Virus record (IMG/VR): IMGVR_UViG_2861452123_000001 | Coordinates: 13,139-77,138 of that record | Length of the DNA stretch: 64,000 nt | Direction: 5' to 3' (one strand) | From: a virus | Part shown: positions 1-64,000 of the stretch, in pieces | Numbering within the stretch: the first letter of the stretch is position 1 | How the letters are laid out: every line of letters starts with the position of its first letter | Notes under the pieces: generated by a model | Database searches by the model: none | Told to the model about the DNA's origin: nothing | The model's input: only the letters and a program-made list of their open reading frames with translations | Translations under genes and position numbers: made by a program

Positions 1-458
1 TACATCTGCTCGTCTTCGTCGTGCTCGATGTCCAGCCGCATCACCCCTTGCACGAACTCAGTGGCGCAGTCGTTTCCAACGTGCAGCGTGTGATACAGCG
101 GCCGGTAGCCGTCGAAGTGGCGGTCGATCTGCAGCGGCAGGGAGGGCTTGCCCCAGTTGGCAGGGGTCACCGACTTGTCGTTGACGCTGTAGCGTGGGAC
201 ACCATCGGTGTGCCAGCCGGGGATCGCGGGCCACCACCCCGGCATCAGCATCGACACCTTCGTGTCCACGAACACATGCTTGTGCTTGCCGACGATGGGC
301 GCGGACTCCAACGCCTGACGCACCACCGGCCCGCCGAACAGGACAGCGTTGTGCAGGCTGGCGCGGCGCAGGTTCGGAGTCGCCTCCAGTAACTCGTAGT
401 CCACGTTGGCCTCAGGGCCCTCAACGGCGGGGTTCGTGTTGAACCAGTAGTAGCTCAT
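1..458 (-). CDS. Putative 2OG-Fe(II) dioxygenase-like protein (runs off the window edge)
   Basis: ATG at 458 overlaps the HNH stop; open to position 1; own translation MSYYWFNTNP...PAIPGWHTDGVPR...YHTLHVG gives an HxD...H pattern. Confidence 0.5.
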   Translation of the reverse strand, partial: MSYYWFNTNPAVEGPEANVDYELLEATPNLRRASLHNAVLFGGPVVRQALESAPIVGKHKHVFVDTKVSMLMPGWWPAIPGWHTDGVPRYSVNDKSVTPANWGKPSLPLQIDRHFDGYRPLYHTLHVGNDCATEFVQGVMRLDIEHDEDEQM

Positions 459-754
459 GCCGATACCTTCTCGCGCCCCTGTAATCGCAGCTCAGCACGC
501 ATGAGAGCGCCCTGACGGCAGGAGTGGTACTGGCAGTGCGGCTGGATATTGTTGCGGGCGTACGTGCCACCCTTGTGCGCCGGGATGATCCGGTCACAGA
601 ACATCGTCGTCAACGTGAGAACGGCCCCACACCCCTCCTCGGAGCATGGTGCCGTCTCGCCGTCGCCGAACTTGTCGAGCAGGAACTGTTTCCGTGCCCG
701 ACGCTGCGCTGAGCTGCCGCGCTCATTGCTGTTGCGGTGCCCTCGGTCCCTCAT
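455..754 (-). CDS. HNH endonuclease
   Basis: CSEEGC...DRIIPAHKGGTYARNNIQPHC; ATGA overlaps on both sides. Confidence 0.8.
   Translation of the reverse strand: MRDRGHRNSNERGSSAQRRARKQFLLDKFGDGETAPCSEEGCGAVLTLTTMFCDRIIPAHKGGTYARNNIQPHCQYHSCRQGALMRAELRLQGREKVSA
477..486 (+). promoter_or_regulatory. CCCTGTAATC motif copy (antisense to local genes, followed by GCAGCTCAG)
   Basis: Exact 10-mer, one of nine copies. Confidence 0.5.
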
Positions 755-1176
755 CGATGCACCGCTCGGATGACGAGCTTGGCGCTCTTGTAAACCAGGT
801 CGTTCGGGCTGCAGTCCAGCAGGTGAACGTCGACCGCCTTGGGATCGAAGTCCGGCGCACGCCGACCGTGGGGCCGGAAGATGATGCGCCCCGGCCGGAA
901 TGAGTGGCGGTCCAACGTGATGTCCTGATAGCTGGCGCGGTACGACACATCGTCGCTGCCCCAACGCACATGCGTGTTGAGGCACTCGCTGTGCGTGTGC
1001 TGCGCCATTCGCAGCGTCTCGCAGTCGAATACGACAATCTCACCTTGGCGGGCGTGAGAGACGGCCCGCTCCAGCAGCGTGTACGTCTTGCCGGACTGGC
1101 GGTCGCCGATGATCGTCATGCGCCGCTGATCGCCGCGCTTCGGATAGACGAAGTCCGGCAGTGGGTCGACGGTCAC
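751..1176 (-). CDS. Small P-loop NTPase-like protein
   Basis: Walker A-like GDRQSGKT followed by IVVFD; GTGA-coupled start. Confidence 0.6.
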   Translation of the reverse strand: MTVDPLPDFVYPKRGDQRRMTIIGDRQSGKTYTLLERAVSHARQGEIVVFDCETLRMAQHTHSECLNTHVRWGSDDVSYRASYQDITLDRHSFRPGRIIFRPHGRRAPDFDPKAVDVHLLDCSPNDLVYKSAKLVIRAVHR

Positions 1177-1271
1177 AGCAGCTCGTCCAACACGTTGACG
1201 CCGAAGTACGCGCCAACGATGACGAGGGTGGTCAGGCCCACGCCCCACCAGAAGTTCGGGTCGTAGATCAT
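1173..1271 (-). CDS. Small membrane protein
   Basis: MIYDPNFWWGVGLTTLVIVGAYFGV, one hydrophobic helix; coupled overlaps. Confidence 0.6.
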   Translation of the reverse strand: MIYDPNFWWGVGLTTLVIVGAYFGVNVLDELL

Positions 1272-1447
1272 TCGTCCAACACCATTCCGGCCGCACCGAA
1301 ACCAACTGCGCCAGCCCAGGATCCGCCGAGAACGTAGAAGAACCAATCCGGTGGCCAGGTCTGACCCCACAGGCCGATGCTTACGGCCAGCTCGAACACG
1401 CCCGCCGTCAAGCACAGGACGGACAGCAGCATCAGTACCTTGGTCAT
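1268..1447 (-). CDS. Membrane protein with two hydrophobic segments
   Basis: MTKVLMLLSVLCLTAGVFELAV...; ATGA overlaps. Confidence 0.65.
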   Translation of the reverse strand: MTKVLMLLSVLCLTAGVFELAVSIGLWGQTWPPDWFFYVLGGSWAGAVGFGAAGMVLDE

Positions 1448-1908
1448 GACGCCATCAGCTCGCGGTAGTCGAACTTCTCGCCGAGCGCCTGGTCGATGTC
1501 GACAGTCTCGGATCCGTCGAGGCCGACGCACTGATTGTTGTAGACGAGGGCGTACTTTGCGATCCGCGCCTCGCCGCGAACGAACTGCTGCCCGAACTCA
1601 GTGAGTCGCCAGAGCCCGCCACGTGAGGAGCCGTCCGGCTTCACCTCGGACGGATGGGCCTCGATGAGCCCCCAGAAGCGTGCCTTGACTTCGTCGCCCC
1701 TGCCGCCCCCCAGGTTCAATTCGCGCCCAAGGTCGGGGAAGTACACCCAACCGGCTCCCGCCTTGCGGTACATCGCCACCAGGAACCGCGCCGCCTGACC
1801 GGTGAGCTTGCGCCGGTACTCCTTCGCGAACTGGTCGCACACGGGGCAGGCCATGCCATCCGAGATGTGCCCAGCCAGTTCAGCTCTCGCCTCGGCCACT
1901 GTCGGCAT
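1444..1908 (-). CDS. Hypothetical protein (CPVC motif, possible winged helix)
   Basis: 154-aa ORF with phage-like codon use, coupled to rtcB. Confidence 0.7.
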   Translation of the reverse strand: MPTVAEARAELAGHISDGMACPVCDQFAKEYRRKLTGQAARFLVAMYRKAGAGWVYFPDLGRELNLGGGRGDEVKARFWGLIEAHPSEVKPDGSSRGGLWRLTEFGQQFVRGEARIAKYALVYNNQCVGLDGSETVDIDQALGEKFDYRELMAS

Positions 1909-3132
1909 CTACGTTCCCTTCACATTCATGACCTGGCGCAGCGTCGTGACGACTTCCACTAGGGGGTCCGCATCGGCCATCACCTGGTCGATGTCCTTGT
2001 ACGCGCCGGGGATCTCATCGATCCACTCATCGCCATGCCGGTACTCGATGCCCTCCATGGCTGCCGCGAGATCGTCAGCGGTGAACAGTTCCTTCGCCTT
2101 GGTCCGGCTGAACTTCCGACCAGCACCGTGCGGGGCAGAGAACAGTCCGGCCTCGTTGCCCTTCCCCCGCACCACGTACGACTTCGTGCCCATGGAGCCG
2201 GGGATAACACCCAGCTTCCCATCGTGGGCATCGATCGCTCCCTTGCGAGTGAGCCATACCCGTTGTCCCCCAATGGTTTCCGGTACGGTGTAGTTGTGGT
2301 GGCAGTTGATCCGGTCGATCTCGACGCGCTGTGGCTGCACACCCATCCACCAGGCGAACACCTGGACGAACCGGTCCATCATCTCGGCCCGGTTCAGGAA
2401 CGCGAACCGCTGCGCCCACTCCAGATCCTTGATGTAGCGGTCGAACTCAGGCGTGCCCTCTTCGAGGAATGCCAGATCACGGTTGGGGAGCTTGTAGTTC
2501 GCGCACTTGCAGTTCTCGATCGCGTGAGGCGCGACCTGCTTCTGGAGGCAGTACTCCGTGGCCACCTTGATGTGGCGCTGTGCGATCTTGTTGCCGACGC
2601 CACGGCTACCGCTGTGCAGGAACAGCCACACGTTGTCGTCGGCGTCCACACACAGCTCGATGAAGTGGTTACCGCCGCCGAGCGAGCCGAGCTGCTCCAT
2701 CCACTTCGGCGAGTGCGACAGATCCACGTCCAGCTTCTGCTGCAACTGGATCAGCTCTTCGTGCTTCGCCTTCGTGAACGTGAACCGCTGCAGCGTCTTG
2801 TTGTAGTTGCCGGGGCTGAGCGGGATGGCCTCCTCGACCTGGCGGCGCAACGATGCGAGGTCGAGGTGTGAGATCAGATCCCACTTGAACCGCGTGGCGA
2901 CGGCGATCATGCCGCAGCCGATGTCGACGCCGACCGCAGCAGGGATCACCGCACCCCTCGTCGGGATGACGGTGCCGACCGCAGATCCCTTGCCCGAGTG
3001 AGCATCCGGCATCAGTGCGACGTGCGGGTAGACGAACGGCATGCTCGCTGTTTCCTTCGCCTGCTCCACCGTGTTGTGGTCGATCATGCTGGCGAAGTTG
3101 ACGAGCTTCGGCGCGAGAGTTGTGGCGCTCAC
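1909..3132 (-). CDS. rtcB: RtcB RNA ligase
   Basis: MPDAHSG, GVDIGCGM, QLGSLGGGNHFIE, LHSGSRG, HHNY, RKGA, PGSMG, HGAGR, DEIPGAYK motifs. Confidence 0.97.
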   Translation of the reverse strand: MSATTLAPKLVNFASMIDHNTVEQAKETASMPFVYPHVALMPDAHSGKGSAVGTVIPTRGAVIPAAVGVDIGCGMIAVATRFKWDLISHLDLASLRRQVEEAIPLSPGNYNKTLQRFTFTKAKHEELIQLQQKLDVDLSHSPKWMEQLGSLGGGNHFIELCVDADDNVWLFLHSGSRGVGNKIAQRHIKVATEYCLQKQVAPHAIENCKCANYKLPNRDLAFLEEGTPEFDRYIKDLEWAQRFAFLNRAEMMDRFVQVFAWWMGVQPQRVEIDRINCHHNYTVPETIGGQRVWLTRKGAIDAHDGKLGVIPGSMGTKSYVVRGKGNEAGLFSAPHGAGRKFSRTKAKELFTADDLAAAMEGIEYRHGDEWIDEIPGAYKDIDQVMADADPLVEVVTTLRQVMNVKGT

Positions 3133-3500
3133 CGGACATCCCATTCCTTGGAATGCGCCTTGATGGCGTCCACGCATGCCCGCTTGCCGTCGATCAGGTA
3201 CGAGCTGACCCCCGACTGCCACTCGTAGCCCGTGAGGCCACGGATGTAGGCGATGGCGTCAGCCGTCGACAGGGGCTGCCCCCAGTCGCCGTCGGAACGG
3301 AAGTCCTCAAACGGCGACGGGCATGAACAACCGCTGTCCTCGCCGATCCGGTACGCCTTGCGCTTGGTGTCGTACAGGACGACGAGGGTGTCGAAGCTGT
3401 AGCAGGGTTCGGACTTCTCGAACTCGAAGACGAACTCCAGGTGCTCCAGGCCGTCGTGATACGACAGCCAATACGGGCGCTCGTACGTCTCGGCGCTCAC
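3129..3500 (-). CDS. Hypothetical protein (DSGCSCPSPFED family of actinophages)
   Basis: GTGA-coupled ORF; Cys motif. Confidence 0.7.
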   Translation of the reverse strand: MSAETYERPYWLSYHDGLEHLEFVFEFEKSEPCYSFDTLVVLYDTKRKAYRIGEDSGCSCPSPFEDFRSDGDWGQPLSTADAIAYIRGLTGYEWQSGVSSYLIDGKRACVDAIKAHSKEWDVR

Positions 3501-3700
3501 AGGGCGGCGTCCACTTCGACCATCGCCTGGACGATGTTGTCGCGGTACTGCTCCAGCTGAGCGCGGGACAGCTCCACGTACGTGTACTGGTTGCGGTTCA
3601 GTCGGACGCCGACCTCGTACGCGCCGGACGAGAGTGCTTGAACCCAAACCTCTTCGCCGTAGGAGGGACGGATGATCTTTGCGTCGTGGTGGTAGCCCAT
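3497..3700 (-). CDS. Hypothetical protein
   Basis: 67-aa coupled ORF. Confidence 0.65.
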   Translation of the reverse strand: MGYHHDAKIIRPSYGEEVWVQALSSGAYEVGVRLNRNQYTYVELSRAQLEQYRDNIVQAMVEVDAAL

Positions 3701-3701
3701 A

Positions 3702-3989
3702 TCAGACCCGTTTCAGTTCGTAGTTGCTGAGTGCTTGCACGACGGCCTTTGCAGCCGACTCGCCGCTGACCGACCCGACGAGGCTCCAGACCGTGTCGGC
3801 CACTGCCTGTCGGAGGGATTGCTGTTGGAGGTGGACCTGTCGATCGCGTAGCCACTCATCGACGGCGACCGCCTCGGGATTGCCGATCCACTTCGGACCG
3901 GTGCTCACGCGGGCGATCACCTCGCGGGCCAACACGATCTGTTCGTATGTTGGCCCGCTGGCGGCGATCTCGGTGGGGACAGTGCTCAT
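3702..3989 (-). CDS. Hypothetical protein
   Basis: 95-aa coupled ORF. Confidence 0.65.
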   Translation of the reverse strand: MSTVPTEIAASGPTYEQIVLAREVIARVSTGPKWIGNPEAVAVDEWLRDRQVHLQQQSLRQAVADTVWSLVGSVSGESAAKAVVQALSNYELKRV

Positions 3990-4109
3990 ATGCCTGTCAT
4001 CAGCGGCAGGAGGATGAGGAAGAAGATGATGATCCAGACGGCGGTCACACGCAGCTCCAAGCTGCGGCCATGAGAGCCAGGAACACGAAGGCGACGATGA
4101 AGAACGTCA

Positions 4110-4541
4110 TCAGCAGCCGCCGCTGCCCAGCGACGAGCCGATGAACCCACCCAGGAACGGGCCGAGGAATCCTCCACCGCCACCGGCAGATCCGCCACCG
4201 TAGTGGTTGATCGTGGTGCTGTTACCGCCGCTGGACGGCTTGGAGCTGGAGCCGCCACCGGATGGCTTGGAGCCTCCACCGGAGCCGCCCTTGGAGCCTC
4301 CACCGGACGAGCCATGGCTCCCGCCACCGCCACCGTGTGAGCCACCGCCGCCGCTGGAGTGTCCACCGCCGCCACCGCCGCCACCACCCTTGAGGGGAGG
4401 CGGGAGGAGCAGCGGGGCCGAGTACGACTGCAGCGCCACGGATTCCATTGCGCCGCAGGAGCTGGTCGAGTCGCAGCCGGTCATCAGGAGCGAGCCGGTC
4501 AGGGCCAGCGCGGGGAGGATGAGAAGGGGTTTCTTGGTCAT
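4110..4541 (-). CDS. Gly/Ser-rich lipoprotein
   Basis: Signal peptide with LMTGC lipobox, poly-G/S tract, C-terminal GGFLGPFLGGFIGSSLG. Confidence 0.75.
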   Translation of the reverse strand: MTKKPLLILPALALTGSLLMTGCDSTSSCGAMESVALQSYSAPLLLPPPLKGGGGGGGGGHSSGGGGSHGGGGGSHGSSGGGSKGGSGGGSKPSGGGSSSKPSSGGNSTTINHYGGGSAGGGGGFLGPFLGGFIGSSLGSGGC

Positions 4542-4560
4542 GTGAAATATGGTCACCCCG

Positions 4561-4570
4561 CCCTGTAATC
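4561..4570 (+). promoter_or_regulatory. CCCTGTAATC motif copy (followed by ACTGGTCAG)
   Basis: Exact 10-mer between the tRNA-operon terminator and the lipoprotein gene. Confidence 0.5.
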
Positions 4571-4582
4571 ACTGGTCAGGGC

Positions 4583-4617
4583 ACGAAAAAGCCCCCAGCT
4601 CTTACGAACTGGGGGCT
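4583..4617 (-). terminator. Intrinsic terminator of the tRNA operon
   Basis: AGCCCCCAG...CTGGGGGCT hairpin followed by TTTT. Confidence 0.85.
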
Positions 4618-4620
4618 GAC

Positions 4621-4693
4621 GTACTCGATGCGAGTATCGATCTCGCGCCTACAGATTGAGAATCTGGGATGCTTCCATTACACCAATCGAGCA
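4621..4693 (-). tRNA. tRNA-Glu(CTC)
   Basis: Cloverleaf, loop TT-CTC-AA, T loop ATCGATA. Confidence 0.8.
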
Positions 4694-4703
4694 TTGAAAC
4701 GAG

Positions 4704-4779
4704 CGCGGACAGCGGGATTTGAACCCGCGATCTCCACCGTGACAGGGTGGCGGGGACGGCCTGACTCCCCTATGCCTGC
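4704..4779 (-). tRNA. tRNA-Asp(GTC)
   Basis: CCACC-CTGTCAC-GGTGG arm, T loop TTCAAAT, G73. Confidence 0.9.
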
Positions 4780-4800
4780 ATGACTATTCAGTTATTGGAG

Positions 4801-4874
4801 TGGAGACGGTGAGAATCGAACTCGACCGCAGCAATCTTGCAAGGATCGCTCGCCCCCTTGGTACATGCGCCCCC
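4801..4874 (-). tRNA. tRNA-Ala(TGC)
   Basis: Loop CT-TGC-AA; G3:U70 pair; A73. Confidence 0.9.
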
Positions 4875-4877
4875 ATT

Positions 4878-4952
4878 GGCTCCCATGGCCGGAATCTCAC
4901 CGACGATCTCCGCGTAGACAGCGTGGCGGGTACTACTACCCTGCACAGGAGC
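4878..4952 (-). tRNA. Divergent second tRNA-Asp(GTC)-like gene
   Basis: Resembles the Asp gene at 4704; loop CT-GTC-TA; T loop TGAGATT. Confidence 0.55.
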
Positions 4953-4982
4953 GGGCAGTCACGCGTCACCGTGACTACTACC

Positions 4983-5060
4983 GGGCTGGAAGTCAGAATC
5001 GAACTGACGTAGTCCTACTTACTAGGTAGGTGCAAAGGGCCAACATTTGCAATTCCAGCC
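4983..5060 (-). tRNA. tRNA-Thr(AGT)
   Basis: CCTAC-CTAGTAA-GTAGG arm; perfect acceptor GGCTGGA/TCCAGCC. Confidence 0.8.
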
Positions 5061-5129
5061 TGACGCGGATGTGCTTCATATACACCACATCTAAGATGCC
5101 AGGCTTACGAACCTGGACCTTCCGCTAAG
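5061..5129 (-). ncRNA. Circularly permuted tRNA-like RNA 1 (YrlA-like topology)
   Basis: GCGGA-AGGT-[CCAGG TTCGTAAG CCTGG]-[CATC TTA GATG]-TG-[GTGT ATATGAA GCAC]-A-TCCGC. Confidence 0.7.
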
Positions 5130-5200
5130 TACCCAATGACCGAATTGAACAGTCGTCAACCGGGTGTAAACCGGCCGCTCTCCCATTGAGCTAATCGGGC
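5130..5200 (-). tRNA. tRNA-Val(TAC)
   Basis: GCCGG-TTTACAC-CCGGT arm; canonical D arm. Confidence 0.88.
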
Positions 5201-5265
5201 TTGAAAACCTGGCCTTGAGGCGCGTGCCCTAGAAGCGTTGCGCCACAGCGGGACAGGTGTTTACG

Positions 5266-5339
5266 AACTGGTAGCGGGATTCGAACCCGCACAACCTGTT
5301 TGGAAGACAGGGATGCTAACCGTTAAACATCACACCAGC
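5266..5339 (-). tRNA. tRNA-Gly(TCC)
   Basis: CCTGT-CTTCCAA-ACAGG arm; U73. Confidence 0.92.
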
Positions 5340-5340
5340 T

Positions 5341-5415
5341 TGGTACGGTCACCGGGTACTGCCCCCAGGTTTCCGTCTTATCAGGACGGCGTCCTTACTA
5401 TTGGACGATGACCGA
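5341..5415 (-). tRNA. tRNA-Ile(GAT)
   Basis: CCGTC-CTGATAA-GACGG arm; encoded ACCA; T loop GGCAGTA. Confidence 0.85.
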
Positions 5416-5416
5416 G

Positions 5417-5489
5417 TGGGTTGCCTGGGATTTGAACCCAGAACTGACACGTTAAGAGCGTGCGGTGATATCCGTTTCACCAACAACCC
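5417..5489 (-). tRNA. tRNA-Lys(CTT)
   Basis: GCACG-CTCTTAA-CGTGT arm; canonical T loop. Confidence 0.92.
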
Positions 5490-5790
5490 ATTGTTGTTGC
5501 CGCAGCTGACGATTCGCTGCGGCGATCTTGCGTACTTCGTTGCGGACGTGCTCGTCGCCTGGGTAGTTCGCCAGGTGCTCGGCTTGCGCCTTCCGCTGCT
5601 CGGCGTCGATGTTGGGCAGATCCTTGCCCAACCAGCACGCCCAGTTGAGGTTCTCATCGGTCAGCTCGACGTTCTGGCCAGCCGCCACGGCGGCGTTGTA
5701 CAGCTCGTCGTACTGCCGATTCCACTCAAGCTCCGCGTCACACAGCGGGCGGGTCATGGCCCAGACTTCGCGGAGGTTTGTGAGGCCCAT
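5452..5790 (-). CDS. Hypothetical protein inside the tRNA operon (3' end overlaps tRNA-Lys)
   Basis: AAGGAC RBS; phage-like codons. Confidence 0.65.
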   Translation of the reverse strand: MGLTNLREVWAMTRPLCDAELEWNRQYDELYNAAVAAGQNVELTDENLNWACWLGKDLPNIDAEQRKAQAEHLANYPGDEHVRNEVRKIAAANRQLRQQQWVVGETDITARS

Positions 5791-5813
5791 CGGTCCCGTC
5801 CTTCGTTGTTGCG

Positions 5814-5887
5814 TAGGTCACCCGAGAGTCGAACTCGGAAACTCTGCAGTCTGAGTGCAGTGGCTTTGCCAGTTTGCCCAGTGACCC
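5814..5887 (-). tRNA. tRNA-Leu(CAG) with short variable loop
   Basis: CTGCA-CTCAGAC-TGCAG arm; variable region only AGTTT; A73. Confidence 0.85.
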
Positions 5888-5888
5888 A

Positions 5889-5948
5889 TGGTGGCTGCCC
5901 GGTAGCCTGAACCCCTGTGAGCGCCAATGCCACCGACCGGCGGCAGCC
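5889..5948 (-). ncRNA. 60-nt hairpin RNA with acceptor-like stem and ACCA end
   Basis: GGCTGCC/GGCAGCC + ACCA; inner CGGTGGC/GCTACCG stem. Confidence 0.5.
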
Positions 5949-6004
5949 GTACTTTCGTGTCAGGGCACCTGGGCCTGAGCACGACCGGGTCCAGGTGCCC
6001 CTTG

Positions 6005-6075
6005 AGTGCCCGCCGCGATTCGAACGCGGGTGACTGGGGTTGCAGCCCAGCGCCTTGCCTCTCGGCCACGGTCAC
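6005..6075 (-). tRNA. tRNA-Cys(GCA)
   Basis: CTGGG-CTGCAAC-CCCAG arm; U73. Confidence 0.92.
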
Positions 6076-6078
6076 AAG

Positions 6079-6153
6079 TGGGGTGGTCGGCCGGTACTGA
6101 CCCGGCGTCGTCGCCGTTCACAGCGCGTGGCTCTACCTTTGAGCTACGACCAC
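6079..6153 (-). tRNA. tRNA-His(GTG)
   Basis: Loop CT-GTG-AA; C73 + CCA; weak anticodon stem; T loop GTCAGTA; T at position -1. Confidence 0.72.
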
Positions 6154-6155
6154 AG

Positions 6156-6228
6156 CACCGCTGACACGATTCGAACGTGCATTTGTGCGCCTTCGTAGGG
6201 CGGTGGGCCTCCGTTGCCCAACAGCGGT
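6156..6228 (-). tRNA. tRNA-Arg(ACG)
   Basis: CGCC-CTACGAA-GGCG arm; canonical T loop. Confidence 0.88.
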
Positions 6229-6253
6229 AGTGAGGCTTACGCCTCGTTGCAGA

Positions 6254-6496
6254 TTAATCCGCGCTGGTTGCCTCGGTGGCGGGCGTTTCGGCCACCGCTG
6301 GCACCTTCTTCGCTGGAGCCTTCTTCGGGGCCGCAGCGGGCTGCTCAGCGTCTTCGATCACTGCGTCGGTCTCGATCACGCCCGTCAGTGGCACCAGGCC
6401 AACCGCAAGGATGAGCTGCTCGATGAGTTCCGCGTGTTCGTTGATCGTGTCCGCTACGGCCTTGTCGATTCGTCCTGTGCTGACTCGTAGTGCCAC
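6254..6496 (-). CDS. Small hypothetical protein with Ala/Pro/Lys-rich tail, inside the tRNA operon
   Basis: GGAGG RBS + GTG; APKKAPAKK segment. Confidence 0.7.
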   Translation of the reverse strand: MALRVSTGRIDKAVADTINEHAELIEQLILAVGLVPLTGVIETDAVIEDAEQPAAAPKKAPAKKVPAVAETPATEATSAD

Positions 6497-6542
6497 TTGT
6501 TCCTCCGATTTGTGTTGTCCGATGCGGCCGCAAAGGACATCG

Positions 6543-6613
6543 TGGCGCAGACGGGATTCGAACCCGTAAAACTGGCTTATGAAACCAGGGTGATTCCGTT
6601 TCACTACCGCGCT
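6543..6613 (-). tRNA. tRNA-Met(CAT) (A1xC72 mismatch)
   Basis: CTGGT-TTCATAA-GCCAG arm; canonical T loop. Confidence 0.85.
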
Positions 6614-6760
6614 GCAGCCGCAGGACGTTTAACGTCCGCTGCGGCACGGACGGGTGTGGAGTGATATGGGGACGGGCGTTGTCCACGGCAACCCTGTAGC
6701 CGTCAGCGTCTTTCACCGGGGACGCAGAGACCGGCACCTACCTAACAACTTTGAGTGGCT

Positions 6761-6934
6761 CTAGGCCGCTATGACAGTGCCGTCCGGTAGGTGCGCCTTC
6801 AGGTCACTCAGTGGAAAGATCCGGCCGGTGAAGTACGTGCCCTCTGGCCATCGTGCCGCTGTCGTGGTTGGTCGGTCCCAGAGCTTCTCGTTGGAGAACA
6901 TTGGGTCGTCCCACCACTGCTTCTCATCTATCAC
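6761..6934 (-). CDS. Possible 57-aa protein starting directly after tRNA-Phe
   Basis: Own translation VIDEKQWWDDPMFSNEKLWDRP...DGTVIAA*; no RBS. Confidence 0.4.
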   Translation of the reverse strand: MIDEKQWWDDPMFSNEKLWDRPTTTAARWPEGTYFTGRIFPLSDLKAHLPDGTVIAA

Positions 6935-6935
6935 G

Positions 6936-7007
6936 CCGTGATGCCTGGAGCCGAACCAGGGCCTTCGGGTTTTCAGGCCGACGCTCTTCCAACTGAGCTA
7001 CAACACG
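6936..7007 (-). tRNA. tRNA-Phe(GAA)
   Basis: Loop CT-GAA-AA; canonical D arm. Confidence 0.85.
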
Positions 7008-7022
7008 ATTGGTTCCTCTGTT

Positions 7023-7242
7023 GTTGACGCTGCGAGGCACTCGGGACCGCGAATCCCGATCAGCGGGCGCCCTAACCCCGACACCCAGGGAGTCCCCCTA
7101 TTCCGCTGACCCACGTCAGTTTGGGACCACTGATCTGCGTGGAGGTTGGGGGGCCGATATTCCTACGCGCCTCGGCTTAACGCGAACTGGGGTGCCTCCG
7201 CGACGGCGCGTACGGTTCCTTGCAATCGAAGTCACCGTCAAC
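7023..7242 (-). ncRNA. ~220-nt structured RNA of unknown class
   Basis: Terminal stem GTTGACG/CGTCAAC; internal TACGCGCC/GGCGCGTA, CTGAC/GTCAG and TCGGGA/TCCCGA stems. Confidence 0.5.
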
Positions 7243-7249
7243 CCAAGCG

Positions 7250-7333
7250 CGGAGAGGAGTGGGCACGATCCACACGGCTGGGCCGCAAGCTGATTAGCAA
7301 TCAGTTCCCGCCACCTGGCGGGCTCCACTCTCC
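7250..7333 (-). tRNA. tRNA-Ser(GCT)
   Basis: Loop TT-GCT-AA; long variable arm; G73; T loop ATCGTGC. Confidence 0.85.
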
Positions 7334-7338
7334 AAAGT

Positions 7339-7410
7339 TGGCCTACCCTTTCAGACCGGCGTTGTCCCGGTGCACCTGTATTCACTCTTAGCCATGGCCA
7401 GGCGGGTAGG
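7339..7410 (-). ncRNA. Three-way-junction RNA ending in CCA
   Basis: CCTACCC/GGGTAGG + CCA; arms GCCTG/CAGGT and ACCGG/CCGGT. Confidence 0.45.
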
Positions 7411-7415
7411 TAACG

Positions 7416-7504
7416 CGGAAGGCAGAGGGCACGCTCCCCGAGCAGCCGAACTGCTACCTGGCTTTCGACACCAGTCGCCCCACTACGGGACTGCTGTACC
7501 TTCC
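7416..7504 (-). tRNA. tRNA-Ser(CGA)
   Basis: Loop GT-CGA-AA; long variable arm AGCAG/CTGCT; G73; T loop AGCGTGC. Confidence 0.8.
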
Positions 7505-7595
7505 ATGGGACGTATAACACTGTTTGTTCGGGTTCCCCCTACCGGCGTTACGTCATTATCAACCCGGTCTGCCACGACCCCGTCGTGGACTTTCG

Positions 7596-7670
7596 TCGGG
7601 AAGGCTGGATTCGAACCAGCGACACCCCGCTTCCAAAGCGGTCAGGCTGACCAAGCTGCCCCACATCCCG
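7596..7670 (-). tRNA. tRNA-Pro(TGG)
   Basis: CCGC-TTTGGAA-GCGG arm; C1:G72; A73. Confidence 0.92.
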
Positions 7671-7714
7671 ATTGCGACGGTTCCCACGACTTAGCTTTAC
7701 CGACAACGCATCAC

Positions 7715-7788
7715 GCACCCCGTCGAGGATTCGAACCTCAACCACCTGGATCAGAGCCAGGCATCCTGCCAGTTAAACGAACAGGGTA
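7715..7788 (-). tRNA. tRNA-Gln(CTG)
   Basis: CCTGG-CTCTGAT-CCAGG arm; canonical T loop. Confidence 0.88.
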
Positions 7789-7985
7789 TGGAGACGCTTC
7801 GTTCAGTCGGCCCAGCGTCACTGCCGATCACGCGCCCAGGCTGGGGACGGCCCTACCTACCCTCACCGTGCCCACGGGCGGGAGTGGTACCTCGCGTGTA
7901 TGTCAGAGCGGGTTCTCCCATTCATGACTGAGAGGGTGGACCGCTGACCCAGTTGACGGTTTGCCCCGGCCAACCAACGGAGTTG

Positions 7986-8067
7986 TCTCGACTGATGGAT
8001 TCGAACCACCACACCCGAAAGCTCTGATTTACAGTCAGAGATCCTTCGCCAATAGGAGAGAGCCGAG
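7986..8067 (-). tRNA. tRNA-Tyr(GTA)
   Basis: TCTGA-CTGTAAA-TCAGA arm; variable arm; C1:G72; A73. Confidence 0.88.
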
Positions 8068-8072
8068 ATGTC

Positions 8073-8173
8073 ATGGAATGACCGGCTTTTCCCCGGCATC
8101 TGCGACCGTCGACTGTCGCCGTGCTACCAAGAGCCGTCGCCACATGGCTGGTTTACCCTTGCACCACATTCCA
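8073..8173 (-). ncRNA. tRNA-like RNA with the anticodon arm replaced by a multi-hairpin insert
   Basis: Acceptor TGGAATG/CATTCCA; D-like and T-like arms; ~50-nt central domain. Confidence 0.5.
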
Positions 8174-8232
8174 AGTTTGGAGCCGGTGCTCGGCTCTTCG
8201 CCGACTAGCTAGCACGCACCGACACGTTTAAC

Positions 8233-8371
8233 GGAGCCGCTCTACCGTTGAGCCGTATACAACTGCCCGCACAAAGCCCCAACTGCTGGTACCGCGTCGG
8301 TGTAACTCTGCTCTCCCCCTGCAGAGGGAGCGGGAGGTCGCAGGGGGATTCGAACCCCCAACCACTCCTCG
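8233..8371 (-). ncRNA. Circularly permuted tRNA-like RNA 2
   Basis: GGAGT-GGTT-[GGGGG TTCGAAT CCCCC]-TGCGAC...GTTGTA-TACG-[GCTC AACGGTA GAGC]-G-GCTCC. Confidence 0.7.
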
Positions 8372-8444
8372 CTGGCCCACCAGGATTCGAACCTAGAGTC
8401 ACGCCTTAACAGGGCGTTGGTTTACCGGATTAACCGACAGGCCA
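8372..8444 (-). tRNA. tRNA-Asn(GTT)
   Basis: ACGCC-CTGTTAA-GGCGT arm; G73. Confidence 0.92.
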
Positions 8445-8848
8445 ATGGTATTGCAGTAATCACATCCGCTGCAACGCTGCCGATGTGTCCTTCCCCGATG
8501 GCAATTAGCGCACACCAGGTCGCACTTCACTGCTTCCGCTCGCATGCGGGCGAGGGAAACGATTGTGTTGCCGTCCGCTACACCGAATAGCTTCTCGGCC
8601 GGATCTCGGTGATCAAAATCCATCGCGTACGGCGGATATTCATTGCCGCAGTCGAGACACTTGCCCCCGTGCTCGGCAACCAGGGTTGCCTTGTTCTTTC
8701 GCCTAGTTCGAGCCACTGCATCAGAAGCCGATTCCTTTCGGCATACGTTGCAATGTCGGTCTTTTCGGATCACATCAACAGGACGATCACTGCGGTACTG
8801 GAACTCACTAAGTGCTTTCAATTTCCCACACTTGGGGCACGCTTTCAT
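8399..8848 (-). CDS. Free-standing HNH (homing-type) endonuclease in the tRNA operon
   Basis: CPKC...CNVC Zn motif, CLDC, MDFDHRDP, CDLVCANCH; RBS GAGGGTAGG. Confidence 0.88.
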   Translation of the reverse strand: MKACPKCGKLKALSEFQYRSDRPVDVIRKDRHCNVCRKESASDAVARTRRKNKATLVAEHGGKCLDCGNEYPPYAMDFDHRDPAEKLFGVADGNTIVSLARMRAEAVKCDLVCANCHRGRTHRQRCSGCDYCNTIGLSVNPVNQRPVKA

Positions 8849-9065
8849 GAGTTCACCTACCCTCTTATCAAGTCTGCCCCCACGGATGTCCGCAGTGGGG
8901 GATGCGGGGCAAATCGGTCGCCACTCCAGCGCCATTGCAGGCCGCGTATGCAACGGTGTGCGCCACTGTCGTTCGCGTTAGACTGCCTGCAACTAGGGCC
9001 GAACGGCGAACCGTCCAACCTCCACCACTTGCTTTTGAGGCGGGAAAGCAAGAAACCAAGTAACA

Positions 9066-9189
9066 GGCCCTGTGCTGCCTTACACCACGTCGACTCGCTC
9101 GCTGATCTGGCGGCGGCAGGCATGCGGCTGTACAGACGGCACACGATGTAAACGACGGCGGGACTTCGAAACCCGCACCAGGGCCTTTG
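9066..9189 (-). ncRNA. Circularly permuted tRNA-like RNA 3
   Basis: GGCCC-TGGT-[GCGGG TTTCGAAGT CCCGC]-CGTCG...CGACG-TG-[GTGT AAGGCA GCAC]-A-GGGCC. Confidence 0.72.
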
Positions 9190-9557
9190 TGGAGCTGCCG
9201 AGAATCGAACTCGGGTCTCATGCAGTGTTTGTCAAGCCTTCTACGTGCGTAGCGTTTGGCGACTTCTATACCGCTGCCCTCCGCGAGGCGGTTGCCGGTC
9301 TCCATTCCGGCTCTGCTCATGACTTCCGCTATTTTGCCTCTTGCGACGTGGTGCTCAATTCCTGCGAGGGTTCCCCGTATTTCGGCAGTGGATTGGCACA
9401 CGGAACGGGTGAACCGTTGTGCCCCACTGGACTAAGCCGCTGCGGCGTAGTCGGACGCGGTGAAAGCTGCGTTTATTGGGTTTGCACTGTTACGGGACGT
9501 TGCTTCCCGGCACGCTTCTCAAGACATACAAGCTCATGATCGAAACCTGTCAGCCCC
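9190..9557 (-). ncRNA. ssrA: tmRNA, tag (A)AAFTASDYAAAA
   Basis: 5' GGGGCTGACAGGTTTCGA; 3' GTTCGATTCTCGGCAGCTCCA with G3:U70; AATAAAC-GCA resume site; tag ORF 9470-9432. Confidence 0.95.
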
Positions 9558-9675
9558 AAAGGTATTGCTATGTAGTTGTCAAAGTCCCAATTGAAAGTGC
9601 TCAACCGGATTTTTGTTTGGGGGGGATTTTGAAACCAAAAGCCTTTTACCCAAACCGAAATCGCGGTTTACTGCG

Positions 9676-9748
9676 CGTAACCGGCACGATTCGAACGTGC
9701 ATCCACCCGCTTTGGAGGCGGGGACTCTACCAATTAAGCTACGTTCAC
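9676..9748 (-). tRNA. tRNA-Trp(CCA)
   Basis: CCCGC-CTCCAAA-GCGGG arm; G73. Confidence 0.92.
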
Positions 9749-9749
9749 A

Positions 9750-9784
9750 TGGTGGCCCACCGAGGCTTCGACTCCCGGTGGGCC
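9750..9784 (-). ncRNA. 35-nt acceptor/T-arm minihelix with ACCA end
   Basis: GGCCCAC-CGGG-AGTCGAAG-CC-T-CG-GTGGGCC-A-CCA. Confidence 0.55.
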
Positions 9785-9857
9785 AAGAGCCTGCCTCGCC
9801 ATTGATGGAAGGCTCTTACCTGTACCGCTGTGAGGCATTCGGTGCCTGACATGTATG

Positions 9858-9889
9858 AGATTAGAGGGTCGTGAAGAGGGATTACAGGG
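9858..9889 (-). promoter_or_regulatory. Phage-type promoter of the tRNA operon (CCCTGTAATC-N16-TAATCT)
   Basis: Motif 9889-9880; -10-like hexamer 9863-9858; directly after a terminator. Confidence 0.7.
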
Positions 9890-9890
9890 A

Positions 9891-9936
9891 AACGAAAAGG
9901 CCCCCTGACCGGCGTTGTCGCCAGCCTGGGGGCCTT
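9891..9936 (-). terminator. Intrinsic terminator upstream of the tRNA operon
   Basis: AAGGCCCCC...GGGGGCCTTTTCGTTT. Confidence 0.8.
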
Positions 9937-9956
9937 GGCCCGAAGCTCTCAGAAGG

Positions 9957-10142
9957 TCAGTTCTGTGGCGTGGGGAAGGAGTGGGCTGGGGCGGTGCCGG
10001 TGCCGTCGATTCGCTGATTCAGCTGGGCCAGCGTGAAGTCAGCGTGCGGGCCTGCGCCGACGAGCGGCTTGACGATGGCGGCGAGGGCGTCCTCGGCTGC
10101 CTGAGATCCGGTGAGGTTGTAGCTAGCGGGATCGAGTGCCAT
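9957..10142 (-). CDS. Hypothetical protein
   Basis: AAAGGA RBS; 61 aa. Confidence 0.7.
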   Translation of the reverse strand: MALDPASYNLTGSQAAEDALAAIVKPLVGAGPHADFTLAQLNQRIDGTGTAPAHSFPTPQN

Positions 10143-10206
10143 GGGTGTCCTTTGGTCTGAATGGTGTGCTGCGCAGCACCATCAGGTGGCGCGGGCTTCT
10201 ACAACC

Positions 10207-10229
10207 AGTTTAGCACGTGTTTGCTGGCT
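10207..10229 (-). promoter_or_regulatory. Putative promoter AGCCAGCAAACA-N5-TAAACT (with TGn extension)
   Basis: Same 12-mer and spacing as at 44335-44357. Confidence 0.45.
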
Positions 10230-10238
10230 GGGATTTTC

Positions 10239-10556
10239 TCACGCCCGCCAGTCGCGTGACTGTGGGTGCGTGCGACGCTTCTTCACCTTGCTGCCACGGC
10301 GCTGGTTGCAGACCAGGTGGCATGGGACAAGGTTGCTGTCGGCGTACGTGAGTGGGTCATCCCAGGCGAGCTGCGACACGGGGATGATGTGGTCGACGGT
10401 GGCGCTCAACGGATCTGGGTACTTTAGGTCGAGATCGATCAGTGTGCGGCATTCGTCGCAGATCTGGTTGGCCCGCAGGACTCGCTGCTTGGCTCGTTCG
10501 AACTTGGCCCCAGTCCGGCCGAGCGAGCGTGGGCCGTTCTTCGAGCTGGTAGGCAA
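10239..10556 (-). CDS. HNH endonuclease (terminase-associated type)
   Basis: CDEC, TVDHIIPVS, SNLVPCHLVCN. Confidence 0.9.
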   Translation of the reverse strand: MPTSSKNGPRSLGRTGAKFERAKQRVLRANQICDECRTLIDLDLKYPDPLSATVDHIIPVSQLAWDDPLTYADSNLVPCHLVCNQRRGSKVKKRRTHPQSRDWRA

Positions 10557-10589
10557 TGGGTTCCTCTACCCATTATCCCATGGAGTTAG

Positions 10590-10877
10590 CTACTGCGGCA
10601 CTCCGCGCCCGTACGGCCACTGCCGCACCGGATACCACTCGGTCTCGATGGTGCTGCCCTCAGAGTGGTACGCGATGTTATGGAGGGCGATCAGACGGAA
10701 TTGCTGTTGTACGCCATCAACTTCCACGGTGGCTATTACCTCGGGCCAGGTGTCGTCCTGCTGCCACTTGCTATTACCGACGGTAAATGGACGTCCCCAG
10801 AGGTGCTGCATGACCACGTTGTACAGCTCGGTGCCGCTGTTGAGTTCGAGCTTCACGCCTTGAAGATTCGCTTCCAT
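10590..10877 (-). CDS. Hypothetical protein
   Basis: ORF in a coupled gene train. Confidence 0.65.
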   Translation of the reverse strand: MEANLQGVKLELNSGTELYNVVMQHLWGRPFTVGNSKWQQDDTWPEVIATVEVDGVQQQFRLIALHNIAYHSEGSTIETEWYPVRQWPYGRGVPQ

Positions 10878-11023
10878 CCGCGCTGGCGCTGGTCGAGCAG
10901 GGCGTTCACGGCATCCGCGTACTCGCACACCACCTCATAGTGGTGTTCGACAGAACGGGTCGGAGTGGCTGATCGCTCGCGGCGTAGCTTCGCGATGGCG
11001 TCCAGGATCTCAGCGTCGGTCAT
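10853..11023 (-). CDS. Hypothetical protein
   Basis: 56-aa coupled ORF. Confidence 0.6.
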   Translation of the reverse strand: MTDAEILDAIAKLRRERSATPTRSVEHHYEVVCEYADAVNALLDQRQRGWKRIFKA

Positions 11024-11202
11024 GCGCCCTCGTCTACTAGTTCCAGGGTCGGCTCCCAGCCGTCCTGCCATACAACGACCCGATAGATGTCACCCGCGCC
11101 TCGAAACAGCTTGGTGCGCACACCCTTCGCCGCAGCGAGCACGTTGTAGGTGCCCAGGACTCGGTCGCCCTTGATGAGTAGAAACTTGCCCTCTTGGTAC
11201 AT
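11020..11202 (-). CDS. Hypothetical protein
   Basis: 60-aa coupled ORF. Confidence 0.65.
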   Translation of the reverse strand: MYQEGKFLLIKGDRVLGTYNVLAAAKGVRTKLFRGAGDIYRVVVWQDGWEPTLELVDEGA

Positions 11203-11540
11203 CAGTCCCTTACGCGAACGTCGAAGCAGTTGGATGCGATGGGCTCGACGGAAACCGCGCGGCTAGCGCTGACACTCAGCACGCCGTCCTTCATGCGGAC
11301 GCCGACCTCGTCGTAGCTGTACTTCGAGGGTTCGCCGGTCGCGGAGAAGTACACGGTCTGGTACCCACGCTCGCTGGGAATGTACAGCTTGTTCTTCCAA
11401 TCGCCGTACCAGATGTGCGTCGGCTCCACGGTTTCCAAGTGTTCGGCGAGACGATGCTCCGCGGTCGCGGCGCGGTGACGCTCCCTGGCTAGCTCTTCGC
11501 GTGCCCACCGGGGCAGCTTCTCTTCACGGGGATCGCTCAC
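11202..11540 (-). CDS. Hypothetical protein (KLPRWA family of actinophages)
   Basis: GTGA-coupled ORF. Confidence 0.7.
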   Translation of the reverse strand: MSDPREEKLPRWAREELARERHRAATAEHRLAEHLETVEPTHIWYGDWKNKLYIPSERGYQTVYFSATGEPSKYSYDEVGVRMKDGVLSVSASRAVSVEPIASNCFDVRVRD

Positions 11541-12322
11541 GCTGCATCCTTTCGTATCACCAGCATGGTGTTGCGGTCGAGTGTCGTTGCGTCCATGTCC
11601 ATCCCGATGATCTGGGTTACATGCGCCGGTCCTGTGTACAGGCTGTTGTACCGGTTGTGATAGTGCCCGTGGAACAGGACGGCCGGACGGACAACGTCGA
11701 CCACCTTCTGCAGCTGCTTGCGGTTGACGGTGGACGCCTCGATCTCCGAGAGTGGCCACCCGCTACGGGCGGCGTCGAGCTTGTCGTCGGCATGGATGCC
11801 AGGAATGGCAACGCCGTATGGGCAGTCGTGGGTGACCATCACATCGACGTGACTGCCGTCTCCGATGGCACGTGCTACGTCGGCGTCGGAGATGTGTTCC
11901 CCGTCCCACCAAGACTTACCAGGGGTACGCTGCAGTCGGTCCACGGAGTGCGCACCACCGAGTGACATCCAGGTCTGGCCCCACCATTCCCAGCGGTGAC
12001 CGCGTGGCATGTGAATGATGTTGGGGTAGTTGGGGGCTGACCATGGCTGGTGATCGAAGGCGTCGACCCACTCTTCGAGGTCGTCGTGGTTCTCATGGTT
12101 GCCGTCGACCCAGTGCAGGGTGACGCCGCACTCCTGAAGGTTCTCCTGCAGGAACCGCAAGTACTTCCACGTGTCGCGGTCGAGGACACTCCACCAGCCG
12201 AAGTCGCCGACGTGAATGATGGTGTCGGCACCCGACTTGCGGGCGTGATGGATGACCTTCTGGCCCCATGCGCCGTTGCCATGCCAGTCGCCTGCGACGA
12301 GGATCTTGGTGGGTTCGTTCAT
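11537..12322 (-). CDS. Calcineurin-like metallophosphoesterase
   Basis: GDWHG, VGDFG, VDGNHENH, VTHD, FHGHYH. Confidence 0.93.
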   Translation of the reverse strand: MNEPTKILVAGDWHGNGAWGQKVIHHARKSGADTIIHVGDFGWWSVLDRDTWKYLRFLQENLQECGVTLHWVDGNHENHDDLEEWVDAFDHQPWSAPNYPNIIHMPRGHRWEWWGQTWMSLGGAHSVDRLQRTPGKSWWDGEHISDADVARAIGDGSHVDVMVTHDCPYGVAIPGIHADDKLDAARSGWPLSEIEASTVNRKQLQKVVDVVRPAVLFHGHYHNRYNSLYTGPAHVTQIIGMDMDATTLDRNTMLVIRKDAA

Positions 12323-12477
12323 CGGTTGACCACCATGACGTTGCGCCACTCCTCGGCCTTGCAGCCCATGCAGGTGCGCTTCTGGCACACCTGATCGCCG
12401 TTGTTGAACGCCTCGCCCCACGCGGTGTACATGTGGAAGCCGTGGAGGCTGCAGAGGTCTATTGCGCCAAGGCTCAC
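12319..12477 (-). CDS. Small Cys/His-rich protein
   Basis: Coupled ORF with C...H...CxxC pattern. Confidence 0.55.
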   Translation of the reverse strand: MSLGAIDLCSLHGFHMYTAWGEAFNNGDQVCQKRTCMGCKAEEWRNVMVVNR

Positions 12478-12977
12478 GCCGCCGCGTCCTCGTCGTCGTA
12501 CATCTCCGTCATCCACGCGGGCATGCCGCAGCTCTTGCGCTTCTCCCACGCGTCCTTGTTGCGGTTGTACTGCTCCTGCTGCTTGGCGGTCTCACCGATG
12601 GCGTGAACCCATTCGAGGTTCATCGCGTAGCAGTTGAGGTGGTTACCGTCGCGGAAACGGATGCGCCACCTCATGTGGTCGGCTGGGTTGTCCCATGGGA
12701 TGCCGTAGAACGCTGCAGCGACGAGGTAGGCGATACGGGTTTCGGCGTTCCTGAAGTCCCCGCGACCCGTGCCCTTGTAGATGTTGACCACCGGGTGCTT
12801 CACACCCTTGAAGGACGGCTTGCCCATGCGCCAGTTAAGGATTCGACCCTTGAAGTGGCGAGTTACCGTCGTACCGGCCTTGGTGATGTACGTGGTCTCG
12901 TAGTCGACGGTTTGAATGCGGCCGTCGTCGCTGGCTTCGTGCTTGGGATGGCCGGGGATCGGCTTCCATATGGTCAC
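12474..12977 (-). CDS. NUMOD4 / degenerate HNH-domain protein
   Basis: WKPIPGHPKHEASDDGRI; YLVAAAF...RFRDGNHLNCYAMNLEWV. Confidence 0.75.
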   Translation of the reverse strand: MTIWKPIPGHPKHEASDDGRIQTVDYETTYITKAGTTVTRHFKGRILNWRMGKPSFKGVKHPVVNIYKGTGRGDFRNAETRIAYLVAAAFYGIPWDNPADHMRWRIRFRDGNHLNCYAMNLEWVHAIGETAKQQEQYNRNKDAWEKRKSCGMPAWMTEMYDDEDAAA

Positions 12978-13041
12978 AGCACATCTCCCATGATGATCCA
13001 GAATGCGATGGCGGTTCCCGCGAGGAGGAACAGCATGATGG

Positions 13042-13638
13042 CTACGCCCATGAGCGAACCTCGGCTTCGAACGCGGGGTTGCATAGGGCCGCAGGCGACC
13101 GCTTATCGCGGAGTAGCGACACGATGAAGTCGCCGTCGATTGGGTCAGCGCCGGGGAGTTCCTGGCCCTGCCATTCGAGATAGAGCGCCTTGGCTGCGAC
13201 GAGGGACGACCGGTTGAGTCCAGCCTGGCAGTGCACCAGGACGGGGCCGGACTCGCGGCAGAGGTTGACCCAGCGAGCGAGCGCGTCGACTTGCTCGTAG
13301 CCCTGGTCCTCGGCGTCGTACATCTGCACGTACGTCTCGGACAGCACGTCATGGTTGATCGTGTACCGCTCCCACGGGTACAGCGACACCAGATGCTTGA
13401 TGTGCTTCGGGAGCACCAGGCCGGTTTCGCAGCCGCCCTGCCACAGGTTGTGTCCGATCTCGGAGATGTACGGCATGTCGAATGGCGTCCACCCATGGCG
13501 AGCCACGCCGCTGAGGCGCTGTGTCTGCGGGTCGGTGGTGATGTCGATGGCGGTGTGGTCGCCGTTGGACGCACGCCACTCGCGAGTAGTCGTTGGGTCG
13601 GTCACGACGAGGGTGATGTCCTCGGTGCGGAGCGCCAT
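13042..13638 (-). CDS. Dual-specificity (CX5R) phosphatase
   Basis: LVHCQAGLNRSSLV P-loop. Confidence 0.9.
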   Translation of the reverse strand: MALRTEDITLVVTDPTTTREWRASNGDHTAIDITTDPQTQRLSGVARHGWTPFDMPYISEIGHNLWQGGCETGLVLPKHIKHLVSLYPWERYTINHDVLSETYVQMYDAEDQGYEQVDALARWVNLCRESGPVLVHCQAGLNRSSLVAAKALYLEWQGQELPGADPIDGDFIVSLLRDKRSPAALCNPAFEAEVRSWA

Positions 13639-13877
13639 CAGATGCTGCTCAGGATGCCGTTGGCGTGGACCGTGGTGACGTAGCCGCGATTCACCAGCAC
13701 GTTGGCGGTAGCGACGAGTAGCTCGGCCCTACCCTCGTCGGTGGTGAGATGGTCGAAGAACTGCGGCACGTGGTCGGCCGGGATACCGGCAAACAGGTAG
13801 TTCACCGTGCGGTCGTATCGGTTCACGGTCACGTCGATGGCTACTCCATCGAATGCGCTGGGGTCCACGTCGCTCAC
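13638..13877 (-). CDS. Hypothetical protein
   Basis: 79-aa coupled ORF. Confidence 0.65.
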   Translation of the reverse strand: MSDVDPSAFDGVAIDVTVNRYDRTVNYLFAGIPADHVPQFFDHLTTDEGRAELLVATANVLVNRGYVTTVHANGILSSI

Positions 13878-14116
13878 TGGGTCTCCTCGGTCTTCTTGCT
13901 ACGGGCGATGGCGGCGTTGGCCCAGAACATGGCCTGTTCCAGGTTGGTTAGGGCGAGCGCCTTCTCGCGGCCAGGCGGAATGCGGTCGTCGTAGAGCACC
14001 GCAAGTTCCAGGGTGTCGCGGCGCACCTGTGTGTGAACTGCAGCCTTGACCGGCGACGGTGCATGGTGACTGAACCGGTGCTGGATGTCCTTGTAGGATT
14101 CGTTGGTGCTGTACAT
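13874..14116 (-). CDS. Acb2/Tad1-like nucleotide-signal sponge
   Basis: RFSHHAP...GREKALALTNLEQAMFWANAAIAR. Confidence 0.75.
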   Translation of the reverse strand: MYSTNESYKDIQHRFSHHAPSPVKAAVHTQVRRDTLELAVLYDDRIPPGREKALALTNLEQAMFWANAAIARSKKTEETQ

Positions 14117-14871
14117 CAGATCCCCACTGTGGCAGTTGATTTGAAGCTGTTGCGGTCGCGTCCCCACTTGCCGCACGCCTTGCACTGGAAGCGGCGGTAC
14201 CGGTAGGTGGTGTTTCCGGCGTGTCCTCGATACTGCACGTGATCGGAGCCGCAGTTCGAGCAGCGGATGGTGTCCGAGTCCTCTTCGAACAGGCCGAGAT
14301 TCATGCCTCGTAGCCACGGACGGAGCAGATAGAACAGCTCCTCGGTCAGCTCCACGTCGCGGCGGTTGTACCGCTCCATCGCGGCGTGGGCGCGGGCCAC
14401 GGTACCGGTGTCGGTGGAACGCAGGTCTGACCACAGCCCTGGCGGCGTCTTGTCCTTGCCTTCGAGGCCGAGAACGTCTGCGATGTAGGCCATTCGGTTG
14501 TACAGGAAGTCGAACTCGCGCTTGACGTTGACCATCAGGTCGATGTCGACGTGCGGCGACGGCGGGGTCAGCCCGTGCTCCAGGAGGACGGTGCGGAGAT
14601 GCTTCACGTCGAAGCGTCGGCTGTTCCACCCCACGACGTAGTCGGCTTCATCGAGGATGGCATGGATCTTGCGCGCCATCCCCTCCTGACCGTCGAGCCA
14701 CTCGGCGGAGAACTCGATGTCCGGCTTGTCGAGCCACTTCCACGCGAGGCAGACGGTGCGAGGTGCCTCGCGGAACGCTTCGGGCCGGATGAAGTCGGGC
14801 TTGAAGTCCCATACTTCCGCCAATCCTGCGATTCGCTCAATGTCGAGTGTGACGATCTTTGCGGCGGTCAT
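14116..14871 (-). CDS. RNase H-like (DnaQ/DEDD) 3'-5' exonuclease with C-terminal Zn finger
   Basis: LDIE, GWNSRRFD, YNRRDV, CSNC...CKAC. Confidence 0.85.
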   Translation of the reverse strand: MTAAKIVTLDIERIAGLAEVWDFKPDFIRPEAFREAPRTVCLAWKWLDKPDIEFSAEWLDGQEGMARKIHAILDEADYVVGWNSRRFDVKHLRTVLLEHGLTPPSPHVDIDLMVNVKREFDFLYNRMAYIADVLGLEGKDKTPPGLWSDLRSTDTGTVARAHAAMERYNRRDVELTEELFYLLRPWLRGMNLGLFEEDSDTIRCSNCGSDHVQYRGHAGNTTYRYRRFQCKACGKWGRDRNSFKSTATVGI

Positions 14872-15035
14872 GTTGTCTCACAGCCTATTTCGGGTGAAGT
14901 TGGGATTACAGGGAAGCTGCTCTCCAGTTGTTCCTTCACGTCGTTGACGATGAAGATGACGATCCCCATGGCTGCGACAGATGCGACTCCGACTCCGAGG
15001 ATCAGGGAGAGGAGTGCGATCACGGCAACGCTCAC
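14868..15035 (-). CDS. Small membrane protein
   Basis: Long N-terminal hydrophobic helix; coupled. Confidence 0.6.
   Translation of the reverse strand: MSVAVIALLSLILGVGVASVAAMGIVIFIVNDVKEQLESSFPVIPTSPEIGCETT
14882..14913 (-). promoter_or_regulatory. Phage-type promoter (CCCTGTAATC-N16-TAGGCT)
   Basis: Motif 14913-14904; -10-like hexamer 14887-14882; ATG at 14871. Confidence 0.65.
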
Positions 15036-15730
15036 GGAACGCGCTTCCACTTGCCGCGAGAGTTGTCGCCATTGATGTACGACCACTCCCAACCCTCGTC
15101 GGGGTCTTCGGGATCGGTGAAGTACCAGCCGGTTCCGTCGTGCCCGTTGCGGAACCAGCGGTAGTGCAACTCCCAATCGATCTCGACCCACTCGTAGGCG
15201 CGGGCCCACTGCTCGTCCAGGTTGTCAACCTCGGCGGGGTGGTCGATGATCGAGACGCTCGACTCGGGCGAGTAGCTGACGGTGAGATTGCCGTCATTGA
15301 GTGCCTGCATGAGATTGATCGAGCCATCGAAGCGCGAAGCGATCACGCCACCCGTTGCGAACTTGATCGCAGCATCGGCTTCACGCTTCGCCGCCAGAGT
15401 GGTTGGGCGGTTGTCGAACTCGGGATGCTGATCCATGAACTGCGCCAGTGCGAATGCGTGCCACGCCACCGCGATGATGTGCTTCGAGCCGGTCTCGGCG
15501 TCGATGTCCTCGCCGCCCCAGAACTGCGAGAGGTGACGCTTGAGAGCCGCGTACGACTTCGACCACTCGTAGCCCAGCTCCCAGTTGCGGTCCTCGTACT
15601 TATGGGAGCCGACGCCATAGTGAGTGGCCAGCTCGCGGAGAGGTCCGATGGGTACCAGGTCGTGGCGCTCGTCGTTACCGGCCTTCTGTGCGCCGGTAGA
15701 GCTGGTGGTGATGACCTCGTTGGTGCTCAC
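15032..15730 (-). CDS. dATP/dGTP diphosphohydrolase (DUF5664-like) with C-terminal extension
   Basis: RHDLVP, GSHKYEDRNWELG, ALKRHL, DAETGSKHIIAVAWHAFAL. Confidence 0.85.
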   Translation of the reverse strand: MSTNEVITTSSTGAQKAGNDERHDLVPIGPLRELATHYGVGSHKYEDRNWELGYEWSKSYAALKRHLSQFWGGEDIDAETGSKHIIAVAWHAFALAQFMDQHPEFDNRPTTLAAKREADAAIKFATGGVIASRFDGSINLMQALNDGNLTVSYSPESSVSIIDHPAEVDNLDEQWARAYEWVEIDWELHYRWFRNGHDGTGWYFTDPEDPDEGWEWSYINGDNSRGKWKRVP

Positions 15731-15897
15731 TGAGGGGGCTCTCCTATGGCTGTGAGGATCACGTCGATGGCTTCGATCTTCGGGATGTTGTTGCGGACGG
15801 TGGCCTCAGCGGTTCGGTTCTCGATCACCAGGGCGCGGCGGCGATTCTGGAGATCCTGGATCGCCGCGTTGTAGTGAGCGAGGGTTACCGGGTTCAC
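15727..15897 (-). CDS. Small coiled-coil protein
   Basis: Coupled ORF. Confidence 0.55.
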   Translation of the reverse strand: MNPVTLAHYNAAIQDLQNRRRALVIENRTAEATVRNNIPKIEAIDVILTAIGEPPQ

Positions 15898-16175
15898 TTG
15901 GCGTCGTGCTTCCGACGCTGCGCGTAGATGCGTCGGCGGATGCGTGGGCGCAGCGACTGCTCCTCGCCGCGCTGATTTAGCAAATGCCGGGTCTGTTGCC
16001 GGTTCGGCACGCGGTGCATTTTGTCCTTGCGAGCGGCCTCTTCCTCGGTTTCCTCTGGCTCTGCTGGGCACTCGGAAGCGGTCTCATCGACCTCTGCGGC
16101 GGGCTCTTCGGGCTTGAGTTCCTGCGCCTCGCGGATCGCCTTGGTGAGGTCAGGCACCAGCAGCGGGTTGGTCAC
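15894..16175 (-). CDS. Hypothetical protein
   Basis: Acidic then basic 93-aa coupled ORF. Confidence 0.65.
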   Translation of the reverse strand: MTNPLLVPDLTKAIREAQELKPEEPAAEVDETASECPAEPEETEEEAARKDKMHRVPNRQQTRHLLNQRGEEQSLRPRIRRRIYAQRRKHDAK

Positions 16176-16546
16176 GCGTCCTCCAGGTAGGTGATGGTCA
16201 TGTCCAGCTCGGTGGCGATGTGGTGCTCCAGGCGTGCGCCCTTGGAGCCACGCCAGCCGGGGAGCATGACGATGCCGGTGCAGTCAGCCAGCACCTTGAT
16301 GTCGCGGCGCAGGTAGAAGTCCCACGCCTCCAGGCCGGTGTCACCGGCTTCGGCGTCAAGCGCAGCGGGGTTGATGACCGCGTGGCCCTCGGCGGTCAGC
16401 TGCTCCGCGACTGCGTTGAACTGGGGGTGATTCCAGTCCCAGTCGGGAGGCGTCTCGTCCAGTCCGAATGAGCTGGGGCTCATGGGACCGGCGATGTAGA
16501 TCAGTCCGTCAAGTGCGACGACTGTCGTGCTCTCAGATGTACTCAT
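16172..16546 (-). CDS. DUF4406 / nucleoside 2-deoxyribosyltransferase-like protein
   Basis: IYIAGPMS...NHPQFNAVA...VINPA...MLPGWRGSKGARLE. Confidence 0.85.
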   Translation of the reverse strand: MSTSESTTVVALDGLIYIAGPMSPSSFGLDETPPDWDWNHPQFNAVAEQLTAEGHAVINPAALDAEAGDTGLEAWDFYLRRDIKVLADCTGIVMLPGWRGSKGARLEHHIATELDMTITYLEDA

Positions 16547-16739
16547 CAAAGCGGGGCAGGGCCCGCCGTATGGCCGTCTCGACGGCGTGTGTGGCGTCCA
16601 GGACGTGTTCCATCGCGGTGATGGCGACGGCGGCTGGGATCGCGAGTGCATTGCCGACGCTGTAGACGTTCCAAATGTCGAACTTCGCGAGCGGCTCAAG
16701 CTGATCGATGGTCAGCTTTTCCAGGAGTCGGGTGATCAC
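16533..16739 (-). CDS. Hypothetical protein
   Basis: GTGA-coupled ORF. Confidence 0.55.
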   Translation of the reverse strand: MITRLLEKLTIDQLEPLAKFDIWNVYSVGNALAIPAAVAITAMEHVLDATHAVETAIRRALPRFDEYI

Positions 16740-17011
16740 ACGGGCACCCGAATCTTGGTGCCAGTGCCCAAGATGTCGTGGACATCGTTGATGGCTTCCG
16801 CGAAAGCCTGCGCGATAAATTCGGCGGTCGGGGGGTACGGCGAGCTGGATTCCCACATGCCGCTGTCATGTAGACGCTTCGAGATCAGCGCCAGCTTGCC
16901 CTCTGCCTCATCGGCACGCGTCTTATGCAGTTCGACTGTCTCGCTGAGAGATTGGATCGAACCGTTCAGTGAGGCTTGCAGCCCATAATGGAAATCGCTC
17001 ATGTCGTACAC
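16736..17011 (-). CDS. Hypothetical protein
   Basis: First ORF after the promoter motif. Confidence 0.65.
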   Translation of the reverse strand: MYDMSDFHYGLQASLNGSIQSLSETVELHKTRADEAEGKLALISKRLHDSGMWESSSPYPPTAEFIAQAFAEAINDVHDILGTGTKIRVPV

Positions 17012-17012
17012 C

Positions 17013-17044
17013 AGATTACGGTGACGAAATGAGCGATTACAGGG
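17013..17044 (-). promoter_or_regulatory. Phage-type promoter (CCCTGTAATC-N16-TAATCT)
   Basis: Motif 17044-17035; -10-like hexamer 17018-17013. Confidence 0.7.
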
Positions 17045-17310
17045 AAGCTAAATGGGGGTTGACCAGGCCGAACGGCGATAGCGTCGGCGGGCGCGGAACT
17101 TCGAGAAGGAGTGTAGATAAGCAGAAGCCCCGTGGGCAGGCGCAGGGGACGGCGTCTCAGATTCGACCACGGGGCTGCCGGAAGAGCTGGGCTCGATTCC
17201 GGTCACCTCAATTGTATCAAGCGTTGTACCGCTAGGATCACAGGCGCCGAAAGTACATGGCGCAGAGGACCGTTCGATCACAGCCCTCCACGCTTGTCTG
17301 TACCCAGTGG

Positions 17311-17949
17311 TCACGGAATCTGCAGCGCGACCCGCATGGCGCGAACCATGTTGTTCAACCACTCGCCGGTCTTCCCTTGGCGGGCACCGATTTCCGCTGC
17401 CGTCGAAGAGGGGTTGGCCAGCACCAGCTCGCACATCTCCAGGTACTCGTCTCGCGAGCGAGCCTTGTCCTTACCCGTCTTGGACGTGCCCCAGTCCCGA
17501 GGGAGCTGCAGCAGCATGTCGCGGCCGACACGGCACCGCTCGTTGCGTGTGGCCAGCTTGGCGTTGGAGCCCGCGTTGATGTGCAGCGCGTCCCGATCCA
17601 TGACGACGATGGGCTCGACGGCCGCGCCGTCCAGCTCCTTCTGCGCCAGCCATGCAGCACGGTCTTCCCGGCGCTCCTGGGGGGTCATGCCGCCCCAGAC
17701 TCCCCAGTCCTCGTCGTTGGTGAGCGCCCAGTCTCGGCAGGTGTCCAGGACGGGGCAGGTGAGGCACATGGCCTTCGCCGTCTCCTCGGCCATCGCTACG
17801 AACGCCTCGGCGTCGGCGCGGTCCATACCGCCGTCTTCCAGCAGTTCCTCGACATCCGCGAAGTGCATGTCGTAGTTGCCCGTCTTGCAGACGGCGTTGC
17901 TGCGCCAGTCGAACGAGCTGTTGTTGATGTCGTCAAGAGTCGCTGTCAT
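17311..17949 (-). CDS. whiB: WhiB-family transcription factor with C-terminal extension
   Basis: WRSNAVC...AKAMCLTCPVLDTC...GVWGGMT. Confidence 0.93.
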   Translation of the reverse strand: MTATLDDINNSSFDWRSNAVCKTGNYDMHFADVEELLEDGGMDRADAEAFVAMAEETAKAMCLTCPVLDTCRDWALTNDEDWGVWGGMTPQERREDRAAWLAQKELDGAAVEPIVVMDRDALHINAGSNAKLATRNERCRVGRDMLLQLPRDWGTSKTGKDKARSRDEYLEMCELVLANPSSTAAEIGARQGKTGEWLNNMVRAMRVALQIP

Positions 17950-18349
17950 GAGCGGCCCCTCCTTCTGTCCCTTCCGGGGTGCCAGCGTGTACAGGCACCT
18001 TAGTGATCAGCGCAACAATCTCAGCGAGTGTGCAACTTACCCACTGCTTCATGGGGTCCGTTGTACCGACCCTCTTGTGGACGTAGATGCCAGCAAGGGC
18101 ATTCGCGTTCACGGCCTGAACTTTAGCGGCACCGACCCCCTTGGGAAGATCAATTCGAGCAACGTCTTTAGTCTGGATAACTATGTCGTGGCCGTCGATG
18201 CGGACGTTGACGATGTCGCCCTTGTCCTTGGCTCCCCAGGCGGGGGCCTTCGTAATGTTGGGGTCTCCCAGCGCCTTTGACAGCGCCCGCGCAATGTCCC
18301 AGTTGAACTTGGATCCAGCCGCCTTGGCTGACTTCATGTTCCTACTCAC
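17933..18349 (-). CDS. Holliday-junction resolvase-like PD-(D/E)xK protein
   Basis: GAKDKGDI...VIQTK...HKRVG; some acidic residues replaced. Confidence 0.7.
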   Translation of the reverse strand: MSRNMKSAKAAGSKFNWDIARALSKALGDPNITKAPAWGAKDKGDIVNVRIDGHDIVIQTKDVARIDLPKGVGAAKVQAVNANALAGIYVHKRVGTTDPMKQWVSCTLAEIVALITKVPVHAGTPEGTEGGAAHDSDS

Positions 18350-18381
18350 TACCCGCTACCTTCTCACTCGGAACTACTGGC

Positions 18382-18600
18382 TCAAATTCGTTCACGGATA
18401 ACCTCCCGGCTGGGACACCTCAGCAACCCGTATTTCCACCACGATAGGTGGGGGGTACGACACCTCCAGAGCTGACAATCGCAGCCGATTGACAGCCTGT
18501 TACGCGTCCACCTAACAGCCGCCTGGCAGCGTTCAACCATGAACCTGTCGGGGTACGCGCCCCAGTGGCACATATCCCATATCTGGGAAAGCACTGTCAT
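18382..18600 (-). CDS. Hypothetical Cys/Trp-rich protein
   Basis: 72-aa coupled ORF, lower GC. Confidence 0.5.
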   Translation of the reverse strand: MTVLSQIWDMCHWGAYPDRFMVERCQAAVRWTRNRLSIGCDCQLWRCRTPHLSWWKYGLLRCPSREVIRERI

Positions 18601-18965
18601 AGCAGGGACGCCGGTCGGTTGGCATACTCTTGCGCGAGTTGCGATTCCAGCTTCGCTTTGATGGTTGCCAGTTCGTCACGTGACGGGTCGTCCACCCAGT
18701 CCGGCAGCCACTCCCCTGCCACCCACACCGACGACGACGGCAGTGACACGCGCTGACCTGGAGCCCGCCCGATGCTGCGGAGGTCCGGCATCGGTTTGAT
18801 GTTCAACTCGATGCACTCGGGTCGCACTGGGCACATCCGGCAGATCGAGCGCACTCGGTCGCCGCCGTCGACCAGCTCCTCCGGTGCCGTGGTGAACTCT
18901 CGATCGCCGTCGCACGGGACGTAGCGTGTCCACTCGTCGGCCGTCAGCCAGACCTTGGCGCTCAC
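18597..18965 (-). CDS. Second, divergent WhiB-like protein
   Basis: PC...ICRMCPVRPEC (C-Xn-CxxC-x5-C) plus VWVAG. Confidence 0.7.
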   Translation of the reverse strand: MSAKVWLTADEWTRYVPCDGDREFTTAPEELVDGGDRVRSICRMCPVRPECIELNIKPMPDLRSIGRAPGQRVSLPSSSVWVAGEWLPDWVDDPSRDELATIKAKLESQLAQEYANRPASLL

Positions 18966-19168
18966 GCCCACGCCTTGATGTCGAACGGGTCGTCGGGCAT
19001 CGGCCACAGCGGGCCGTTCTTCATGCTGTGCCACAGCAGGGCTGCGAACACGGCGTACCGGCCTGGTCCTGGGACCAGCGACCGGGCCCACGCGTGCAGC
19101 GAGATCAGGAACTCCTCGCGGCGCTCATCGGGGATCTGCAGCGCGTCCATGATCATCGTGTCGGTCAC
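18962..19168 (-). CDS. Hypothetical protein
   Basis: 68-aa coupled ORF. Confidence 0.65.
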   Translation of the reverse strand: MTDTMIMDALQIPDERREEFLISLHAWARSLVPGPGRYAVFAALLWHSMKNGPLWPMPDDPFDIKAWA

Positions 19169-20448
19169 TGGAACCGGGCCTGATCGAAGCGTTCGCGGAG
19201 CTGGAAGGTTTCCTCCAAGCCGGTGCGGTTCTTCACTAGCGTCACATCCATCAGGGGCATCTGCGGAGCCTCCTCAGCGTTGTCGTCCACCGGCCGGGAA
19301 AGGACGATTGCGGCATCAGCGGTCTGCTCGATGCCACCGGATTCGCGGAAGTCGGACTTGACGGGCAGGCGGGGCCTACCGCCGTGGTCCTCGATCTTGC
19401 GGTTGAGCTGCGCGGCCACGACCACTGCACAGTCCAACTTTCGTGCGATATGCCTTGCGCGAGTTGCCATATGGTCCACAGCCTCGACGCGGTTCTGCCC
19501 CTTGCTCGCCTCAATGAGCTGCAGGTAGTCGATGAAGACGAAGTCGAGCCCGTCGCGCATCTTCTTGATACGGCACGCTTGCGTGATCGTCTCGATGGTG
19601 TGGCCGGGGTTGTCGTCCACTTCGAGCGTCAGCTCCGATGCGGCACCGGCCCACCGACTGACCTTGGCCACGGTGTCCGGCGACATGCGCTTGCGGGTGA
19701 TTTCGCCGTACGGCACGCGGGCACCGCAGGACAGGATGCGACCCATCAGATCCTGCTTCGACAGCTCCAGGGAGAAGATCAAAGACTTCCAGTGCATCTG
19801 CGCCGCGTAGAGGGCGCACTGCGCCCCCAGGATGGTCTTACCGCAGCCGGGACGGGCCCCAATGACGTAGAGGCGCTGCCGGTGGAATCCGCCCGCGATA
19901 CGGTCATTCAGGGCCACGAACGGGGACTCGATGGCGGGACGCTCGTCGGCCTGATCTTCCGTCCACAGCGTGTACAGGTCGCGGAACCGGATCGCGTCCA
20001 TCTCGCGGCCTTCATCGACCTCGTCCAAGAAGATGCGTGCAGCCTCAAGGGCATCCGGCACGTCATCGACCTGGTCGGCGATCTGCTGGAACCGCACACC
20101 AAGCGCGTTGACCTGGCGGATCTTCCACTTATCGATGACGATCTCGGCGTACGCGCTGACGTTCGCGACAGACTTGAACGCCTGCAACAGATCTGACAGG
20201 TACGGCGCTCCACCGATGCGCTTGAGATCCTTGTTCTCCGCTAGCTTCGCGAAGACGGTGATCGAGTCGATCTCTTCGCCGTCGTTGTACATCTGCTGCA
20301 GCGTGGCGTACAGCACCTCATGTGCGGGAAGGTAGAAGTGGTACGGCCGAAGGGCTTTCAGATCCCCAAAGACATCTGGGCTGGTGAGGACGGCTCCGAT
20401 GACGGACTGTTCTGCTCGCTCGTCGTGGACTGGTTGCCGTTCTGGCAC
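19165..20448 (-). CDS. dnaB: DnaB-like replicative helicase
   Basis: AEQSVIG, GARPGCGKT, FIDYLQL, AAQLNR, FRESGGIEQTAD, VKNRTG. Confidence 0.96.
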   Translation of the reverse strand: MPERQPVHDERAEQSVIGAVLTSPDVFGDLKALRPYHFYLPAHEVLYATLQQMYNDGEEIDSITVFAKLAENKDLKRIGGAPYLSDLLQAFKSVANVSAYAEIVIDKWKIRQVNALGVRFQQIADQVDDVPDALEAARIFLDEVDEGREMDAIRFRDLYTLWTEDQADERPAIESPFVALNDRIAGGFHRQRLYVIGARPGCGKTILGAQCALYAAQMHWKSLIFSLELSKQDLMGRILSCGARVPYGEITRKRMSPDTVAKVSRWAGAASELTLEVDDNPGHTIETITQACRIKKMRDGLDFVFIDYLQLIEASKGQNRVEAVDHMATRARHIARKLDCAVVVAAQLNRKIEDHGGRPRLPVKSDFRESGGIEQTADAAIVLSRPVDDNAEEAPQMPLMDVTLVKNRTGLEETFQLRERFDQARFQ

Positions 20449-20966
20449 GTCTCGTACTTCTCCTTGTACATCTGCATAATCCATGCCTGCGCTTGCGTCT
20501 TGAACCAGAAGCGGATCGCGTCAGGGTCGATCATGTCGTCGGGTGGGTAGACCTTCGGCATCGTGATGTGCAGCCGGTCCTGGACGGCCTTGACGTTGCC
20601 GGTCTTCCATTGCTGCTGGAACCATGTCTTGATGGCCTGCTGCTCATCTTGGAAGATGTCAGCGTCGTCGTACTGCCCTGCCTTGAGCCAGTTCTGCGGG
20701 CCTGGAACATATTTCATGTCCGTCCCGGCAACGCTCGCTGCGTATCGGCGGGCCGCTCCGATGATCTTCGTGGCGTCCGCGCCGTCTTCCATCAGCTTCG
20801 CCCACGCATCGGACGCTTCGTTGATGTGAGTGTGACGCGGATACGATCTCCAGAACAGGTCAAAGGTGCTCTGATGCTTCTTCCGTGCCTGCGCTGGTGT
20901 CAGCTTGGGGGGCAATGTATCTCTTTCTGATACAACAACGGGGTCGGTGGCACTCCGCAGTACCAC
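20358..20966 (-). CDS. Replication initiator / helicase-loader-like protein
   Basis: FDLFWRSYPR...AWAK...PQNWLK domain, directly upstream of dnaB. Confidence 0.65.
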   Translation of the reverse strand: MVLRSATDPVVVSERDTLPPKLTPAQARKKHQSTFDLFWRSYPRHTHINEASDAWAKLMEDGADATKIIGAARRYAASVAGTDMKYVPGPQNWLKAGQYDDADIFQDEQQAIKTWFQQQWKTGNVKAVQDRLHITMPKVYPPDDMIDPDAIRFWFKTQAQAWIMQMYKEKYETCQNGNQSTTSEQNSPSSEPSSPAQMSLGI

Positions 20967-21003
20967 CGACCCCGCATATCAACAAGGGAACTGGTGAGGT
21001 GGG

Positions 21004-21444
21004 TTACCAGCCGTCGTTGCCGCTGTCGTCCCAGTTGCCGCTGGCCTGCTGAGGCGCACGACCGCCGCCGCCGTTCTTCGACACCTTGGTCACCTTCGCG
21101 GTCGCGAAGCGCAGCGACGGGCCGATGGACTCGATGTCCAGCTCGTACGCGGTGCGCTTGTTGCCCTCCTTGTCGGTGAAGTCCTTCTGCTTGAGGACGC
21201 CGTGGGCAATCACCTTGTCGCCCTTGACGACTGACTCGGCCAGGTTCTCGGCGAGTTCGCCCCACACGGTCCCACGGGTGAACGTGGTGTCGCCGTCCTC
21301 CCACTGGTCGGTCTGCGGGTTCTTGCGCCGCGTGTTGCACGCGATGTTGATGTTCGAGACGCCCTTGCCGGACTGCGTGAAGTTCAGCGTCGGGTCAGCG
21401 GTCAGCGTGCCTTCGATGGTGACAACGGGAAGTGTGAGGGCCAT
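21004..21444 (-). CDS. ssb: Single-stranded DNA-binding protein
   Basis: GTLTADPTL, NIACNTRRK, actinobacterial SSB pattern, acidic tail. Confidence 0.95.
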   Translation of the reverse strand: MALTLPVVTIEGTLTADPTLNFTQSGKGVSNINIACNTRRKNPQTDQWEDGDTTFTRGTVWGELAENLAESVVKGDKVIAHGVLKQKDFTDKEGNKRTAYELDIESIGPSLRFATAKVTKVSKNGGGGRAPQQASGNWDDSGNDGW

Positions 21445-21465
21445 GCGTCCTTCGATCTGTAGGGG

Positions 21466-21879
21466 TCAGGTTTCCCAAGGGTCTTGGGTGTCGATGTGAT
21501 CAGTATGGATCAGCTCAAAGTTGGATAACAGGGAACATTCCTGCTGGTCAGGAGGTCTCGTAGAGCCATCCATCGCAAGTAGTCGTGGTGGTGCGAAGAG
21601 CGGTACGACTGCAATCTCACTCGGGTCGTCCCATGGGCGAACATGCCAGCCAGTAGCTGCCGCTGCCATGGGGTGAGCTTCGATCCAACCGTGGCATCCA
21701 CGAGTTCCATCACCGCAGACACCGACGATGTTGGTGGGATCCCACGGTCCACCTTGGCCGCGCTTCTTCCGGTGGTGCATCGTGACTTGGCCACCCTTGC
21801 CGCACCTTTCGCAGTTCCCGTCGCAGCGTTCGAAAACGATTGCGCGACAGAGCTTCTCTTGCTTGTTCAGGGCATCCAT
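21466..21879 (-). CDS. HNH endonuclease
   Basis: CERC, HHRKKRGQGG, CHGWIEAHP. Confidence 0.88.
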   Translation of the reverse strand: MDALNKQEKLCRAIVFERCDGNCERCGKGGQVTMHHRKKRGQGGPWDPTNIVGVCGDGTRGCHGWIEAHPMAAAATGWHVRPWDDPSEIAVVPLFAPPRLLAMDGSTRPPDQQECSLLSNFELIHTDHIDTQDPWET

Positions 21880-22088
21880 CCGAGTAGGTACGCCTGGTAC
21901 AGGCTGTCCGCGTAAGCGTCAGCCTCCCAGTCGTGTTCGAATCGCTTGGTGCCAATCGGGCCGAAGGCCGGTATGCCGTCGTCGCCAAGTTCAGCCGTCC
22001 ATAGGGTGAACATCGGCATCGCGTAGTACCGGCCGTCCCACGCGTTGCGATGGACGAACCATGGGCCGTTCAGTCCAACTGGCTCCAC
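21867..22088 (-). CDS. Hypothetical protein
   Basis: ORF in a coupled train. Confidence 0.6.
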   Translation of the reverse strand: MEPVGLNGPWFVHRNAWDGRYYAMPMFTLWTAELGDDGIPAFGPIGTKRFEHDWEADAYADSLYQAYLLGWMP

Positions 22089-22089
22089 C

Positions 22090-22449
22090 TCAGCCCATTT
22101 CCGTGGGCTCCAGGCCGTAGTCAGCCAGAGCCGAGTACGGCACCCACCGCTCAGGGAACTCCCAACCCAGATGCTCGCCGAACCACTCACGGTCCCACTC
22201 AGGGGTTTCCGTGGCCCACAGGAATGTGCCATCACGCAACTCCACCAGGCATGACGTGACCGTGTCCGTCTCATGGGCGATCATGAAGTCGCCGGTGTAG
22301 TACGCGAACCACGGGCCGGGGGCGACTTTCGCCTTAACGAGGTGATTCGTGTAGTCACGTGCTGCGGCGAATCGCTTGGCGACGTTCACGGCCACGAACA
22401 CGGCGATGGCACCGATGATGGTGTGGAAGATGTTGGCGATGCGGCTCAT
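22090..22449 (-). CDS. Membrane-anchored hypothetical protein
   Basis: N-terminal hydrophobic helix. Confidence 0.7.
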   Translation of the reverse strand: MSRIANIFHTIIGAIAVFVAVNVAKRFAAARDYTNHLVKAKVAPGPWFAYYTGDFMIAHETDTVTSCLVELRDGTFLWATETPEWDREWFGEHLGWEFPERWVPYSALADYGLEPTEMG

Positions 22450-22719
22450 ATCAATCCCTTCTCATGAGCTTCGTTTAGAAGGTTGACGCGGGCCAGCGTT
22501 GCGGCTTGCGTTGCCGCCTTGTCGACGTACTCATCGAATGGGAGTAGTCGGACGCGCAGATCGTTGTAGTGCAACGTCCACTGGTGGACGGTGCCGGACC
22601 AGTACACGTTTCCCTCTGCGTCACGCAGTACCAGGCACAGCGGGTCGACCTCGCGGAACGCCTTCTCTTGGATCGCATGCGCCAGGGTGTTGCCTGGCGT
22701 CTACTTCGATCTCGATCAC
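22446..22719 (-). pseudogene. Frameshifted (+1) hypothetical gene
   Basis: Coupled GTG start at 22719 is 1 nt out of frame with an 84-codon frame (22700-22446) that ends in an ATGA overlap. Confidence 0.5.
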
Positions 22720-23270
22720 AGCTGGATGCCCTGTGCGTCGGCCGGGATGGTGGATGGGTCGACCAGCTTGAGATCCTTGGTCGTGACCTCTTGGCGTTCG
22801 TCGGCCGGTGCTGCGCGGACGGGCTTCCAATCCCGATAGGTCAGCAGACCCAGCTGGAAGTTGGCGATGCGGTCGTTCTCCTCGTCCTGCTGCTCGTCGC
22901 CGAACGACCCGAACTTCCAGTAGAGTTCGTCCTCGACCAGTCTGTAACGGACCATGCCGTTACCGGCCTGCAGATCGAACACTTGGAACCCGAACGGATT
23001 CAGCTCGATCGACACGCCCGCAGTTGATGTCGTCCAGTCGTCGGGGAACCCGCGACGGATCAGGACCACGGGGTCGGCACGCAGGATGATCGGGTACTCG
23101 CCGACGACCCGGTCGTCGCGTCCGTACTTCTCAACGAAGTCGACCTGCAGCTTGCCCAGATCGCCGTAGCCGCCAACGCGGACACGGTCGTTGTAGTACG
23201 ACGTGCCGTGCTCATCTTCCCAGCCGCCCTCGGCGTACCGGCCAATGACCTCAAGCTGTGTCTTCGCCAC
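22716..23270 (-). CDS. Hypothetical protein
   Basis: 184-aa ORF with RBS. Confidence 0.75.
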   Translation of the reverse strand: MAKTQLEVIGRYAEGGWEDEHGTSYYNDRVRVGGYGDLGKLQVDFVEKYGRDDRVVGEYPIILRADPVVLIRRGFPDDWTTSTAGVSIELNPFGFQVFDLQAGNGMVRYRLVEDELYWKFGSFGDEQQDEENDRIANFQLGLLTYRDWKPVRAAPADERQEVTTKDLKLVDPSTIPADAQGIQL

Positions 23271-23583
23271 TGCCCAACTCCTCTGCCCATCGTTCGAAAT
23301 CGCCGTCGCTCAAGATGGTCTGGCGCTTACCCATCCACTCGGCGAGCTTGTCGGCTGCCGTCTCCGAGAACTTCTCAACGACGACTGGCGGGATCCCCCG
23401 GTAGACCAGGGACGCGGTGCGGTCGCGGTTGTACGCGAACGCCACCTTGCCCAGCTTCTCCACCATGTCCGGCGGCATATGGCCGTTGTGGTCGGTCAGG
23501 TACTTGTGCGCGTAGCTCAGCGCCGCGTACGCCGCCTCGGCGATCATCGCCGGGACGGGCACGCCGCTATTCGGGTAGGCCAT
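23251..23583 (-). CDS. Hypothetical protein
   Basis: 110-aa ORF. Confidence 0.7.
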   Translation of the reverse strand: MAYPNSGVPVPAMIAEAAYAALSYAHKYLTDHNGHMPPDMVEKLGKVAFAYNRDRTASLVYRGIPPVVVEKFSETAADKLAEWMGKRQTILSDGDFERWAEELGSGEDTA

Positions 23584-23953
23584 TGTCCCCGAAGATGTCT
23601 CGATCCAGACCGCTGAACATCTCCGCGTCGGCTGCCTCTCGCTCCTCGCGGATCACGCCGACGAACCCCTCGAACATCTTCTTCGCGATGAGGTCGCACT
23701 CCACGACGGCGTGCGGGCCGTAGTGGGATGCGAGGTACGTCATCAGCTCCTCGTTGTAACCGTGCAGCCACTGCGAGATCATGTTCCGGTACGCTTCGGG
23801 CAGGTTGCTCGACAGCGCCAGGAAGTTCAGCATCAGGCGCGGGCCCTCAGCGATCATGAACGGGATCTTGTACGCCTCTTCGATATTCGCCTCGGTGAGG
23901 CGTGGCGCGTTCAGTTGGATCGGTGGCGGGATCGGCTTGCGGTCCCGGCTCAC
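23567..23953 (-). CDS. Hypothetical protein
   Basis: GTGA-coupled ORF. Confidence 0.7.
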   Translation of the reverse strand: MSRDRKPIPPPIQLNAPRLTEANIEEAYKIPFMIAEGPRLMLNFLALSSNLPEAYRNMISQWLHGYNEELMTYLASHYGPHAVVECDLIAKKMFEGFVGVIREEREAADAEMFSGLDRDIFGDNGLPE

Positions 23954-24171
23954 TTGATACCGAGCCCATCGAACAGCCCGCTGATGAACTTCTCGCCAGC
24001 GTCGGCGGCGTCTGCGAGGAACTCTTGCAGCGCCTCGGGGAGGTTGTCCTCGCCGTACTTCACCCTGGCGTTCTCGATGGCTACACCCACGCCGACCGCA
24101 GCGGCCAGCAGCGCGGGGTTGGACACGCTCAGGACGTTCTCGATGACGTCGTCCACGATGTTGTCGGCCAT
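23950..24171 (-). CDS. Small hypothetical protein (paralogue A)
   Basis: KYGEDNLPEALQE. Confidence 0.7.
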   Translation of the reverse strand: MADNIVDDVIENVLSVSNPALLAAAVGVGVAIENARVKYGEDNLPEALQEFLADAADAGEKFISGLFDGLGIK

Positions 24172-24395
24172 CAGACGATGCCCCACGGGTCGAGGGTCTT
24201 GCCGATGTATTCATCGGACGCGGCCGACACCCACTCGGTGTACTCGACCAGCGCCTCGGGCAGATCGCCTCCCACGCCGTACTTCTCGATGAGCTTGGCC
24301 TTCGCCACGAACATCCCCACAGCGAGCGCAGACAGCACGATGCTGGGTGACTCTGTGGCCGCCGATACCGCGTTCTTGAGTGTTGTGTCGCTCAT
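24171..24395 (-). CDS. Small hypothetical protein (paralogue B)
   Basis: KYGVGGDLPEALVE. Confidence 0.7.
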   Translation of the reverse strand: MSDTTLKNAVSAATESPSIVLSALAVGMFVAKAKLIEKYGVGGDLPEALVEYTEWVSAASDEYIGKTLDPWGIV

Positions 24396-24781
24396 TAGTA
24401 GCTTCCGCCTCCGTTGTTGTAGAGAGCGCCGAGGATCTTGTTCCTCAACGCCAGGTTGATTGCTTCCTTTTCCAGTGCGTGGCAACGCCTTTCGCACGTA
24501 CCCAGCTGCATGTGGGCGATGTCCATGGCGAGCTTCGCCGCCTGCACATCAGGATCGAGGGTCGCAGCGGCCTTCGACTTCCAGCCTGGACCGGTCCACC
24601 GGAACTCGACCACCGCGACAGCCTTGCCATGGATGGTCTCGTAGTGGCGCAGCTGCGCCCGATGCCAGGCAAGCATCCGGTCCCACTTGTCCATCAGGAA
24701 CGAGTTCTTGTCGAGCAGCCGGTCCAGGAGTGCTGGACTCAGCTCCGTGTAGACGTAGTCCTCGGAGTCATCCCAGCTCAT
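24395..24781 (-). CDS. Helical hypothetical protein (possibly UvsY-like)
   Basis: 128-aa coupled ORF. Confidence 0.65.
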   Translation of the reverse strand: MSWDDSEDYVYTELSPALLDRLLDKNSFLMDKWDRMLAWHRAQLRHYETIHGKAVAVVEFRWTGPGWKSKAAATLDPDVQAAKLAMDIAHMQLGTCERRCHALEKEAINLALRNKILGALYNNGGGSY

Positions 24782-25314
24782 GCGATCGCATCAATCAGGT
24801 TGAGCGCCAACGCTTCCTTGGCGAACACCAGACGGTCAACAGGACCGTGCAGGGCCTTGCACTCCTCGTCGGTCAACCCGGCACGCTGCTGGACGAGTCC
24901 GCTCAGCATCGCGTCCTGGTACTCCCAGACCGCCACGTCACGCTTGATCGTGGAGACGAAGTCGGCGTCGAAGCTCATCTTCGCCTCATGCCAGATCGTC
25001 ACGTCGAACTCGCCGCTGACTCGCCAGTCCCCGGCCTGGAGGATGACGGTGGCCATCGATCCGGCCATGCCGCGAACCTTGGTGGTAATGAAGTGCTTGC
25101 CATTGCCGCGTTCGGACAGTTCGACCAGTGTCGAGTACACCGACAGGCCGTCGATGATGTTGCCGCCCTGCGAGTTGATCACCAGCTCGATGTCAGACTC
25201 GGGGTACCGCTCATCGATCTCGTACAGTTCCTTGACGAGTGCGGTGGCGGTCTCCTCGGAGATATGCCCGATGAGGTATGCGCGGTGTACGTGGCCGGTG
25301 CGACTCACGGCCAT
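24778..25314 (-). CDS. ClpP-like protease subunit
   Basis: INSQGGNI, MAGSMATVILQAG (catalytic Ser), IWHE (His). Confidence 0.9.
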   Translation of the reverse strand: MAVSRTGHVHRAYLIGHISEETATALVKELYEIDERYPESDIELVINSQGGNIIDGLSVYSTLVELSERGNGKHFITTKVRGMAGSMATVILQAGDWRVSGEFDVTIWHEAKMSFDADFVSTIKRDVAVWEYQDAMLSGLVQQRAGLTDEECKALHGPVDRLVFAKEALALNLIDAIA

Positions 25315-25550
25315 CCTCCGACACTCGCCATGGCTGCTTCCTTCGTCTCGTACGCACCACTGGTGTCGAAATCCCAGTTTCCAGGGCCACTTCCGAGTGG
25401 TCGGTTACCAGTGATCCAGTAGGCAATCTCTCCGCGATGGTCGAAGTGCGTGTAGTTCACCAGGTACTCGGTATCGCCATCGATGGCCCGGTAGAACCAG
25501 TCGGGCCGTCCGTATCGGTTTTCCTCCTCGGTGAAGATCTCGAACTTCAC
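25305..25550 (-). CDS. Hypothetical protein
   Basis: GTGA-coupled ORF. Confidence 0.65.
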   Translation of the reverse strand: MKFEIFTEEENRYGRPDWFYRAIDGDTEYLVNYTHFDHRGEIAYWITGNRPLGSGPGNWDFDTSGAYETKEAAMASVGGWP

Positions 25551-26455
25551 AGCTCGATCCTCTTGAACTCGGAGACGTAACGCAGCTTCCTCGCCCACTG
25601 ACCACAGCGGACGATCTGACGGCCGCGCTCCAGCGGCACGCGGTGAACGGTCCACTCCCACTTGCCCTGCATGTTCGGGGCCTGGGGGCAGTGGAACATC
25701 AGGGCCTCGTCGTAATCGCAGTCGTGCGAAGCAAACTCGGCCTTGCCGTCAGCGTTCGGGTAGAAGTCGGCCCACGGCACGTCCTGCCGCACGATGTCGT
25801 CCTGGTAGAGCTGGCCCTCGACATACAGGGCGAGCTGGCCAGAGACGCCCATGCGGTACTCGTCGTCCTTGCCGGTCTTGATGTCCACCATGTACCGCTT
25901 GCCGTCGATCTCAACGATGCGGTCAGCGGAACCAGCGGCACGGAGGACGAACGCGTTGCCGGTCGGTGTCTTCATCGGCACGTTCACTGACAGGAACACC
26001 TCGCGGGCGATGTACGACAGGTGGGGCGAGGATGAGATGTACTCGTAGTAGCCGTCCAGCGGCCCCTTCATGTCCTCTTCGACTGCGCCCCAGTCGAATC
26101 CGTCAGGGTTGACCTCGATGGCCTCGCAGTAGTCATGGATCGACGTGCCACGGTCAGCCTTGTTGGTGTTGCCGCCGATGGTCTCGGCCGTCGCGGCGAT
26201 CTCCTTGAGAGCGCCCTTCTCCTTGTCCCAGTTGCCGCCCTTGGCGACGATGGCCTTGACACGGTTCAGTAGGGACGGTGTCTGCGCCATGCCGATCATG
26301 GCGTTGGCCTGGTAGTACTTGAATAGGCCGTCGCTGGCTTTGTCGATGTCCTTCGCCAGGGTCGAGCATCGCGAGTACGACACGCGTGGCCCACCTTCCG
26401 GTGGGTATAGCTTCGGGCGACCGTAGTTGTCGCGGGGGATCTTCCAGTCGGTCAC
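25547..26455 (-). CDS. PD-(D/E)xK exonuclease (RecB/Cas4-like)
   Basis: RGTSIHDYCE, AGSADRI, VDIKTG, QLALY. Confidence 0.9.
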   Translation of the reverse strand: MTDWKIPRDNYGRPKLYPPEGGPRVSYSRCSTLAKDIDKASDGLFKYYQANAMIGMAQTPSLLNRVKAIVAKGGNWDKEKGALKEIAATAETIGGNTNKADRGTSIHDYCEAIEVNPDGFDWGAVEEDMKGPLDGYYEYISSSPHLSYIAREVFLSVNVPMKTPTGNAFVLRAAGSADRIVEIDGKRYMVDIKTGKDDEYRMGVSGQLALYVEGQLYQDDIVRQDVPWADFYPNADGKAEFASHDCDYDEALMFHCPQAPNMQGKWEWTVHRVPLERGRQIVRCGQWARKLRYVSEFKRIEL

Positions 26456-26622
26456 TTACCGTCCTTGACCCATTCGTATGCAGCCTGCGCGCCTGCTAGG
26501 AGTTCCTCCGCATTGGCGAATGCAGCCTGGTAACCGATGACCCGGTCGAGCACCTGGAGACGGAGTTGCGCCTTCTCGCCGTCCGACCAAAGCTTTCGGG
26601 CGACCGGTGCCCCGACGCTCAC
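26452..26622 (-). CDS. Small hypothetical protein
   Basis: Own translation VSVGAPVARKLWSDGEKAQLRLQVLDRV...; GTGA overlaps at both ends. Confidence 0.6.
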   Translation of the reverse strand: MSVGAPVARKLWSDGEKAQLRLQVLDRVIGYQAAFANAEELLAGAQAAYEWVKDGK

Positions 26623-27440
26623 TCGGCCACCTGCGTAGCACCCAGCTCCGAGCCCGCGTTGGCGATGGCCTCGAAGTGCTCAGCGACCTTGGTCAGAGCA
26701 GCCTGGTCGGTGGAATTGACGATTGCCCCACCATCGGGGTACTCCTCAGCGAAGAACGCCTGCACAGCCTTCGGGTTGTTGCCCGACGCCTTCGCTGCTG
26801 CCTTGACACGGTTGATCAGCTCCGCGACGGCCGGGTCGCCGAGAGACTCACCGGGAGCTGGTGACGACTTGGCGCGGGATGGGCGCTGCGCGGCGGGCTT
26901 TCCGCCACGGCCGGACGCTGCGTTGCCGTCATCGTCCTCGTCGGCGACCAGGCCCAGGATTGCCATGAATGCGTACCGCTTGGCGTACGTGATCGCGGAG
27001 CCCTGCGCCTGCGGATCGTTCTTCACCGGCCGCAGGATCATCTTGGACGTACGGGACTGGCCCGACTCATGCAGCACCGTGGTGGCCAGAGTGTCGTGCG
27101 GCTTGCCCTCGATCAGGACGTACCCCGGCTCCTGGATGACGGCCAGCCCATGCTTGGCGAGGACCGGCTGCGCCTCGGCCTTGACGGCGGGCAGGTCGGC
27201 GTACTTGCTCTTGAAGAACGGGTTCGCGGTGTCCTTGGCGACGGCACCGAACTCGGCCTGGGCGGCGACGAGAGCTGCGGCCAACGCAGTCCCGATCTCA
27301 CCGGTCGATGTCAGTACGCGAGTGTTGTAGGCGTAGTTGACCGACTCGGCGGGGACGCGCACGTTCACCGACTTGGCAGTGTCGACGCCAGACGGCTTCA
27401 CCTCGGTGGTCTCAGCCTTCTTGGCGGTATCGTCGCTCAC
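26619..27440 (-). CDS. erf: ERF-family single-strand annealing protein
   Basis: AQAEFGAVAKDTANPFFKSKYADL, PQAQGSAITYAKRY, DEDDDG. Confidence 0.95.
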   Translation of the reverse strand: MSDDTAKKAETTEVKPSGVDTAKSVNVRVPAESVNYAYNTRVLTSTGEIGTALAAALVAAQAEFGAVAKDTANPFFKSKYADLPAVKAEAQPVLAKHGLAVIQEPGYVLIEGKPHDTLATTVLHESGQSRTSKMILRPVKNDPQAQGSAITYAKRYAFMAILGLVADEDDDGNAASGRGGKPAAQRPSRAKSSPAPGESLGDPAVAELINRVKAAAKASGNNPKAVQAFFAEEYPDGGAIVNSTDQAALTKVAEHFEAIANAGSELGATQVAE

Positions 27441-27513
27441 AGGTCATGCGCTCCTATGTAGAGGAAGGCGAACACGAATAGCCATGTCCACCAGGGGAAT
27501 ATGCCGAGCACGG

Positions 27514-27840
27514 CTATGCAGCGATGAGCTGCTTGATCTTTCGGTTCGTCTTGCCCTGGCCCTCGATGGCGTCCGCGAGGATCGCGAGGGTGGACTTCTC
27601 AACCGTGGTGTTGCGCAAGATGACTCGCAGCGCCGACCACCAGGTGCGGTGAGGATCCTTGGGTGCAGACATTTCCAACGCGTACTCCAGCGCGGTGATG
27701 ATCGTCACCGGCTCGCCAGCGTTGATGGACTCCTGCAGAAGACGTTTCGTGATCTGCAGTGTCGAGATCAGACCGTCTGGGTCATCCGTCAGGACTGCGT
27801 GGTTCCGGCGCGCAATGCGCCGCAGCTTGTTTGTACCCAT
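27514..27840 (-). CDS. Hypothetical protein
   Basis: 108-aa ORF. Confidence 0.7.
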   Translation of the reverse strand: MGTNKLRRIARRNHAVLTDDPDGLISTLQITKRLLQESINAGEPVTIITALEYALEMSAPKDPHRTWWSALRVILRNTTVEKSTLAILADAIEGQGKTNRKIKQLIAA

Positions 27841-27861
27841 CGTTGTATCATCATGCCTCAG

Positions 27862-27871
27862 CCCTGTAATC
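27862..27871 (+). promoter_or_regulatory. CCCTGTAATC motif copy (followed by GCAGGTCAG)
   Basis: Exact 10-mer in an intergenic gap. Confidence 0.5.
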
Positions 27872-27876
27872 GCAGG

Positions 27877-28137
27877 TCAGGCCGCTATTTGCGGGCGTAC
27901 GAGCCAGCAGTTGTCACGGAATGGGTTGAAGTCCCATGGGGCACACCCAATCGCCTTCAACTCCTGAGCAAGCATGTGGCGCTGGGTCATCTTGTCCGAA
28001 TATGCAGCGGACTGGGCGGCGCTGCCCGAGTGTCTCCACACGCCACCGGCATGCCAATTCCTCAGCTCGTCGTCCAGCTCCCACAGCAACTCCAGTAGTT
28101 CGTTTCGCTCAGTAAGGAACTCAGCGCGACTGGGCAT
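27877..28137 (-). CDS. Hypothetical protein (probably leaderless)
   Basis: ATG 7 nt after the predicted -10 hexamer. Confidence 0.7.
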   Translation of the reverse strand: MPSRAEFLTERNELLELLWELDDELRNWHAGGVWRHSGSAAQSAAYSDKMTQRHMLAQELKAIGCAPWDFNPFRDNCWLVRPQIAA

Positions 28138-28144
28138 GCGGAGG

Positions 28145-28176
28145 ATCCTGTCAAACGACAGCGACGGATTACAGGG
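28145..28176 (-). promoter_or_regulatory. Leftward phage-type promoter (CCCTGTAATC-N16-CAGGAT)
   Basis: Motif 28176-28167; hexamer 28150-28145. Confidence 0.65.
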
Positions 28177-28352
28177 AGATGTGTCGGGGGGCCCGCCGGG
28201 ACACGACCCCCGGCGGGGCGACCGAACCTAATCGTCCGCACCAGATCAGACAGGAAGGGAATCCACTTACCGACCTGGCCCACCGGTAACGTACCCCATC
28301 CTTGCCATCGGCAACCGCGAACTTACGGTTCGGTAAGGTTAACCTCATCTTG

Positions 28353-28368
28353 TGTGATTCACATCACA
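28353..28368. promoter_or_regulatory. Perfect CRP/GlxR consensus site
   Basis: TGTGA-TTCACA-TCACA. Confidence 0.6.
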
Positions 28369-28423
28369 TTTCATTGCCAGCACGCCTTCAAGCTCCTCCA
28401 TCGCCCCTGCTCAGCGCCTTGCC

Positions 28424-28433
28424 CCCTGTAATC
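28424..28433 (+). promoter_or_regulatory. CCCTGTAATC motif copy (followed by ACTGGTCAG; TACCTT 17 nt later)
   Basis: Exact 10-mer in the divergent control region. Confidence 0.5.
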
Positions 28434-28675
28434 ACTGGTCAGCAAACCGTTACCTTCTAAAAGGACCGTGCGAGCGCAGCGAGCCCCTACCCCGAAGGGG
28501 CCTAGCAACACGGATGTGTTGCGTCTCCCCAGAGCGACCGGTTGGGTCTGGTACCCGACAAGGTCAACGGAGTGATCCTCTTAATAGATCCTCCTACTCG
28601 ATAGTAAAGCTCAAACCTGTACTGAGGCTTAGTAATACAGCTTTACCTGTAACCCTATTACAAGCGCGTACGCTT

Positions 28676-28707
28676 CCCTGTAATCCAACTCCCGCGCCTG
28701 CCAAGCT
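28676..28707 (+). promoter_or_regulatory. Rightward phage-type promoter (CCCTGTAATC-N16-CAAGCT)
   Basis: Motif 28676-28685; hexamer 28702-28707; ATG 7 nt later. Confidence 0.65.
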
Positions 28708-28714
28708 CATTCGC

Positions 28715-29527
28715 ATGAGCACAGACATCCGCGAGAACTACGAGGGGCTGGTTGACGGCGAGCGCGTCGTCACCGCGTACCGCGCCTTCGCAGAGCCCGA
28801 CAAGCCGTACTGCATCACCCTCGACCTCGGGGACCAGATCGTGTCCGGTGCATTCCGACCGCTGGTCGCCGACGAAGACTTCACCGCCGAAGAGGCAGAG
28901 TCGTTGAACCGCGCCAACATCATCGACTGGGTGAGCGTCCTGACGGACCTGATCGAGAAGGCGCAAGCTTGGGACGACTTCGTCGCGGAAGTCGAGGAGG
29001 CCGAACAGTACCCCGACGAGTACTACGGGGCCGAGTTCCTGTCCGGCGGCGGCGTCATCACGGACACGTTCGACCGTTCCGGCGCAGTCGATCTGGACGC
29101 ACCCGCCACCACGGCCTGGTCGGTCGACAACCTCGGGTACAACGAGATCGATTCGGTGTGGATGGATCGCCAGGGCGACCGCTACAAGCACGTGAACGGT
29201 GTCTGGTACATCCAGGACTGCGACGACATTCTTGGAGATTGGGATGAGATCGCCTCCAACTCCGACCTCCTGACCGACTACGGCCCGTACACCACGACGC
29301 TCGCCGACCGTGCGCCGCGTCAGGCGAAGAGCCTCGGCGAAGACGAGCGTGACGCCGAATGGTCCTTCACGGCCGACGACGGAACGGTCTTCATCTACCG
29401 CTGGAACGGCGAGACCTGGGAGGGCAAGTCCTCCGCGTTCGGCGACGGCGACGTCTGGGTGTCGATCAGCGCGGACGGACCCGTCATCCGCAACACCCCC
29501 AACTACCTCATCGAAATCATCAAGTAA
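28715..29527 (+). CDS. Acidic hypothetical protein (probably leaderless)
   Basis: MSTDIRENYEG...; codon use becomes phage-typical at 28715. Confidence 0.8.
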   Translation: MSTDIRENYEGLVDGERVVTAYRAFAEPDKPYCITLDLGDQIVSGAFRPLVADEDFTAEEAESLNRANIIDWVSVLTDLIEKAQAWDDFVAEVEEAEQYPDEYYGAEFLSGGGVITDTFDRSGAVDLDAPATTAWSVDNLGYNEIDSVWMDRQGDRYKHVNGVWYIQDCDDILGDWDEIASNSDLLTDYGPYTTTLADRAPRQAKSLGEDERDAEWSFTADDGTVFIYRWNGETWEGKSSAFGDGDVWVSISADGPVIRNTPNYLIEIIK

Positions 29528-29540
29528 CCCCGAAGGAATC

Positions 29541-29876
29541 ATGAGCAAGAACAACACCATCAACGGGACACCGGGACTCAAGCGGATCGTCCCCGCAGGC
29601 GAGCCGATCTTCGGCCTGGGCGCGAAGGTCACCGGCCGTAACCTCGCCGCCATCAGCTACATCGTGTCGCTGGAGGCTGAGCGCCGTGGCGTCCCGCTGG
29701 GGATCGAAACCGTCTTCGCGGCTACCGGCGAGCTGGTCTCGATCACCGTCAAGGACGACACCAAGGCAGAGGACTTCGTCCTGGAGGTCGGCGATGCAAT
29801 CGTCCTGACCCCTCAGGCCCTGGAGGCTCAGGTGCTGCCGGTGAGCCTGTACAACCAGGTGTTCCGCGAGCTGTGA
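29541..29876 (+). CDS. Hypothetical protein
   Basis: GAAGGA RBS. Confidence 0.8.
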   Translation: MSKNNTINGTPGLKRIVPAGEPIFGLGAKVTGRNLAAISYIVSLEAERRGVPLGIETVFAATGELVSITVKDDTKAEDFVLEVGDAIVLTPQALEAQVLPVSLYNQVFREL

Positions 29877-30166
29877 CCCTGCAGACGTTCACCCACAACC
29901 CGACCAAGGTCGGAGCCATTCAGGTGGCCCGACCCTGGTCAGGTGTGGAGCGTTCCGTTCCAACCGCCCGCCAGGTGAAGACCGGCGCAGGTGGACTGGC
30001 GTGGTTCGTGGTGTCCACCCACGGCAGCCTGGAGACGCAGCGTGCGTACGCGGGTGACTGGATTGTCCGGCACCCCAACGGTTCCCATGAAGTTCTGACC
30101 GACGACCAGTTCCAGCTGTATTACGGAGATAGCAAAGATGTCGACACCGACCCTGCCGAGGACTGA
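29873..30166 (+). CDS. Hypothetical protein (GDWIV-type)
   Basis: AYAGDWIVRHPNG...F...Y. Confidence 0.75.
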   Translation: MTLQTFTHNPTKVGAIQVARPWSGVERSVPTARQVKTGAGGLAWFVVSTHGSLETQRAYAGDWIVRHPNGSHEVLTDDQFQLYYGDSKDVDTDPAED

Positions 30167-30446
30167 CTTCGACACCGACATCATGTCGGCGGTCGACGGC
30201 GCGTTCAAGGAACTCGACTGTTGCAGTCAGCGCAAGGAACAGCTGGCCTGTGGCGGCGACATCGCCGGATACCAGGAGTACCACGACTGCATCCAAGGCT
30301 GGCTGTGCAAGACCCACTGGGACCAGGCACTCCAGTTCCTTCCAGTGTGGAAGGAACGCATCCGCACCAACGGCAGCATGGGATGCACTCACTGCCTCAA
30401 CCGGTTCGATGACATCCGCAAGCTAGTGAGGCTGACCTCGGTATGA
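30138..30446 (+). CDS. Cys-rich putative Zn-binding protein
   Basis: CxxH and CxxC motifs. Confidence 0.7.
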   Translation: MSTPTLPRTDFDTDIMSAVDGAFKELDCCSQRKEQLACGGDIAGYQEYHDCIQGWLCKTHWDQALQFLPVWKERIRTNGSMGCTHCLNRFDDIRKLVRLTSV

Positions 30447-30658
30447 CCAAGATCCTGATCGCCGCAGCAGCGGCTGCCGCCACCCTCGGACTGTCGGCGT
30501 GCAACCCCGGTGAGCCCGTGCCCACACCCGCCAACCCCGGCGCACCGGCCAGCTGCGCATTCGTGAACGCCCCGAAGAGTGGCTTCGTCCCTGGCGGCGA
30601 TCTACGCCTGGACCCCGGCACTCACTTGGGTCCACGTATCGGGCTGCCGTTCCAGTGA
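30443..30658 (+). CDS. Small lipoprotein
   Basis: Signal peptide with LSAC lipobox. Confidence 0.75.
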   Translation: MTKILIAAAAAAATLGLSACNPGEPVPTPANPGAPASCAFVNAPKSGFVPGGDLRLDPGTHLGPRIGLPFQ

Positions 30659-31305
30659 GCGCCATTCTCCGCGATGTGATCTGGGATGACCTCGACATCG
30701 ACTACCTGCTGACACAGTCCTACAAGGACTTCCACGCCAAGGGCCTCGACTACGTGTGCCTGCACCGTGACGCGGGCCTGACCCTCAAGGCGTACTTCTT
30801 CGCCGAAGGTATGGACTCGCAGAAAGCGGGCGAGGTCGTCAACCCGCACGACCACCGGTACAACTTCGTGACGCAATGCATGTCCGGCGTCATCGAGAAC
30901 CAGTGGTACCGCACCCCGCCATGCTGGGATCCGATGTCGGACGACCCGATTGCTGATGAGTGCGGCGAGGTTTACGAGACGCACCTGTGGTACACACCGC
31001 TCAACGGTGGTGTCGGGTTCACCAAGGACGGTGGCTGGATCCTGCAGCGATACAAGACGTATCAGTTCGCCCCCGGCCAGCAGTACTGGATGTCGGCACC
31101 CGAGATCCACACCATCCGCGTGGTCAAGCCCGAGACGTGCATCGTGATCGCACAGTTCGAGGACGTGGTCCCGCTCGACCAGCCGACAGTCACGTTCACC
31201 AAGAGCAAGTTGCCGCCGTCCCTCGAAGGGCTGTACGGCACGTTCACCGCCGACCAGCTCGTCAAGCGAATCGGCCTACTTCGAGAACTGCAGGAGCAGC
31301 TCTAA
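30655..31305 (+). CDS. Cupin / cysteine-dioxygenase-like metalloprotein
   Basis: NPHDHRYNFVT...PEIHTIRV. Confidence 0.7.
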   Translation: MSAILRDVIWDDLDIDYLLTQSYKDFHAKGLDYVCLHRDAGLTLKAYFFAEGMDSQKAGEVVNPHDHRYNFVTQCMSGVIENQWYRTPPCWDPMSDDPIADECGEVYETHLWYTPLNGGVGFTKDGGWILQRYKTYQFAPGQQYWMSAPEIHTIRVVKPETCIVIAQFEDVVPLDQPTVTFTKSKLPPSLEGLYGTFTADQLVKRIGLLRELQEQL

Positions 31306-31496
31306 TGGGCACCAGCGTCAAGCGTGAGGTCTCGCTCAGCAGCCCGATGACTCTCGGTGAGCTGCGCGAGTTCTACGACCTGTGCCGCGACATGGACATA
31401 CCGCTGTCAGCGCAGTTGTCCGTGACAGTTATCAAGGGCTACAGCGACTTCCGCGAGTCCTGGCCGGACGGTGTCACGATCACGGCTCGACCATGA
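31305..31496 (+). CDS. Hypothetical protein
   Basis: TAATG-coupled 63-aa ORF. Confidence 0.6.
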
Positions 31497-31894
31497 ACCG
31501 GCTACAGAGCGCCACGGACACCTTCCGTGAACTGTGGACGTACGCGACCATCGCTCTGATCCTCGGTGCCACCGGCTACGCCGTGTTCGAGAACAAGAGC
31601 TGGTGGGACGGACTGTGGTGGGCCATCGTGACCGCCGGGACAGTCGGCTACGGCGACCAGTACCCCGCCACGGTCGGCGGTCGCATCGTCGGTATCGCGC
31701 TGATCGTGTTCTCCGTGTTCTTCGTCGTCCCCCTCATCACAGCCCGCATGGCCAGCCGCCTCATCGTGAACGACGACGCGTGGACCCATGAGGAGCAAGA
31801 AGAGATCAAGAGCGACATCGGGTTCGTCCGTGAGTACGTCGACCGGCTCCCGCCCCGATGCGGGCATGGCGGTGATCCGGCGAAGTGCCGATGA
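31493..31894 (+). CDS. KcsA-like two-TM potassium channel
   Basis: TM1, [22 protein letters not shown] filter, TM2 ([11 protein letters not shown]). Confidence 0.92.
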
Positions 31895-32486
31895 TGAGCG
31901 GCGTGATGGTCGCCTACGACGGTGATGCAGACCTCTTCGTCTACCGGGTCTTCGTCCCTGACTATCAGGAGCGGTTCGGATACTTGCACGACGGCACCCT
32001 GCAGACCGGAAGGGATTGACCAGTGGCCGAGACCAAAGAAGAGATGGACGCGCAGACAGGCGGATTACACCCTGCCGAGATCTGCGGCGAGGACTGTTCG
32101 GGGTGCTGCGAGGAGTGGGAGTGGAAGTGACAACGCCTACACCTGCCGTCGCCTGATGTGGAGCCAGCTTGGGGACGGCACCTACGTGTGCGACGTGTGC
32201 GGCCTACCCGTGCGTCTTTGGGTGGACATCGGAGCATCGTGCCCGTTCGGGTGCGACGTGACGTAGGGAGATGACATGACCTGTACCGAACCGGACGAGG
32301 ACGGCGACTGCACGCATGAGATCAGCAGTTACGAACCCGGCCTGTGCCTGCATTGCTTGCACACCTACGGAATCGCCCGTCAGATGGGCAAGTCCACCGT
32401 CCCCGGCCTGTGGATGTGCATGATGTGCGCCCACGGCGTCGGCTAACGGGACGCGTACTTATCGGCACAACACAACAGGAGGAATC

Positions 32487-32852
32487 GTGAACGTTCGCAA
32501 TTGGTTTCGGCGCAGGCCACCAAGCAATCTGGTCGCTCACGCACGTCGTGAGTTGGATCTGATCGGAGAAGAGCCTGACGTGATCAAGGGCTACCTCAAG
32601 GTGATCCAAGCGTTCGCCGATATGGGGCACTCTGGTGGGTCAGCAATGGTCGCTATCCCGACTATCAGCAGGCTGTTGCGTTTCGAGAACTTGGCTCCGC
32701 TAACCGACGACCCGGACGACTGGATCGAGGTTGGGTACGGCATGTGGCAGAACCGCCGCTGTTCCCGCATGTTCTCGGAGGACGGTGGCAAGTCGTATAC
32801 CGACGTGGACGACCGCGAGAAGGTCGTGCATTTTGCCGAGTCAAGCGCCTAG
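32487..32852 (+). CDS. Hypothetical protein (GHSGGSA family)
   Basis: GGAGG RBS; HARREL...GHSGGSA...PLTDDPDDW...WQNRR. Confidence 0.8.
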   Translation: MNVRNWFRRRPPSNLVAHARRELDLIGEEPDVIKGYLKVIQAFADMGHSGGSAMVAIPTISRLLRFENLAPLTDDPDDWIEVGYGMWQNRRCSRMFSEDGGKSYTDVDDREKVVHFAESSA

Positions 32853-32869
32853 CTGACATAGGGACTGGC

Positions 32870-33061
32870 ATGCACGAAGTACCTGACTGCTACGTCTGCG
32901 GCGACGGCATCGAACAGATCGGCGGGGGCTGGCGGCACATTGACGACAGCATCAGTGCGGAGGGCGAGCGAGTCGTCTCGACGTGCTACTGGGGCAAGCC
33001 CTACGCGCCGTCCGACAACCGCAATCCGCGGTTCGCAGACTTCGAAAAACACCTGACGTAA
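32870..33061 (+). CDS. Small Cys-containing protein
   Basis: CYVCG; 63 aa. Confidence 0.55.
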   Translation: MHEVPDCYVCGDGIEQIGGGWRHIDDSISAEGERVVSTCYWGKPYAPSDNRNPRFADFEKHLT

Positions 33062-33267
33062 GGAGATTGACGTGGAAGGCATCGCAATTGGCCTTGCGTG
33101 CTGGGTGCTCGCCGCCGTGGCCTTCATGGTCGGGCGAATGACGGCGCCGCGTGCCCCGCAGGATGTGTTCTGCTGCGCGTACAAAGTGGGCCACCCTGGG
33201 CCACACGTCCCGCCGCTGGGCTGACAGAAGGCGGCGTTACTAAACGGGGCTCACAAGGCCCATAGAG

Positions 33268-33302
33268 AAACCCCGACCCCCTCACAAGGGGGGCCGGGGT
33301 TT
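33268..33302. terminator. Bidirectional terminator between convergent arms
   Basis: AAACCCCGACCCCC-TCACAA-GGGGGGCCGGGGTTT. Confidence 0.85.
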
Positions 33303-33330
33303 CGTCGTTCCTGGAGCCAATAAGAGGGCG

Positions 33331-33576
33331 CTACGCAGCCTTTCGCTGCTTCGGCCACCACTCCTCAATAGAATCCGATGAGTAGCCCGACCACACATCC
33401 TCGTCCTCGACCAAGACGACGGGCATCGCCATGTAGCCCATCTCGATCAGACGGTCACGCCACTCGGTCTGTTCATCGACGTTGATTGTCTCGAACTCAA
33501 CGCCACGATCCTTCAGATGTCGCTTCGTGACCAGGCACTGCGGGCAGGAGTTCTTCGTGAACACGGTGACGCTCAT
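33331..33576 (-). CDS. nrdH: NrdH-like glutaredoxin
   Basis: TVFTKNSCPQC...MPVV...WSGY. Confidence 0.93.
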   Translation of the reverse strand: MSVTVFTKNSCPQCLVTKRHLKDRGVEFETINVDEQTEWRDRLIEMGYMAMPVVLVEDEDVWSGYSSDSIEEWWPKQRKAA

Positions 33577-34703
33577 CGGCGCACCGGGGCTGCCGCCACG
33601 ATGTCGCGGGCGTGCTGGAGCGCAATGTCCCAGCAGGAGCGCGGATCTCCGTCGATGGGGTTCACGAACTGGTACGTCGTGTGAGGGCTGGTCACCTTGA
33701 TCAGGAAGAAGTCGAGCGCATTCGTAGCGGCCTTGAACGCACCAACGCCCTCATTGAACGTTGGGCTCGACACCAGGTTCCACACTTGTCCGGCCAGGTT
33801 CAGCGGATTGCCAGTGTTGACGATGTCCCACACCGCACGCATGTCAGCGATCTGATCCGCAGTAGACCCGGCCTTGTTGATCTTCGAGTACAGGTCGTCA
33901 CCCTTGGTGTTGGTCATCGCCTTGTCGGAAGCGAAGTCCCAATGCTCCACCGGGGTGTCGTGTGCGGTCGGCGTAACGATGCCCTCGCCGTCCGAGTAGG
34001 AGCAGCCGGGGAACGTATGCCCGTGCTCACGCATCGGGTTGCCGAATGCGCTCGACCCACGGTATGTGGCCTTGAACCGTCCGAGGTCGCCGTACAGGAC
34101 GCGCATCAACACCGTCATGAACACGATGGCACCCATCGAGTACACCGTTGCGCACCAAGGGATCTGGGTGCAGTTCTCACCCTTCGGGCCGCGCGGCATG
34201 TCGAGCTGACGAATGAACTCAGCGACACCGTCCTTCACGCCTCGGGACATCGGCACTGGGGCCGTGTTGTACCCGATGGGCTGGTGGTAGCACTTCGTCT
34301 TGTCGAGCAGCTCCCCGATGTCGTACGGGTAGCCCATGTCGTACGTGCTGCCCGCGCCGTTGATCGAGAAGTGAACGATGTCGTAGCCCTGCACGAACGC
34401 GGGCTTGTCGATCACGATGACGCCGAGAGCGACCTGGGTGTCGAAGTCCAGGACGCCGAACCCATGGGAGCCCAGCTTTGGGCCGGTGTAGTTCTTGTCA
34501 GCATTCTTGTTCTGCTGGTACGTCACCAGCGCGGCCTGCAGATCGAGCCCGAACACCTCAGTGTCATCGAGCCTCTTGGCATAGGAGAACCTCGCCTTGA
34601 GCTTCGCCTTAGCCGTCTTCACGGTGGGGCCGGACATGCCGACCTGCCACCCGATCCACGTAGTGGTCATGTAATCCTTTCTGGCATCACGAAATAGGGC
34701 CAT
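33573..34703 (-). CDS. lysB: Lysin B (PG-binding domain + cutinase-like esterase)
   Basis: Position after holin; YSMGA nucleophile elbow; AFGNPMR. Confidence 0.88.
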   Translation of the reverse strand: MALFRDARKDYMTTTWIGWQVGMSGPTVKTAKAKLKARFSYAKRLDDTEVFGLDLQAALVTYQQNKNADKNYTGPKLGSHGFGVLDFDTQVALGVIVIDKPAFVQGYDIVHFSINGAGSTYDMGYPYDIGELLDKTKCYHQPIGYNTAPVPMSRGVKDGVAEFIRQLDMPRGPKGENCTQIPWCATVYSMGAIVFMTVLMRVLYGDLGRFKATYRGSSAFGNPMREHGHTFPGCSYSDGEGIVTPTAHDTPVEHWDFASDKAMTNTKGDDLYSKINKAGSTADQIADMRAVWDIVNTGNPLNLAGQVWNLVSSPTFNEGVGAFKAATNALDFFLIKVTSPHTTYQFVNPIDGDPRSCWDIALQHARDIVAAAPVRR

Positions 34704-34740
34704 TCCGCTGCCAGCGGAACAGCCCGATTACGCGAACGGT

Positions 34741-35055
34741 TTAGTGAGTCTTCTTGTACTGCTCGATGACCTCATCGACCACGCTGGTCGCCTCGGTCGC
34801 GATGGCCGGGACGGAAGGCGCAGGGGCTGCCTGCGTGGGCTCGTCGTCGCCGTCGAGTTCGTCCACCACCTTCTCGATGGCAGCCTGGTTCTTCACGAAC
34901 CATGTAGCGCCACCCACGACGGCCGAGAAGCCGACCGCTACCAGATGCACCCACGGGTGTGTGGTGTCGGCATTCAGGAACGCCACGACGCCCTCCATAC
35001 CTGCCAGCGCAGTGGCGGCGGCGGTGATGGCCTTGTAGATCTCTGCGATCTTCAC
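34741..35055 (-). CDS. Holin
   Basis: Two N-terminal TM helices, between the lysins. Confidence 0.75.
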   Translation of the reverse strand: MKIAEIYKAITAAATALAGMEGVVAFLNADTTHPWVHLVAVGFSAVVGGATWFVKNQAAIEKVVDELDGDDEPTQAAPAPSVPAIATEATSVVDEVIEQYKKTH

Positions 35056-35288
35056 TTGAAGATCCCTCCCAGCGGGTTGAACTGCTTGATGATTGCCTGG
35101 AGCTGGTCGGGGATCAGCGACTCCAACGTCTGAATGACGTTGGGCAGGAACACCTTGTCGATCTGATCGGGGATCAGTTCGTCCAGCTTCTTGGTGACCG
35201 CGTCCTCCACAGCCTTCTCGATGACCGGCGTCAACGCCGTCACGACGATTGGGATCACGACCTTCGCGGCCGACTCGATGAAGCTCAC
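35052..35288 (-). CDS. Lysis-cassette membrane protein
   Basis: N-terminal hydrophobic helix. Confidence 0.65.
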   Translation of the reverse strand: MSFIESAAKVVIPIVVTALTPVIEKAVEDAVTKKLDELIPDQIDKVFLPNVIQTLESLIPDQLQAIIKQFNPLGGIFK

Positions 35289-36718
35289 TTCGCAGCCGCC
35301 TCGTATGCCGTCAGGATGTCGGCCGGAACCTCTGCGAGGATCTTCGCTGCGCGGGCCACCGTCGCGGCGTCAGTCACCACTCCCTCGCCTGCGGCAACGC
35401 GAATCACGCGGCGCAGCGAGTCAGGGTCACCCAGCACGGCCAGGCGCTCCACTAGTTCGGAGTGCTCCATGCCGTCGTCGTTGAGCACCATGCCAGCGAG
35501 GGTGTCCACTGGTCCCTCACCGGGCTCTGCGTAGATGGAACGCGAGTTCCACTTGTTGGTCAGCTCGAAGTGGACACGCGTCAGCAGTGCCCGGTCGGCG
35601 TCAGTGAACATGTCGTCTTCCTCCGTGGTTCCATTTGCGAATTGTGCTACGTAGCTTGCGAATACGTCCCAAGGGAAGTTGGGGCCAACGTCGGTGTGAG
35701 TACCGATGCCCAGACCCTTGGTGATGCCGTAGTGGTCGGTGATGCCGTTGCTGGTCTTTAGCGACGAGTAGCCCCCGGCCGCGAAGCCGACGCGGACGGT
35801 CGTCTCGATCCCGTACTTGCGGCAGTCCTGTACGGCCAGGTAGGCAGCAACCTTGATTGCCTTGCCGTACTTGCTGAGCCAGTCCGTACGCGACATCGCC
35901 GCGTACGATCCAGCGAAGACGAGGTTGATCGAATCTGGATTCGCCGATAGGACGGACCAGCTGCTGAGGTCGGTGTCAACGAGATCCCACGCGACAGCCC
36001 CGGAAGCATCAGGGTCCACCGCGTAGTGGTAGGACACCTCGTTGTTGTCCATCCAGTTATCCAGCGCCTGACCCAGCAGGTTGCCTTCCTCCGTGTGGAG
36101 GACGAACAGACGCGGATTGTGCCCCTGACGGTTCGACGCGTTCTCGCCGTCGATGATGTTCTTCTCGGTGAACGAGAACGATGGCTGAGTGGGAGTTGTT
36201 GGGGCGGTGATTGTTCCGGCCACCGCGTCGTACAGCGCGTTGATGTCATCCCACTGCTCGCGGTAGCGGTCAGGGAACGCCGAGCCCTGGATGGCCTGCG
36301 CAGCCTCGCCAGCGGACTGAGCGTTCGACGCGTCGTATCCGCGCTTCTTTAGCCGCGTCTGGAACGAGATGAACGCCTGGTGCGGATCCATCTGCTGAGC
36401 AGTCGTCCCCCACCACAGCTCGCCGTTCGGACCCTTCTGCTGCTGCAGGTAGCCGATTGACCGATTATCGTTCGAAACCGAGTCGTGGGAGTAGTTGAAC
36501 GAATCTCCGTCGTTATGGTTTGCCGGACACCAGAAGCGCCGTGCGTGCGGCGGGTCGTTGTCCTCAACGCCAACCTCGACGGAGACGGCCATCACGTTGA
36601 GGATCGCCGCGCCCTTTACGTCGGGCATGCCCAATGTCTTCGCCACGTCGATGGCAATCGCCATGATCTGCTCACGGGCGAGGAGCGGATCATCCTGCAG
36701 AAACTGTGTGAAACTCAT
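35285..36718 (-). CDS. lysA: Lysin A (N-terminal domain + Amidase_2 + C-terminal domain)
   Basis: VLHTEEG, SYHY, HYGIT...HTDVGPNFPW. Confidence 0.93.
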   Translation of the reverse strand: MSFTQFLQDDPLLAREQIMAIAIDVAKTLGMPDVKGAAILNVMAVSVEVGVEDNDPPHARRFWCPANHNDGDSFNYSHDSVSNDNRSIGYLQQQKGPNGELWWGTTAQQMDPHQAFISFQTRLKKRGYDASNAQSAGEAAQAIQGSAFPDRYREQWDDINALYDAVAGTITAPTTPTQPSFSFTEKNIIDGENASNRQGHNPRLFVLHTEEGNLLGQALDNWMDNNEVSYHYAVDPDASGAVAWDLVDTDLSSWSVLSANPDSINLVFAGSYAAMSRTDWLSKYGKAIKVAAYLAVQDCRKYGIETTVRVGFAAGGYSSLKTSNGITDHYGITKGLGIGTHTDVGPNFPWDVFASYVAQFANGTTEEDDMFTDADRALLTRVHFELTNKWNSRSIYAEPGEGPVDTLAGMVLNDDGMEHSELVERLAVLGDPDSLRRVIRVAAGEGVVTDAATVARAAKILAEVPADILTAYEAAAK

Positions 36719-37674
36719 GCGGCGTCCTGTGCTGAGATGGCTGTGAACTGAGTGCCAGGCGCTAGAAGCGACGCACGCCAGTTCAATCCGTAGTAGGTGT
36801 GGCCGTCACCGTGGTCGACCAGGTTCGCCTCGTCGGTCCAGTCGATGACCGGCGTGGCCAGGTTCGTCCCCTGGTACACCGCCACTGTGTTCGTGATCGA
36901 GTTGTAGCGAATCGTGTAGTTGTCCAGGTTCGCGGTGACGTGCGGAACCGACTTCCACGTCGTCAAATGCACTGGGCTGGAGCCAACCTCGATGAGCAGG
37001 TTGTTGTTGATCAGGCCGGTCTCATGCGTGACGCAGAGGTACTCCGACATGTCCGAGTTCGAGCAGAACGCCACACCCGACTTGCCAGCGCCACGGTTGA
37101 CCACCGAGTAGTTGATCTCGATGGAGTCGCCACGGAACGGCGCGTACCAAAGCATCGCCGCGTCATCGAAGAGGATCCCGCAGGCCACGCCATTGGGCTG
37201 GCCGGACGAGGAGTTGTCCCAGACGGACGGCGCACCGTTCTTGACATCCCACGACGGGTCGACAACCGTTCCCACGGTGCCGAAGTCGTAGTCGTACTGA
37301 ATCGCGTTGAAATCGGTGTTGTTCTGCGGGTAGTCTGGGTAGCGCGGCTCATTGCGAGTTACGGTGCCCCAGACCGGGATACGGACGTTGGCGTTTACAT
37401 CCTCGATACTCAGAGCGAACGTGGTGCCGCGCACCAGAAGAGTTGTGTCATCGGACGTTACGTCAGGAAAGGTCACCGCACCGTTGACGACGTACCCCTC
37501 CCAAATCGCGAGGGTCTGCTTGAACGAGTTCTTGAACTCGATGAACGCATACGCGCCGTCGCGGAACACCTTCTTCTCGCGAGCGGTCAAAGTGTATGTG
37601 TACGTGGGGGTGTCGCCAGTAGCCAGATCCATCACGGCCATGCGGCGACCCAATTCAGGACGCCAAACGCCCAT
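36715..37674 (-). CDS. Minor tail / structural protein (lectin-like C-terminus)
   Basis: Position; beta-rich C-terminal domain. Confidence 0.7.
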   Translation of the reverse strand: MGVWRPELGRRMAVMDLATGDTPTYTYTLTAREKKVFRDGAYAFIEFKNSFKQTLAIWEGYVVNGAVTFPDVTSDDTTLLVRGTTFALSIEDVNANVRIPVWGTVTRNEPRYPDYPQNNTDFNAIQYDYDFGTVGTVVDPSWDVKNGAPSVWDNSSSGQPNGVACGILFDDAAMLWYAPFRGDSIEINYSVVNRGAGKSGVAFCSNSDMSEYLCVTHETGLINNNLLIEVGSSPVHLTTWKSVPHVTANLDNYTIRYNSITNTVAVYQGTNLATPVIDWTDEANLVDHGDGHTYYGLNWRASLLAPGTQFTAISAQDAA

Positions 37675-37687
37675 GGTGTACTCCTAT

Positions 37688-38017
37688 TTAGATGATGAGC
37701 TTCGCGTGCTGATTCGCCTCACGCAGTGCCATGCGATCCGATTCGCTGATACCTGTTGCGCGGTACAGAAAGTCATCGACAACGTCGGTCAGCTTGTTCA
37801 GGCCACGGATCACCTTCTCAAGGCGCTCACGTAGCTCGCTGTTCTCCCGGCGTACCTCTTCACGGAACGCTGCCGACATCCGCTGCAGCAGCTCCGTCTC
37901 ATCAAGCTTGCGCTTGCGCTTACCAAACACGGTGTCCCACACGTGATTGAAGATTCCACCCGTGGCCGCAGCCGTTGCCAGCCCGAGAAGGGCCTCCCCC
38001 AAAGTGATGTGATCCAT
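37688..38017 (-). CDS. Membrane protein with coiled coil
   Basis: N-terminal TM plus coiled coil. Confidence 0.75.
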   Translation of the reverse strand: MDHITLGEALLGLATAAATGGIFNHVWDTVFGKRKRKLDETELLQRMSAAFREEVRRENSELRERLEKVIRGLNKLTDVVDDFLYRATGISESDRMALREANQHAKLII

Positions 38018-38086
38018 GTTCTTTTATCTGAGTAGTAGGTGCGGGCGGATTCCCTCCCCGTCGAAACGAGGAGGGAATCCGTAGTG

Positions 38087-38245
38087 CTACTTGGCCTTCT
38101 GAGCCCGCTCGGCGTCCAGCCAGGCGACAGTGTCGGCCTGGATCTTCGCTACAGCTGCCACGTGGTTCTCCGACTGCTCAGCGATGCTCGCCGCGTAGGC
38201 GTCCCAGAACGCCTTCTCGTTACCAACAGTGAGGACGTTTGCCAT
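38087..38245 (-). CDS. Small hypothetical protein
   Basis: AAGGAG RBS; 52 aa. Confidence 0.7.
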   Translation of the reverse strand: MANVLTVGNEKAFWDAYAASIAEQSENHVAAVAKIQADTVAWLDAERAQKAK

Positions 38246-38256
38246 GTGAGTTCTCC

Positions 38257-39591
38257 TTAACCGACGCGGTAGGCGCGGACAGCAGGGACGGGGATGTGTC
38301 GGATCGCGTCTGCAATGCGACGGCCGTGGTTGAAGTAACCCCGGTAGTTGCCGTGTAGGTTGTCCGCACCCGTGATCAGCGCCTGCTGATCGGTCAGGCT
38401 GTTGTTGTTGCCACCGTTTCCGGTCCACCAAGGGTTCGTGGGATTCGCCGGGTCGACGTAGAAGGCGCGTGCAACCTCAGCGATGGCCGCGATATGCCCC
38501 TGACGGTTCAGGTCGTTCGCCCCACCGGACACGTAGCTCGCAGGGCTGGTGCCGAAGATGGTGTACGGCTCGTTGCCAACATGAATGAACGTCATCAGGC
38601 CGTTGGAGTCCAGGGCCAGTGCTTCGTTGTAAACAACCTTCGCGCGGGCCTTCATGGCTGCAGTGCCGCCAGGGTTCACGGCCGCGTCGTTGACGGTTCC
38701 GTGCAGGATGTACGCCACAGGGAAGCTGATGCCGGTCATCGGATCGGCCGCACCGATGGCGAACCCGTTCGCGATGGTGGTCTTGCGTGAGGCAGACCCG
38801 ATACGCGTCGAGTTGATCGAGGATGGAGTGTCGTCCGTTCGGGCGACGGTGTCGCCGTTCTGGAAGAACCCCGTACCGCCCTGCGCGGCATTCCAATGGA
38901 CGATGCCGGTCGCCTCGAAGAACGCGTCCTGAGGACCGTACGAGAAGTAGGTCTCATCCGAGCCGACGTTCTGGTTGTGCAGCGGCTCGAAGTACGAGTC
39001 GCCGTCGAAGATCACCATCGGGCGGGCCGGTGCCGCGTACATCAATGCCGCCGCCTCGATGTTCACCTGCAGGAAGTTGACATTGCCTGCGACATGCACA
39101 CGGATGCGGCGCTTCTTGTAGCCGCTGCGAGCCACGCCAGGTGTTGCGAACTTGATCGAACGGAAGACGTACCCGGTCAGGCTGGTGCCCAGAGGCTTGT
39201 CCTGGAGCTTCACCATGCGGCCGTTGTGCTCGACGTAGACCTGACAGTCGAACGCTCCGGTCGACAGGAACATCAGGTCGAGCTTGTCGCCCGTGTACAC
39301 GAACTCGAAGCGGGTGGACATGTTGAACGTGCTTCCACCCGAGGCGCGTGCCGAGGTGTCGTTCTTCGCGCCGCCAGCCCAGTTGCCTGGAGTCTGGAAC
39401 TGCCAGTTCTGGCCCTGCGTGTTGAACTTACCGGCGGTATTCCACGGCACGCCGACGAGACTGTCCATGGTCTGGGCTGATGTGCTGTACGCATCGGTCA
39501 CGATCTCCGAGGACGGCATCGTGTCGATAATTGGTTCGTAGAGATCAGCCAGACGGACGGTGTCCGTGTAAATAGGAGCTGGCAAAGTCAT
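38257..39591 (-). CDS. Tail-associated SGNH/GDSL esterase-domain protein
   Basis: FDGDSYF, GGTG, HGTVND, DNLH. Confidence 0.8.
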   Translation of the reverse strand: MTLPAPIYTDTVRLADLYEPIIDTMPSSEIVTDAYSTSAQTMDSLVGVPWNTAGKFNTQGQNWQFQTPGNWAGGAKNDTSARASGGSTFNMSTRFEFVYTGDKLDLMFLSTGAFDCQVYVEHNGRMVKLQDKPLGTSLTGYVFRSIKFATPGVARSGYKKRRIRVHVAGNVNFLQVNIEAAALMYAAPARPMVIFDGDSYFEPLHNQNVGSDETYFSYGPQDAFFEATGIVHWNAAQGGTGFFQNGDTVARTDDTPSSINSTRIGSASRKTTIANGFAIGAADPMTGISFPVAYILHGTVNDAAVNPGGTAAMKARAKVVYNEALALDSNGLMTFIHVGNEPYTIFGTSPASYVSGGANDLNRQGHIAAIAEVARAFYVDPANPTNPWWTGNGGNNNSLTDQQALITGADNLHGNYRGYFNHGRRIADAIRHIPVPAVRAYRVG

Positions 39592-40613
39592 CCAATCTCA
39601 ATCAGGTCGAACGTGTAAGTCGTGTTCGACAGAGGTGTTCCTGCAATTTGGAGCACGACCGTTGTGGTCGTCTTGGTGACGAACGGATGCAGGTTCGCTG
39701 CAGGCCCGTTCGTCGGTGCCAAGCTCACGTGCGGCACGGTGGGGAACGCAGTTCCGAATGTCAGGGTCGCGAGAGTCCCTGAGGCAGCGGACGTTCCGGT
39801 CGTCACGGACACGGACTGCGCGTAGCGACCACCGGCCACACTGGCGGTCGCACCGGTACCGGCATTGGCGTGCGCGGCGATGGTGGGAATCGTTCCGCCA
39901 GCGGTGACGGCAGTTGCGATGGCCGCGTCGATGTCAGACTTACGGGCGAGCACGTCGTCGCCCCACTTGAGGTCGCCGTCACCCTTTGGCACAAAGGAGA
40001 TGTCGACATCCGGCTCTGGTCCGTCCGCAACGATGGTCGCCACAGAGATCGCCACATAGAGGACGATGGGAGCAGCGCCTTGTGGAACTAGGCCGAGGGC
40101 GACGTTGGGGTCCGCACCGGACGCCAGCACGGCCGGGAAGTTACCGGCCGAGTGGTTCTGTACGGCAATGAAGTTCACCGCGTTCGGTACCGGCGAGGTG
40201 TTGAGGATCGGGTTGCCGTTGGAGTCGAAGATCGCGTTGATCTTCGGGCTCACCAGCGTCTTGTTCGGGACCGTCTGAACGCCGGTCAGTGTGACGAAGC
40301 CACTGGAGTCAGTGCCGCCGACGTTGACGTAAATCGAGCCGCCCCAACGCCATAGCAAGTTGGTTGCCTTGTCGACGTAGATGATGTCGGTGACGCCAGT
40401 CGCTGGGAATGCAGCCTTGTTGACGTACTCCTCGACCTGGTCAACGAAGAAGACCTGGCCGATGTAGTACAGCGCGTTCCAATGCGACGAGCCGTCGCCG
40501 ACCTTCAGCTTGCCAGTGTCGGTCTCAGCGCCAAGTTCGCCAGCCGCCAGGAGCGTGTTAGCGGATGTCCACTGCGCAGCGGTGCCGCGACGTAGTTGAA
40601 TCTGCGCCATCAT
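39588..40613 (-). CDS. Tail fibre with Mtd-N/hyaluronidase-like N-terminus
   Basis: IQLRRGTAAQWTSANTLLAAGELGAETDTGKLKVGDG. Confidence 0.85.
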   Translation of the reverse strand: MMAQIQLRRGTAAQWTSANTLLAAGELGAETDTGKLKVGDGSSHWNALYYIGQVFFVDQVEEYVNKAAFPATGVTDIIYVDKATNLLWRWGGSIYVNVGGTDSSGFVTLTGVQTVPNKTLVSPKINAIFDSNGNPILNTSPVPNAVNFIAVQNHSAGNFPAVLASGADPNVALGLVPQGAAPIVLYVAISVATIVADGPEPDVDISFVPKGDGDLKWGDDVLARKSDIDAAIATAVTAGGTIPTIAAHANAGTGATASVAGGRYAQSVSVTTGTSAASGTLATLTFGTAFPTVPHVSLAPTNGPAANLHPFVTKTTTTVVLQIAGTPLSNTTYTFDLIEIG

Positions 40614-41890
40614 GCACGCCGAACGGGGATGAGTTCCGAAACAGCCTGATGTCCACGGGGATTGAAGTGCGTGTCGTCCGCGTTGAACACTGACCGGATC
40701 CGGCCGGGAGTTGCCCAGTCAGTCACGATGGAGTCAACGTCCATGCAGGACTCGGTGCCCACCGGCAGCATGTGCAGCCAGGTGTTCATCGCTACGCGCT
40801 TAGCTTCGGAGGCACCGGCCGAGAACTCCATGCGCGGTGGGATGTTGGTGATCAGGTGGCGGGCGTTCGGATACTTCGCCTTGCCGTTCTTGATTGCGCC
40901 ACGCATGTTCGCCTGCGCATCAGCGACAGTCGAGTCCACGGTGTCCGAGGACGCCAGGGCGAAGTACAGCACCACGTCTGGATCGAAAGCCGTGTCGCAT
41001 GAGTCGAACACAGTCCAGCGAGTGAAGTCGGTGGCAAAGTGTCCGGCCCAGCTGCCCGACATCGATAGGTTCGCAGCCACACCACCCTGCGCCTTGGCCC
41101 ATAGCTGCGGCCAAGAGCTGAGCGTGCCGTAGTTGTCGCCAGTGCCGTTGCTGGACGAGTTCGACAGCGAGTTGCCGACGACCAGAATGCGTGGGGCACC
41201 AGCGTCGGCGTACTCGTACTCGATCCACATCTGGAACCACGCCGCGTTGTTCTGCCGCGCAATACCCACAGGGTTCTGGACGCCAGCGTCCGTGGCCAAT
41301 AGGGACTGCCAACTGAGCCCGCCCGAGAACGCCATACCGCCGGACGCCGAAGTGGTCCAGCCGGTCGACAGCATCAGCGTGCGGTGGTCGACGGCCACCT
41401 GCGTCAGGTCGACCCATGGGGTGATTAGCTCGCCGCCCGAGGCAAGCGTCGTCGGAGCCTGAATAAGAGTCGGCGCAGCCGTGAAGTTGCCGTTCGGTTC
41501 ACCATTCGCGTCAACAGCCGGAATGCCGTAGTACAGCGACAGGCCGGTGATGTCGCCGGTCAGCACCACGTCAGCGAGGTGGTCGCGGTTACGCACGTGT
41601 ACACGCATGCGGGTAGCGGCCACCGGGAGCTGGAACAGCTGGCGGTTCGTGAACGGCTGATTCGGCCAACTCGACGCATGGCTCTTCGTCAACTCAAACG
41701 AGTAAATGCCAGTACGCACACCGGGGGTGGCCAGCGAGTACGGAAGGTCAATCCACGCCAAAACGCCGTCTCCAGTCTTAGTGCGCTTCGTGTCGGTCTC
41801 GTAGCCCACTTCGCCTGGGCCGAGGGTGGGATTCGCGGTCGTCCACTGCGCGGCTGTACCGCGACGTGGCTCGATCCGAATGATCGTCAT
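40610..41890 (-). CDS. Tail fibre with Mtd-N domain and SGNH esterase domain
   Basis: PRRGTAAQWTTANPTLGPGEVGYETDT; VVGNSLS; DDTHFN. Confidence 0.85.
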   Translation of the reverse strand: MTIIRIEPRRGTAAQWTTANPTLGPGEVGYETDTKRTKTGDGVLAWIDLPYSLATPGVRTGIYSFELTKSHASSWPNQPFTNRQLFQLPVAATRMRVHVRNRDHLADVVLTGDITGLSLYYGIPAVDANGEPNGNFTAAPTLIQAPTTLASGGELITPWVDLTQVAVDHRTLMLSTGWTTSASGGMAFSGGLSWQSLLATDAGVQNPVGIARQNNAAWFQMWIEYEYADAGAPRILVVGNSLSNSSSNGTGDNYGTLSSWPQLWAKAQGGVAANLSMSGSWAGHFATDFTRWTVFDSCDTAFDPDVVLYFALASSDTVDSTVADAQANMRGAIKNGKAKYPNARHLITNIPPRMEFSAGASEAKRVAMNTWLHMLPVGTESCMDVDSIVTDWATPGRIRSVFNADDTHFNPRGHQAVSELIPVRRA

Positions 41891-42543
41891 TAGGGGGATC
41901 CGCCTTCGAGGAGTCCGATGCCGGGATCCGATGGAGTGCCACCGTCGATCCCGCCCATCGATAGGTAGTTCAGCGCCAGCGGAACGGTCTCAGTGCCGTT
42001 GTTCAGTTCGAACTGCACAGTGCCGTCGAGGTTTACGTGCCCCTCGCCGGTGAAGCTGATGCCAGTGAGGCCCTGCGTCACGCCTGTTACCGGCGCTGCG
42101 GGTACGGGGATCAGTTCCGCGAAACGCTTGAGCCCGCCGACTGTTGGCGAGTTGAAGTAGAACGGGTTCAACGCAACCGGTCGAGTCGTGCCAGGAATGT
42201 GAATATTCTTGTAGCGCACGTAGATTGACAAATCGCCGGCAATGCCGAGAGCGGGAGTGTTGGCGAGCAGATACACAGGGCCACCAACGGTCCCGTCATC
42301 CTTCTGCCGCAGGAACGACCCATCCGGCTGAATGACCGCGACAACTTCCTTCGAACTGATCACCGCAGCGGGCGGCACAGTCTCGCCAAAACGGAACAGC
42401 TCACCAGGAGCGAGGTTGTACTTGAAGATCACCAGTCCCGACGTGGGAGCCACCAGGTCTGGGTACGGGCCAGCGTCAGCGCCGTCATCGCCGGGGACGA
42501 GGATCGGGCCATCGATCTGGAAGAAGGTTGGGTCAGCCATCAC
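41890..42543 (-). CDS. Minor tail protein
   Basis: Position in the tail module. Confidence 0.7.
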   Translation of the reverse strand: MMADPTFFQIDGPILVPGDDGADAGPYPDLVAPTSGLVIFKYNLAPGELFRFGETVPPAAVISSKEVVAVIQPDGSFLRQKDDGTVGGPVYLLANTPALGIAGDLSIYVRYKNIHIPGTTRPVALNPFYFNSPTVGGLKRFAELIPVPAAPVTGVTQGLTGISFTGEGHVNLDGTVQFELNNGTETVPLALNYLSMGGIDGGTPSDPGIGLLEGGSP

Positions 42544-42830
42544 GAAACCCCGTACATCGCGGTGTAGTCGGCCTGTGTCAACACGGAGATGACCCCGTTG
42601 AACACGACCTTCTTGTCACCGATGTGAGCCTCCATCAGAGATGGCAGCCCGCCCTGCGAGGTGGCGTCCTTGGAAACCTGTAGACGCCAACCCATCTCCC
42701 CATCGGGATCAGTCGACAGAGAGGCGACAGACACCGCCCCACGCCAGCCCTGCGCGTTGAGATCCACGAGGATCCCGAACAGCTCAGCTGGGGTGGTGAT
42801 GTCGTCGGCATCGAAGTCAATGCTTGGCAT
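42540..42830 (-). CDS. Hypothetical tail-module protein
   Basis: 96-aa coupled ORF. Confidence 0.65.
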   Translation of the reverse strand: MPSIDFDADDITTPAELFGILVDLNAQGWRGAVSVASLSTDPDGEMGWRLQVSKDATSQGGLPSLMEAHIGDKKVVFNGVISVLTQADYTAMYGVS

Positions 42831-42839
42831 GAAGTTCCT

Positions 42840-43853
42840 TTAAGCGGCAGCGAGCCGGTCGTTGGCCGTGAAGCTCTGTAGTCCTGGGGGGCCGACCTGA
42901 ACGAAGGTGAATGGCGGGAGATACTGCGTGCCCGCGAACATCGTCAGACCGACAAATCGGTTACTGGACCCAATGAGTGATGTGCCCGAAGTGTCGGTGG
43001 CGCGGAGAACCTCCGTGCCGTTCTGGTAGAGGACGAACTCGCGAACATCGTTGGTAGTGCCCAACTTCAAGGTCCAGCGGTCACCACTGGCGGTGGACAC
43101 GGAGCCCGACCCGATAGTGGTCGCCACTCCCCCGACAACGATGGCGATGTAGCAGGCGTTGTTCGTGATCGTCGCCTCGACGCGGTTGGTCATCGCCGCG
43201 TCACAGCGTCCGAAGAGACTCAGGTACGTCGGGTTGGTAATAACCGGGAAGGCAGCTGCCGTGACGAACGCAACCGACTGTGTGTTCGTGGCCAGAGGCG
43301 TGTTGTGACGGACCAGCGCACCACCGTCAGCACCGCCGATGGAAGTCCAGAAGAGGTTGTTGCCGTCAGTCTGCGGAGTCCAGGGCCCGACGCCAAACAG
43401 TGAGACGGTGTAGTTGGGGCCGGGGTTGGTAGCCGTGCGGGCGAACGTGTCATCGATCAGGACGCCGCCAGGGACATTGCCCTGCGCCAGCTTGCCCTCA
43501 AGCTGCGCCACACCGACATTCGCGTTATCGGCAGAAGCCTGGGCGGTGTCGATCGCGACCCACTTGCCGGTAATGAACGGTCCCAGAATTGGGATACCGC
43601 CCACCAGTCCGGTGATCGCCTGCGTGATGCCACCGATAACCGCCTGCGCAAGGCCAAGAGCGGACTCCAGGCCCTCATAGACAGCGCCGAACACCGTTGT
43701 GATGATGTTGTTGCCTGCGACCTGCGTCTTCTTGTCGGCGGTCACAGCAGCCTGCGTGCGACCGACCAATGCCGAGAAGCCCCCGCCAACGAGCGAGCCA
43801 TCGAGAGCGCCTGGAGTCATCTGACTCGGATCGCTACCCGAAGGCATCGTCAT
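42840..43853 (-). CDS. Minor tail protein
   Basis: Position; beta-sandwich C-terminus. Confidence 0.8.
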   Translation of the reverse strand: MTMPSGSDPSQMTPGALDGSLVGGGFSALVGRTQAAVTADKKTQVAGNNIITTVFGAVYEGLESALGLAQAVIGGITQAITGLVGGIPILGPFITGKWVAIDTAQASADNANVGVAQLEGKLAQGNVPGGVLIDDTFARTATNPGPNYTVSLFGVGPWTPQTDGNNLFWTSIGGADGGALVRHNTPLATNTQSVAFVTAAAFPVITNPTYLSLFGRCDAAMTNRVEATITNNACYIAIVVGGVATTIGSGSVSTASGDRWTLKLGTTNDVREFVLYQNGTEVLRATDTSGTSLIGSSNRFVGLTMFAGTQYLPPFTFVQVGPPGLQSFTANDRLAAA

Positions 43854-44305
43854 CCCTGGCCACCTCCCTGCTGCTGCACGAACTGGGCTAGGCGCATCAT
43901 GTCGGCGACGTTCTTCTGTAGCTCACTCACGGCGACGGTGCGCTCGGCTTCCGTGCCGCTGTCTCGGATGCGCCGGATCTCATCCACGAACCCAGGATTC
44001 GACTCCGCGATCATCTCCAGGACTTCGTCGCATTCCTGCTCGAAAGTCGCTGCCTCGGGCGGCTTCTCATCAACAAGTGTTCCGACAGCGAACTGACTCC
44101 CGCCCTTAACCCACTTCGTCTGCAGCTCTGGGTGCCAACGAAATCCCAAGTCCCACAACTGCTCTGACCAGGAATCCCAGCCTTGAATCAGGACCAGCTG
44201 CTGATTGGAGAAAGTTCCGCCACGCGGATCAGGGAAGCCTGCGGCCATAGCCCAGGCCATGCCCTTGGGGTGGTTTGGATCGGCGGGATGATGGCTTAGT
44301 GGCAT
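43850..44305 (-). CDS. Minor tail protein (DUF2744-like)
   Basis: WSEQLWDLGFRWHPELQT. Confidence 0.85.
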   Translation of the reverse strand: MPLSHHPADPNHPKGMAWAMAAGFPDPRGGTFSNQQLVLIQGWDSWSEQLWDLGFRWHPELQTKWVKGGSQFAVGTLVDEKPPEAATFEQECDEVLEMIAESNPGFVDEIRRIRDSGTEAERTVAVSELQKNVADMMRLAQFVQQQGGGQG

Positions 44306-44326
44306 TACGCCTGCTCCTCATCTACC

Positions 44327-44357
44327 TATAATTGATTATACCGGCTGTTTGCTGGCT
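44327..44357 (-). promoter_or_regulatory. Putative internal promoter AGCCAGCAAACA-N5-TATAAT; TATAAT present on both strands
   Basis: TATAATTGATTATA at 44327-44340. Confidence 0.45.
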
Positions 44358-44359
44358 AC

Positions 44360-46084
44360 TTACGCCGTGAGATGAACGCCGATGTTGTTCAGGATGTCTC
44401 GCGTCTTCTTCGCCAGACGGGCCATTCGCTCACCGGCAGACAGTGCGGCCTTGTTCTGACCGAACTTGCACTGGAACGACAGTGGCGTGTCGCCGCTGTT
44501 GTCCCACGACGGGATGATTTCCTCGCACTGGTTGACGAAGATCAGGTTGTCGTAGCCACGGCACGTCGACCCAACGCGGGATCCGATCTGGAAGTGAACG
44601 CCGGGGATGATCCAGGAGTTGCCGCGCAGCGACAGCGTGTGCGAGGTCTCCGACTTGGATGCAAGGAAGCCACCACGCAGCGCCGCCAGAGCGGACAGCG
44701 ACCACGAATTGTTCTCTGCGCCCTGCTGGTACAGCTCCCACAGGTGGACCCAGCCGAGGTTCTGCGCACGGCCGACGTTCTTCCACTCCAGCCACGCCGC
44801 GATGGTCCCGACGATGAATGGCATGATTACACTGCTGGCAATGTCACCCAGGGAAGAGAAACCGCCGAGAAGGAAGTAACCGATCAAAGACCCTGTGGTT
44901 TCGATGATTAGCTTCGCAATGGCGTCGGCAGCCGGGTTGTCGCCACCCACAATCACGGAGACCGCGGTGGCTGGAGACCACGTCAGCTGAGACGTTTCGA
45001 TCGGCGTGTACGCGGAGTCTCGGATGACGAGCCATGGAGCTGCGGCCAGAGTTCCAAGGAACCCTGGCCCCCAGTATTCATCTGGGTAGAGGCTCTCGTC
45101 GTCGGTGATCTCCAGTGCCGAATCCTCAACGAAACCACCGATGTACTGCGCCACCGAACGGAACATGCCGTCCGCGATGGTGCCGCCCAGGAACGTGCCA
45201 GTCAGGGGGCTGTAGTAGCCGCTGTCGTCAACGAACTCGAAGACGAGCGCACCATTGGCCGGTGTATCCACGAAGAGCAGGCCGGTCTCGACCTCACCCT
45301 CGTCCGTGAAGATCCGACGCCAGCGGAGGGTGATCTGTGCATCATCGAGCGCATCGGCGATGACGCTGTCGAGTGGATTCATTCGAGTGCCGAGGACAGT
45401 CCACAGCGACGAATCATCAAGTGGCAGAGGGTTGCACTTGATGTGAACCTGCCAGTTATGCCACTCTGTCGGCGAGAGGGCAAGCCACTGTTCGAAGTCG
45501 AACGGGTCGTCTGGGATTTCCCACAGGTTGCCCTCCTTTCGAATCAGGTTGAGCAGGATCATGATCGAGCACGCCCACTTCGCGGGACCAAAAATCGGCA
45601 ACACGCGAGGCCACTGGAAGACCGGGATTGGAAGCACGGGATTCGGTGGGCCAAGCAGGAACTGGAGGAACTGAAGGTCGTCCATGAAGTTCAGTTCCAT
45701 GTAGTGCATGCCGTCGCGCATCTTCACCGAGTGGTTCGACAGCAGGCCCGTCCAGCGCAGCTTCCCGCCGAAGAAGTCGACGCGGATGATGATGTTCTTG
45801 AGCTGGTTCGGGTCGTTCGGCACTGAGCGCAGCCACTCACTGATGTAGTGGTCAAAGCGCAATTCCATTGTGCCCGCCGCGCTTACGTTCTTCTTGAATG
45901 GGAACGAAGCGCGAATGGTGTCCTGGTAGGCGACACGGCCGTAGTACTCCAGGCCCACCGCAGACGGATCCGATGGGTTCCGGTAGAAGGTGATCATCGG
46001 CTTCGCGCGGCGGAGTACGTACAGCTGCTCACGCCATGCTTCTACTGACTGGTCGATGTCGACCAGTTCGTCAAGGCGACTCAC
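44360..46084 (-). CDS. Minor tail protein (hub/Tal-like)
   Basis: Large ORF after Dit; typical mycobacteriophage minor tail sequence. Confidence 0.88.
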   Translation of the reverse strand: MSRLDELVDIDQSVEAWREQLYVLRRAKPMITFYRNPSDPSAVGLEYYGRVAYQDTIRASFPFKKNVSAAGTMELRFDHYISEWLRSVPNDPNQLKNIIIRVDFFGGKLRWTGLLSNHSVKMRDGMHYMELNFMDDLQFLQFLLGPPNPVLPIPVFQWPRVLPIFGPAKWACSIMILLNLIRKEGNLWEIPDDPFDFEQWLALSPTEWHNWQVHIKCNPLPLDDSSLWTVLGTRMNPLDSVIADALDDAQITLRWRRIFTDEGEVETGLLFVDTPANGALVFEFVDDSGYYSPLTGTFLGGTIADGMFRSVAQYIGGFVEDSALEITDDESLYPDEYWGPGFLGTLAAAPWLVIRDSAYTPIETSQLTWSPATAVSVIVGGDNPAADAIAKLIIETTGSLIGYFLLGGFSSLGDIASSVIMPFIVGTIAAWLEWKNVGRAQNLGWVHLWELYQQGAENNSWSLSALAALRGGFLASKSETSHTLSLRGNSWIIPGVHFQIGSRVGSTCRGYDNLIFVNQCEEIIPSWDNSGDTPLSFQCKFGQNKAALSAGERMARLAKKTRDILNNIGVHLTA

Positions 46085-47004
46085 ATATATCCCAATCCGA
46101 CAGGGCGGGACCATGGACGCGAGTACCACTTCGGCACTTCGAGCTTGAGAGCGAAGCCGCCAGCGGCATCAGATACCTGAACCGGGATCGTCTTGTACGT
46201 CCCACCAGCGATGGGGTACAGGAGATCCTGGCCCTTCCACAGTCCCTGCAGGTTCATTCGGTTCTTGGCTAGAAGGGTCTGCACGCGTGGGTCAGAGTTG
46301 GCCACGCAGCCTGCGCCCTTCGGGATGAAAGGTGTTGGAACGGTACGACCGGCGTCCTGGACGCCACGCCCGAACTCGTTATTGCCCCAAGAGAAGTCGG
46401 GCAGCCGATACCGGGCCTGGTCGGTCAGAGTCCACTTCGGCCACACCGGCACGTCGCAGTCGACGGACAGCTTGAACTTCTTGGTGGCCTTCACCGCGTC
46501 CATGTCCCACGTGTAGAAGTCGGACGGCCCGACGAAGAACGGCAGCTCAGCGGCGCACGTCATCACGACCGTGGAGCAGGCGTAAAGGGCGGGATCCTTG
46601 CCCTCCCAGTCAGCGGACGTGTACGCCTCGGGCTCGTTCAAGAGACGAACCTTCAACTCGCGCCAGCCATCTGACGTGGTGAATCGGATCGTGGTTTCCT
46701 TCACGTAGTCGAACGCGAAGCGCCACGCCGAGTCAATGGAACGCCACAGCTCTGGGTCGCCGTTGTCGGCGAAGATGTTGACGGTGAACACGATGTCTCG
46801 CCGCTCCCAGCGGAAGTCCACGAACGTCTGGCCGAAAGCGCCTGGGAGCCAAAGGGACTTGACTGGCGCGTCGATGAAGCCCTTGAGCTTCGGCATCAAT
46901 TCGACGCCCTGGTTACCCTTGCCGGGACCAGAGATCTCGAAATGCTCACCGTGGATACCGAAGATCTCGATCTTCGCGGTGCGATCAATTGTGTCCATCG
47001 TCAC
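46081..47004 (-). CDS. Distal tail (Dit-like) protein
   Basis: Follows the tape measure; W+L+GPGKGNQGVEL pattern. Confidence 0.85.
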   Translation of the reverse strand: MTMDTIDRTAKIEIFGIHGEHFEISGPGKGNQGVELMPKLKGFIDAPVKSLWLPGAFGQTFVDFRWERRDIVFTVNIFADNGDPELWRSIDSAWRFAFDYVKETTIRFTTSDGWRELKVRLLNEPEAYTSADWEGKDPALYACSTVVMTCAAELPFFVGPSDFYTWDMDAVKATKKFKLSVDCDVPVWPKWTLTDQARYRLPDFSWGNNEFGRGVQDAGRTVPTPFIPKGAGCVANSDPRVQTLLAKNRMNLQGLWKGQDLLYPIAGGTYKTIPVQVSDAAGGFALKLEVPKWYSRPWSRPVGLGYM

Positions 47005-50000
47005 CCGAACTTGTTGATGTAGGGCATCTGCTGCTGGGAGTCCAAGCGGTCCTGCGTGCGCTTGAGGTCGTCAAACGACGTGACGTTTACGTCACCGTTG
47101 TGGACCTTCTGGTAGACCGGCGCGACAGGGGTCTGCGCCTGACGGGCAGGCAGCAGCGGGACACCCGATGCGGATGAGGTGGAGCCGCCAGTGGCAGTGC
47201 CGACCAGCAGCGAGGAGATGACATTCGCGACACCCGTAGCAACCTGGCCACCGATCTGGAAGCCCGCCTGGATGCCAGCACCGGCAGCGGAGCCAGCACC
47301 TGGAGCGAATGCATTACCGGCCAAAGAAGCGGCCGTCGAGGCAATCGAGCCGAGAGTGCTTGCCGCACCCTGAATCCCCGAAGAGATCGCCGGTAGGGTG
47401 TGATCCGACGACGTGGGCGCAGCGCCCAGCGTTGCGCGAGGATCGACCTGGCTCGACGGATCGGCACCAGGCTGTCCCTGGCCGACCGCGCCTCCACCGC
47501 CGCCAATCGCCTGCCCAAGCCCACCGATGGCGGTCAGCGCATCGGAGACCTGAGGAGTCGCACCGGGGTCGGGCGCGGGAGCAGTCGCCCCCGGCCCCAG
47601 TGCGCCTCCAGTCGAAGGGCTTCCCTGATCTCCGACACCGGGAGGTGCGAGACCGGGAGCCGCAGGGCCAGGCAGTGCTCCGTTCGGGCCAGGCTGACCT
47701 GGCGCGCCCAGAGCTGGCTCAGGGGGAGCTGGTGGTGCAATCGGCATTGGGCCGTTTGGCGCACCGCCACCCGGTGCGGGGACCGGAGGTGGTGGCATCA
47801 GCGGCCAACCACCGCCAGCGAAGTGGCCGATACTCATGCGGCGCGGGTTGACGTTGCCGCCGTTCCCGCCACCCGGCCAGCCGCCAGTCGCGAAGCGGGG
47901 CATTGACATACTGTTCAGCGCGTTGAACAGGCCAGGGCCGTAGTACTTCGTGGCCGCAGCGTTCGTGCGGTACTCACCCTTAGACAGCCACGCAGGACCG
48001 GCTGCACCCATACCGCCCGTCGCGTACGAGTGCGGAGACTGCGCCAGCCAATGCTGATAGGCCGCAGTAGGAGTGCCATAGCGCGACTTGATGTATGCCA
48101 TGCCAGCGACGGCCTGCGAGTACGGATCCTGCGAGTACGCGCCCATCGCGCCGAACTCGTCGTTCTCATGACCCTTGAACTGGAACAGTCCAAAGGCGTT
48201 GCCGTTGCGGGCGGTTGGATCCCAAGAACTTTCACCCTGGACCAGCTTCTCCAGCGCAGGCCACTCCGACTCCTGGAAGCCAGCAGCCAACATCGCCTTG
48301 TGGACGACGGTCTTCGGATCGCTACCGTTAGCCTCAGGTCCATTGCCTGCGTTCGGGTCACTCCCGAAACCGGCCGCACCCAGCAGGCCATTCAGCTCAG
48401 GGCTAACCCCGGCGACACCATTGAGGTTGTCCGAGATCGCCTGGTCTGCAATGCCAGTCGAGTCGGAGCTGTTCGCGCCACCGAACTGGCCGTTGCCGAT
48501 GATGTCGTTGGCGACACCCTGGCCGAATCCGGCGATGCCCGAGAAGTTGATGCCGGTGATGCCGTCGAGGAACTGCAGACCGATTGACGACAGTGACCCG
48601 CCGACGTTGTTCGCCAGGCCAGCCAGGTACTCCTGCGGAGACTGCTTCTTACCGCCGCCAGCGCCACCAGGCAGGCTGAGGCCGAGTCCCCCACTGGCCG
48701 ACAGCGCAGAGAGGGTGCCGTTGTCCGGCAGCGGCAGGTGCATGACGTTCGGGAATCCGGTTGCGCCCTGCGAACCCTGCCCCAGAACGATTCCCGTAGC
48801 AGTGCCCTGCGCGTCGATGTGCTCGCCGCTCGGCAGCGTGATCCCGGTGTGCTCGCCGTTCCAGCCGATAGTTAGCGTGCCCGGTCCACCATCGCCAGCG
48901 ATGAAGCCGCGCTGAGCCAGCGCCTCACCCTCATTGCCGGTCGCGAAACGCCCACCAGCGAACGGATCCTGTCCGGTCGCGATGTTCGCCAAAGCCGCCG
49001 CCAGGCCCGAGCAGTCCATGCCCTCAGCCGAGAAGCCACCCCACTGGTACGGCACCTTGCCCGCAACGGCCTGCGCGAACTGCTGAATGCGCGTGGCAGT
49101 CGGGCCGGACATCGCGAGCTGCGACTGCCCAGTGAATGGATTCGTGGCCACCGAGTAGATCGGCGAGTTCGGAACCTGGACCTCAGGAGTCGGAGTCGTC
49201 GGAATGTCCGGCGTGACAGGAGGAGTGGTGCCAGGCGTATAGGTGGGCACATTCTCAGTAGGTGTGCCCGTCAAGGTCACCCCAGGAGCGGTCAAACCAG
49301 GGTCTGTGATGCTCTGAGTCGGCCCAGCAGGAGCTGCCGGTGCAACCGGAGGGGTTGGCGTAGCTGGGGCCGTAGGAGGCGCTACAGGCGGCGCAGGAGG
49401 CGCGGGCGGAGCTGCAGGCATAGGAGGGCCGAGTACCGGCGCAGAAGGCAGCGGAGCGCCACCGGCAACCCCCGACAGCAGCCCAGTCAAGCCAGGCCCA
49501 GGGGCAGGCGAAGTGGAAGTACCCAGCCCTGGCAGCAGCCCCCCAGGAGCGGGAGCAGGGGCGGGCGTCGGCGGAATCACCGGAGGCGGCGACAGAGGCC
49601 ACCAACCACCACCTGCAAGTCCAGGGATCGCCTCGCGCGGGATCTGCTGGTTGTTCAGGGCATCAAAGAGCCCAACACCGTAGTGCTGCACCGCAGCTGC
49701 GCGTGCAATGTGCTCGCCACGCGACACCATCGCCAGGTTCGAGTCACTGGTAGGTCCACCAATACCGCCGACCAGACCACCGTTCGCGTAGAAGCCCGAG
49801 ATACGCGGCAGCCACTGGTCCGTGATGTCCGGCGGGATCGTAACCGTTACCACGCCAGTGGGATCCGGCTGCGAGAACGTGATGCCGTACTGATCGCCCA
49901 GCGCCTTCTCCGCAGCGATACCAGGGTTCTGGTTCAGCTGGATCTGACCCTCGCCACCAACGGTGAGGGTCTGTGAGCCGGGAGCAATCCCGTACTGGCC

Positions 50001-53000
50001 CAACGCCTGCTGCGCAAGAGGGCTCAGTTGACGAGGTCCGGCCGCAGTCTGTGAGACGCTGAGGTTTAGAGCACCCTGAGCGGCGTTCTGCTCATGGGTG
50101 TTCTGCAGCACCTGAGTGACGCCGAACAGATCCTTGCCCGCAGGCGACAGTGAGTTGGCGACCTTCGCGAGATCAGGGATGACAATGGGAACCGCGCCGC
50201 CACGGCCATTGGAGACCGTCTTCGGGTGGCTGATCGCGTCGTTGACCTTCTTCGACTCAGCGTCATACCCGGCACCGGCTCGCGCCAGATCCAGTGGCGT
50301 GATGCCGTACGCGTCGAACTTCGCCTTGTTGTTCTTGTACTCGTCAGTCGCCTCGATCTGGTTCGCCAGATCCTGCGTGCGAGCGTCCTGGTCCTTCTGG
50401 AACTGTGCCGCCTGATTCGGGGCCGCAGCAGTGATCGTGGTCGTGCGCTGGTTCAGGCCCAGGCGGGACATCGCGTCGGCCGGAATGAAATTGGAGTCGA
50501 CGCCAGGGATCGGAGTCGCCGACTTGAACTGCTTGAGAGTGTCGTTCAGCGACTGCGACGTGAACCCGCCAGTGGTCGAGTCCAGCGTCGTCGCGAGGTT
50601 CTTGAGGGCGTCATCCTGCGCCTTCGCGTCACGCGCAGCGTTGCGGTGAGCCTCGCCCAGCTTCTCCACCAAAGTGGTGACGGCGAGGAGTCCGACAGAC
50701 AGCAGTGCGGGGCCAGCCAGCGCACCAGCCAGGCCCTTGAGGCGCGTACCCAGGGAGCCGACGCTCGACCCGTTGACCTTCTCGCCGGTCTCCTCGGCGG
50801 TCTGAGCAACCGTGTTCAGCTTGCCGGTGACGATGTCCGACGACGAACCGACCTCATTGAACGCAGAGACGAACGTGCGAGCCCGAGTCGTGGTGCCAGC
50901 AGTCTTCGTGCCGACGTTGCCGACCGCAGTCGCAGTCTTGCCCGCCTGCTTCTCGCTCGAAGCCATCGCGGTCTCGGCGTCACCAAGCGCCTTGGTCGAT
51001 TCCCCGGTGGAGGACGTTGCCTTCTTTTCGGCTTCATCGAACTTGGTGACCGTATCCGCTGCAGCCGTTGTCTTCTCGGCCAGAGCATCGGTCTCCTCGG
51101 CCAGTTTCTTCGCGGCCTCTGCAGCAGCCGCTAGGTCAGTGCCGCGCCATGCCTGGGCAACCCGGCGCTCTCCCTCAGCCTTGTCCTGCGGCTGAACCAA
51201 TGAGGTCTCGCCGAGACCCTGTGGCTTGTACACCACGCGAGGAGGGGCCTGGTTGTAGTTGGCCGGATTCAGGCCAGCCGACGCCATGAGGGCGCGAACC
51301 TGCTGCGCGGCATCAGCACTAGGCAGTACCTGGCCAGCGACACCTCGCGCAGTCAGCAGCGACCGGTTCTGCGCACGCTGGATCGGAGCCGGAACAGGAG
51401 AGACCACCTGGACCTGACGCTCAATGGCCGCCCGCTGGGCTGCAATGGCAACCTGGCGAGCCTTCTCGTCAGCGACCTGACGGTTTGCCATTCCCTTGTA
51501 GATAGACTCAGCCCGAGCGAGATTCGCATCTTCCGACACCTGGCGCAGGGCTGCCGCCTGAGCGTCATTGCGCTTCGAGACACCAACGACCGAGCCAGCA
51601 ACAGTGCCGCCGCCGATGTCTGCCATCGCAGCACGCGTCTCGACAGCCTCGCCCTTGAGGCGCTTCAGGCTGTCGGCCGTCGCCTGGATTCCGGCCACGT
51701 TGCGGAACGGGCTGTTCTGCGAGGCAGCAGCAGCGACGATCTTGTTATAGTTCGACCACGCGCCTGTGACGCCCTCGATGATCGGCTTGACGGTCTTGAA
51801 CGTCAGGTACGTCTCCAACAGCGTGCCGAGCAGGCCCGTGTTGCGCTGGATGAAATCAGCTGCCTTGAGCAGAGATCCGGCGACCTCAAAGAACGCCCCC
51901 GACCAGTCGCGAGCAATGTCGCGGACCTCGCCGAGGAAAGGAGCCATCTGCTTGACGGCGTTAGTGATCTGACCGATGAAAACCTTGGCCTGCTGGAAGT
52001 AATCGGCCAGGCCGGTCTTGCCCTTCTGGGTGTTTAGCAGCGCAGCAAGCTGTCCGGTCGCATCCTCCAGCGTCTTGACGAAGCCGCCCTGGTGACCCGA
52101 CACCTTGTCGAATGCCTCGCCAATCGAGGTCATGATCGAGCCGATATTCACCGCAGCGTTGCCGATGGAGTCAACAGCCTTGAGGCCGTTGTCAATCCAC
52201 TTGTCCAGAGCGCCGTTGCCCGAGATCTTCTCGGTCCATGCATCGAAGCGCGTGAAGACCTTCTCGGCAGCCGCACCGATACGCGGCAGGAAGTCAGCCG
52301 ACTCCTTAGTCAGACGGGCAACACCCTCGACCAGGGGGTTCATCGCCCGTGAGAAGTTCTGCAGCCCACCGCTGGTGTCGCCGAAGATGCGCTGCACCAG
52401 AGTCTGATTGGTGTCGCTACCCAGCGACTCCGCGATGGACTTGAAGTTCGCGTTCAGCCCCGACGCGACACGCGACAGGCCGATCTCCAGGCCAGGCAGG
52501 GAACGCTGACCGAGGTTGATGACAGCCTTGTCGATTCCGTCGAACAGGTTGTTCTGGACCGACGTAGTCAGCTGCTTCCAGGCACCCTTGAACGACAGGA
52601 CGGCATTGATCGCCGACTGAGCATGCGGAGCCAGCTTCGCCAGCTGCGTAGCGAACGTGTCTGCGCCAAGGTTCTTCTGGTTGACCTTGTCCTGCGCATC
52701 GGCGATGCGATCCAGGGCCTGGACAACCGAATCTGAGCCCGCGACACCCTTCGCGTTCGCATCAGCTGCGTCCTGCGACGTGCGCTGAGCCTTCACCCGC
52801 ACGTCCTGCAGGTGATCAATCGCCTCCAGGTAATCGATCTGGTCGCGCTTCAGTTCAGTGATCGAACGCTGCCCGCCCTGACGGAGCTTGTCGGCAGCCT
52901 CCTGCACGCTCAGCACCGCGTCCGCAACGTTCAGGCTCGACCGGCGGTTCTCCGAGTTCAGATCCTGGATCGAGCGGATCGTGTCGCGGACAGCCGACTT

Positions 53001-53555
53001 GTAGTCGCTGTACGAGCGGGACAGATCGCGGTTAGCCTTCTGCTGATCCTGAGCCGCCTTCGTGGCATCCTTCTGGTCAGTCGAGAACGCCTTGAACGTG
53101 GCCGAAATACCAGTCATGCCAATGGCAAGAGCGCCCACCGACGCCAGAGCGCCACCCAAGATGCCGGGGAGCGCCAGACCGGCCTCAGCCAACGCATCTA
53201 GGCCCGACGCAGCACTGCCAGCCGCATACGCGAGAGCTGGCAGGGCGTCGAGCCCAACAACCTTGATTTGCAGGCGAAGTGCCTGAGAAAGCGAGTTACG
53301 CTTGAAGATGTGCTCGACCTGTGTCAGGTCGCGCTTGAACGCCTGAAAGTCGGCACGGACAGGGACATTGACTGCGTTGAGACGCTGGCGTGCCCGCCAC
53401 GCGTCCATCTCCGCGTCAGCCTTGGCGAAGTTCGGATCGAGCCCAATCTCGATGGGCTTGAACCGCATCTCCCTGAGCTGACGATCCGCACTCGTCTTGA
53501 ACCCCGTTAGAGTGGGGATGATGCGGATTGCAGCCTCGCCCGCGAGGGTGGCCAT
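47001..53555 (-). CDS. Tape measure protein with NlpC/P60 and lytic-transglycosylase-like domains
   Basis: 2184 aa, Ala-rich helices; PYQWGG...DCSG...EHTG; LVQGESSWDPTARNGNAFGLFQF. Confidence 0.96.
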   Translation of the reverse strand: MATLAGEAAIRIIPTLTGFKTSADRQLREMRFKPIEIGLDPNFAKADAEMDAWRARQRLNAVNVPVRADFQAFKRDLTQVEHIFKRNSLSQALRLQIKVVGLDALPALAYAAGSAASGLDALAEAGLALPGILGGALASVGALAIGMTGISATFKAFSTDQKDATKAAQDQQKANRDLSRSYSDYKSAVRDTIRSIQDLNSENRRSSLNVADAVLSVQEAADKLRQGGQRSITELKRDQIDYLEAIDHLQDVRVKAQRTSQDAADANAKGVAGSDSVVQALDRIADAQDKVNQKNLGADTFATQLAKLAPHAQSAINAVLSFKGAWKQLTTSVQNNLFDGIDKAVINLGQRSLPGLEIGLSRVASGLNANFKSIAESLGSDTNQTLVQRIFGDTSGGLQNFSRAMNPLVEGVARLTKESADFLPRIGAAAEKVFTRFDAWTEKISGNGALDKWIDNGLKAVDSIGNAAVNIGSIMTSIGEAFDKVSGHQGGFVKTLEDATGQLAALLNTQKGKTGLADYFQQAKVFIGQITNAVKQMAPFLGEVRDIARDWSGAFFEVAGSLLKAADFIQRNTGLLGTLLETYLTFKTVKPIIEGVTGAWSNYNKIVAAAASQNSPFRNVAGIQATADSLKRLKGEAVETRAAMADIGGGTVAGSVVGVSKRNDAQAAALRQVSEDANLARAESIYKGMANRQVADEKARQVAIAAQRAAIERQVQVVSPVPAPIQRAQNRSLLTARGVAGQVLPSADAAQQVRALMASAGLNPANYNQAPPRVVYKPQGLGETSLVQPQDKAEGERRVAQAWRGTDLAAAAEAAKKLAEETDALAEKTTAAADTVTKFDEAEKKATSSTGESTKALGDAETAMASSEKQAGKTATAVGNVGTKTAGTTTRARTFVSAFNEVGSSSDIVTGKLNTVAQTAEETGEKVNGSSVGSLGTRLKGLAGALAGPALLSVGLLAVTTLVEKLGEAHRNAARDAKAQDDALKNLATTLDSTTGGFTSQSLNDTLKQFKSATPIPGVDSNFIPADAMSRLGLNQRTTTITAAAPNQAAQFQKDQDARTQDLANQIEATDEYKNNKAKFDAYGITPLDLARAGAGYDAESKKVNDAISHPKTVSNGRGGAVPIVIPDLAKVANSLSPAGKDLFGVTQVLQNTHEQNAAQGALNLSVSQTAAGPRQLSPLAQQALGQYGIAPGSQTLTVGGEGQIQLNQNPGIAAEKALGDQYGITFSQPDPTGVVTVTIPPDITDQWLPRISGFYANGGLVGGIGGPTSDSNLAMVSRGEHIARAAAVQHYGVGLFDALNNQQIPREAIPGLAGGGWWPLSPPPVIPPTPAPAPAPGGLLPGLGTSTSPAPGPGLTGLLSGVAGGAPLPSAPVLGPPMPAAPPAPPAPPVAPPTAPATPTPPVAPAAPAGPTQSITDPGLTAPGVTLTGTPTENVPTYTPGTTPPVTPDIPTTPTPEVQVPNSPIYSVATNPFTGQSQLAMSGPTATRIQQFAQAVAGKVPYQWGGFSAEGMDCSGLAAALANIATGQDPFAGGRFATGNEGEALAQRGFIAGDGGPGTLTIGWNGEHTGITLPSGEHIDAQGTATGIVLGQGSQGATGFPNVMHLPLPDNGTLSALSASGGLGLSLPGGAGGGKKQSPQEYLAGLANNVGGSLSSIGLQFLDGITGINFSGIAGFGQGVANDIIGNGQFGGANSSDSTGIADQAISDNLNGVAGVSPELNGLLGAAGFGSDPNAGNGPEANGSDPKTVVHKAMLAAGFQESEWPALEKLVQGESSWDPTARNGNAFGLFQFKGHENDEFGAMGAYSQDPYSQAVAGMAYIKSRYGTPTAAYQHWLAQSPHSYATGGMGAAGPAWLSKGEYRTNAAATKYYGPGLFNALNSMSMPRFATGGWPGGGNGGNVNPRRMSIGHFAGGGWPLMPPPPVPAPGGGAPNGPMPIAPPAPPEPALGAPGQPGPNGALPGPAAPGLAPPGVGDQGSPSTGGALGPGATAPAPDPGATPQVSDALTAIGGLGQAIGGGGGAVGQGQPGADPSSQVDPRATLGAAPTSSDHTLPAISSGIQGAASTLGSIASTAASLAGNAFAPGAGSAAGAGIQAGFQIGGQVATGVANVISSLLVGTATGGSTSSASGVPLLPARQAQTPVAPVYQKVHNGDVNVTSFDDLKRTQDRLDSQQQMPYINKFG

Positions 53556-53557
53556 GG

Positions 53558-54393
53558 TTAAGACCCCTTAGCTGCCTTAGCCCGCCGCTGTTCGGCCCGC
53601 TCACGGTTGCGCTGACTGCGCTTCTGGGCGGCCTCAACAGCAGAGACGGTCTTGATGATTTTCCGCTGAGTGCGCAGCTCCAAGCCCGGAATAATGGGGC
53701 GTGGCAACTGCTTTCCGATCTGCAGCTCAATCAGAGTCTTGAGCAGTGAGATCGTTTCTGTATGTCCGAAAATCCTCGGACGACGCGGACCATCGTCAGA
53801 GTCCTTGCGAGACCCCATCCACTCGATAGTCTCTGGGTCGGTAAGGACAGCTTCGTTGGTCAAGCTCCCTGGAATGTTCATCAGGGTGTCGAAATAGCCG
53901 AGCAGCTCCTCGATGGGGCGCTTGCGCTGCCACCAAGGAGTGCCATCGGCCTTGGAACCTACTAGCTCCCAGTGGAAGTACTCGTAGGCCGAGAAGTTCA
54001 GAATGTGCTGGCAGTCCCAGCAGATCGCTGACCAATAGCGGTCAACGATCTTGATCAGTTTCCCAGTTGCTCTTCGCCGGTAGTCCCGAACATGTGCTTG
54101 AGGTAGAGAACGTTGAAGTTCTCCCAGACGTGCTGCGGCAGAGCGTCGAACAGCTCATGCACGGCGTCGTACTGGTCTCCGAAGAGGGCCCGCTCCCCTG
54201 CCTCGACAGTGGTGGCTGCACGCCACGCGTCGATCTGGGTCTTCGTCGGCTCCAGGAGAGTGATCCCCTTGACCACCAGCGGCGGTACGTGGTTCTCGGT
54301 CTGGAGCTTCGCCCAGATCTCGTCTACCTCGTCAACCGCGTTGGTCTCTGCATCGCGCACCGCTGCTGCGGCTGCGCCCTTTACTGCTGCCAT
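53558..54393 (-). CDS. Tail assembly chaperone, -1 frameshift product (gpGT)
   Basis: G GGA AAC slippery site at 54064-54058; -1 frame open (LIKIVDRYW...) into ORF 53558-53881. Confidence 0.9.
54055..54393 (-). CDS. Tail assembly chaperone (gpG)
   Basis: Between the major tail and tape measure genes. Confidence 0.92.
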   Translation of the reverse strand: MAAVKGAAAAAVRDAETNAVDEVDEIWAKLQTENHVPPLVVKGITLLEPTKTQIDAWRAATTVEAGERALFGDQYDAVHELFDALPQHVWENFNVLYLKHMFGTTGEEQLGN

Positions 54394-54436
54394 TCGATCT
54401 GCTCCGTTCGAATTTGATTGTGTTTACTGCGCTTGG

Positions 54437-54476
54437 AAACCCCGGTCCCCCAACCGAAGTCGGGGAACCGGGGCTC
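54437..54476 (-). terminator. Hairpin / weak terminator after the major tail gene
   Basis: GAGCCCCGGTTCCCC...GGGGACCGGGGTTTC. Confidence 0.6.
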
Positions 54477-54486
54477 AAGAGTTGGG

Positions 54487-55389
54487 TCAGCTGACGGTGA
54501 AGCTGATGGTCGCGGTCTTGCCTGCGTACGACGCGGTCACCGTTGCGGTACCGGCCAGCAGAGGCGTCACCAGTCCGGTCTTGTCGACCTTCACAATGGT
54601 CGGGCCAGTGGTGACCGTGTACTTCGCCAGAGGCGTGTAGTTGATGCCGTTGTTGGCGGTCACGGTGACCTGGCCGGTCTCAACAGTCGACAGGGTCAGG
54701 GCGGTGTCGACGGCGTGCGCAGTCAGCGAGGCGACTGGGGCCACGAAGCCGGTCTTGTCGACCAGCTTCAGCCAGCCTGGGCCACACCAACCCTGCAGAA
54801 CGGCGAACCCGAGGTCCGAGTCCTTGAACGCCTGGAAGGTCATCCCGTACGTGTAGGCGTCGTCGTCCTTGCTGTCCTGCGAGTCGACATCGACCAGCTT
54901 GACGCGAGGCATGATGTAGTACGTGAACAGGTCAGCACCGTTCACGTCGTCGGCCGCAACCAGGTAGGCGCGGTAGTAGACGTTGTCCGGCAGGGTCGGA
55001 GCGATGATGGTCACGCCACCGTTCGCCGACACGGTCAGGTTCGTCTCATCGAAGACAGTGCCCCAGAACTTCTCCAGGACAACCTTGTTGGTCTCCAGGA
55101 AGTTCGCCTTGAACTTAACCGAACGCTTGGAGATGATGGTGCGGACGGGCTCCGCGTCTCCGTAGCCCTCGATGTCCTTCGAGGTGATGTCGTGGGTCAG
55201 CGACACACCCGCGCTCTTCTCGATGACGCCCGCCGACTCGGCGGTCTCGGGCAGGATCAGCTCACCAGTGGTGAGATCCTCCAGGGTCTGTACGGCATCG
55301 TTATCGATGTCATCGAACAGAATCGCGAAGTGCAGGTTGGCACGGACCAGCTCGTTGTGGGCGTCCCGAATGGTCTCGAAATCAGCCAT
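54487..55389 (-). CDS. Major tail protein with C-terminal Ig-like domain
   Basis: DIEGYGDAEPVRTII...; C-terminal VDKTGLVTPLLAGTATVTASY. Confidence 0.92.
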   Translation of the reverse strand: MADFETIRDAHNELVRANLHFAILFDDIDNDAVQTLEDLTTGELILPETAESAGVIEKSAGVSLTHDITSKDIEGYGDAEPVRTIISKRSVKFKANFLETNKVVLEKFWGTVFDETNLTVSANGGVTIIAPTLPDNVYYRAYLVAADDVNGADLFTYYIMPRVKLVDVDSQDSKDDDAYTYGMTFQAFKDSDLGFAVLQGWCGPGWLKLVDKTGFVAPVASLTAHAVDTALTLSTVETGQVTVTANNGINYTPLAKYTVTTGPTIVKVDKTGLVTPLLAGTATVTASYAGKTATISFTVS

Positions 55390-55404
55390 TGTGTTTGAAT
55401 CCTC

Positions 55405-55929
55405 TTATCGGGGAAGGGTGTTCAAGACCTTGCGGTAGTTCGGCAGAGACTCCGATTCGCGGAGGCCGATCTTGAACGTGACGGGGATGAACTTTTCGTC
55501 CACTAGGCGCTCAGGGATGAGCTGCGGACCAAGCCACTCAGCGGAAGACTTGATGGAAGATGAAGTGCCGTCCGAGAGAACGACTTCCACTCCCTTGCAG
55601 ACCGGCTCCTCCAACATGCGTCGGATGAACTCGATCAACTCCCACGACTCCTTGCGAGTCGGTGTGATGGCCGCGATCTGGACGAGAGCGAAGTCGATGC
55701 GAGTGTCTTCGTCGCTCTTTCCTGGCTGACGCCAAACCCGCAGAGTCGGCTGCGTACCTCCGACCGGCTGGCCGGGACTCAGCACGTAATGGCCCTCAGG
55801 GAGCCACGTGCAAACGAAGACCTTGTCTCCGAGGAGCCACCGAAAGTACTGGCAAACCAGATCTTCGGCGTCTGTGTATCCGCCCTCGTACCAATCAGGC
55901 AGTTCCAACATCGGAATGGGATCGGTCAT
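55405..55929 (-). CDS. Tail terminator protein
   Basis: Synteny; LPDWYEGGYTDAE. Confidence 0.8.
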   Translation of the reverse strand: MTDPIPMLELPDWYEGGYTDAEDLVCQYFRWLLGDKVFVCTWLPEGHYVLSPGQPVGGTQPTLRVWRQPGKSDEDTRIDFALVQIAAITPTRKESWELIEFIRRMLEEPVCKGVEVVLSDGTSSSIKSSAEWLGPQLIPERLVDEKFIPVTFKIGLRESESLPNYRKVLNTLPR

Positions 55930-56336
55930 ATGCGAGGCAGGTGTTCGTATAGGGCACCGCGCAGGTCGCCGGAACCCTCGTAGATCGAGTTGTTCTGGCC
56001 CGGTGCGGGCGAGTGACGGCCGAACTCATCGGCCACGGCGTAGGGGACGGCGACGGTGATCTGACCGATCCAACGGTCGCCCTCGTAGCCGCCGATGAAT
56101 ACTTCGGCGCGAGTCGAACTCTCCATCAGGCCGGGATGCTCATCGTCGGCGTGCTTACGGGAGATCAGGCGAGTCATGTAGGACTCGTAGACCTTGCCCG
56201 TCCACTCAGCCGTGATGTTGAAAAGCCGAGGGCCGACGAGGATCTCAGTGAAAGCTGGGTTGTGCTTCTTGTAGAAGTAAGCGACGTTGCCGTACAGGGC
56301 GGGCTGCAGAGGTTCCTCTTCAGCTACCTGGAGCAC
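55926..56336 (-). CDS. Neck / tail-completion protein
   Basis: Synteny. Confidence 0.75.
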   Translation of the reverse strand: MLQVAEEEPLQPALYGNVAYFYKKHNPAFTEILVGPRLFNITAEWTGKVYESYMTRLISRKHADDEHPGLMESSTRAEVFIGGYEGDRWIGQITVAVPYAVADEFGRHSPAPGQNNSIYEGSGDLRGALYEHLPRI

Positions 56337-56721
56337 CGGCCGTTCCTTCCACCTCCACCCATGTGAACTCGGGCTTCGTGCCAGTACGCTGATTCGCGTA
56401 GATCCACAAGGGCTTGGAGATCACCCGAAAGACGGTGCCGTCGATCAGGATTCGATCTCCGAAACGAACTCGGATGGGCTGCTTGTTCGGGATCCCGATC
56501 TGACCGCTTGTGTCAGAGGACTCCTGGCGCTGCAGCGAAGGGCTGGCGCTCAAGCCGCCGGTGATGATGCCGTGGATCGTGCCGACCTCAGTGCCCTCGG
56601 CACCGACGCGGATAACGTTCCCGTCGTCATCGACAGGGTCACCATGCGCATTGCGCTTCGCAGCCCGGTAGACAACTCCGGTTGCGCCGCGCTGCGTCAT
56701 AGGTGATCTGCCTCGAACCAC
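56320..56721 (-). CDS. Head-tail stopper / adaptor
   Basis: Synteny; GDRILIDG..F.V. Confidence 0.8.
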   Translation of the reverse strand: MVRGRSPMTQRGATGVVYRAAKRNAHGDPVDDDGNVIRVGAEGTEVGTIHGIITGGLSASPSLQRQESSDTSGQIGIPNKQPIRVRFGDRILIDGTVFRVISKPLWIYANQRTGTKPEFTWVEVEGTAGAPGS

Positions 56722-57179
56722 CCTGGCTCACCAGGGTTGAAGTAAGGGAGTGGCTTGTTGCCTGGACCCATACCGATGTAGCCCAGAGCAAAACAGGGGT
56801 CATCGCGGTAGGTGCTCACGGTGAACAAGCCGCCGCCGGGGCGGTAGTACTTGAGGGCCTTCTCCTCAGGGGCCGTGAAGAACCCTGGCGGATAGGCGAG
56901 TTGGTTGTACGAGGTCGACTCGGGCCCGCGCACCTCGTAGGTGACACGGCGTGGGTTCTCGAACTCACGCCGTGCCGCCCCGAGAATGATGCCTCGTACG
57001 GTGATCGGGAAGGAGTCGTCGTCGCGGTCAGGCCATAGCTTGCCCGAGATCTGACGTGCCCACCCGCTGGCTACGCGGATGATGAACGCTGCACGGGCAG
57101 AGTCGTCCGAATCGAACGTCTCGCCCATCCAGGTTGCGAGTTCCGCCGTTGTAGCGAGCGAGTCTGGGAAGTCAGACAC
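56697..57179 (-). CDS. Head-tail connector
   Basis: Synteny; ENP...GP.S..Y. Confidence 0.82.
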   Translation of the reverse strand: MSDFPDSLATTAELATWMGETFDSDDSARAAFIIRVASGWARQISGKLWPDRDDDSFPITVRGIILGAARREFENPRRVTYEVRGPESTSYNQLAYPPGFFTAPEEKALKYYRPGGGLFTVSTYRDDPCFALGYIGMGPGNKPLPYFNPGEPGWFEADHL

Positions 57180-57191
57180 GACCTACTCCGA

Positions 57192-58364
57192 TCAGGAAAC
57201 GGTGATTGCCTTGGTCTTGGTCAGGCCATCGAAGTTCGCGGTGATGGTGGCCGAACCTGCAGCCACACCAGTCACGACACCCTTGGCGTCGACAGTGGCC
57301 TTCGTCGGATCCGACGTGGTCCAGGTGACCAGAGAGTCCCCGGCACGCTCATCACCGTTGTTGTCCTCCAGGGACAGAGCGATGGTGTTCGCGCCAGCGG
57401 TGTGGCCAACAGTGCCCGCACCAGTCAGAGTGGCGTCGGTGGCCTTGAGGTGGATACGAGTTCCACGCACGAAGTGCGGATCCTCGTCACCGTTGGCGTT
57501 CACCGGGTCCACGACGCACTTCACACCCATCCAGGTGTCCACGATGGAACGCTCGGTGGTGGAACCGCTGTCGTAGTCACCCAGCCAGCGCAGGGTCACG
57601 CCGTTCTCGGTGGCAACCGTCGAGGTGGCGACCGTGTTGGTGTACGGCTTGCTTGGCGTGCGGGTCAGCATCGCGTACGCGGTGGGGTGCGACAGGTAGC
57701 CGTCACCCTGAGCGATCTGCTCGCTGACGATCACGGGGTAGCTGCCCAGGCGACCGATGCTCGCGGTCTGCAGGCGGCTCGCGCCAGCCTCACCGGCCGA
57801 GTCGTAGCGCACGAAGCGGTCATCGAGCAGCAGCGCCTCTTCGATGGCCGAACCGACCAGCAGGAAGCGGCCGTCGACCGGCACCTCATGGGTGTTCAGG
57901 TAGCGGCGGTTCGAGATGACGCCATTCCAGATGGAGTCGGCGGCGACCGAAGTCACCTTCTCGTACGGAGCCTGCGTGATGAGGTAGGCGATGCCCGCCT
58001 CGATCTGCTTGGCCACCGAACGCACCTGGCGAGGCAGAACGTCGGTGCCGAACGAGATCACGTCCAGGTCACGCTCTTCGTCGGTCAGGTCGATGCGGTT
58101 GTAGATGACATCGGTCAGCTTCACGTCGACAGTGACCTCAGTCAGGTCACTGGTGACCATGTTTCGGTCAGCGCCGGTAGCGCGGAGCTTGCGAGTGTGG
58201 GCAATCGTGTCGACCGGGATGCGGATCGTGATCGTGTCGTTGAACTTGCCAGCGAAGTCGCCGTAGCCGTTCTTCCACACGAAGTTCGACAGCACCAGCT
58301 GATGCTGGAGCTGGTCGAGCACACTGGCGATGACCACGGCGGGCTTGATGAAGGCATTTGCCAT
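57192..58364 (-). CDS. Major capsid protein with C-terminal Ig-like (Big_2) domain
   Basis: Follows the scaffold; DTITIRIP; WTTSDPTKATVDAKGVVTGVAAG. Confidence 0.93.
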   Translation of the reverse strand: MANAFIKPAVVIASVLDQLQHQLVLSNFVWKNGYGDFAGKFNDTITIRIPVDTIAHTRKLRATGADRNMVTSDLTEVTVDVKLTDVIYNRIDLTDEERDLDVISFGTDVLPRQVRSVAKQIEAGIAYLITQAPYEKVTSVAADSIWNGVISNRRYLNTHEVPVDGRFLLVGSAIEEALLLDDRFVRYDSAGEAGASRLQTASIGRLGSYPVIVSEQIAQGDGYLSHPTAYAMLTRTPSKPYTNTVATSTVATENGVTLRWLGDYDSGSTTERSIVDTWMGVKCVVDPVNANGDEDPHFVRGTRIHLKATDATLTGAGTVGHTAGANTIALSLEDNNGDERAGDSLVTWTTSDPTKATVDAKGVVTGVAAGSATITANFDGLTKTKAITVS

Positions 58365-58403
58365 CGTGTATCTCAGTCCTTAGAGGATGGAAAGGGATTG
58401 GGG

Positions 58404-59087
58404 TCAGCGATGAACGCTGAAACCACCGTTCTTGCGGATCTCTGCGGTGGCATCGCGAATCTGTGCGATCAGTTCCTCATCGGAAGGCTCGCTGCCATTA
58501 CCGCCACCACCGCTGGATGCCGTTGTCCCGCCGCCGTTCTCGTCCCCAGCGGTTGGAGCTGGAGCCTTGGAAGGGGGAACACGCTTGCCGGTGTTCGAAC
58601 CGCCCTCACTCAGGGCGTTGAGTAGATTCGTGGCCTGCTCGCGAATCGAGTCCGCGTCACCATCGGTGAGGAAGGCCGTGAGATGAGCTGGGAGCCCTAC
58701 CTCTTCGGCGATTCCGTTGACCAGCTCCTTGCGGGCGGCCTGGGCCTTGAAGTTGCGAAGCTCTTCCAGCTCCTGCTGCGCGGCAGCCAGATTGGCGTCC
58801 CGCTTCTCGTCCTCGCTCATGGCACGTTCTGCCAGAGGCTTGAGGCGAGCAACTTCTGCCTCAAGTGTAGCATTGGTTTGCTGCAGAGGTTCGAGGTTGG
58901 CCTTGCGATCACGCGAAAGGCGCTTTGTCACCAGGTTATTCGCCCATGACTCGGCGTCTTCCTTCGTACCGAACTGCCACCAGTTGTTTGCTGCTGGGGG
59001 CGTCAGTTCACTGCCGTCTCCACCGTCCGTGACCTCGGGGGTCGTGGTCTCAGTGGTGGCTGCTCCGCCGTCGACAGGTGCGGTCAT
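58404..59087 (-). CDS. Scaffolding protein
   Basis: Acidic coiled coil before the capsid gene. Confidence 0.88.
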   Translation of the reverse strand: MTAPVDGGAATTETTTPEVTDGGDGSELTPPAANNWWQFGTKEDAESWANNLVTKRLSRDRKANLEPLQQTNATLEAEVARLKPLAERAMSEDEKRDANLAAAQQELEELRNFKAQAARKELVNGIAEEVGLPAHLTAFLTDGDADSIREQATNLLNALSEGGSNTGKRVPPSKAPAPTAGDENGGGTTASSGGGGNGSEPSDEELIAQIRDATAEIRKNGGFSVHR

Positions 59088-59142
59088 TTGTATTCTCTTC
59101 TTTCCGAACTGTTTTCGGTCGTCCGTGGAACCGTTGCCTGGC

Positions 59143-60285
59143 TTATGCCAGTTGGTTGATGCGGGTGTTGGCCCACTGCGCCTGAGGCGTGCGTAGGTCC
59201 AACCCGTTGGCAGCCAACGCATCACGTCGGTCTGCAAGCTCTTGGCGAATGTCGGTCACGTCGGCCGACTTCTTCTGGTACGGCTTGTACTGGTCGCGGA
59301 ACTTCTGGGCCTGCTGCTTGTTCGACAGCCAGTACCACTCCTGCGAGACCTTGTCCCACTGGTCGAAGTAGAACTGCGCCTCGGGATCACGCACCGGGTC
59401 GTACTTGCCGCCCGACGACTTCTCGGACTTGTACACCGGCCGCAGCTGGCACCGGCAGTGGTTGTGTACCTTCGCCACGTTCGTGTACTCGGCGGGCACG
59501 TCAGGGGCTTCGTTGGGCTGCGCGAAGAACTTGTCGGCGTTCGTCAGAGCGCCAGACCAAGGGTTCGTGCGGCCACCCTGGTTGAACGAGTCCTTCTTGA
59601 AAACCGCGCCGCGACTTGCCAATAGGGCACAGAACCAGCACGGATTCGAGTCCGTCACGCGGGCGTAGCCGATGATGCGCTTGTCGAAGTACACGATCTG
59701 GCCCATGGCACCTCGGCCACCGTTCATGGCCTGCCGGGTTGCCGCGCCCGAGCTGTTCGCCAGCCCGCTGTACATCAGGTCGTCCTCGGGACCAGGCATC
59801 GCGGCCTTGATCTCGTAGTTGCCGTTGATCGTCAGCGACGTAGCAACATCAACCGTCGGGAAGTCTTCGAACGTGACCAGGTGGTCCTGGCCGGGGAAGT
59901 CAACGACATTGTTCGGAATGAGGGAAGTGTCGAAGCGGGCAGCGGGAACGTTGTTCGGGCGCTCCACGTCGGGTACCTTCATGGCCAGTGGATCCGCGAG
60001 CGCATCGGCAGCGAACCGCACGTCCTCCGCAAATACAGCTGCCAGGCGCTGCGACTGCAGGTACGCCGTCTTCACAGAGGGCAGAGCCGCGCTGACCCAC
60101 AATGGGGTCGTACGATCCAACTCCGTGAACCGCTGGATCGCCCACAGGGGGTACATCTGCAGCGCAAGCCATGCGGCAACCGCCTCCTGATCGTCCTGGT
60201 GAGTCGCAGTGCGCCACGCGATGTAAGCCTCAAGTGCTCGTAGCCCCGGATGCGGCTGCTCCTGCTGCTCCTGGGGCGCGGTCAC
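59143..60285 (-). CDS. MuF-like / capsid maturation protein
   Basis: YARVTDSNPCWFCALLASRG...HNHCRC. Confidence 0.88.
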   Translation of the reverse strand: MTAPQEQQEQPHPGLRALEAYIAWRTATHQDDQEAVAAWLALQMYPLWAIQRFTELDRTTPLWVSAALPSVKTAYLQSQRLAAVFAEDVRFAADALADPLAMKVPDVERPNNVPAARFDTSLIPNNVVDFPGQDHLVTFEDFPTVDVATSLTINGNYEIKAAMPGPEDDLMYSGLANSSGAATRQAMNGGRGAMGQIVYFDKRIIGYARVTDSNPCWFCALLASRGAVFKKDSFNQGGRTNPWSGALTNADKFFAQPNEAPDVPAEYTNVAKVHNHCRCQLRPVYKSEKSSGGKYDPVRDPEAQFYFDQWDKVSQEWYWLSNKQQAQKFRDQYKPYQKKSADVTDIRQELADRRDALAANGLDLRTPQAQWANTRINQLA

Positions 60286-62000
60286 GACTTAGTCGGATTC
60301 GGCTGGCCGGTCTTGTTGTTCGTGCCCCGCTGGTTGGCTGGGTTGTTAGGCCCGCCCTTACCGTTCGAGTTGCCAGGCTGAGCACCGCGACCAGCAGCGG
60401 CCGACACCTTCGCGGCGGCAGCGGTCGCGTCAGCGCCCATCTTGGCGGTCTTGAGCGCCGTATCCTGCTGCAGCTCGGCGATTTCCGTGTTGACCGGAGG
60501 AGCCACGGGCGCACCAGTCGCCGTATCCACGCCCAGGTCGGTGATGGTCTTGCCGACCACCTCGCGCAGGTACTTCGACGTGGGATCGTCGTCCAGGACA
60601 TGCTCACGCCAAGCGTCCACCTCGGACTGCTCGACACCGGGAATCTTGTTCCAAGCAGCCCACTTCGGCACACCGAGCTGGGTGACGATCTTGCCCCAGG
60701 CGTCCGCGAACTGCGCCAGGGAGCGCACCTCAACGTCCTGCCAAGTAACGCGGGCAGTGAAGTCATCAGCGTCGTCATCACGGCCCTCAATGAGGGCAGC
60801 GAGTCGCATCACCTGTGCGTGCGCCTCGCCCATGACCGTCTGCTTCTCGAAGAGACGCTGGTACGTCTGCCGACGAGCGCCGTCCAGGGCGTCGGCTGCG
60901 ACGTTGACGACCTGGCCCATGAGGTTGGGCGGCAGCTGCATGACAGCCGCGAACGTCTCCAGGTCGGCCTTGTAGGCGCTGATGAACCCCTCCATGGAGG
61001 TTTCATCGAGAGTGCCGAACTTTGCCTGGACATCGGAGGCAATGAGGATGTCCTCGTTGCCGATCCGAATCTTGTCCTGCTCAACGCCTTCCGGCGTGTC
61101 GGCCTGCTCCAGGCCGGTGGCCCAGCGCACCTTGAAGCTGTTGAAGTGCTGCACCATCAGGCGGTCGAACGCCGTCTTATCGATACGAGCAGCGATGTCG
61201 ATGACCGGCTCCACGTCGCCCCAGCAGCGACCATGAAGGTCGATCTGGTTCACGTAACGCACGAACGGCGGCATGCCGTAGGTGGTTCCGACCTCCGCGC
61301 CAACGGTGAGCTTGTTCTTCTCACGCTTGACCGGGATGTAGTTGCCGTCCGGCAGCCACCAGCGGAACGTGCGATCCGGCAGACGCTCCAGCACGTACTG
61401 CGGGTACTCATCGAAGTACGGGTCGCTGTACAGCGCGAAGCAGTCCTTCGGCGACGTGGCACGCATCAGCGCCATCGACTTCGTGACCTTGCGGCCGGTC
61501 GCCTGATCCTTGGTCTCGATCTTCGCGTCAGTGACGCGGACGTACGAGTAGCCGTAGTTCATCGTGGCGCGGTTGATGGCAAGCTGCTGCATGCCCATCT
61601 TGTTGCGGTTCCACGACTCCCACGCCGCCGCATAGTTCTCGGGCTCGCCAGCCTTGCGGTAGCCGTCCACGATCATCTGCTGCGCGAACGTGGTGACGGC
61701 CAGAGGCAGCCAGGACGTGCGGGCCATGCGCTGCAGGACGGCACGCTCCGTGTTGCGCTTGAGAGGACGCACCTCGGGCTGACGGCCAGTCCCCCACAAC
61801 TCAAGCCAGTGGAGACGTTCCTTCTCCTGCTCGAACGCGGCCCACAGCGTCTTGTTCAGGTACTTCTCCAGCTCTGGGCCCTGCAGCCCATCAGCGGGGA
61901 GGTCGACACACGGAGGCTCAGCCAGAGGCCCGAAGTGCGCGAAGGGATTTACGTTGCCGTAGGCGTAGGTGGGCGAGTTGTTCGCGATTACGGCGGTCAC
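60282..62000 (-). CDS. Portal protein
   Basis: SPP1 gp6-like motifs, after the terminase. Confidence 0.93.
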   Translation of the reverse strand: MTAVIANNSPTYAYGNVNPFAHFGPLAEPPCVDLPADGLQGPELEKYLNKTLWAAFEQEKERLHWLELWGTGRQPEVRPLKRNTERAVLQRMARTSWLPLAVTTFAQQMIVDGYRKAGEPENYAAAWESWNRNKMGMQQLAINRATMNYGYSYVRVTDAKIETKDQATGRKVTKSMALMRATSPKDCFALYSDPYFDEYPQYVLERLPDRTFRWWLPDGNYIPVKREKNKLTVGAEVGTTYGMPPFVRYVNQIDLHGRCWGDVEPVIDIAARIDKTAFDRLMVQHFNSFKVRWATGLEQADTPEGVEQDKIRIGNEDILIASDVQAKFGTLDETSMEGFISAYKADLETFAAVMQLPPNLMGQVVNVAADALDGARRQTYQRLFEKQTVMGEAHAQVMRLAALIEGRDDDADDFTARVTWQDVEVRSLAQFADAWGKIVTQLGVPKWAAWNKIPGVEQSEVDAWREHVLDDDPTSKYLREVVGKTITDLGVDTATGAPVAPPVNTEIAELQQDTALKTAKMGADATAAAAKVSAAAGRGAQPGNSNGKGGPNNPANQRGTNNKTGQPNPTKS

Positions 62001-63553
62001 CAGACACGTCCTCCGCGAGGCTTACCCTCGTAGGGCTTCTTCTCCACGACGGACTCAGCTCGCTTCATGTTGAGGCCCCAGAGGGCGTAGGTGATGGCGC
62101 AGACGCCAGTGATGTCGATGGACGTATCAGCGCGGGTCCAGCCCCAGCCGTTGTATTCGTCCTCGCCGACCTTGCCGCCGATGTTGTACTTGCGACCGCC
62201 ATGCAGGCCGTCCTCGACAGTTGTATCGCCAAGGTGGACAAGGGATTCGTCGTCAACGGAGTCGTACAGGAAGCCGGTAGAGAGCGCGATCTCCTTCGCG
62301 CCAAACGGAATAACCTCGATACCAAGGGCTTCCAACTCGGGGATCAGCGCACCAGCGCGGGCACCTGACTGGATGCAGACCGCAAGCGGTGGCTCAGACT
62401 GGAGCCCCTTGTAGATCGCGTCAATCGCGTCTACGCACCAGGAGACACCTCGGCCGCTGGACTCAATCTCGACCTGCTTACGACCGTCAGCGGTGTATCC
62501 AGCGAGGGCGATGGATGCCCTGGATCGATCTGGAGCGGCGTCAACCGCAAGAACAATGCGACTAGTGATCTGCGAATCAGCAACACAGCGGAGCTTCCAT
62601 TTCTCAACATCGATTGGGGCCTTGATCGAGTTGTCGTGCCACAAGCCGAGGCGCTCACGCGCAAATTCCTTGTCCCCCATGGAGCCACGCTCGACGTTGA
62701 TGATGTACTCAAGGTCGAGGCGAATGCCCAAGGCGGGGTTGGCCTTGTAGTACTGGTCGACCTCATCGAGTTCGCACTTCTCGTCCGCACACCACTCGAA
62801 GAGAGCGATGCGGGCACCGTGCGCCATGCCGCGATCACGGGCCTTGAGGAGGACGGCAGAGTCTTCATTACCCGTCGAGGACGTGTAGATGACTTGAGGG
62901 TTCTTCCGCGCCGACAGCGCAGGGATCAGGGCCGCGATCATCTCCGGTTCGAGGTCGTATGCCTCGTCCAGAATGACCAAATCGCCCGAGAATCCACGGA
63001 TCTGGCCCTTACCGCGGGCCTTGTACAGCAGACGGGCACCGTTCTTGAGGACGATGCCGACCTTGCCGTTACCCGACAGCTTCTGCTTGACGTACTTGTC
63101 AAGCGCAGGGCAGTCTTCGATGATCTGGCACATGCGGAGGTACGACTCGTAGGCCGTATCGAACAGATGCGCCGTGTGGATGATCAGGCGTGTGCCGAAC
63201 AGGAACAGATGGACGATCTCCAGTGCTTCGGTGATCGCCGTCTTGCCATTTTGACGCGGAATGAGCAAAACCGCTTCCAGCGCAGCCCATTTGCGATCCT
63301 CACGCTCTCCGAGGAGGTCGCGCAGGATCAACTGCTGCCATGGATCCAGGTGGTATCCGATGGCATTGAGGAATGCGATGGCCTTATCGCCCTTGCTGGC
63401 CGCATAGTCAGGCATCCAGTAGTTCGGAGGTACCTGTGCGCCAAGCCGGACGCCCTCAGCGTCGAACCAGTTTCCGGTTTCTTCGCAGAGAGTTGCACCA
63501 GTTGCGACCGCCAAGGGTCCAACCGTCCGTTTCTTGGGTAGTCGGCAACGCAC
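61997..63553 (-). CDS. terL: Terminase large subunit
   Basis: IPRQNGKT, LVILDEA, YTSST, AVDAAPDR. Confidence 0.95.
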   Translation of the reverse strand: MRCRLPKKRTVGPLAVATGATLCEETGNWFDAEGVRLGAQVPPNYWMPDYAASKGDKAIAFLNAIGYHLDPWQQLILRDLLGEREDRKWAALEAVLLIPRQNGKTAITEALEIVHLFLFGTRLIIHTAHLFDTAYESYLRMCQIIEDCPALDKYVKQKLSGNGKVGIVLKNGARLLYKARGKGQIRGFSGDLVILDEAYDLEPEMIAALIPALSARKNPQVIYTSSTGNEDSAVLLKARDRGMAHGARIALFEWCADEKCELDEVDQYYKANPALGIRLDLEYIINVERGSMGDKEFARERLGLWHDNSIKAPIDVEKWKLRCVADSQITSRIVLAVDAAPDRSRASIALAGYTADGRKQVEIESSGRGVSWCVDAIDAIYKGLQSEPPLAVCIQSGARAGALIPELEALGIEVIPFGAKEIALSTGFLYDSVDDESLVHLGDTTVEDGLHGGRKYNIGGKVGEDEYNGWGWTRADTSIDITGVCAITYALWGLNMKRAESVVEKKPYEGKPRGGRVW

Positions 63554-63647
63554 GCGTGCCGTAGCTATCGACGTGCGCCCGCCCGACTGTCGTGTGCGGA
63601 GCAGTATCAGTTAGATACGCTTGCGCACAGGAGGTTCGGGACGTTGC

Positions 63648-64000
63648 CTAGTCCGGTAGAGCGAAATCCGCCATCAACTTCGCGATGGGGTCGTCGTCTC
63701 CCGTGTCGTCCTCGGTCTTACCGAGTTTGAGTTGCGCCAAGAGCTGGCGCAGGGCCAGGCGCTGTTGACGCGCCTCAGCCAGTACCGGGTTCACCGAGAG
63801 GTTGATCTCCACGGCTTGCCCACCAGTTTCAGTCATGGCGACTTGAACGGCCTCGTCGGCGAGCGCAACCCAAACCGTCGAGTTCGAGTTGTACATCCCA
63901 GAGAGGCGCTCGATTACGTCTGCCGTGCGGCAGGCTTCGGCCAGGATGAAATACCCGGCCGGGTCAAACGTCGAAGACTCAGTTACCTGTGTCCACAGTT
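63648..64000 (-). CDS. terS: Terminase small subunit (5' end outside the window)
   Basis: NPVLAEARQQRLALRQLLAQL; open to the window edge. Confidence 0.85.
   Translation of the reverse strand, partial: LWTQVTESSTFDPAGYFILAEACRTADVIERLSGMYNSNSTVWVALADEAVQVAMTETGGQAVEINLSVNPVLAEARQQRLALRQLLAQLKLGKTEDDTGDDDPIAKLMADFALPD

What the first reader, a model, noticed from the sequence alone, without database searches (positions are those of the whole stretch)
9066..9189. Permuted tRNA mimic directly downstream of tmRNA
After the tmRNA discriminator: CAAA, GGCCC, TGGT, T arm GCGGG/CCCGC, acceptor helix CGTCG/CGACG capped by a ~60-nt insert, TG, D arm GTGT-AAGGCA-GCAC, A, GGGCC. The D arm matches that of element 5061-5129 (TG-GTGT...GCAC-A). 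A second GGCCCT at 8995-9000 could compete for the closing strand, which might allow a conformational switch.
Basis: partly seen in the sequence, partly recalled or inferred. Interest (0 to 1): 0.82.

Follow-up and report, generated by a model that had tools for sequence, protein, structure and literature searches.

The report
Back-to-front tRNA look-alike after tmRNA
Right after a prophage's tmRNA gene lies a conserved RNA folded like a tRNA with swapped halves, a sealed acceptor end and no anticodon; it resembles the tRNA-like part of bacterial Y RNAs but has no Ro60 partner gene, and its job is unknown.

Summary
On the minus strand, 9185-9066 reads closing helix GGCCC/GGGCC, a 4-nt variable region, a T arm, an acceptor-like helix sealed by a 54-nt two-hairpin cap, then a D arm. 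It starts 4 nt after the tmRNA discriminator.

Within one sequence the pattern is only weakly above chance. The evidence comes from comparison. Six related mycobacteriophages and prophages carry the same layout at the same place. RNAalifold recovers the permuted cloverleaf unaided, and 18 of 35 pairs show compensatory changes.

The architecture matches the tRNA-like domain of YrlA (Rfam RF02553). A model built from sibling phage copies finds genuine YrlA genes beside Ro60/Rsr genes. This element, however, lacks the Ro-binding motif, lies far below Rfam's threshold, and neither host nor phages encode Ro60. An RtcB RNA ligase gene lies about 6 kb downstream.

At least two sibling copies sit after tRNA-Asn and tRNA-Val in this window. 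The proposed GGCCCT conformational switch has no comparative support.

My reading is a Ro60-independent YrlA-class tRNA mimic, released from the tRNA/tmRNA transcript. Its function is only inferred.

This scan has already reported the same family on other DNA, including a sibling copy in this window.

The parts
9187..9557 (-). tmRNA gene. The discriminator is A at 9190. The DNA encodes CAA (9189-9187) where CCA would stand, followed by a 1-nt linker (9186).
   Evidence: ARAGORN gives tag AAFTASDYAAAA*. Rfam RF00023 scores 90.5 bits against a gathering score of 47. Sequence read.
9066..9185 (-). The whole permuted tRNA-like module: closing helix, variable region, T arm, capped acceptor-like arm, D arm.
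   Evidence: Read. Consensus fold of 7 homologues. Pair counts. Model R2, built without this sequence, matches 9062-9185 full length at 31 bits, E 9e-8.
9181..9185 (-). 5' strand of the closing helix (GGCCC), equivalent to tRNA anticodon-stem positions 39-43. It pairs with 9070-9066.
   Evidence: Helix 1 is 100% paired. Nanosmite has AGCCC/GGGCU. Siblings have GAGGA/UCCUC, GCGGA/UCCGC and GCGGG/CCCGC.
9177..9180 (-). Variable region UGGU. Its last U can form the Levitt pair with A15 of the D loop.
   Evidence: A15:U48 occurs in the GUGU-type copies and G15:C48 in the GCUC-type copies, with Nanosmite as one exception.
9158..9176 (-). T arm: GCGGG / UUUCGAAGU / CCCGC. It has 5 base pairs, plus a U.U level around a canonical 7-nt UUCGAAG loop.
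   Evidence: Helix 2 is 100% paired, and 3 of 5 pairs have compensatory changes: GCAGG/CCUGC, CUGGG/CCCAG, CCGGG/CCCGG.
9088..9157 (-). Acceptor-like arm. CGUCG (9157-9153) pairs with CGACG (9092-9088). It is extended by U.U (9152/9093), U.G (9151/9094) and U-A (9150/9095). It is sealed by a 54-nt cap (9149-9096), so there is no free acceptor end.
   Evidence: Helix 3 has 7 pairs, 98% paired, 4 with compensatory changes.
9120..9144 (-). Cap hairpin 1. Its apex holds the self-complementary sequence CUGUACAG (9135-9128).
   Evidence: Helix 5. The apex reads CUGCAG in Rey, Reindeer and Nanosmite, and GUGCAC in Bongo, SlimJimmy and prophi86-1. All are palindromic.
9096..9117 (-). Cap hairpin 2. 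Coordinates are approximate in this copy.
   Evidence: Helix 6 is 95% paired, with 3 compensatory pairs. It is clearest in Nanosmite, prophi86-1 and Bongo.
9071..9087 (-). UG connector (positions 8-9), D arm GUGU / AAGGCA / GCAC, then A26.
   Evidence: Helix 7 is 93% paired, with 2 compensatory pairs. Rey has GCUC/GAGC. The same D arm occurs in the copy at 5125-5065.
9066..9070 (-). 3' strand of the closing helix (GGGCC), equivalent to tRNA positions 27-31.
9061..9065 (-). Single-stranded tail UGUUA. A GUUA or GUAA tail follows the closing helix in most copies.
   Evidence: Tails listed: GUUAC, GUUAA, GUUAG, GUUAU, GUAAA. Not explained.

Best explanation
The stretch encodes a non-decoding RNA domain that folds into the L-shape of a class I tRNA but is wired back to front. 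Its 5' and 3' ends form the helix that corresponds to the anticodon stem. The acceptor arm is sealed by a two-hairpin cap, and there is no anticodon loop. It is a Ro60-independent member of the YrlA (Y RNA-like) design of tRNA mimic. It is one of at least three such modules in this prophage's tRNA/tmRNA array. What is shown: the fold, its conservation, its kinship with YrlA, and its fixed position just downstream of a tRNA or tmRNA 3' end. What is inferred: it is transcribed with tRNA-Trp, tmRNA and tRNA-Asn as one minus-strand precursor; its 5' end is made by the cut that matures the tmRNA 3' end; and the released RNA works by mimicry, offering a tRNA elbow and core to a tRNA-recognising protein without being charged or read. 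My preferred partner is the phage's RNA-repair or tRNA-maintenance machinery, with RtcB encoded about 6 kb downstream. This follows the published proposal that YrlA and b7a-tRNA assist RtcB. My odds: fold and class about 0.9; released trans-acting mimic about 0.55; RtcB-linked role about 0.3.
For: Fold: RNAalifold on 7 homologues gives the permuted cloverleaf unaided, with 18 of 35 pairs compensatory. 95.5% of cells are paired, against 82% in shuffles and at most 48.5% when slid. The tRNA tertiary bases are present: U8, A14, covarying R15:Y48, G18G19, U54-A58, C56.
Class: Rfam's YrlA consensus has the same order of arms. Model R1, built only from four phage modules located after tRNA-Asn, ranks real YrlA genes beside TROVE/Rsr genes as its best non-self hits, at 39-55 bits. 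A pooled alignment of phage modules and real YrlA is 98% paired, with 17 of 21 pairs compensatory. R2 finds ET08 YrlA upstream of its Ro gene.
Placement: all 14 strict hits lie within about 4 nt of a tRNA or tmRNA 3' end.
One transcription unit: no terminator-like or promoter-like site lies on the minus strand in 8200-10200.
Not a recent tRNA copy: no co-resident tRNA is more than 66% identical to either half.
RtcB: window 1909-3222 on the minus strand, E 2e-111. RtcB is also present in Rey, Bongo and prophiT49-2.
Literature: M. smegmatis YrlA is cut by RNase P and receives CCA (PMC4201824). YrlA and b7a-tRNA have been proposed to contribute to RtcB ligation (bioRxiv 10.1101/312249).
Against: There are no expression, end-mapping or binding data. 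The after-tmRNA module is missing in Estes and MrMagoo and is unrecognisable in Aziz, so it is dispensable in some relatives. EniyanLRS has a module but no RtcB, so the RtcB link is not strict. RtcB is about 6 kb away, not adjacent. The D stem here (GUGU/GCAC) departs from the GCUC/GAGC stem that is conserved in YrlA and proposed there as a factor-binding site. Covariance-model scores are not diagnostic, because junctions between two ordinary tRNA genes score 32-45 bits, above this element's 31 bits. Only 7 sequences of this subtype were compared, several of them closely related, and only the Nanosmite change tests the closing helix within the subtype.
Confidence: 0.6

Rival explanations
1. 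It is a cis-acting punctuation or processing element. A compact tRNA-shaped fold placed directly after the discriminator would define or protect the 3' end of tmRNA (and of tRNA-Asn and tRNA-Val). It might do this by forcing an endonucleolytic cut or by blocking 3' exonucleases. It would have no function once released.
For: All 14 strict hits start within about 4 nt of a tRNA or tmRNA 3' end. Several upstream genes lack an encoded CCA. The window's tmRNA has CAA and prophiT49-2 has CGA, so they need endonucleolytic trimming and CCA addition. No terminator lies nearby.
Against: Estes and MrMagoo keep the tmRNA but lack the module. In Rey and Bongo the tmRNA has an encoded CCA yet the module is present. 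A simple hairpin would be enough to block exonucleases, yet the full set of tRNA tertiary contacts and the Levitt-pair covariation are conserved. The same fold works in trans as YrlA, away from any tRNA.
Confidence: 0.15
2. It is a true permuted or split tRNA gene. The cap would be removed by RNase P and 3' trimming with CCA addition. The open anticodon side would either be joined by the phage RtcB or left open, giving a chargeable two-piece or re-circularised tRNA.
For: RtcB is encoded in the same prophage. M. smegmatis YrlA is cut by RNase P and receives CCA in vivo (PMC4201824). The acceptor-like helix here has 7 pairs plus a U.U level, and opens into a junction.
Against: There is no anticodon loop. 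The linker plus tail do not give a consistent 7-nt loop with U33 across copies. The acceptor cap ranges from about 5 pairs closed by a very small loop (5125-5065) to a 9-bp continuous hairpin (Eniyan), and neither is compatible with a free acceptor end. RNase Z and RNase P leave 5'-phosphate and 3'-OH ends, which is not RtcB chemistry (established enzymology). No bulge-helix-bulge motif was seen.
Confidence: 0.04
3. It is a non-functional relic. It could be the junction of two decayed tRNA genes, or debris from recombination within the tRNA array.
For: tRNA-dimer junctions mimic the arm order and score 32-45 bits with the model. tRNA arrays rich in HNH genes rearrange often. Module subtypes are swapped between prophi86-1 and prophiGD54-2 at the same site.
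Against: In a dimer junction the two acceptor strands and the two anticodon-stem strands belong to different tRNAs and need not pair. Here both helices pair perfectly and covary across phages. No flanking halves complete either tRNA, since ARAGORN and Rfam call none. No co-resident tRNA resembles either half.
Confidence: 0.03
4. It is a conformational switch. The 3' strand GGGCC would alternate between GGCCC at 9185-9181 and the second GGCCC(U) at 9000-8995.
For: The second copy exists. Bongo-type relatives have GGUCU at the homologous place, which could pair using G.U wobbles.
Against: Rey has GGACC there, which cannot pair. The bases belong to a separate hairpin with its own covariation, GGAC/GUCC against GGGU/ACCC. 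They do not change when the closing helix changes in Nanosmite.
Confidence: 0.03
5. It is a phage decoy aimed at the host Ro60/Y RNA system or at tRNA-targeting defence nucleases. A YrlA tRNA-like head without the Ro-binding handle would titrate whatever binds that head, or a tRNA-elbow-reading toxin.
For: A genome of the host's genus carries Rsr with YrlA. The module keeps the head and lacks the handle. By my own recollection, phage tRNA arrays in mycobacteriophages have been linked to evasion of tRNA-targeting defences (van den Berg et al. 2023).
Against: This prophage's own host genome has no TROVE gene. There is no anticodon loop to attract anticodon nucleases. The idea is purely inferential.
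Confidence: 0.1

Closest known systems
YrlA (Y RNA-like A; Rfam RF02553), the Ro60/Rsr-bound Y RNA of bacteria and cluster C mycobacteriophages (Chen et al. 2014, PMC4201824; Wang et al. 2018, bioRxiv 10.1101/312249)
   Same: The order of elements is identical: closing helix, variable region, T arm, loop-closed acceptor-like stem, 2-nt connector, D arm, closing helix. The same tRNA tertiary bases are present, including a covarying 15:48 pair. A model built from sibling phage modules retrieves real YrlA genes.
   Different: There is no GNCGAA(N)G Ro-binding motif and no outer 5'/3' stem, because the 5' neighbour is the tmRNA acceptor strand. Neither the host nor five related phages have a Ro60/TROVE gene. 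RF02553 gives no hit at E up to 10. The acceptor cap is a 54-nt two-hairpin domain. The D stem is GUGU/GCAC. The element sits just downstream of a tmRNA or tRNA gene inside a tRNA array.
Mycobacterium smegmatis YrlA specifically (Chen et al. 2014)
   Same: It comes from an actinobacterial setting. [quoted passage not shown]
   Different: Cleavage has not been tested here. The helix continues one pair past position 1:72 and opens into a junction rather than a small loop. M. smegmatis YrlA is bound by Rsr and lies upstream of rsr.
RtcB-associated tRNA-like RNAs: YrlA or b7a-tRNA next to Band-7 and RtcB genes (Burroughs and Aravind 2016, as summarised in bioRxiv 10.1101/312249)
   Same: A tRNA-shaped RNA occurs in a genome region with RtcB and without an obligatory Ro60. 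The MabI prophage relatives have a band-7-like gene about 1.3 kb upstream of the tmRNA.
   Different: There is no Band_7 domain in this window. RtcB is about 6 kb away, beyond the tRNA array. b7a-tRNA is described as resembling an authentic tRNA, not a permuted one. I could not read the original paper.
Circularly permuted tRNA genes of Cyanidioschyzon merolae and some green algae (own knowledge: Soma et al. 2007)
   Same: The 3' half is encoded upstream of the 5' half, and the two acceptor strands are linked by an intervening sequence.
   Different: Those genes give real tRNAs through a circular intermediate formed at a bulge-helix-bulge motif, and they have a complete anticodon loop. Here there is no anticodon loop and no such motif, the host is bacterial, and the cap is conserved as a structure.
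Two-piece (permuted) tmRNA, Rfam RF04321
   Same: It has a permuted order of T arm and acceptor strands, and it lies next to a tmRNA.
   Different: The match is only 20.9 bits against a gathering score of 47, and it spans the junction with the real tmRNA. ARAGORN makes no call. There is no tag reading frame and no alanine-identity G3.U70 pair. The D arm is a full tRNA-type arm.
DUF7873-associated one- or two-headed tRNA-mimic RNAs
   Same: They have Ro60-independent YrlA-type permuted tRNA heads and occur in phages and bacteria, some inside phage tRNA clusters.
   Different: Those heads are embedded in RNAs of about 370 nt beside a DUF7873 gene. None of the 20 ORFs I scanned between 455 and 20484, including those nearest the array, matched DUF7873. 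This module is a single head fused to a tmRNA 3' end.

Membership tests
YrlA (Rfam RF02553) | Arm order: closing helix, variable region, T arm, closed acceptor-like stem-loop, D arm, closing helix | tested here: met
   Unaided consensus fold, pair counts, and comparison with the RF02553 structure line.
YrlA (Rfam RF02553) | tRNA tertiary-contact bases, including a covarying 15:48 Levitt pair | tested here: met
   U8, A14, A15:U48, G18G19, A21, U54-A58 and C56 were read. GUGU-type copies have A15:U48 and GCUC-type copies have G15:C48. Nanosmite is one exception.
YrlA (Rfam RF02553) | Score at or above the curated gathering threshold (69 bits) | tested here: not met
   RF02553 gives no match at E up to 10 on 8840-9200. 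Sibling modules score 17-44 bits. The two real YrlA genes tested beside Rsr also scored only 43-52 bits, so the threshold is strict.
YrlA (Rfam RF02553) | GNCGAA(N0-1)G Ro-binding motif 5' of the tRNA-like domain, with 5' and 3' ends forming an outer stem | tested here: not met
   The 5' flank is the tmRNA T arm and acceptor strand followed by CAAA. The 3' flank UGUUACUUGG has no complement upstream. Real YrlA in L016 and L017 shows GGCCGAA and an outer stem.
YrlA (Rfam RF02553) | Encoded within about 4 kb of a Ro60/Rsr (TROVE) gene on the same strand | tested here: not met
   PF05731 is absent from the 100%-complete host genome and from Rey, Bongo, prophiT49-2, EniyanLRS and Nanosmite. It was found in 9 of 121 genomes of the host's family that were searched.
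YrlA (Rfam RF02553) | Bound by Rsr; modified by TruB and DusA | not testable with these tools
   This needs immunoprecipitation and modification mapping.
Canonical tRNA (RF00005) | Contiguous acceptor, D, anticodon and T arms with a 7-nt anticodon loop | tested here: not met
   There is no ARAGORN or RF00005 call on 9066-9185. The arm order is permuted and there is no anticodon loop.
Permuted tRNA gene (C. merolae type) | Leader and trailer form a bulge-helix-bulge motif, circularisation restores a 7-nt anticodon loop, and the acceptor ends are freed | tested here: not met
   The linker (1-4 nt) plus the tail do not give a consistent loop with U33 across copies. Acceptor caps vary from a few pairs closed by a tiny loop to a 54-nt domain.
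Two-piece tmRNA (RF04321) | Acceptor piece plus coding piece with a tag reading frame, scoring at or above 47 bits | tested here: not met
   A 20.9-bit partial match at 9166-9217 spans the real tmRNA's 3' end. ARAGORN reports only the one-piece tmRNA.
RtcB / Band-7 associated tRNA-like RNA (b7a-tRNA systems) | Adjacent to Band-7 and RtcB genes | tested here: inconclusive
   RtcB is in the window at 1909-3222, about 6 kb away. No Band_7 domain is on this contig stretch. A band-7-like CDS lies upstream in the MabI relatives.

The most novel reading that the evidence does not exclude
Actinophages of the Vilmaviridae (cluster M, cluster V and MabI prophages) would deploy a Ro60-independent class of YrlA-type tRNA mimics as working parts of their tRNA/tmRNA arrays. 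Each mimic would be released by the processing of its upstream tRNA. It would act as a cofactor or platform for phage RtcB-type RNA repair, or as a decoy for host factors that read the tRNA elbow. The conserved self-complementary apical loop of the cap (CUGCAG, GUGCAC, CUGUACAG) would let this subtype dimerise.
Probability: 0.25. Interest if true: 0.75.

Novelty: new variant of a known kind. Interest (0 to 1): 0.55.

Why it matters
The function of the tRNA-like head of bacterial Y RNAs is still unknown. Here the head occurs alone, without Ro60 and without the Ro-binding handle. It is repeated inside a phage tRNA/tmRNA operon that also carries RtcB. That separates the head's function from Ro60. 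It also offers a tractable system for asking what the head binds, because Bongo, PegLeg and Rey grow on M. smegmatis and can be engineered. In addition, the element is unannotated in all 19 phage records that carry this subtype. Standard tools miss it, and they also confuse it with junctions between ordinary tRNA genes. This matters for annotating phage tRNA arrays.

Tried and rejected
1. Rfam with permissive thresholds on 8840-9200 gave only a weak wcaG match (18 bits) on the hairpin downstream of the module and nothing on the module itself.

2. blastn of the window's module against 50,697 phage records found no homologue of the module part. Relatives were recognised only through the tmRNA and by structure.

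3. Model R1 missed the target even with filters off. R2 found it.

4. R2 on 151 genomes of the host's family hit 144 of them, mostly 100-125-nt junctions of adjacent tRNA genes at 42-45 bits. The model is therefore useless for a census, and I dropped the census.

5. A scan of viral contigs for the tmRNA 3'-end pattern returned 114 stretches. None had a module directly after it, but most were unrelated phages, so this says little.

6. Public sequencing runs: no RNA holder was listed, and only two metagenome runs held small shares. I did not lay reads.

7. Pope et al. 2014 on the cluster M phages is not held. Supplements of Chen et al. 2014 are not held. I could not read Burroughs and Aravind 2016 directly.

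8. The idea that the module plus the downstream hairpin is a second, two-piece tmRNA was rejected. There is no tag frame, and the RF04321 match is far below threshold.

9. The idea that RtcB recircularises the module was rejected on end chemistry and on the lack of a consistent loop.

10. DUF7873 was not seen among the 20 ORFs scanned. I did not have its accession for a whole-genome search.

Full report
WHERE THE WINDOW LIES

The window is part of contig 19 of an 8.6-Mb genome that is 100% complete. The region is a prophage related to cluster M mycobacteriophages (Rey, Bongo, PegLeg) and to MabI prophages of M. abscessus. All RNA genes lie on the minus strand. ARAGORN finds 17 tRNAs and one tmRNA at 9557-9189. 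Rfam places the tmRNA at 9557-9187 with 90.5 bits. No terminator-like or promoter-like site lies on the minus strand between 8200 and 10200. So tRNA-Trp, the tmRNA, the element and tRNA-Asn are probably parts of one precursor. This is an inference.

THE OBSERVATION

- tmRNA discriminator A at 9190, then CAAA
- GGCCC (9185-9181) and UGGU
- T arm GCGGG / UUUCGAAGU / CCCGC
- CGUCG, a cap, then CGACG
- UG, then D arm GUGU / AAGGCA / GCAC
- A, then GGGCC (9070-9066)

By tRNA numbering the element has U8, A14, A15:U48, G18G19, A21, G53-C61, U54-A58 and C56. The contacts that hold the tRNA elbow and core together can therefore form.

A strict pattern search requiring all four helices to be perfect finds two hits in the window, this one and 5125-5065. 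Dinucleotide shuffles give a mean of 0.6 and a maximum of 2. The pattern in a single sequence is thus only weakly above chance.

COMPARATIVE EVIDENCE

The same layout follows the tmRNA in Rey, Bongo, SlimJimmy, Reindeer, Nanosmite and prophi86-1. All of these have a two-hairpin cap of about 55-60 nt. With shorter caps, it also follows the tmRNA in prophiT49-2, prophiGD54-2, EniyanLRS and Wildcat.

I aligned the seven long-cap copies with MAFFT and folded them with RNAalifold, giving no structural hint. The result was the permuted cloverleaf plus two hairpins in the cap. It has 35 pairs, and 18 of them show changes on both sides. Pair counting gives 95.5% paired cells, against 81.9% in column shuffles (0 of 500 reach the observed value) and at most 48.5% with slid partners. 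Examples:
- T stem: GCGGG/CCCGC, GCAGG/CCUGC, CUGGG/CCCAG
- Acceptor-like helix: CGUCG/CGACG, UGUGA/UCACA
- Closing helix: GGCCC/GGGCC against AGCCC/GGGCU

The caveats are that there are only seven sequences, several closely related, and that the closing helix varies little within this subtype. It varies freely across the wider family (GAGGA/UCCUC, GCGGA/UCCGC, GCGGG/CCCGC, GUGGA/UCCAC, GGAGU/GCUCC).

SIBLING COPIES

The window holds further modules:
- After tRNA-Asn (8368-8229), with an acceptor insert of about 100 nt
- After tRNA-Val (5125-5065), with a minimal cap
- A weaker candidate at 7483-7411

In the cluster M phages Rey, Estes, MrMagoo, Reindeer and Aziz a module with a textbook D arm follows tRNA-Asn. 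All 14 strict hits in the window and 14 related loci begin within about 4 nt of a tRNA or tmRNA 3' end. That is 0-3 nt after the ARAGORN ends, or 0-1 nt after the Rfam tmRNA ends where ARAGORN called no tmRNA. No strict hit lies anywhere else.

The after-tmRNA copy is absent in Estes and MrMagoo, so it can be lost. prophi86-1 and prophiGD54-2 share the flanking sequence but carry different module subtypes, so the module behaves as an exchangeable cassette.

WHAT IT IS

The arm order is that of the tRNA-like domain of YrlA (Chen et al. 2014, PMC4201824; crystal structure in bioRxiv 10.1101/312249). I located real YrlA genes by searching the host's family for TROVE domains and scanning the loci with Rfam. 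RF02553 matches 43-52 bits just upstream of Rsr genes, with a structure line identical in layout to the phage modules.

Model R1 was built only from four phage modules located after tRNA-Asn. Its best non-self hits were those real YrlA genes, at 39-55 bits. A pooled alignment of 14 sequences is 98.2% paired, with 17 of 21 pairs compensatory, though that alignment is fitted to the model. Model R2 was built without the target. It matches 9062-9185 full length at 31 bits, and it finds ET08 YrlA 190 nt upstream of its Ro gene.

WHY IT IS NOT A REGULAR YrlA

- RF02553 gives nothing on the target.
- There is no GNCGAA(N)G motif and no outer stem, because the 5' flank is the tmRNA itself.
- No TROVE gene exists in the host genome or in five related phage genomes.
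- The cap is a conserved two-hairpin domain, and the D stem differs from the YrlA consensus.

A caution about models: junctions between adjacent ordinary tRNA genes score 32-45 bits with R2 and appear in 144 of 151 genomes. Model scores alone do not identify this class. Membership rests on the mutual pairing and covariation of the two acceptor strands and the two closing strands, which a tRNA-dimer junction lacks. No co-resident tRNA resembles either half.

HOW IT MIGHT WORK

What is shown is the fold, the family and the placement. The rest is inference.

The module begins where the upstream tRNA or tmRNA ends, and several of those genes lack an encoded CCA. So the cut that matures the upstream 3' end would create the module's 5' end. 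Where a tRNA follows, as at 5065, RNase P would create its 3' end.

The released RNA would present a tRNA elbow and core with neither anticodon nor free acceptor end. This is a mimic that can bind but cannot decode.

The prophage encodes RtcB at 3222-1909 (E 2e-111), just beyond the tRNA array. Rey, Bongo and prophiT49-2 also have RtcB, while EniyanLRS and Kumao do not. The MabI relatives have a band-7-like gene upstream of the array. The literature proposes that YrlA or b7a-tRNA, found with Ro60 or Band-7 proteins next to RtcB, contribute to RNA ligation (10.1101/312249, citing Burroughs and Aravind 2016).

I therefore favour a role in phage RNA repair or tRNA maintenance (about 0.3). A pure processing role is next (0.15), then a decoy role (0.1). 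A true permuted tRNA gene, a relic and a GGCCCT switch are each unlikely, for the reasons given under the rival explanations.

PRIOR WORK IN THIS SCAN

Earlier notes of this scan describe the sibling copy at 5061-5129 with the same reading. They also describe Ro60-independent YrlA-type mimics on other DNA, including after a phage tmRNA and beside DUF7873 genes. I re-derived the fold and class independently. I did not find DUF7873 among the 20 ORFs scanned.

VERDICT

This is a real, conserved, unannotated RNA element. It is a new variant of the known YrlA design: Ro60-independent, fused to a tmRNA 3' end, and carrying an expanded cap. Its function is open.

Noticed in passing
window 8229-8368 (-), 5065-5125 (-), 7411-7483 (-): Sibling permuted tRNA-like modules. 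One lies 2 nt after the tRNA-Asn discriminator, with an acceptor insert of about 100 nt. One lies about 4 nt after the tRNA-Val discriminator, with a minimal cap. A weaker candidate has no tRNA immediately upstream. Most are followed by a GUUA tail.
   Followed up: partly
window 9022-9057 (-): A hairpin GGUUUC-UUGCUU-loop-AGCAAG-UGGUGG lies just after the module. It is conserved with covariation in Rey, Bongo, Estes and others. It gives weak matches (18-28 bits, below threshold) to the wcaG RNA motif, and short blastn hits in cyanophages S-PM2, S-CAM1 and S-RIM32. In Estes and MrMagoo it follows the tmRNA directly.
   Followed up: partly
window 9020-9027 (-): UGGUGGAG is a perfect 8-nt complement of the mature tmRNA 3' end CUCCACCA. 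Relatives keep 7 of the 8 pairs. This could be a site that binds the 3' end, or it could be coincidence.
   Followed up: no
window 9128-9135 (-); L001, L002, L004, L007, L010, L015 at the homologous cap hairpin: The apex of cap hairpin 1 is always self-complementary, although its sequence changes: CUGUACAG, CUGCAG, GUGCAC. This hints at loop-loop dimerisation.
   Followed up: no
window 1909-3222 (-) and 3129-3647 (-): An RtcB RNA ligase gene (E 2e-111) lies just beyond the tRNA array, preceded by a DUF7574 protein. A calcineurin-like phosphoesterase (11537-12421) and a dual-specificity-phosphatase-like ORF (13042-13638) lie upstream of the array.
   Followed up: partly
window about 8399-8848 (-): An ORF with CxxC pairs and a DHRD...CANCH motif, probably an HNH-type endonuclease although Pfam gives no significant hit. 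It lies between a conserved hairpin (8877-8901) and tRNA-Asn. Rey has no gene there, so it looks like an insertion.
   Followed up: partly
L001 2633-3056, L002 2637-3050, L004 2774-3151, L010 2564-2978, L011 2603-3016, L015 2645-3058: GOLLD RNA (RF02032) scores well above threshold (182-216 bits) inside the tRNA arrays of cluster M phages, downstream of the after-tRNA-Asn module. No GOLLD match occurs in this window.
   Followed up: no
window 9187-9190 (-): The prophage tmRNA gene encodes A-CAA instead of A-CCA. Relatives vary (CCA, CGA, CUA, CAG). So 3' trimming and CCA addition are needed in most of them.
   Followed up: no
L007 about 1864-1990 and L008 about 1868-1950: prophi86-1 and prophiGD54-2 share the sequence on both sides (the tmRNA end and AAACGACGCGUGGCCCCGGCUCGCG) but carry different module subtypes, one long-cap and one short-cap. 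This suggests cassette-like replacement of the module.
   Followed up: no
G000:C6:8056-8140 (-): There is a further 48.9-bit, 85-nt match of model R2 elsewhere in the host genome. It may be another module or a tRNA-dimer junction.
   Followed up: no

Follow-up and report, generated by a model that had tools for sequence, protein, structure and literature searches.

A conserved stem-loop before tRNA-Trp in a mycobacterial prophage: a probable leader element of the tRNA/tmRNA operon rather than a free mini-tRNA decoy

Directly upstream of the first tRNA gene of a phage-derived tRNA array lies a short hairpin followed by the bases ACCA, and the question raised by this locus is whether the hairpin represents a free-standing miniature of the tRNA acceptor arm, or a structure belonging to the leader of the transcript from which the tRNAs are released. 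A first-pass annotation of the 64,000-nucleotide stretch of DNA analysed here (the window) proposed the former, with a 7-bp acceptor-like stem, a T-like stem, a CCA end and a possible role as a decoy for CCA-modifying toxins. No strand was given in that annotation; the sequence places the element (9784-9750) on the minus strand, with the hairpin (9784-9754) reading 5' to 3' from position 9784 downward.

The window (G000:C19:80863-144862) is a prophage in an 8.6-Mb mycobacterial genome of approximately 66% G+C, and the tag encoded by the host tmRNA (ADSNQRDYALAA) identifies the host as a mycobacterium in the wide sense. Judged by gene order and sequence, the window is related to the cluster M mycobacteriophages of the Vilmaviridae (Reyvirus, Bongovirus), with which it has in common the order small ORF, terminator, leader, tRNA-Trp, tmRNA and tRNA-Asn. 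The phage genes encoded on its minus strand include those for a DnaB helicase and an HNH endonuclease, as well as a 2184-aa ORF of tape-measure size. The array, likewise on the minus strand, comprises seventeen tRNAs and the tmRNA between positions 9748 and 4621, with CCA encoded by none of the phage tRNAs. A strong terminator (CAGCCCCCAG...CUGGGGGCUUUUU; 4585-4620, minus strand) follows immediately after tRNA-Glu and marks the end of the operon, while the location of an RtcB RNA ligase gene downstream of it (Table 1) points to RNA repair as a component of the module. A further minus-strand gene (13874-14629) encodes a protein of 251 aa in which an Acb2/Tad1 hairpin domain is recognised (E 1e-18), a candidate sponge for cyclic-nucleotide defence signals. 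A second array of fifteen tRNA genes, the leaders of which do not conform to CNAU, occurs near the end of host contig 6 (G000:C6:7747-10701) and may belong to another mobile element.

Table 1. Features at and around the leader hairpin, with positions in the window
Feature	Position	Strand	Basis
RtcB RNA ligase, following the tRNA operon here and in cluster M phages	1909-3222	-	Pfam, 373 bits
tRNA-Trp(cca), first gene of the tRNA/tmRNA operon; CCA not encoded	9675..9748	-	ARAGORN; Rfam tRNA, 57.7 bits
Single-stranded linker ACCAU between hairpin and tRNA-Trp (pre-tRNA-Trp leader -5 to -1)	9749..9753	-	Sequence
Leader hairpin ("minihelix")	9754..9784	-	Fold, 31-mer stability scan, covariation in 8 phages, strand asymmetry
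Second leader hairpin (AAGAGCC...GGCUCUU)	9785..9817	-	Leader folds
First small leader hairpin (AGGCA CCGAA UGCCU), then conserved GCGGUACA block	9833..9847	-	Sequence
Promoter-like conserved block CCTGTAATC-N14-TCTAATCT	9858..9888	-	Alignment; promoter role inferred
Intrinsic-terminator-like hairpin with U run, end of the upstream gene block	9895..9936	-	Sequence, fold, conserved in cluster M
61-aa ORF, Estes gp102 counterpart, last protein gene before the tRNA operon	9957..10142	-	ORF list, translation

No closer relatives of the window lineage were found by searching viral contigs for the exact minihelix, by searching the DNA of 400 genomes from the family, or by looking for the 5' half of tRNA-Trp in contigs of genomes and viruses. 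The 400-genome search gave two 30-nt matches, which were rejected as chance, being located in a coding region without a tRNA. Metagenomes yielded nothing with the promoter pattern; with a looser tRNA-Trp pattern, the tRNA genes recovered from them were all unrelated and had GTG (His-type) anticodons. Relatives of the 61-aa neighbour protein were not found in viral contigs, while an RtcB-anchored search of genome contigs recovered one prophage already present in IMG/VR and host RtcB loci devoid of an array. No RNA run containing the stretch was found. In the Gordonia phage OneUp (L040:464-612), two odd tRNA-like genes (tRNA-OTHER), spaced 2-3 nt apart, directly precede tRNA-Trp, and one of these has no readable anticodon. 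Homology of OneUp to the 3' strand of the hairpin was considered on the basis of an apparent 16-nt blastn extension, which is too weak for such a claim.

The outer stem of the hairpin consists of seven base pairs between GGCCCAC (9784-9778) and GUGGGCC (9760-9754), as the first-pass annotation had claimed. It is followed by an inner stem of four pairs (C-G, G-C, G-U and G-C) formed by CGGG with CCUCG, which continues to an A (bulged, or else facing a C), and by the loop region GUCGAAG. On the 3' side the stem is succeeded by an A, by CCA (together ACCA, 9753-9750) and by U9749. The stem thus ends 5 nt, and ACCA 1 nt, before tRNA-Trp, the latter distance being that originally reported, with both ARAGORN and Rfam placing the start of the tRNA at 9748. 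The minimum free energy of the hairpin is -25.2 kcal/mol, compared with an average of -13.1 kcal/mol for 200 dinucleotide shuffles (z = -4.8), none of which (0/200) folds as well. A scan of approximately 32,000 31-nt windows per strand ranks it among the handful of most stable 31-mers of the minus strand, the others being terminators. The structure is far beyond what would arise by chance. It is not a canonical intrinsic terminator, since no U run is present and the stem is followed by ACCAUGUGAACG, and the terminator scanner made no call there.

A hairpin ending a few bases before tRNA-Trp is present in every relative examined. Base pairs were tabulated for eight sequences (the window, Estes, Aziz, MrMagoo, Rey, Nanosmite, PegLeg and Reindeer) by means of a script anchored on the stem ends, as MAFFT alignments of the hairpins were out of structural register; Bongo, listed with PegLeg, also has a hairpin at the same site. 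All 56 of the 56 outer-stem cells are occupied by standard pairs. Pairs 1 (G-C) and 7 (C-G) are invariant, while pairs 2 to 6 vary on both sides between lineages, so that five of the seven pairs covary (in order: G-C/A-U; C-G/G-C; C-G/G-U/A-U; C-G/A-U; A-U/U-G/U-A). Furthermore, owing to G-U pairs, the complementary strand folds less stably than the tRNA-sense strand, by 3-4 kcal/mol, in the window, PegLeg and Estes. Taken together, the covariation and the strand bias of the G-U pairs argue that the hairpin is a selected RNA structure on the transcribed, tRNA-sense strand and not a DNA palindrome, and they support the implication of the first-pass annotation that a real RNA element is encoded here. 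Despite the turnover of the stem sequence, the G at pair 1, the C-G at pair 7, an "AC" following the stem and a loop motif common to the relatives (UCGAAGC, GUGAAGC, AUGAAGC or UUGAGGC) have remained fixed. The Reyvirus leaders (Estes L001:3233-3302, L034 and L035) contain a series of two or three hairpins, with an A/C-rich linker (CACCC, AACC or ACCU) after each. The conserved GAAGC loop belongs to the last hairpin but one, and an additional hairpin follows before the tRNA, an arrangement suggestive of hairpin duplication or insertion.

The bases following the stem are of a different character. ACCA occurs in the window only, and CCA follows the stem in none of the eleven relatives, most cluster M phages having ACCU, Nanosmite ACAU, Reindeer ACGU and four prophage relatives GAU or UUU. 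The third base after the stem varies (C, A or G), while ACC is kept in three lineages, and the ACCU of cluster M departs from the consensus of the array at position -2. Among the eighteen tRNA and tmRNA genes of the window, C is found at -4 in 13/18 leaders, C (10) or A (6) at -3, A at -2 in 14/18 and U at -1 in 14/18, with no G at -4 or -3 in any of the eighteen, giving the consensus CCAU. ACCAU itself also precedes tRNA-Leu, as well as tRNA-Asn, where there is no adjacent stem. For 202 genes of relatives, A at -2 and U at -1 occur in 66% and 65%, respectively, and CCA occupies -4 to -2 in 25 of the 220 genes of the window (18) and relatives (202) combined. In orthologous leaders of close relatives, ACCAU, ACAAU and ACUCU alternate. 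Thus a C-N-A-U rule can be described for the phage leaders (window 4621-9748, minus strand; loci L041-L049), with A(-2) and U(-1) in approximately 65-78% of genes and G near-absent. Such A/C-rich, G-free linkers are as expected between stems where pairing has to be avoided. Bacterial RNase P prefers U(-1) and A(-2), with contacts between the leader and RnpA as further determinants (PMC4919922). The tRNA leaders of the host differ from those of the phage in being largely without U(-1) (4/51), and the phage rule is not simply that of the host; in view of this, a U(-1) preference of the mycobacterial RNase P is extrapolated from E. coli and B. subtilis.

The inner arm bears a marginal resemblance to a T arm. 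While the 7-bp acceptor-like helix with its invariant G-C first pair is present in all eight phages, the place of a coaxial 5-bp T stem with G53-C61 is taken in the window by four pairs, one of which is G-U, with an A at the position of G53, and in the relatives by 3 bp after an internal loop or by a continuous 10-bp stem. When compared with the T loop U54 U55 C56 R57 A58, U55, C56, G57 and A58 are kept but a G stands at position 54. On a T-arm matrix the inner arm scores -0.9, below the 5th percentile (3.7) of 165 real T arms (mean 15.4), although within the top 1.3% of hairpin-matched 17-mers, and the arms of the relatives score between -10 and -28. Neither ARAGORN nor Rfam detected a tRNA-like match in the minihelix. 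The T-like stem of the first-pass annotation is therefore marginal and not conserved. Its CCA end fares no better: a lack of CCA conservation in related phages had been named there as one observation that would refute that reading, and a discriminator with CCA is indeed not conserved among the homologues. Considering the lack of CCA in the eleven relatives, the array-wide CCAU consensus and the marginal tRNA likeness, the "CCA end" most likely reflects the leader consensus happening to fall next to a stem, and not an acceptor end. An origin as attP or as a copy of a host tRNA was also considered and rejected, as the stem is found in no host tRNA.

A conserved terminator and a promoter-like block are located upstream of the hairpin. 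The 61-aa ORF lies in a region matching gene 102/103 of cluster M (blastn), and is followed by a terminator-like hairpin that was omitted by the consensus terminator scanner, its loop being longer than the scanner permits. Directly after this terminator is the CCTGTAATC-N14-TNTAATCT block, in which neither the boxes nor the distance between them differ among the window and six cluster M phages. A simple sigma-70 scan made no call at this block, which is probably a promoter or operator of the tRNA operon. Its two boxes resemble a direct repeat of TAATC. The GCGGUACA block further downstream is likewise conserved in the cluster M alignment, while outside of these short blocks the leader sequence is not conserved, and the leader is much shorter in more distant relatives. 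Two antisense ORFs on the plus strand (9476-9805 and 9613-9849), which overlap tRNA-Trp, were taken as spurious.

In the arrays of this phage family, stable stems frequently end 1-8 nt upstream of a tRNA, an example being the conserved 10-12-bp stem that four relatives have before tRNA-Gln, and a closed stem, an A/C-rich linker and a tRNA can therefore be regarded as a general design of the family, of which the Trp element is the first and strongest case. Before tRNA-Leu (5889-5948, minus strand), a 7-bp stem (GGCUGCC/GGCAGCC) is likewise followed by ACCAU, with ACCA 1 nt before the tRNA and a z value of only -1.7, which is not significant. No matching stem with ACCA was seen at the Leu leaders of relatives, the orthology of which is not established, and this case fits the explanation by leader consensus. 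A further hairpin of approximately 12 bp (GCCGCAG..GGACGU UAA ACGUCC..UGCGGC; 6617-6645, minus strand) ends 3 nt before tRNA-Met.

On this evidence, we conclude with moderate confidence that the element belongs, as a conserved stem-loop, to the 5' leader of the prophage tRNA/tmRNA operon, and is not a free mini-tRNA decoy. It is located in the putatively transcribed leader and immediately precedes a bona fide tRNA, and the U(-1) and A(-2) of its linker are common to other genes of the operon. Transcription would start at the conserved promoter-like block, approximately 105 nt upstream of tRNA-Trp, and the resulting leader of about 100 nt would fold into three hairpins, of which the minihelix is the last and strongest. 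ACCAU would represent the usual A/C-rich, G-free single-stranded spacer found before nearly every tRNA of this phage family, supplying A(-2) and U(-1). From the 5' end of the tRNA, RNase P is predicted to cut between U9749 and G9748, after which the hairpin would form the 3'-terminal structure of the released leader; the position of the element directly 5' of the first tRNA of the operon fits the earlier suggestion that such a cut would free its 3' end. The role of the hairpin is most likely structural, in that the G/C-rich leader would be locked up and kept from mispairing with tRNA-Trp, while a short open spacer would be offered to RNase P and its protein subunit. The hairpin may furthermore shield the released leader from 3' exonucleases. 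Against this reading, a plain insulator would not need a fixed G1, a fixed C7-G pair, an "AC" after the stem and a loop motif, nor does it explain why ACC is kept in three lineages despite the departure of ACCU at -2.

These residual features leave some room for a mimic of the top half of a tRNA which acts as a processing handle, with RNase P cutting 5' of G9784 and the tRNA-Trp cut freeing the 3' end, although we regard this as unlikely. A 35-nt RNA produced in this manner would then enter the metabolism of tRNA 3' ends (trimming and CCA repair), a step that is similarly unlikely, and might recruit RNase P to the CCA-less phage tRNAs or soak up enzymes and toxins acting on acceptor ends, which would encompass the decoy idea and to which we assign an equally low likelihood. 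The acceptor-like geometry of the hairpin, with a 7-bp outer helix, a G at +1 and about twelve stacked layers, would suit such a substrate, as would the U at -1 on the 5' side of the hairpin itself in the window and Bongovirus. The A-C-C after the stem in three lineages is the sequence with which the L15 loop of RNase P pairs, and hairpins composed of an acceptor stem and T arm are cleaved by the bacterial enzyme (PMC4919922, PMC11143913). The ranking of the inner arm on the T-arm matrix, the absence of encoded CCA from all phage tRNAs, and the RtcB gene downstream also count in its favour. However, CCA is missing from all eleven relatives and the third base varies, CCAU is a property of the whole array, the T-arm score of the window and particularly of the relatives is low, and G53-C61, U54 and any tRNA-like Rfam match are missing. 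In the window the second leader hairpin adjoins the 5' G of the minihelix (G9784) with zero spacer, leaving no single-stranded leader for RNase P at that side. The decoy idea is speculation, though conceivable in biochemical terms, since a bare acceptor stem bearing a CCA end is a substrate of MenT1 (PMC10435456); against it, PF08843 (AbiEii/MenT) has no match in the 100%-complete genome of this one host, while control genomes do match. In its fullest form, in which a selected mimic of the acceptor stem (a 7-bp helix and ACC) would stand at the head of the CCA-less tRNA operon of cluster M-type phages, be cut out by RNase P on both sides, be finished with CCA by host enzymes and act as bait, we consider the proposal very unlikely. 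The same holds for what the bait would do, whether as a recruiter of RNase P and the CCA-adding enzyme or as a sponge for acceptor-end toxins, and for the toxins that could be named as its targets (MenT-type nucleotidyltransferases, CCA-cleaving HEPN nucleases and aminoacyl-tRNA acetyltransferases).

It is also quite unlikely that the released leader, with its three hairpins, serves as a small regulatory RNA, or as an attenuator or pause element setting the output of the tRNA operon; the part this would give to the hairpin, as a protective 3' end or pause structure, is just as improbable. Spacers of bacterial tRNA transcripts can serve as RNA sponges, as is the case for the 3'ETS of leuZ, and the conservation in sequence of the promoter-like block, the single-stranded GCGGUACA block and the loop motif in cluster M and the window, along with a hairpin strength equal to that of the window terminators, would be in keeping with such a function. 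The hairpin is nevertheless followed by no U run, the leader is without a known target or partner, its sequence outside the short blocks is not conserved, and it is much reduced in more distant relatives. That the element is a functionless relic, derived from a tRNA gene which has lost its D and anticodon arms, appears highly improbable. Gene gain and loss are frequent in tRNA arrays, and the inner arm matches the T arm of tRNA-Thr of related prophages at 14/17 positions, but the helix is evidently maintained by selection, as five of its seven pairs have undergone compensatory changes between lineages. Furthermore, its acceptor stem is common to no tRNA of the host or of related phages, the best overall match is weak (12/32 after approximately 290 comparisons), ARAGORN and Rfam detect no tRNA remnant, and none of the relatives carries a complete tRNA gene at this site.

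The phage records examined apparently carry no annotation of the leader hairpin, the promoter-like block or the CCAU rule. If the element is indeed a leader stem-loop, all three can improve the annotation of tRNA 5' ends, and they warn that "CCA-ended hairpins" before phage tRNAs are to be expected by chance in this phage family. The difference between the U(-1)/A(-2) rule of the phage and the host leaders also raises the question of how CCA-less phage tRNAs compete for the mycobacterial RNase P. Should the bait proposal instead be true, the element would be a natural free-standing acceptor-stem RNA used in phage-host conflict.

Several known systems provide points of comparison. Plant mitochondrial t-elements and the mascRNA at the 3' end of MALAT1 are tRNA-like processing signals with a recognisable T loop and elbow. 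The window element resembles them as a partial tRNA shape in a longer transcript, which could direct cuts by RNase P or RNase Z, but differs in having neither T loop nor elbow and in lying beside a real tRNA, which already supplies the cut. RNase P cleaves model hairpins of the acceptor stem and T arm (McClain, Guerrier-Takada and Altman 1987, reviewed in PMC11143913), and these, like the synthetic minihelices which can be aminoacylated, have in common with the window element a 7-bp helix that leads into another short helix with a loop of about 7 nt, to which the window adds an A resembling A73 and CCA after the stem. The models are, however, laboratory constructs with a true T loop, whereas the window element is without G53-C61 and U54, and its CCA is internal to the transcript and not conserved in relatives. 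Among phage RNAs, the C4 antisense RNA of P1/P7 and the phage M3 RNA are hairpin-type RNAs too, with ends made by the tRNA-processing enzyme of the host (PMC4919922, PMC11143913). Their regulatory roles and cleavage are established, while the window element is known from its sequence, which is unrelated to theirs. For ordinary pre-tRNA leaders, no conserved and covarying hairpin of 11-13 bp situated 4-5 nt from the cleavage site is known, and in this the window element differs from them. It is nonetheless like the 5' leaders of bacterial pre-tRNAs (PMC4919922) in its position directly before the 5' end of a tRNA, and in its A-U-ending, G-poor, single-stranded linker, the consensus of which recurs at the eighteen genes of the window and at approximately 200 genes of its relatives.

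Follow-up and report, generated by a model that had tools for sequence, protein, structure and literature searches.

What a tailed phage would do with a potassium channel is the question raised by one short gene in the window, which is the whole 64,000-nucleotide stretch analysed here (positions 13,139–77,138 of IMG/VR record IMGVR_UViG_2861452123_000001). A sequence-only reading had described the gene as encoding a phage-borne minimal K+ channel with TM1, a pore helix, an intact TVGYGD filter and TM2, and this description agrees with the 133-aa open reading frame, the matches to PF07885 and PHROG 14690, and the structural model. The channel is not new as a gene type, however, because mycobacteriophage homologues were already listed in 2018 (PMC6163359). 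The remark that phage K+ channels are little studied holds as well, since a 2026 paper reports no functional studies of them (PMC13715775).

The channel gene and its predicted product

An in-frame GTG at position 31382 would extend the open reading frame to 170 aa. This longer start was rejected, and the 133-aa call is taken to be right, because the homologues align from residue 1 and because the ATG overlaps the stop codon of the upstream gene. The GC content at third codon positions is 0.85, similar to that of other phage genes, and the codon bias is that of the neighbouring genes. Furthermore, dN/dS against two relatives is 0.24–0.32 by a simple counting method, indicating that the gene is under purifying selection; the conserved upstream gene has an equal value (0.32). 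The interval is a real gene under selection, not a chance open reading frame.

The protein matches PF07885 (Pfam Ion_trans_2) with 52.5 bits, well above the cut-off of 22.5, and PHROG 14690 with an E-value of 2e-34 (119 bits, residues 3–115 of 122, nearly the full profile). Only pore families match the protein, among which neither an RCK/TrkA domain nor an S1–S4 sensor was found, while NCBIfam models score far under their cut-offs and PADLOC returns no match. Profile matches and structural model together make it very probable that the gene encodes a pore-only K+ channel subunit.

An AlphaFold2 model of the channel, built from 87 homologues, has a mean pLDDT of 88.7 and contains the helices listed in Table 1. 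In both profile and model, the pore helix is flanked by two membrane helices, and the TxGYGD signature is accompanied by an aromatic cuff, with GYGD invariant in the 87 homologues. The closest solved relatives by sequence are the KvAP, KvLm, KcsA and MthK pores, and the model overlays pores of these types with a root-mean-square deviation of 1.4–1.7 Å over 86–87 residues (KcsA, ~1.5 Å over 86 residues). By analogy with the family, four copies should assemble into a KcsA-like homotetrameric pore in the host membrane. The C-terminal helix (residues 99–118), which the sequence-only reading had not mentioned, is predicted by the model and likely forms a cytoplasmic four-helix bundle.

The inner helix departs from the usual pattern. 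Specifically, the hinge position, which lies 11 residues after the glycine that opens the inner helix, is occupied by glycine in 120 of 122 generic channels, whereas glycine is found there in 8 of ~123 subfamily members and the prophage channel has Ser74. A proline six residues past the hinge position is present in 109 of ~123 subfamily members (Pro80 here), and residues E33, E101 and Q102 are nearly invariant across the subfamily. Covariation between E13 and R85 is weak, a hint at most. The lack of a hinge glycine, the proline near the bundle crossing, and the conserved N- and C-terminal motifs suggest that the channel is probably gated unlike KcsA.

Table 1. Features of the channel gene and its surroundings (window coordinates)
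Feature	Coordinates	Strand	Basis or remark
Repeat CCTGTAATC	28677..28685	+	29 nt ahead of first island gene; same place in Nanosmite
Predicted lipoprotein gene, lipobox-bearing, 71 aa, PHROG 542	30443..30658	+	Neighbour only
Conserved cluster M island gene, PHROG 8313	30655..31305	+	Channel slot follows it
63-aa gene, Nanosmite gp49 homologue	31305..31496	+	Stop overlaps channel ATG
K+ channel gene, 133 aa, ATG to TGA	31493..31894	+	2TM/P architecture
Conserved N-terminal motif, residues 7–14, ahead of outer helix	31511..31534	+	Homologue conservation
Outer helix TM1, residues 11–33, near-invariant E33 at end	31523..31591	+	Model, conservation
Pore helix, residues 37–48, WW aromatic pair and V46	31601..31636	+	Alignment, model
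Selectivity filter TVGYGD, residues 50–55	31640..31657	+	Sequence
Inner helix TM2, residues 61–91, Ser74 and conserved Pro80	31673..31765	+	Alignment, model
Subfamily C-terminal motif (E101-Q102) and amphipathic helix 99–118	31769..31846	+	Conservation, model
Tad3 (type I Thoeris inhibitor) homologue, same operon	32487..32852	+	PF25185, 125.7 bits, cut-off 27
Strong hairpin between island and convergent NrdH/lysis genes	33265..33306		z = −4.25

The gene lies in a cluster-M-like prophage

The window sits in a 161-kb contig of an 8.6-Mb genome, in which a lower-GC segment of ~83.5 kb (contig 67.6–151.2 kb) constitutes a prophage with genes for a terminase, portal, capsid, tape measure, lysins, helicase, 17 tRNAs and a serine integrase. 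The structural genes, lysins, integrase and att arms identify the element that encodes the channel as a tailed phage. The prophage ends are near-perfect inverted arms splitting one host gene, the frame of which is restored on joining, indicating that the prophage is integrated. The arms are located at positions 67617 and 151171 of contig C19, outside the window; the split host gene encodes a membrane protein of ~443 aa, acyltransferase-like by eye, and the integrase gene is found 8.6 kb inward of the left end.

The DNA matches of the prophage are cluster M phages (~70–75% identity), and its gene order is the same as in Nanosmite and prophiT49-2. On sequence grounds, namely a length of ~80–84 kb, a tRNA array, an integrase-distant attP and the gene order, the prophage is cluster-M-like (MabI, Mclasvirinae); an integrase-distant attP was already known for the cluster M group (PMC9934374). 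A second tRNA array, comprising 15 genes, is present at 7747–10701 of contig C6 of the same genome and perhaps belongs to another mobile element. The channel gene is ~39–45 kb from either prophage end; in M. abscessus lysogens, prophage genes are mostly silent, and the expressed cassettes are often near the att ends (PMC8092301). The host genome encodes Kdp, Kup, TrkA domains and two K+ channels of its own, and a search for a TrkA domain in the prophage found none.

A variable slot in an operon with an early-type repeat

The channel gene belongs to an island of mostly abutting genes (28715–33224, +) that runs opposite in direction to its flanks. The island is the normal reverse mid-genome block of cluster M and not a foreign insert. 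The channel gene is joined to both neighbours, its start codon overlapping the upstream stop (−4 nt) and its stop codon the following start (−1 nt), a layout of translational coupling within an operon. The sequence-only reading had placed the channel in a divergently transcribed island with a lipoprotein; the opposite direction and the lipobox-bearing gene are both as described, the latter separated from the channel gene by two genes. As a conserved partner the lipoprotein was rejected, since it matched no other channel locus fetched, and the Tad3 homologue, 0.6 kb downstream of the channel, was rejected for the same reason.

Several other features of the island were observed. The best GenBank matches of the Tad3 homologue (PF25185) are in Arthrobacter phages, with no match in Mycobacterium phages; several tiny Cys-rich open reading frames lie around it (32023–33224, +), one of which, near 32127–32266, has no clear start codon. 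For the conserved gene ahead of the channel slot, the leads are cupin- or thiol-dioxygenase-like, and its counterpart in prophiT49-2 is annotated as an oxidoreductase. A nucleotidyltransferase gene (Nanosmite gp53, prophiT49-2 gp63) is absent from this island at 29527–29541. The hairpin beyond the last island gene is a probable terminator.

GenBank cluster M phages have no match to the channel, indicating that it is dispensable. The slot after the conserved gene holds unrelated genes in Nanosmite and none in prophiT49-2, and two metagenomic cluster-M-like contigs carry a 66–68% identical channel directly after the same conserved gene. Because the slot contents differ among cluster-M-like relatives in this way, the channel can be regarded as optional, and it is located at the end of the island that varies.

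The prophage contains 12 copies of the repeat ahead of the island, CCTGTAATC, whereas the remaining 8.5 Mb of the genome has 3; copies within the window are at positions 478, 4562, 9880, 14904, 17035, 27863, 28167, 28425 and 28677. Like-oriented copies head the leftward early (replication) operons and the tRNA operon, at the same places in Nanosmite, suggesting that the island operon shares early-lytic control. The copies occur in two contexts, either 30–45 nt before operon starts or often followed by a GGTCAG element, and these contexts may represent promoters of the phage and binding sites for a repressor. A sigma-70 scan of the island region, a weak test for mycobacteria, returned no promoter.

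Distribution of the channel subfamily

Members of the subfamily score above 105 bits on the subfamily profile, and generic channels score 80 or less. At 50% identity, 167 representatives reach an E-value of 1e-30, and nearly all of the 150 listed are stand-alone proteins of ~120–180 aa; the prophage channel is likewise a stand-alone, full-length PHROG 14690 match in the ~120–170 aa range. The carrier phages are large, with hosts in Actinomycetota and Pseudomonadota; named carriers are Myrna, Phabba, and phages of Streptomyces, Aeromonas, Pseudomonas and Acinetobacter, with genomes of 97–235 kb. Members are also carried by ~30 IMG/VR contigs of up to 517 kb and by a Mycolicibacterium S2-37 prophage. 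A phage-exclusive family was rejected, given that Pilimelia, Sphingomonas, Phenylobacterium and others carry copies on their chromosomes, and since such members exist the family may serve ordinary physiology. Phages account for 35 of the 39 channel groups, a ratio biased towards phages because a single protein served as query for the genome collection whereas viral sequences were scanned with an alignment. A subfamily member was found in just one genome among 400 others drawn from the host's family, and likewise in 1 of 400 drawn from its phylum; plasmids gave no match at an E-value of 1e-12. A search that finds the integrase of this prophage gave no tyrosine or serine integrase hit in five named carriers, which disfavours a lysogen-specific role.

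In a quick tree, the subfamily is split from the outgroups with a support of only 78, and the prophage channel is placed with the two metagenomic cluster-M-like copies and the Mycolicibacterium prophage copy (support 91), away from the host's own channels. Recent capture from the host channels was rejected on the basis of this separation and of the identity between host and prophage channels, which is 33% over 48 aa.

No partner gene is fixed across the 39 channel groups, and no recurring anti-defence neighbour was recognised among them. A two-gene block that ends in a LemA-family gene, and whose first gene is often intein-bearing, precedes the channel in eight phage groups (for example L173:3099–6155, L174:5799–8444, L182:3503–6450 and L107:4818–6336), and block and channel possibly form a three-gene membrane cassette. 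In Myrna (L005:4001–8038), the channel gene overlaps the start of a block encoding Prs, an ATPase and NadV, and in Aeromonas phage LAh_8 (L178:3953–5894), it overlaps a DUF1190 gene, which is followed by a glutathionylspermidine synthase gene.

Possible functions of the channel

Tailed phages have no lipid envelope. Because the virion has no membrane, the channel must be made after infection and cannot play the entry role proposed for Kcv. Judging by the shared repeat and the translational coupling, the operon that carries this optional gene is probably active early in lytic growth. With an assumed 200–400 mM K+ inside the cell, the K+ equilibrium potential (E_K) is about −140 to −220 mV at 0.1–1 mM outside K+ and about −60 to −117 mV at 5–20 mM. 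An extra K+ conductance would pull the infected cell towards E_K; K+ would enter at membrane potentials more negative than E_K, and in a depolarised cell it would leave and thereby repolarise the membrane. In this manner, K+ and membrane potential could be buffered during phage growth. We tentatively prefer the interpretation that the channel provides an accessory K+ conductance in early lytic growth and so draws the infected cell towards E_K, with a likelihood that we place slightly short of even. The membrane depolarisation suggested by the sequence-only reading would be expected at higher outside K+ only, as a K+-selective pore pulls the cell towards E_K.

The same reading suggested superinfection exclusion, in which the membrane potential is reduced by the open channel and later phages fail to inject their DNA, during lytic growth or in the lysogen. 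A small membrane protein in a variable slot would suit this role, exclusion genes occur in lytic phages too, and E_K at 5–20 mM outside K+ would depolarise an energised cell. However, E_K at low outside K+ is about −140 to −220 mV, PADLOC gives no match, and the channel gene, in an operon headed by the early-operon repeat, has no promoter of its own and is remote from the att ends, the usual location of the genes that mycobacterial prophages express (PMC8092301). With five integrase-free carriers in addition, superinfection exclusion is possible and not favoured; we consider it distinctly unlikely. Lysogenic conversion, with the channel aiding K+ uptake or osmotic-stress tolerance of the lysogen, is highly improbable: this copy and the Mycolicibacterium S2-37 copy do lie in prophages, and chromosomal family members exist, but the gene is inside a probable lytic operon, there are the integrase-free carriers, and the K+ uptake of the host is complete, its Kdp, Kup, TrkA domains and two channels leaving no missing route for the prophage channel to fill.

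A further possibility is counter-defence, in which the channel would repolarise or otherwise rescue cells depolarised by a pore-forming defence effector of the Hailong HalA type or others. The patchy presence of the channel is typical of anti-defence genes, a Tad3 homologue lies in the same operon, and the Myrna channel is directly ahead of the Prs and NadV NAD-salvage block; moreover, depolarising defence effectors exist (PMC13434031). Against this, Tad3 and other anti-defence neighbours do not recur at the other channel loci, and prolonged K+ efflux would be expected to empty the cell, so that we regard counter-defence as unlikely. The more specific proposal, in which a K+ channel subfamily that is enriched in phages and distinct in its gating is expressed early to cancel membrane-depolarising defences, is less likely still; no description was found of an anti-defence protein that is an ion channel. 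The sequence-only reading also suggested that the channel could counter K+-sensing defences; a literature search found no paper on such a defence, and the sole hint of an anti-defence role is the Tad3 neighbour, which is not conserved beside homologues. It is also very unlikely that the protein is cargo that does not conduct or is nearly neutral in effect, or that it serves as a decoy by mixing with subunits of the host channels. The missing hinge glycine and sporadic presence would fit this, as would the failure of many look-alike viral channels to conduct, exemplified by four mimivirid candidates, of which just one conducted when tested (PMC7650704); yet the filter is invariant across the family, the gene is under purifying selection, and the low identity to the host channel over a short stretch speaks against a decoy.

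This copy lends itself to a clean test: the channel gene occupies a variable slot in a group of phages whose laboratory representatives lack it and propagate on M. smegmatis, and a protein of 133 aa suits cell-free synthesis and bilayer recording. The outcome would tell whether phages tune host membrane potential after infection, and the missing hinge glycine is of interest to channel biophysicists. Finding the gene is in itself unsurprising, its type having been catalogued.

Comparison with known systems

HalA of Hailong (PMC13434031) is a tetrameric ion channel at the phage–host interface, as the prophage channel is predicted to be. Unlike HalA, the prophage channel has no pentapeptide-repeat or DNA-binding extension, has an intact K+ filter, and gives no PADLOC match; no HalB-like nucleotidyltransferase partner is present next to it, and the locus does not have the make-up of Hailong. 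Chlorovirus Kcv and other algal-virus channels (PMC7650704) are small viral 2TM K+ channels too, and, like them, the prophage channel is probably homotetrameric. Compared with Kcv, the prophage channel, which is known from its sequence, represents a separate lineage (17–28% identity in structural matches), has a cytoplasmic tail, and comes from a tailed phage without a membrane.

The KcsA, MthK, KvAP and KvLm pores have the fold, WW pair, TVGYGD filter and C-terminal helix in common with the prophage channel. It carries neither an RCK domain nor a voltage sensor, and it differs from these pores in the serine at the hinge-glycine position, in Pro80, and in a glycine before the filter threonine. 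Furthermore, the pore-helix position that we take to be Glu71 in KcsA numbering is a valine.

The PHROG 14690 channels of Myrna (gp260), Phabba, Acinetobacter phage ME3 and Pseudomonas phage ventosus are 33–41% identical to the prophage channel and share its two membrane helices, GYGD filter and C-terminal region, all scoring above 105 bits. In 2018, Greiner et al. catalogued these four genes as phage K+ channels and judged the sporadic phage channel genes, Myrna's included, to be non-essential (PMC6163359). Unlike these named copies, the prophage channel resides in a temperate cluster-M-like prophage, and it does not group with Myrna in the quick tree. It is an additional, intact and correctly identified member of the catalogued phage K+ channel family, and the present analysis adds its cluster M setting, operon context and gating features.
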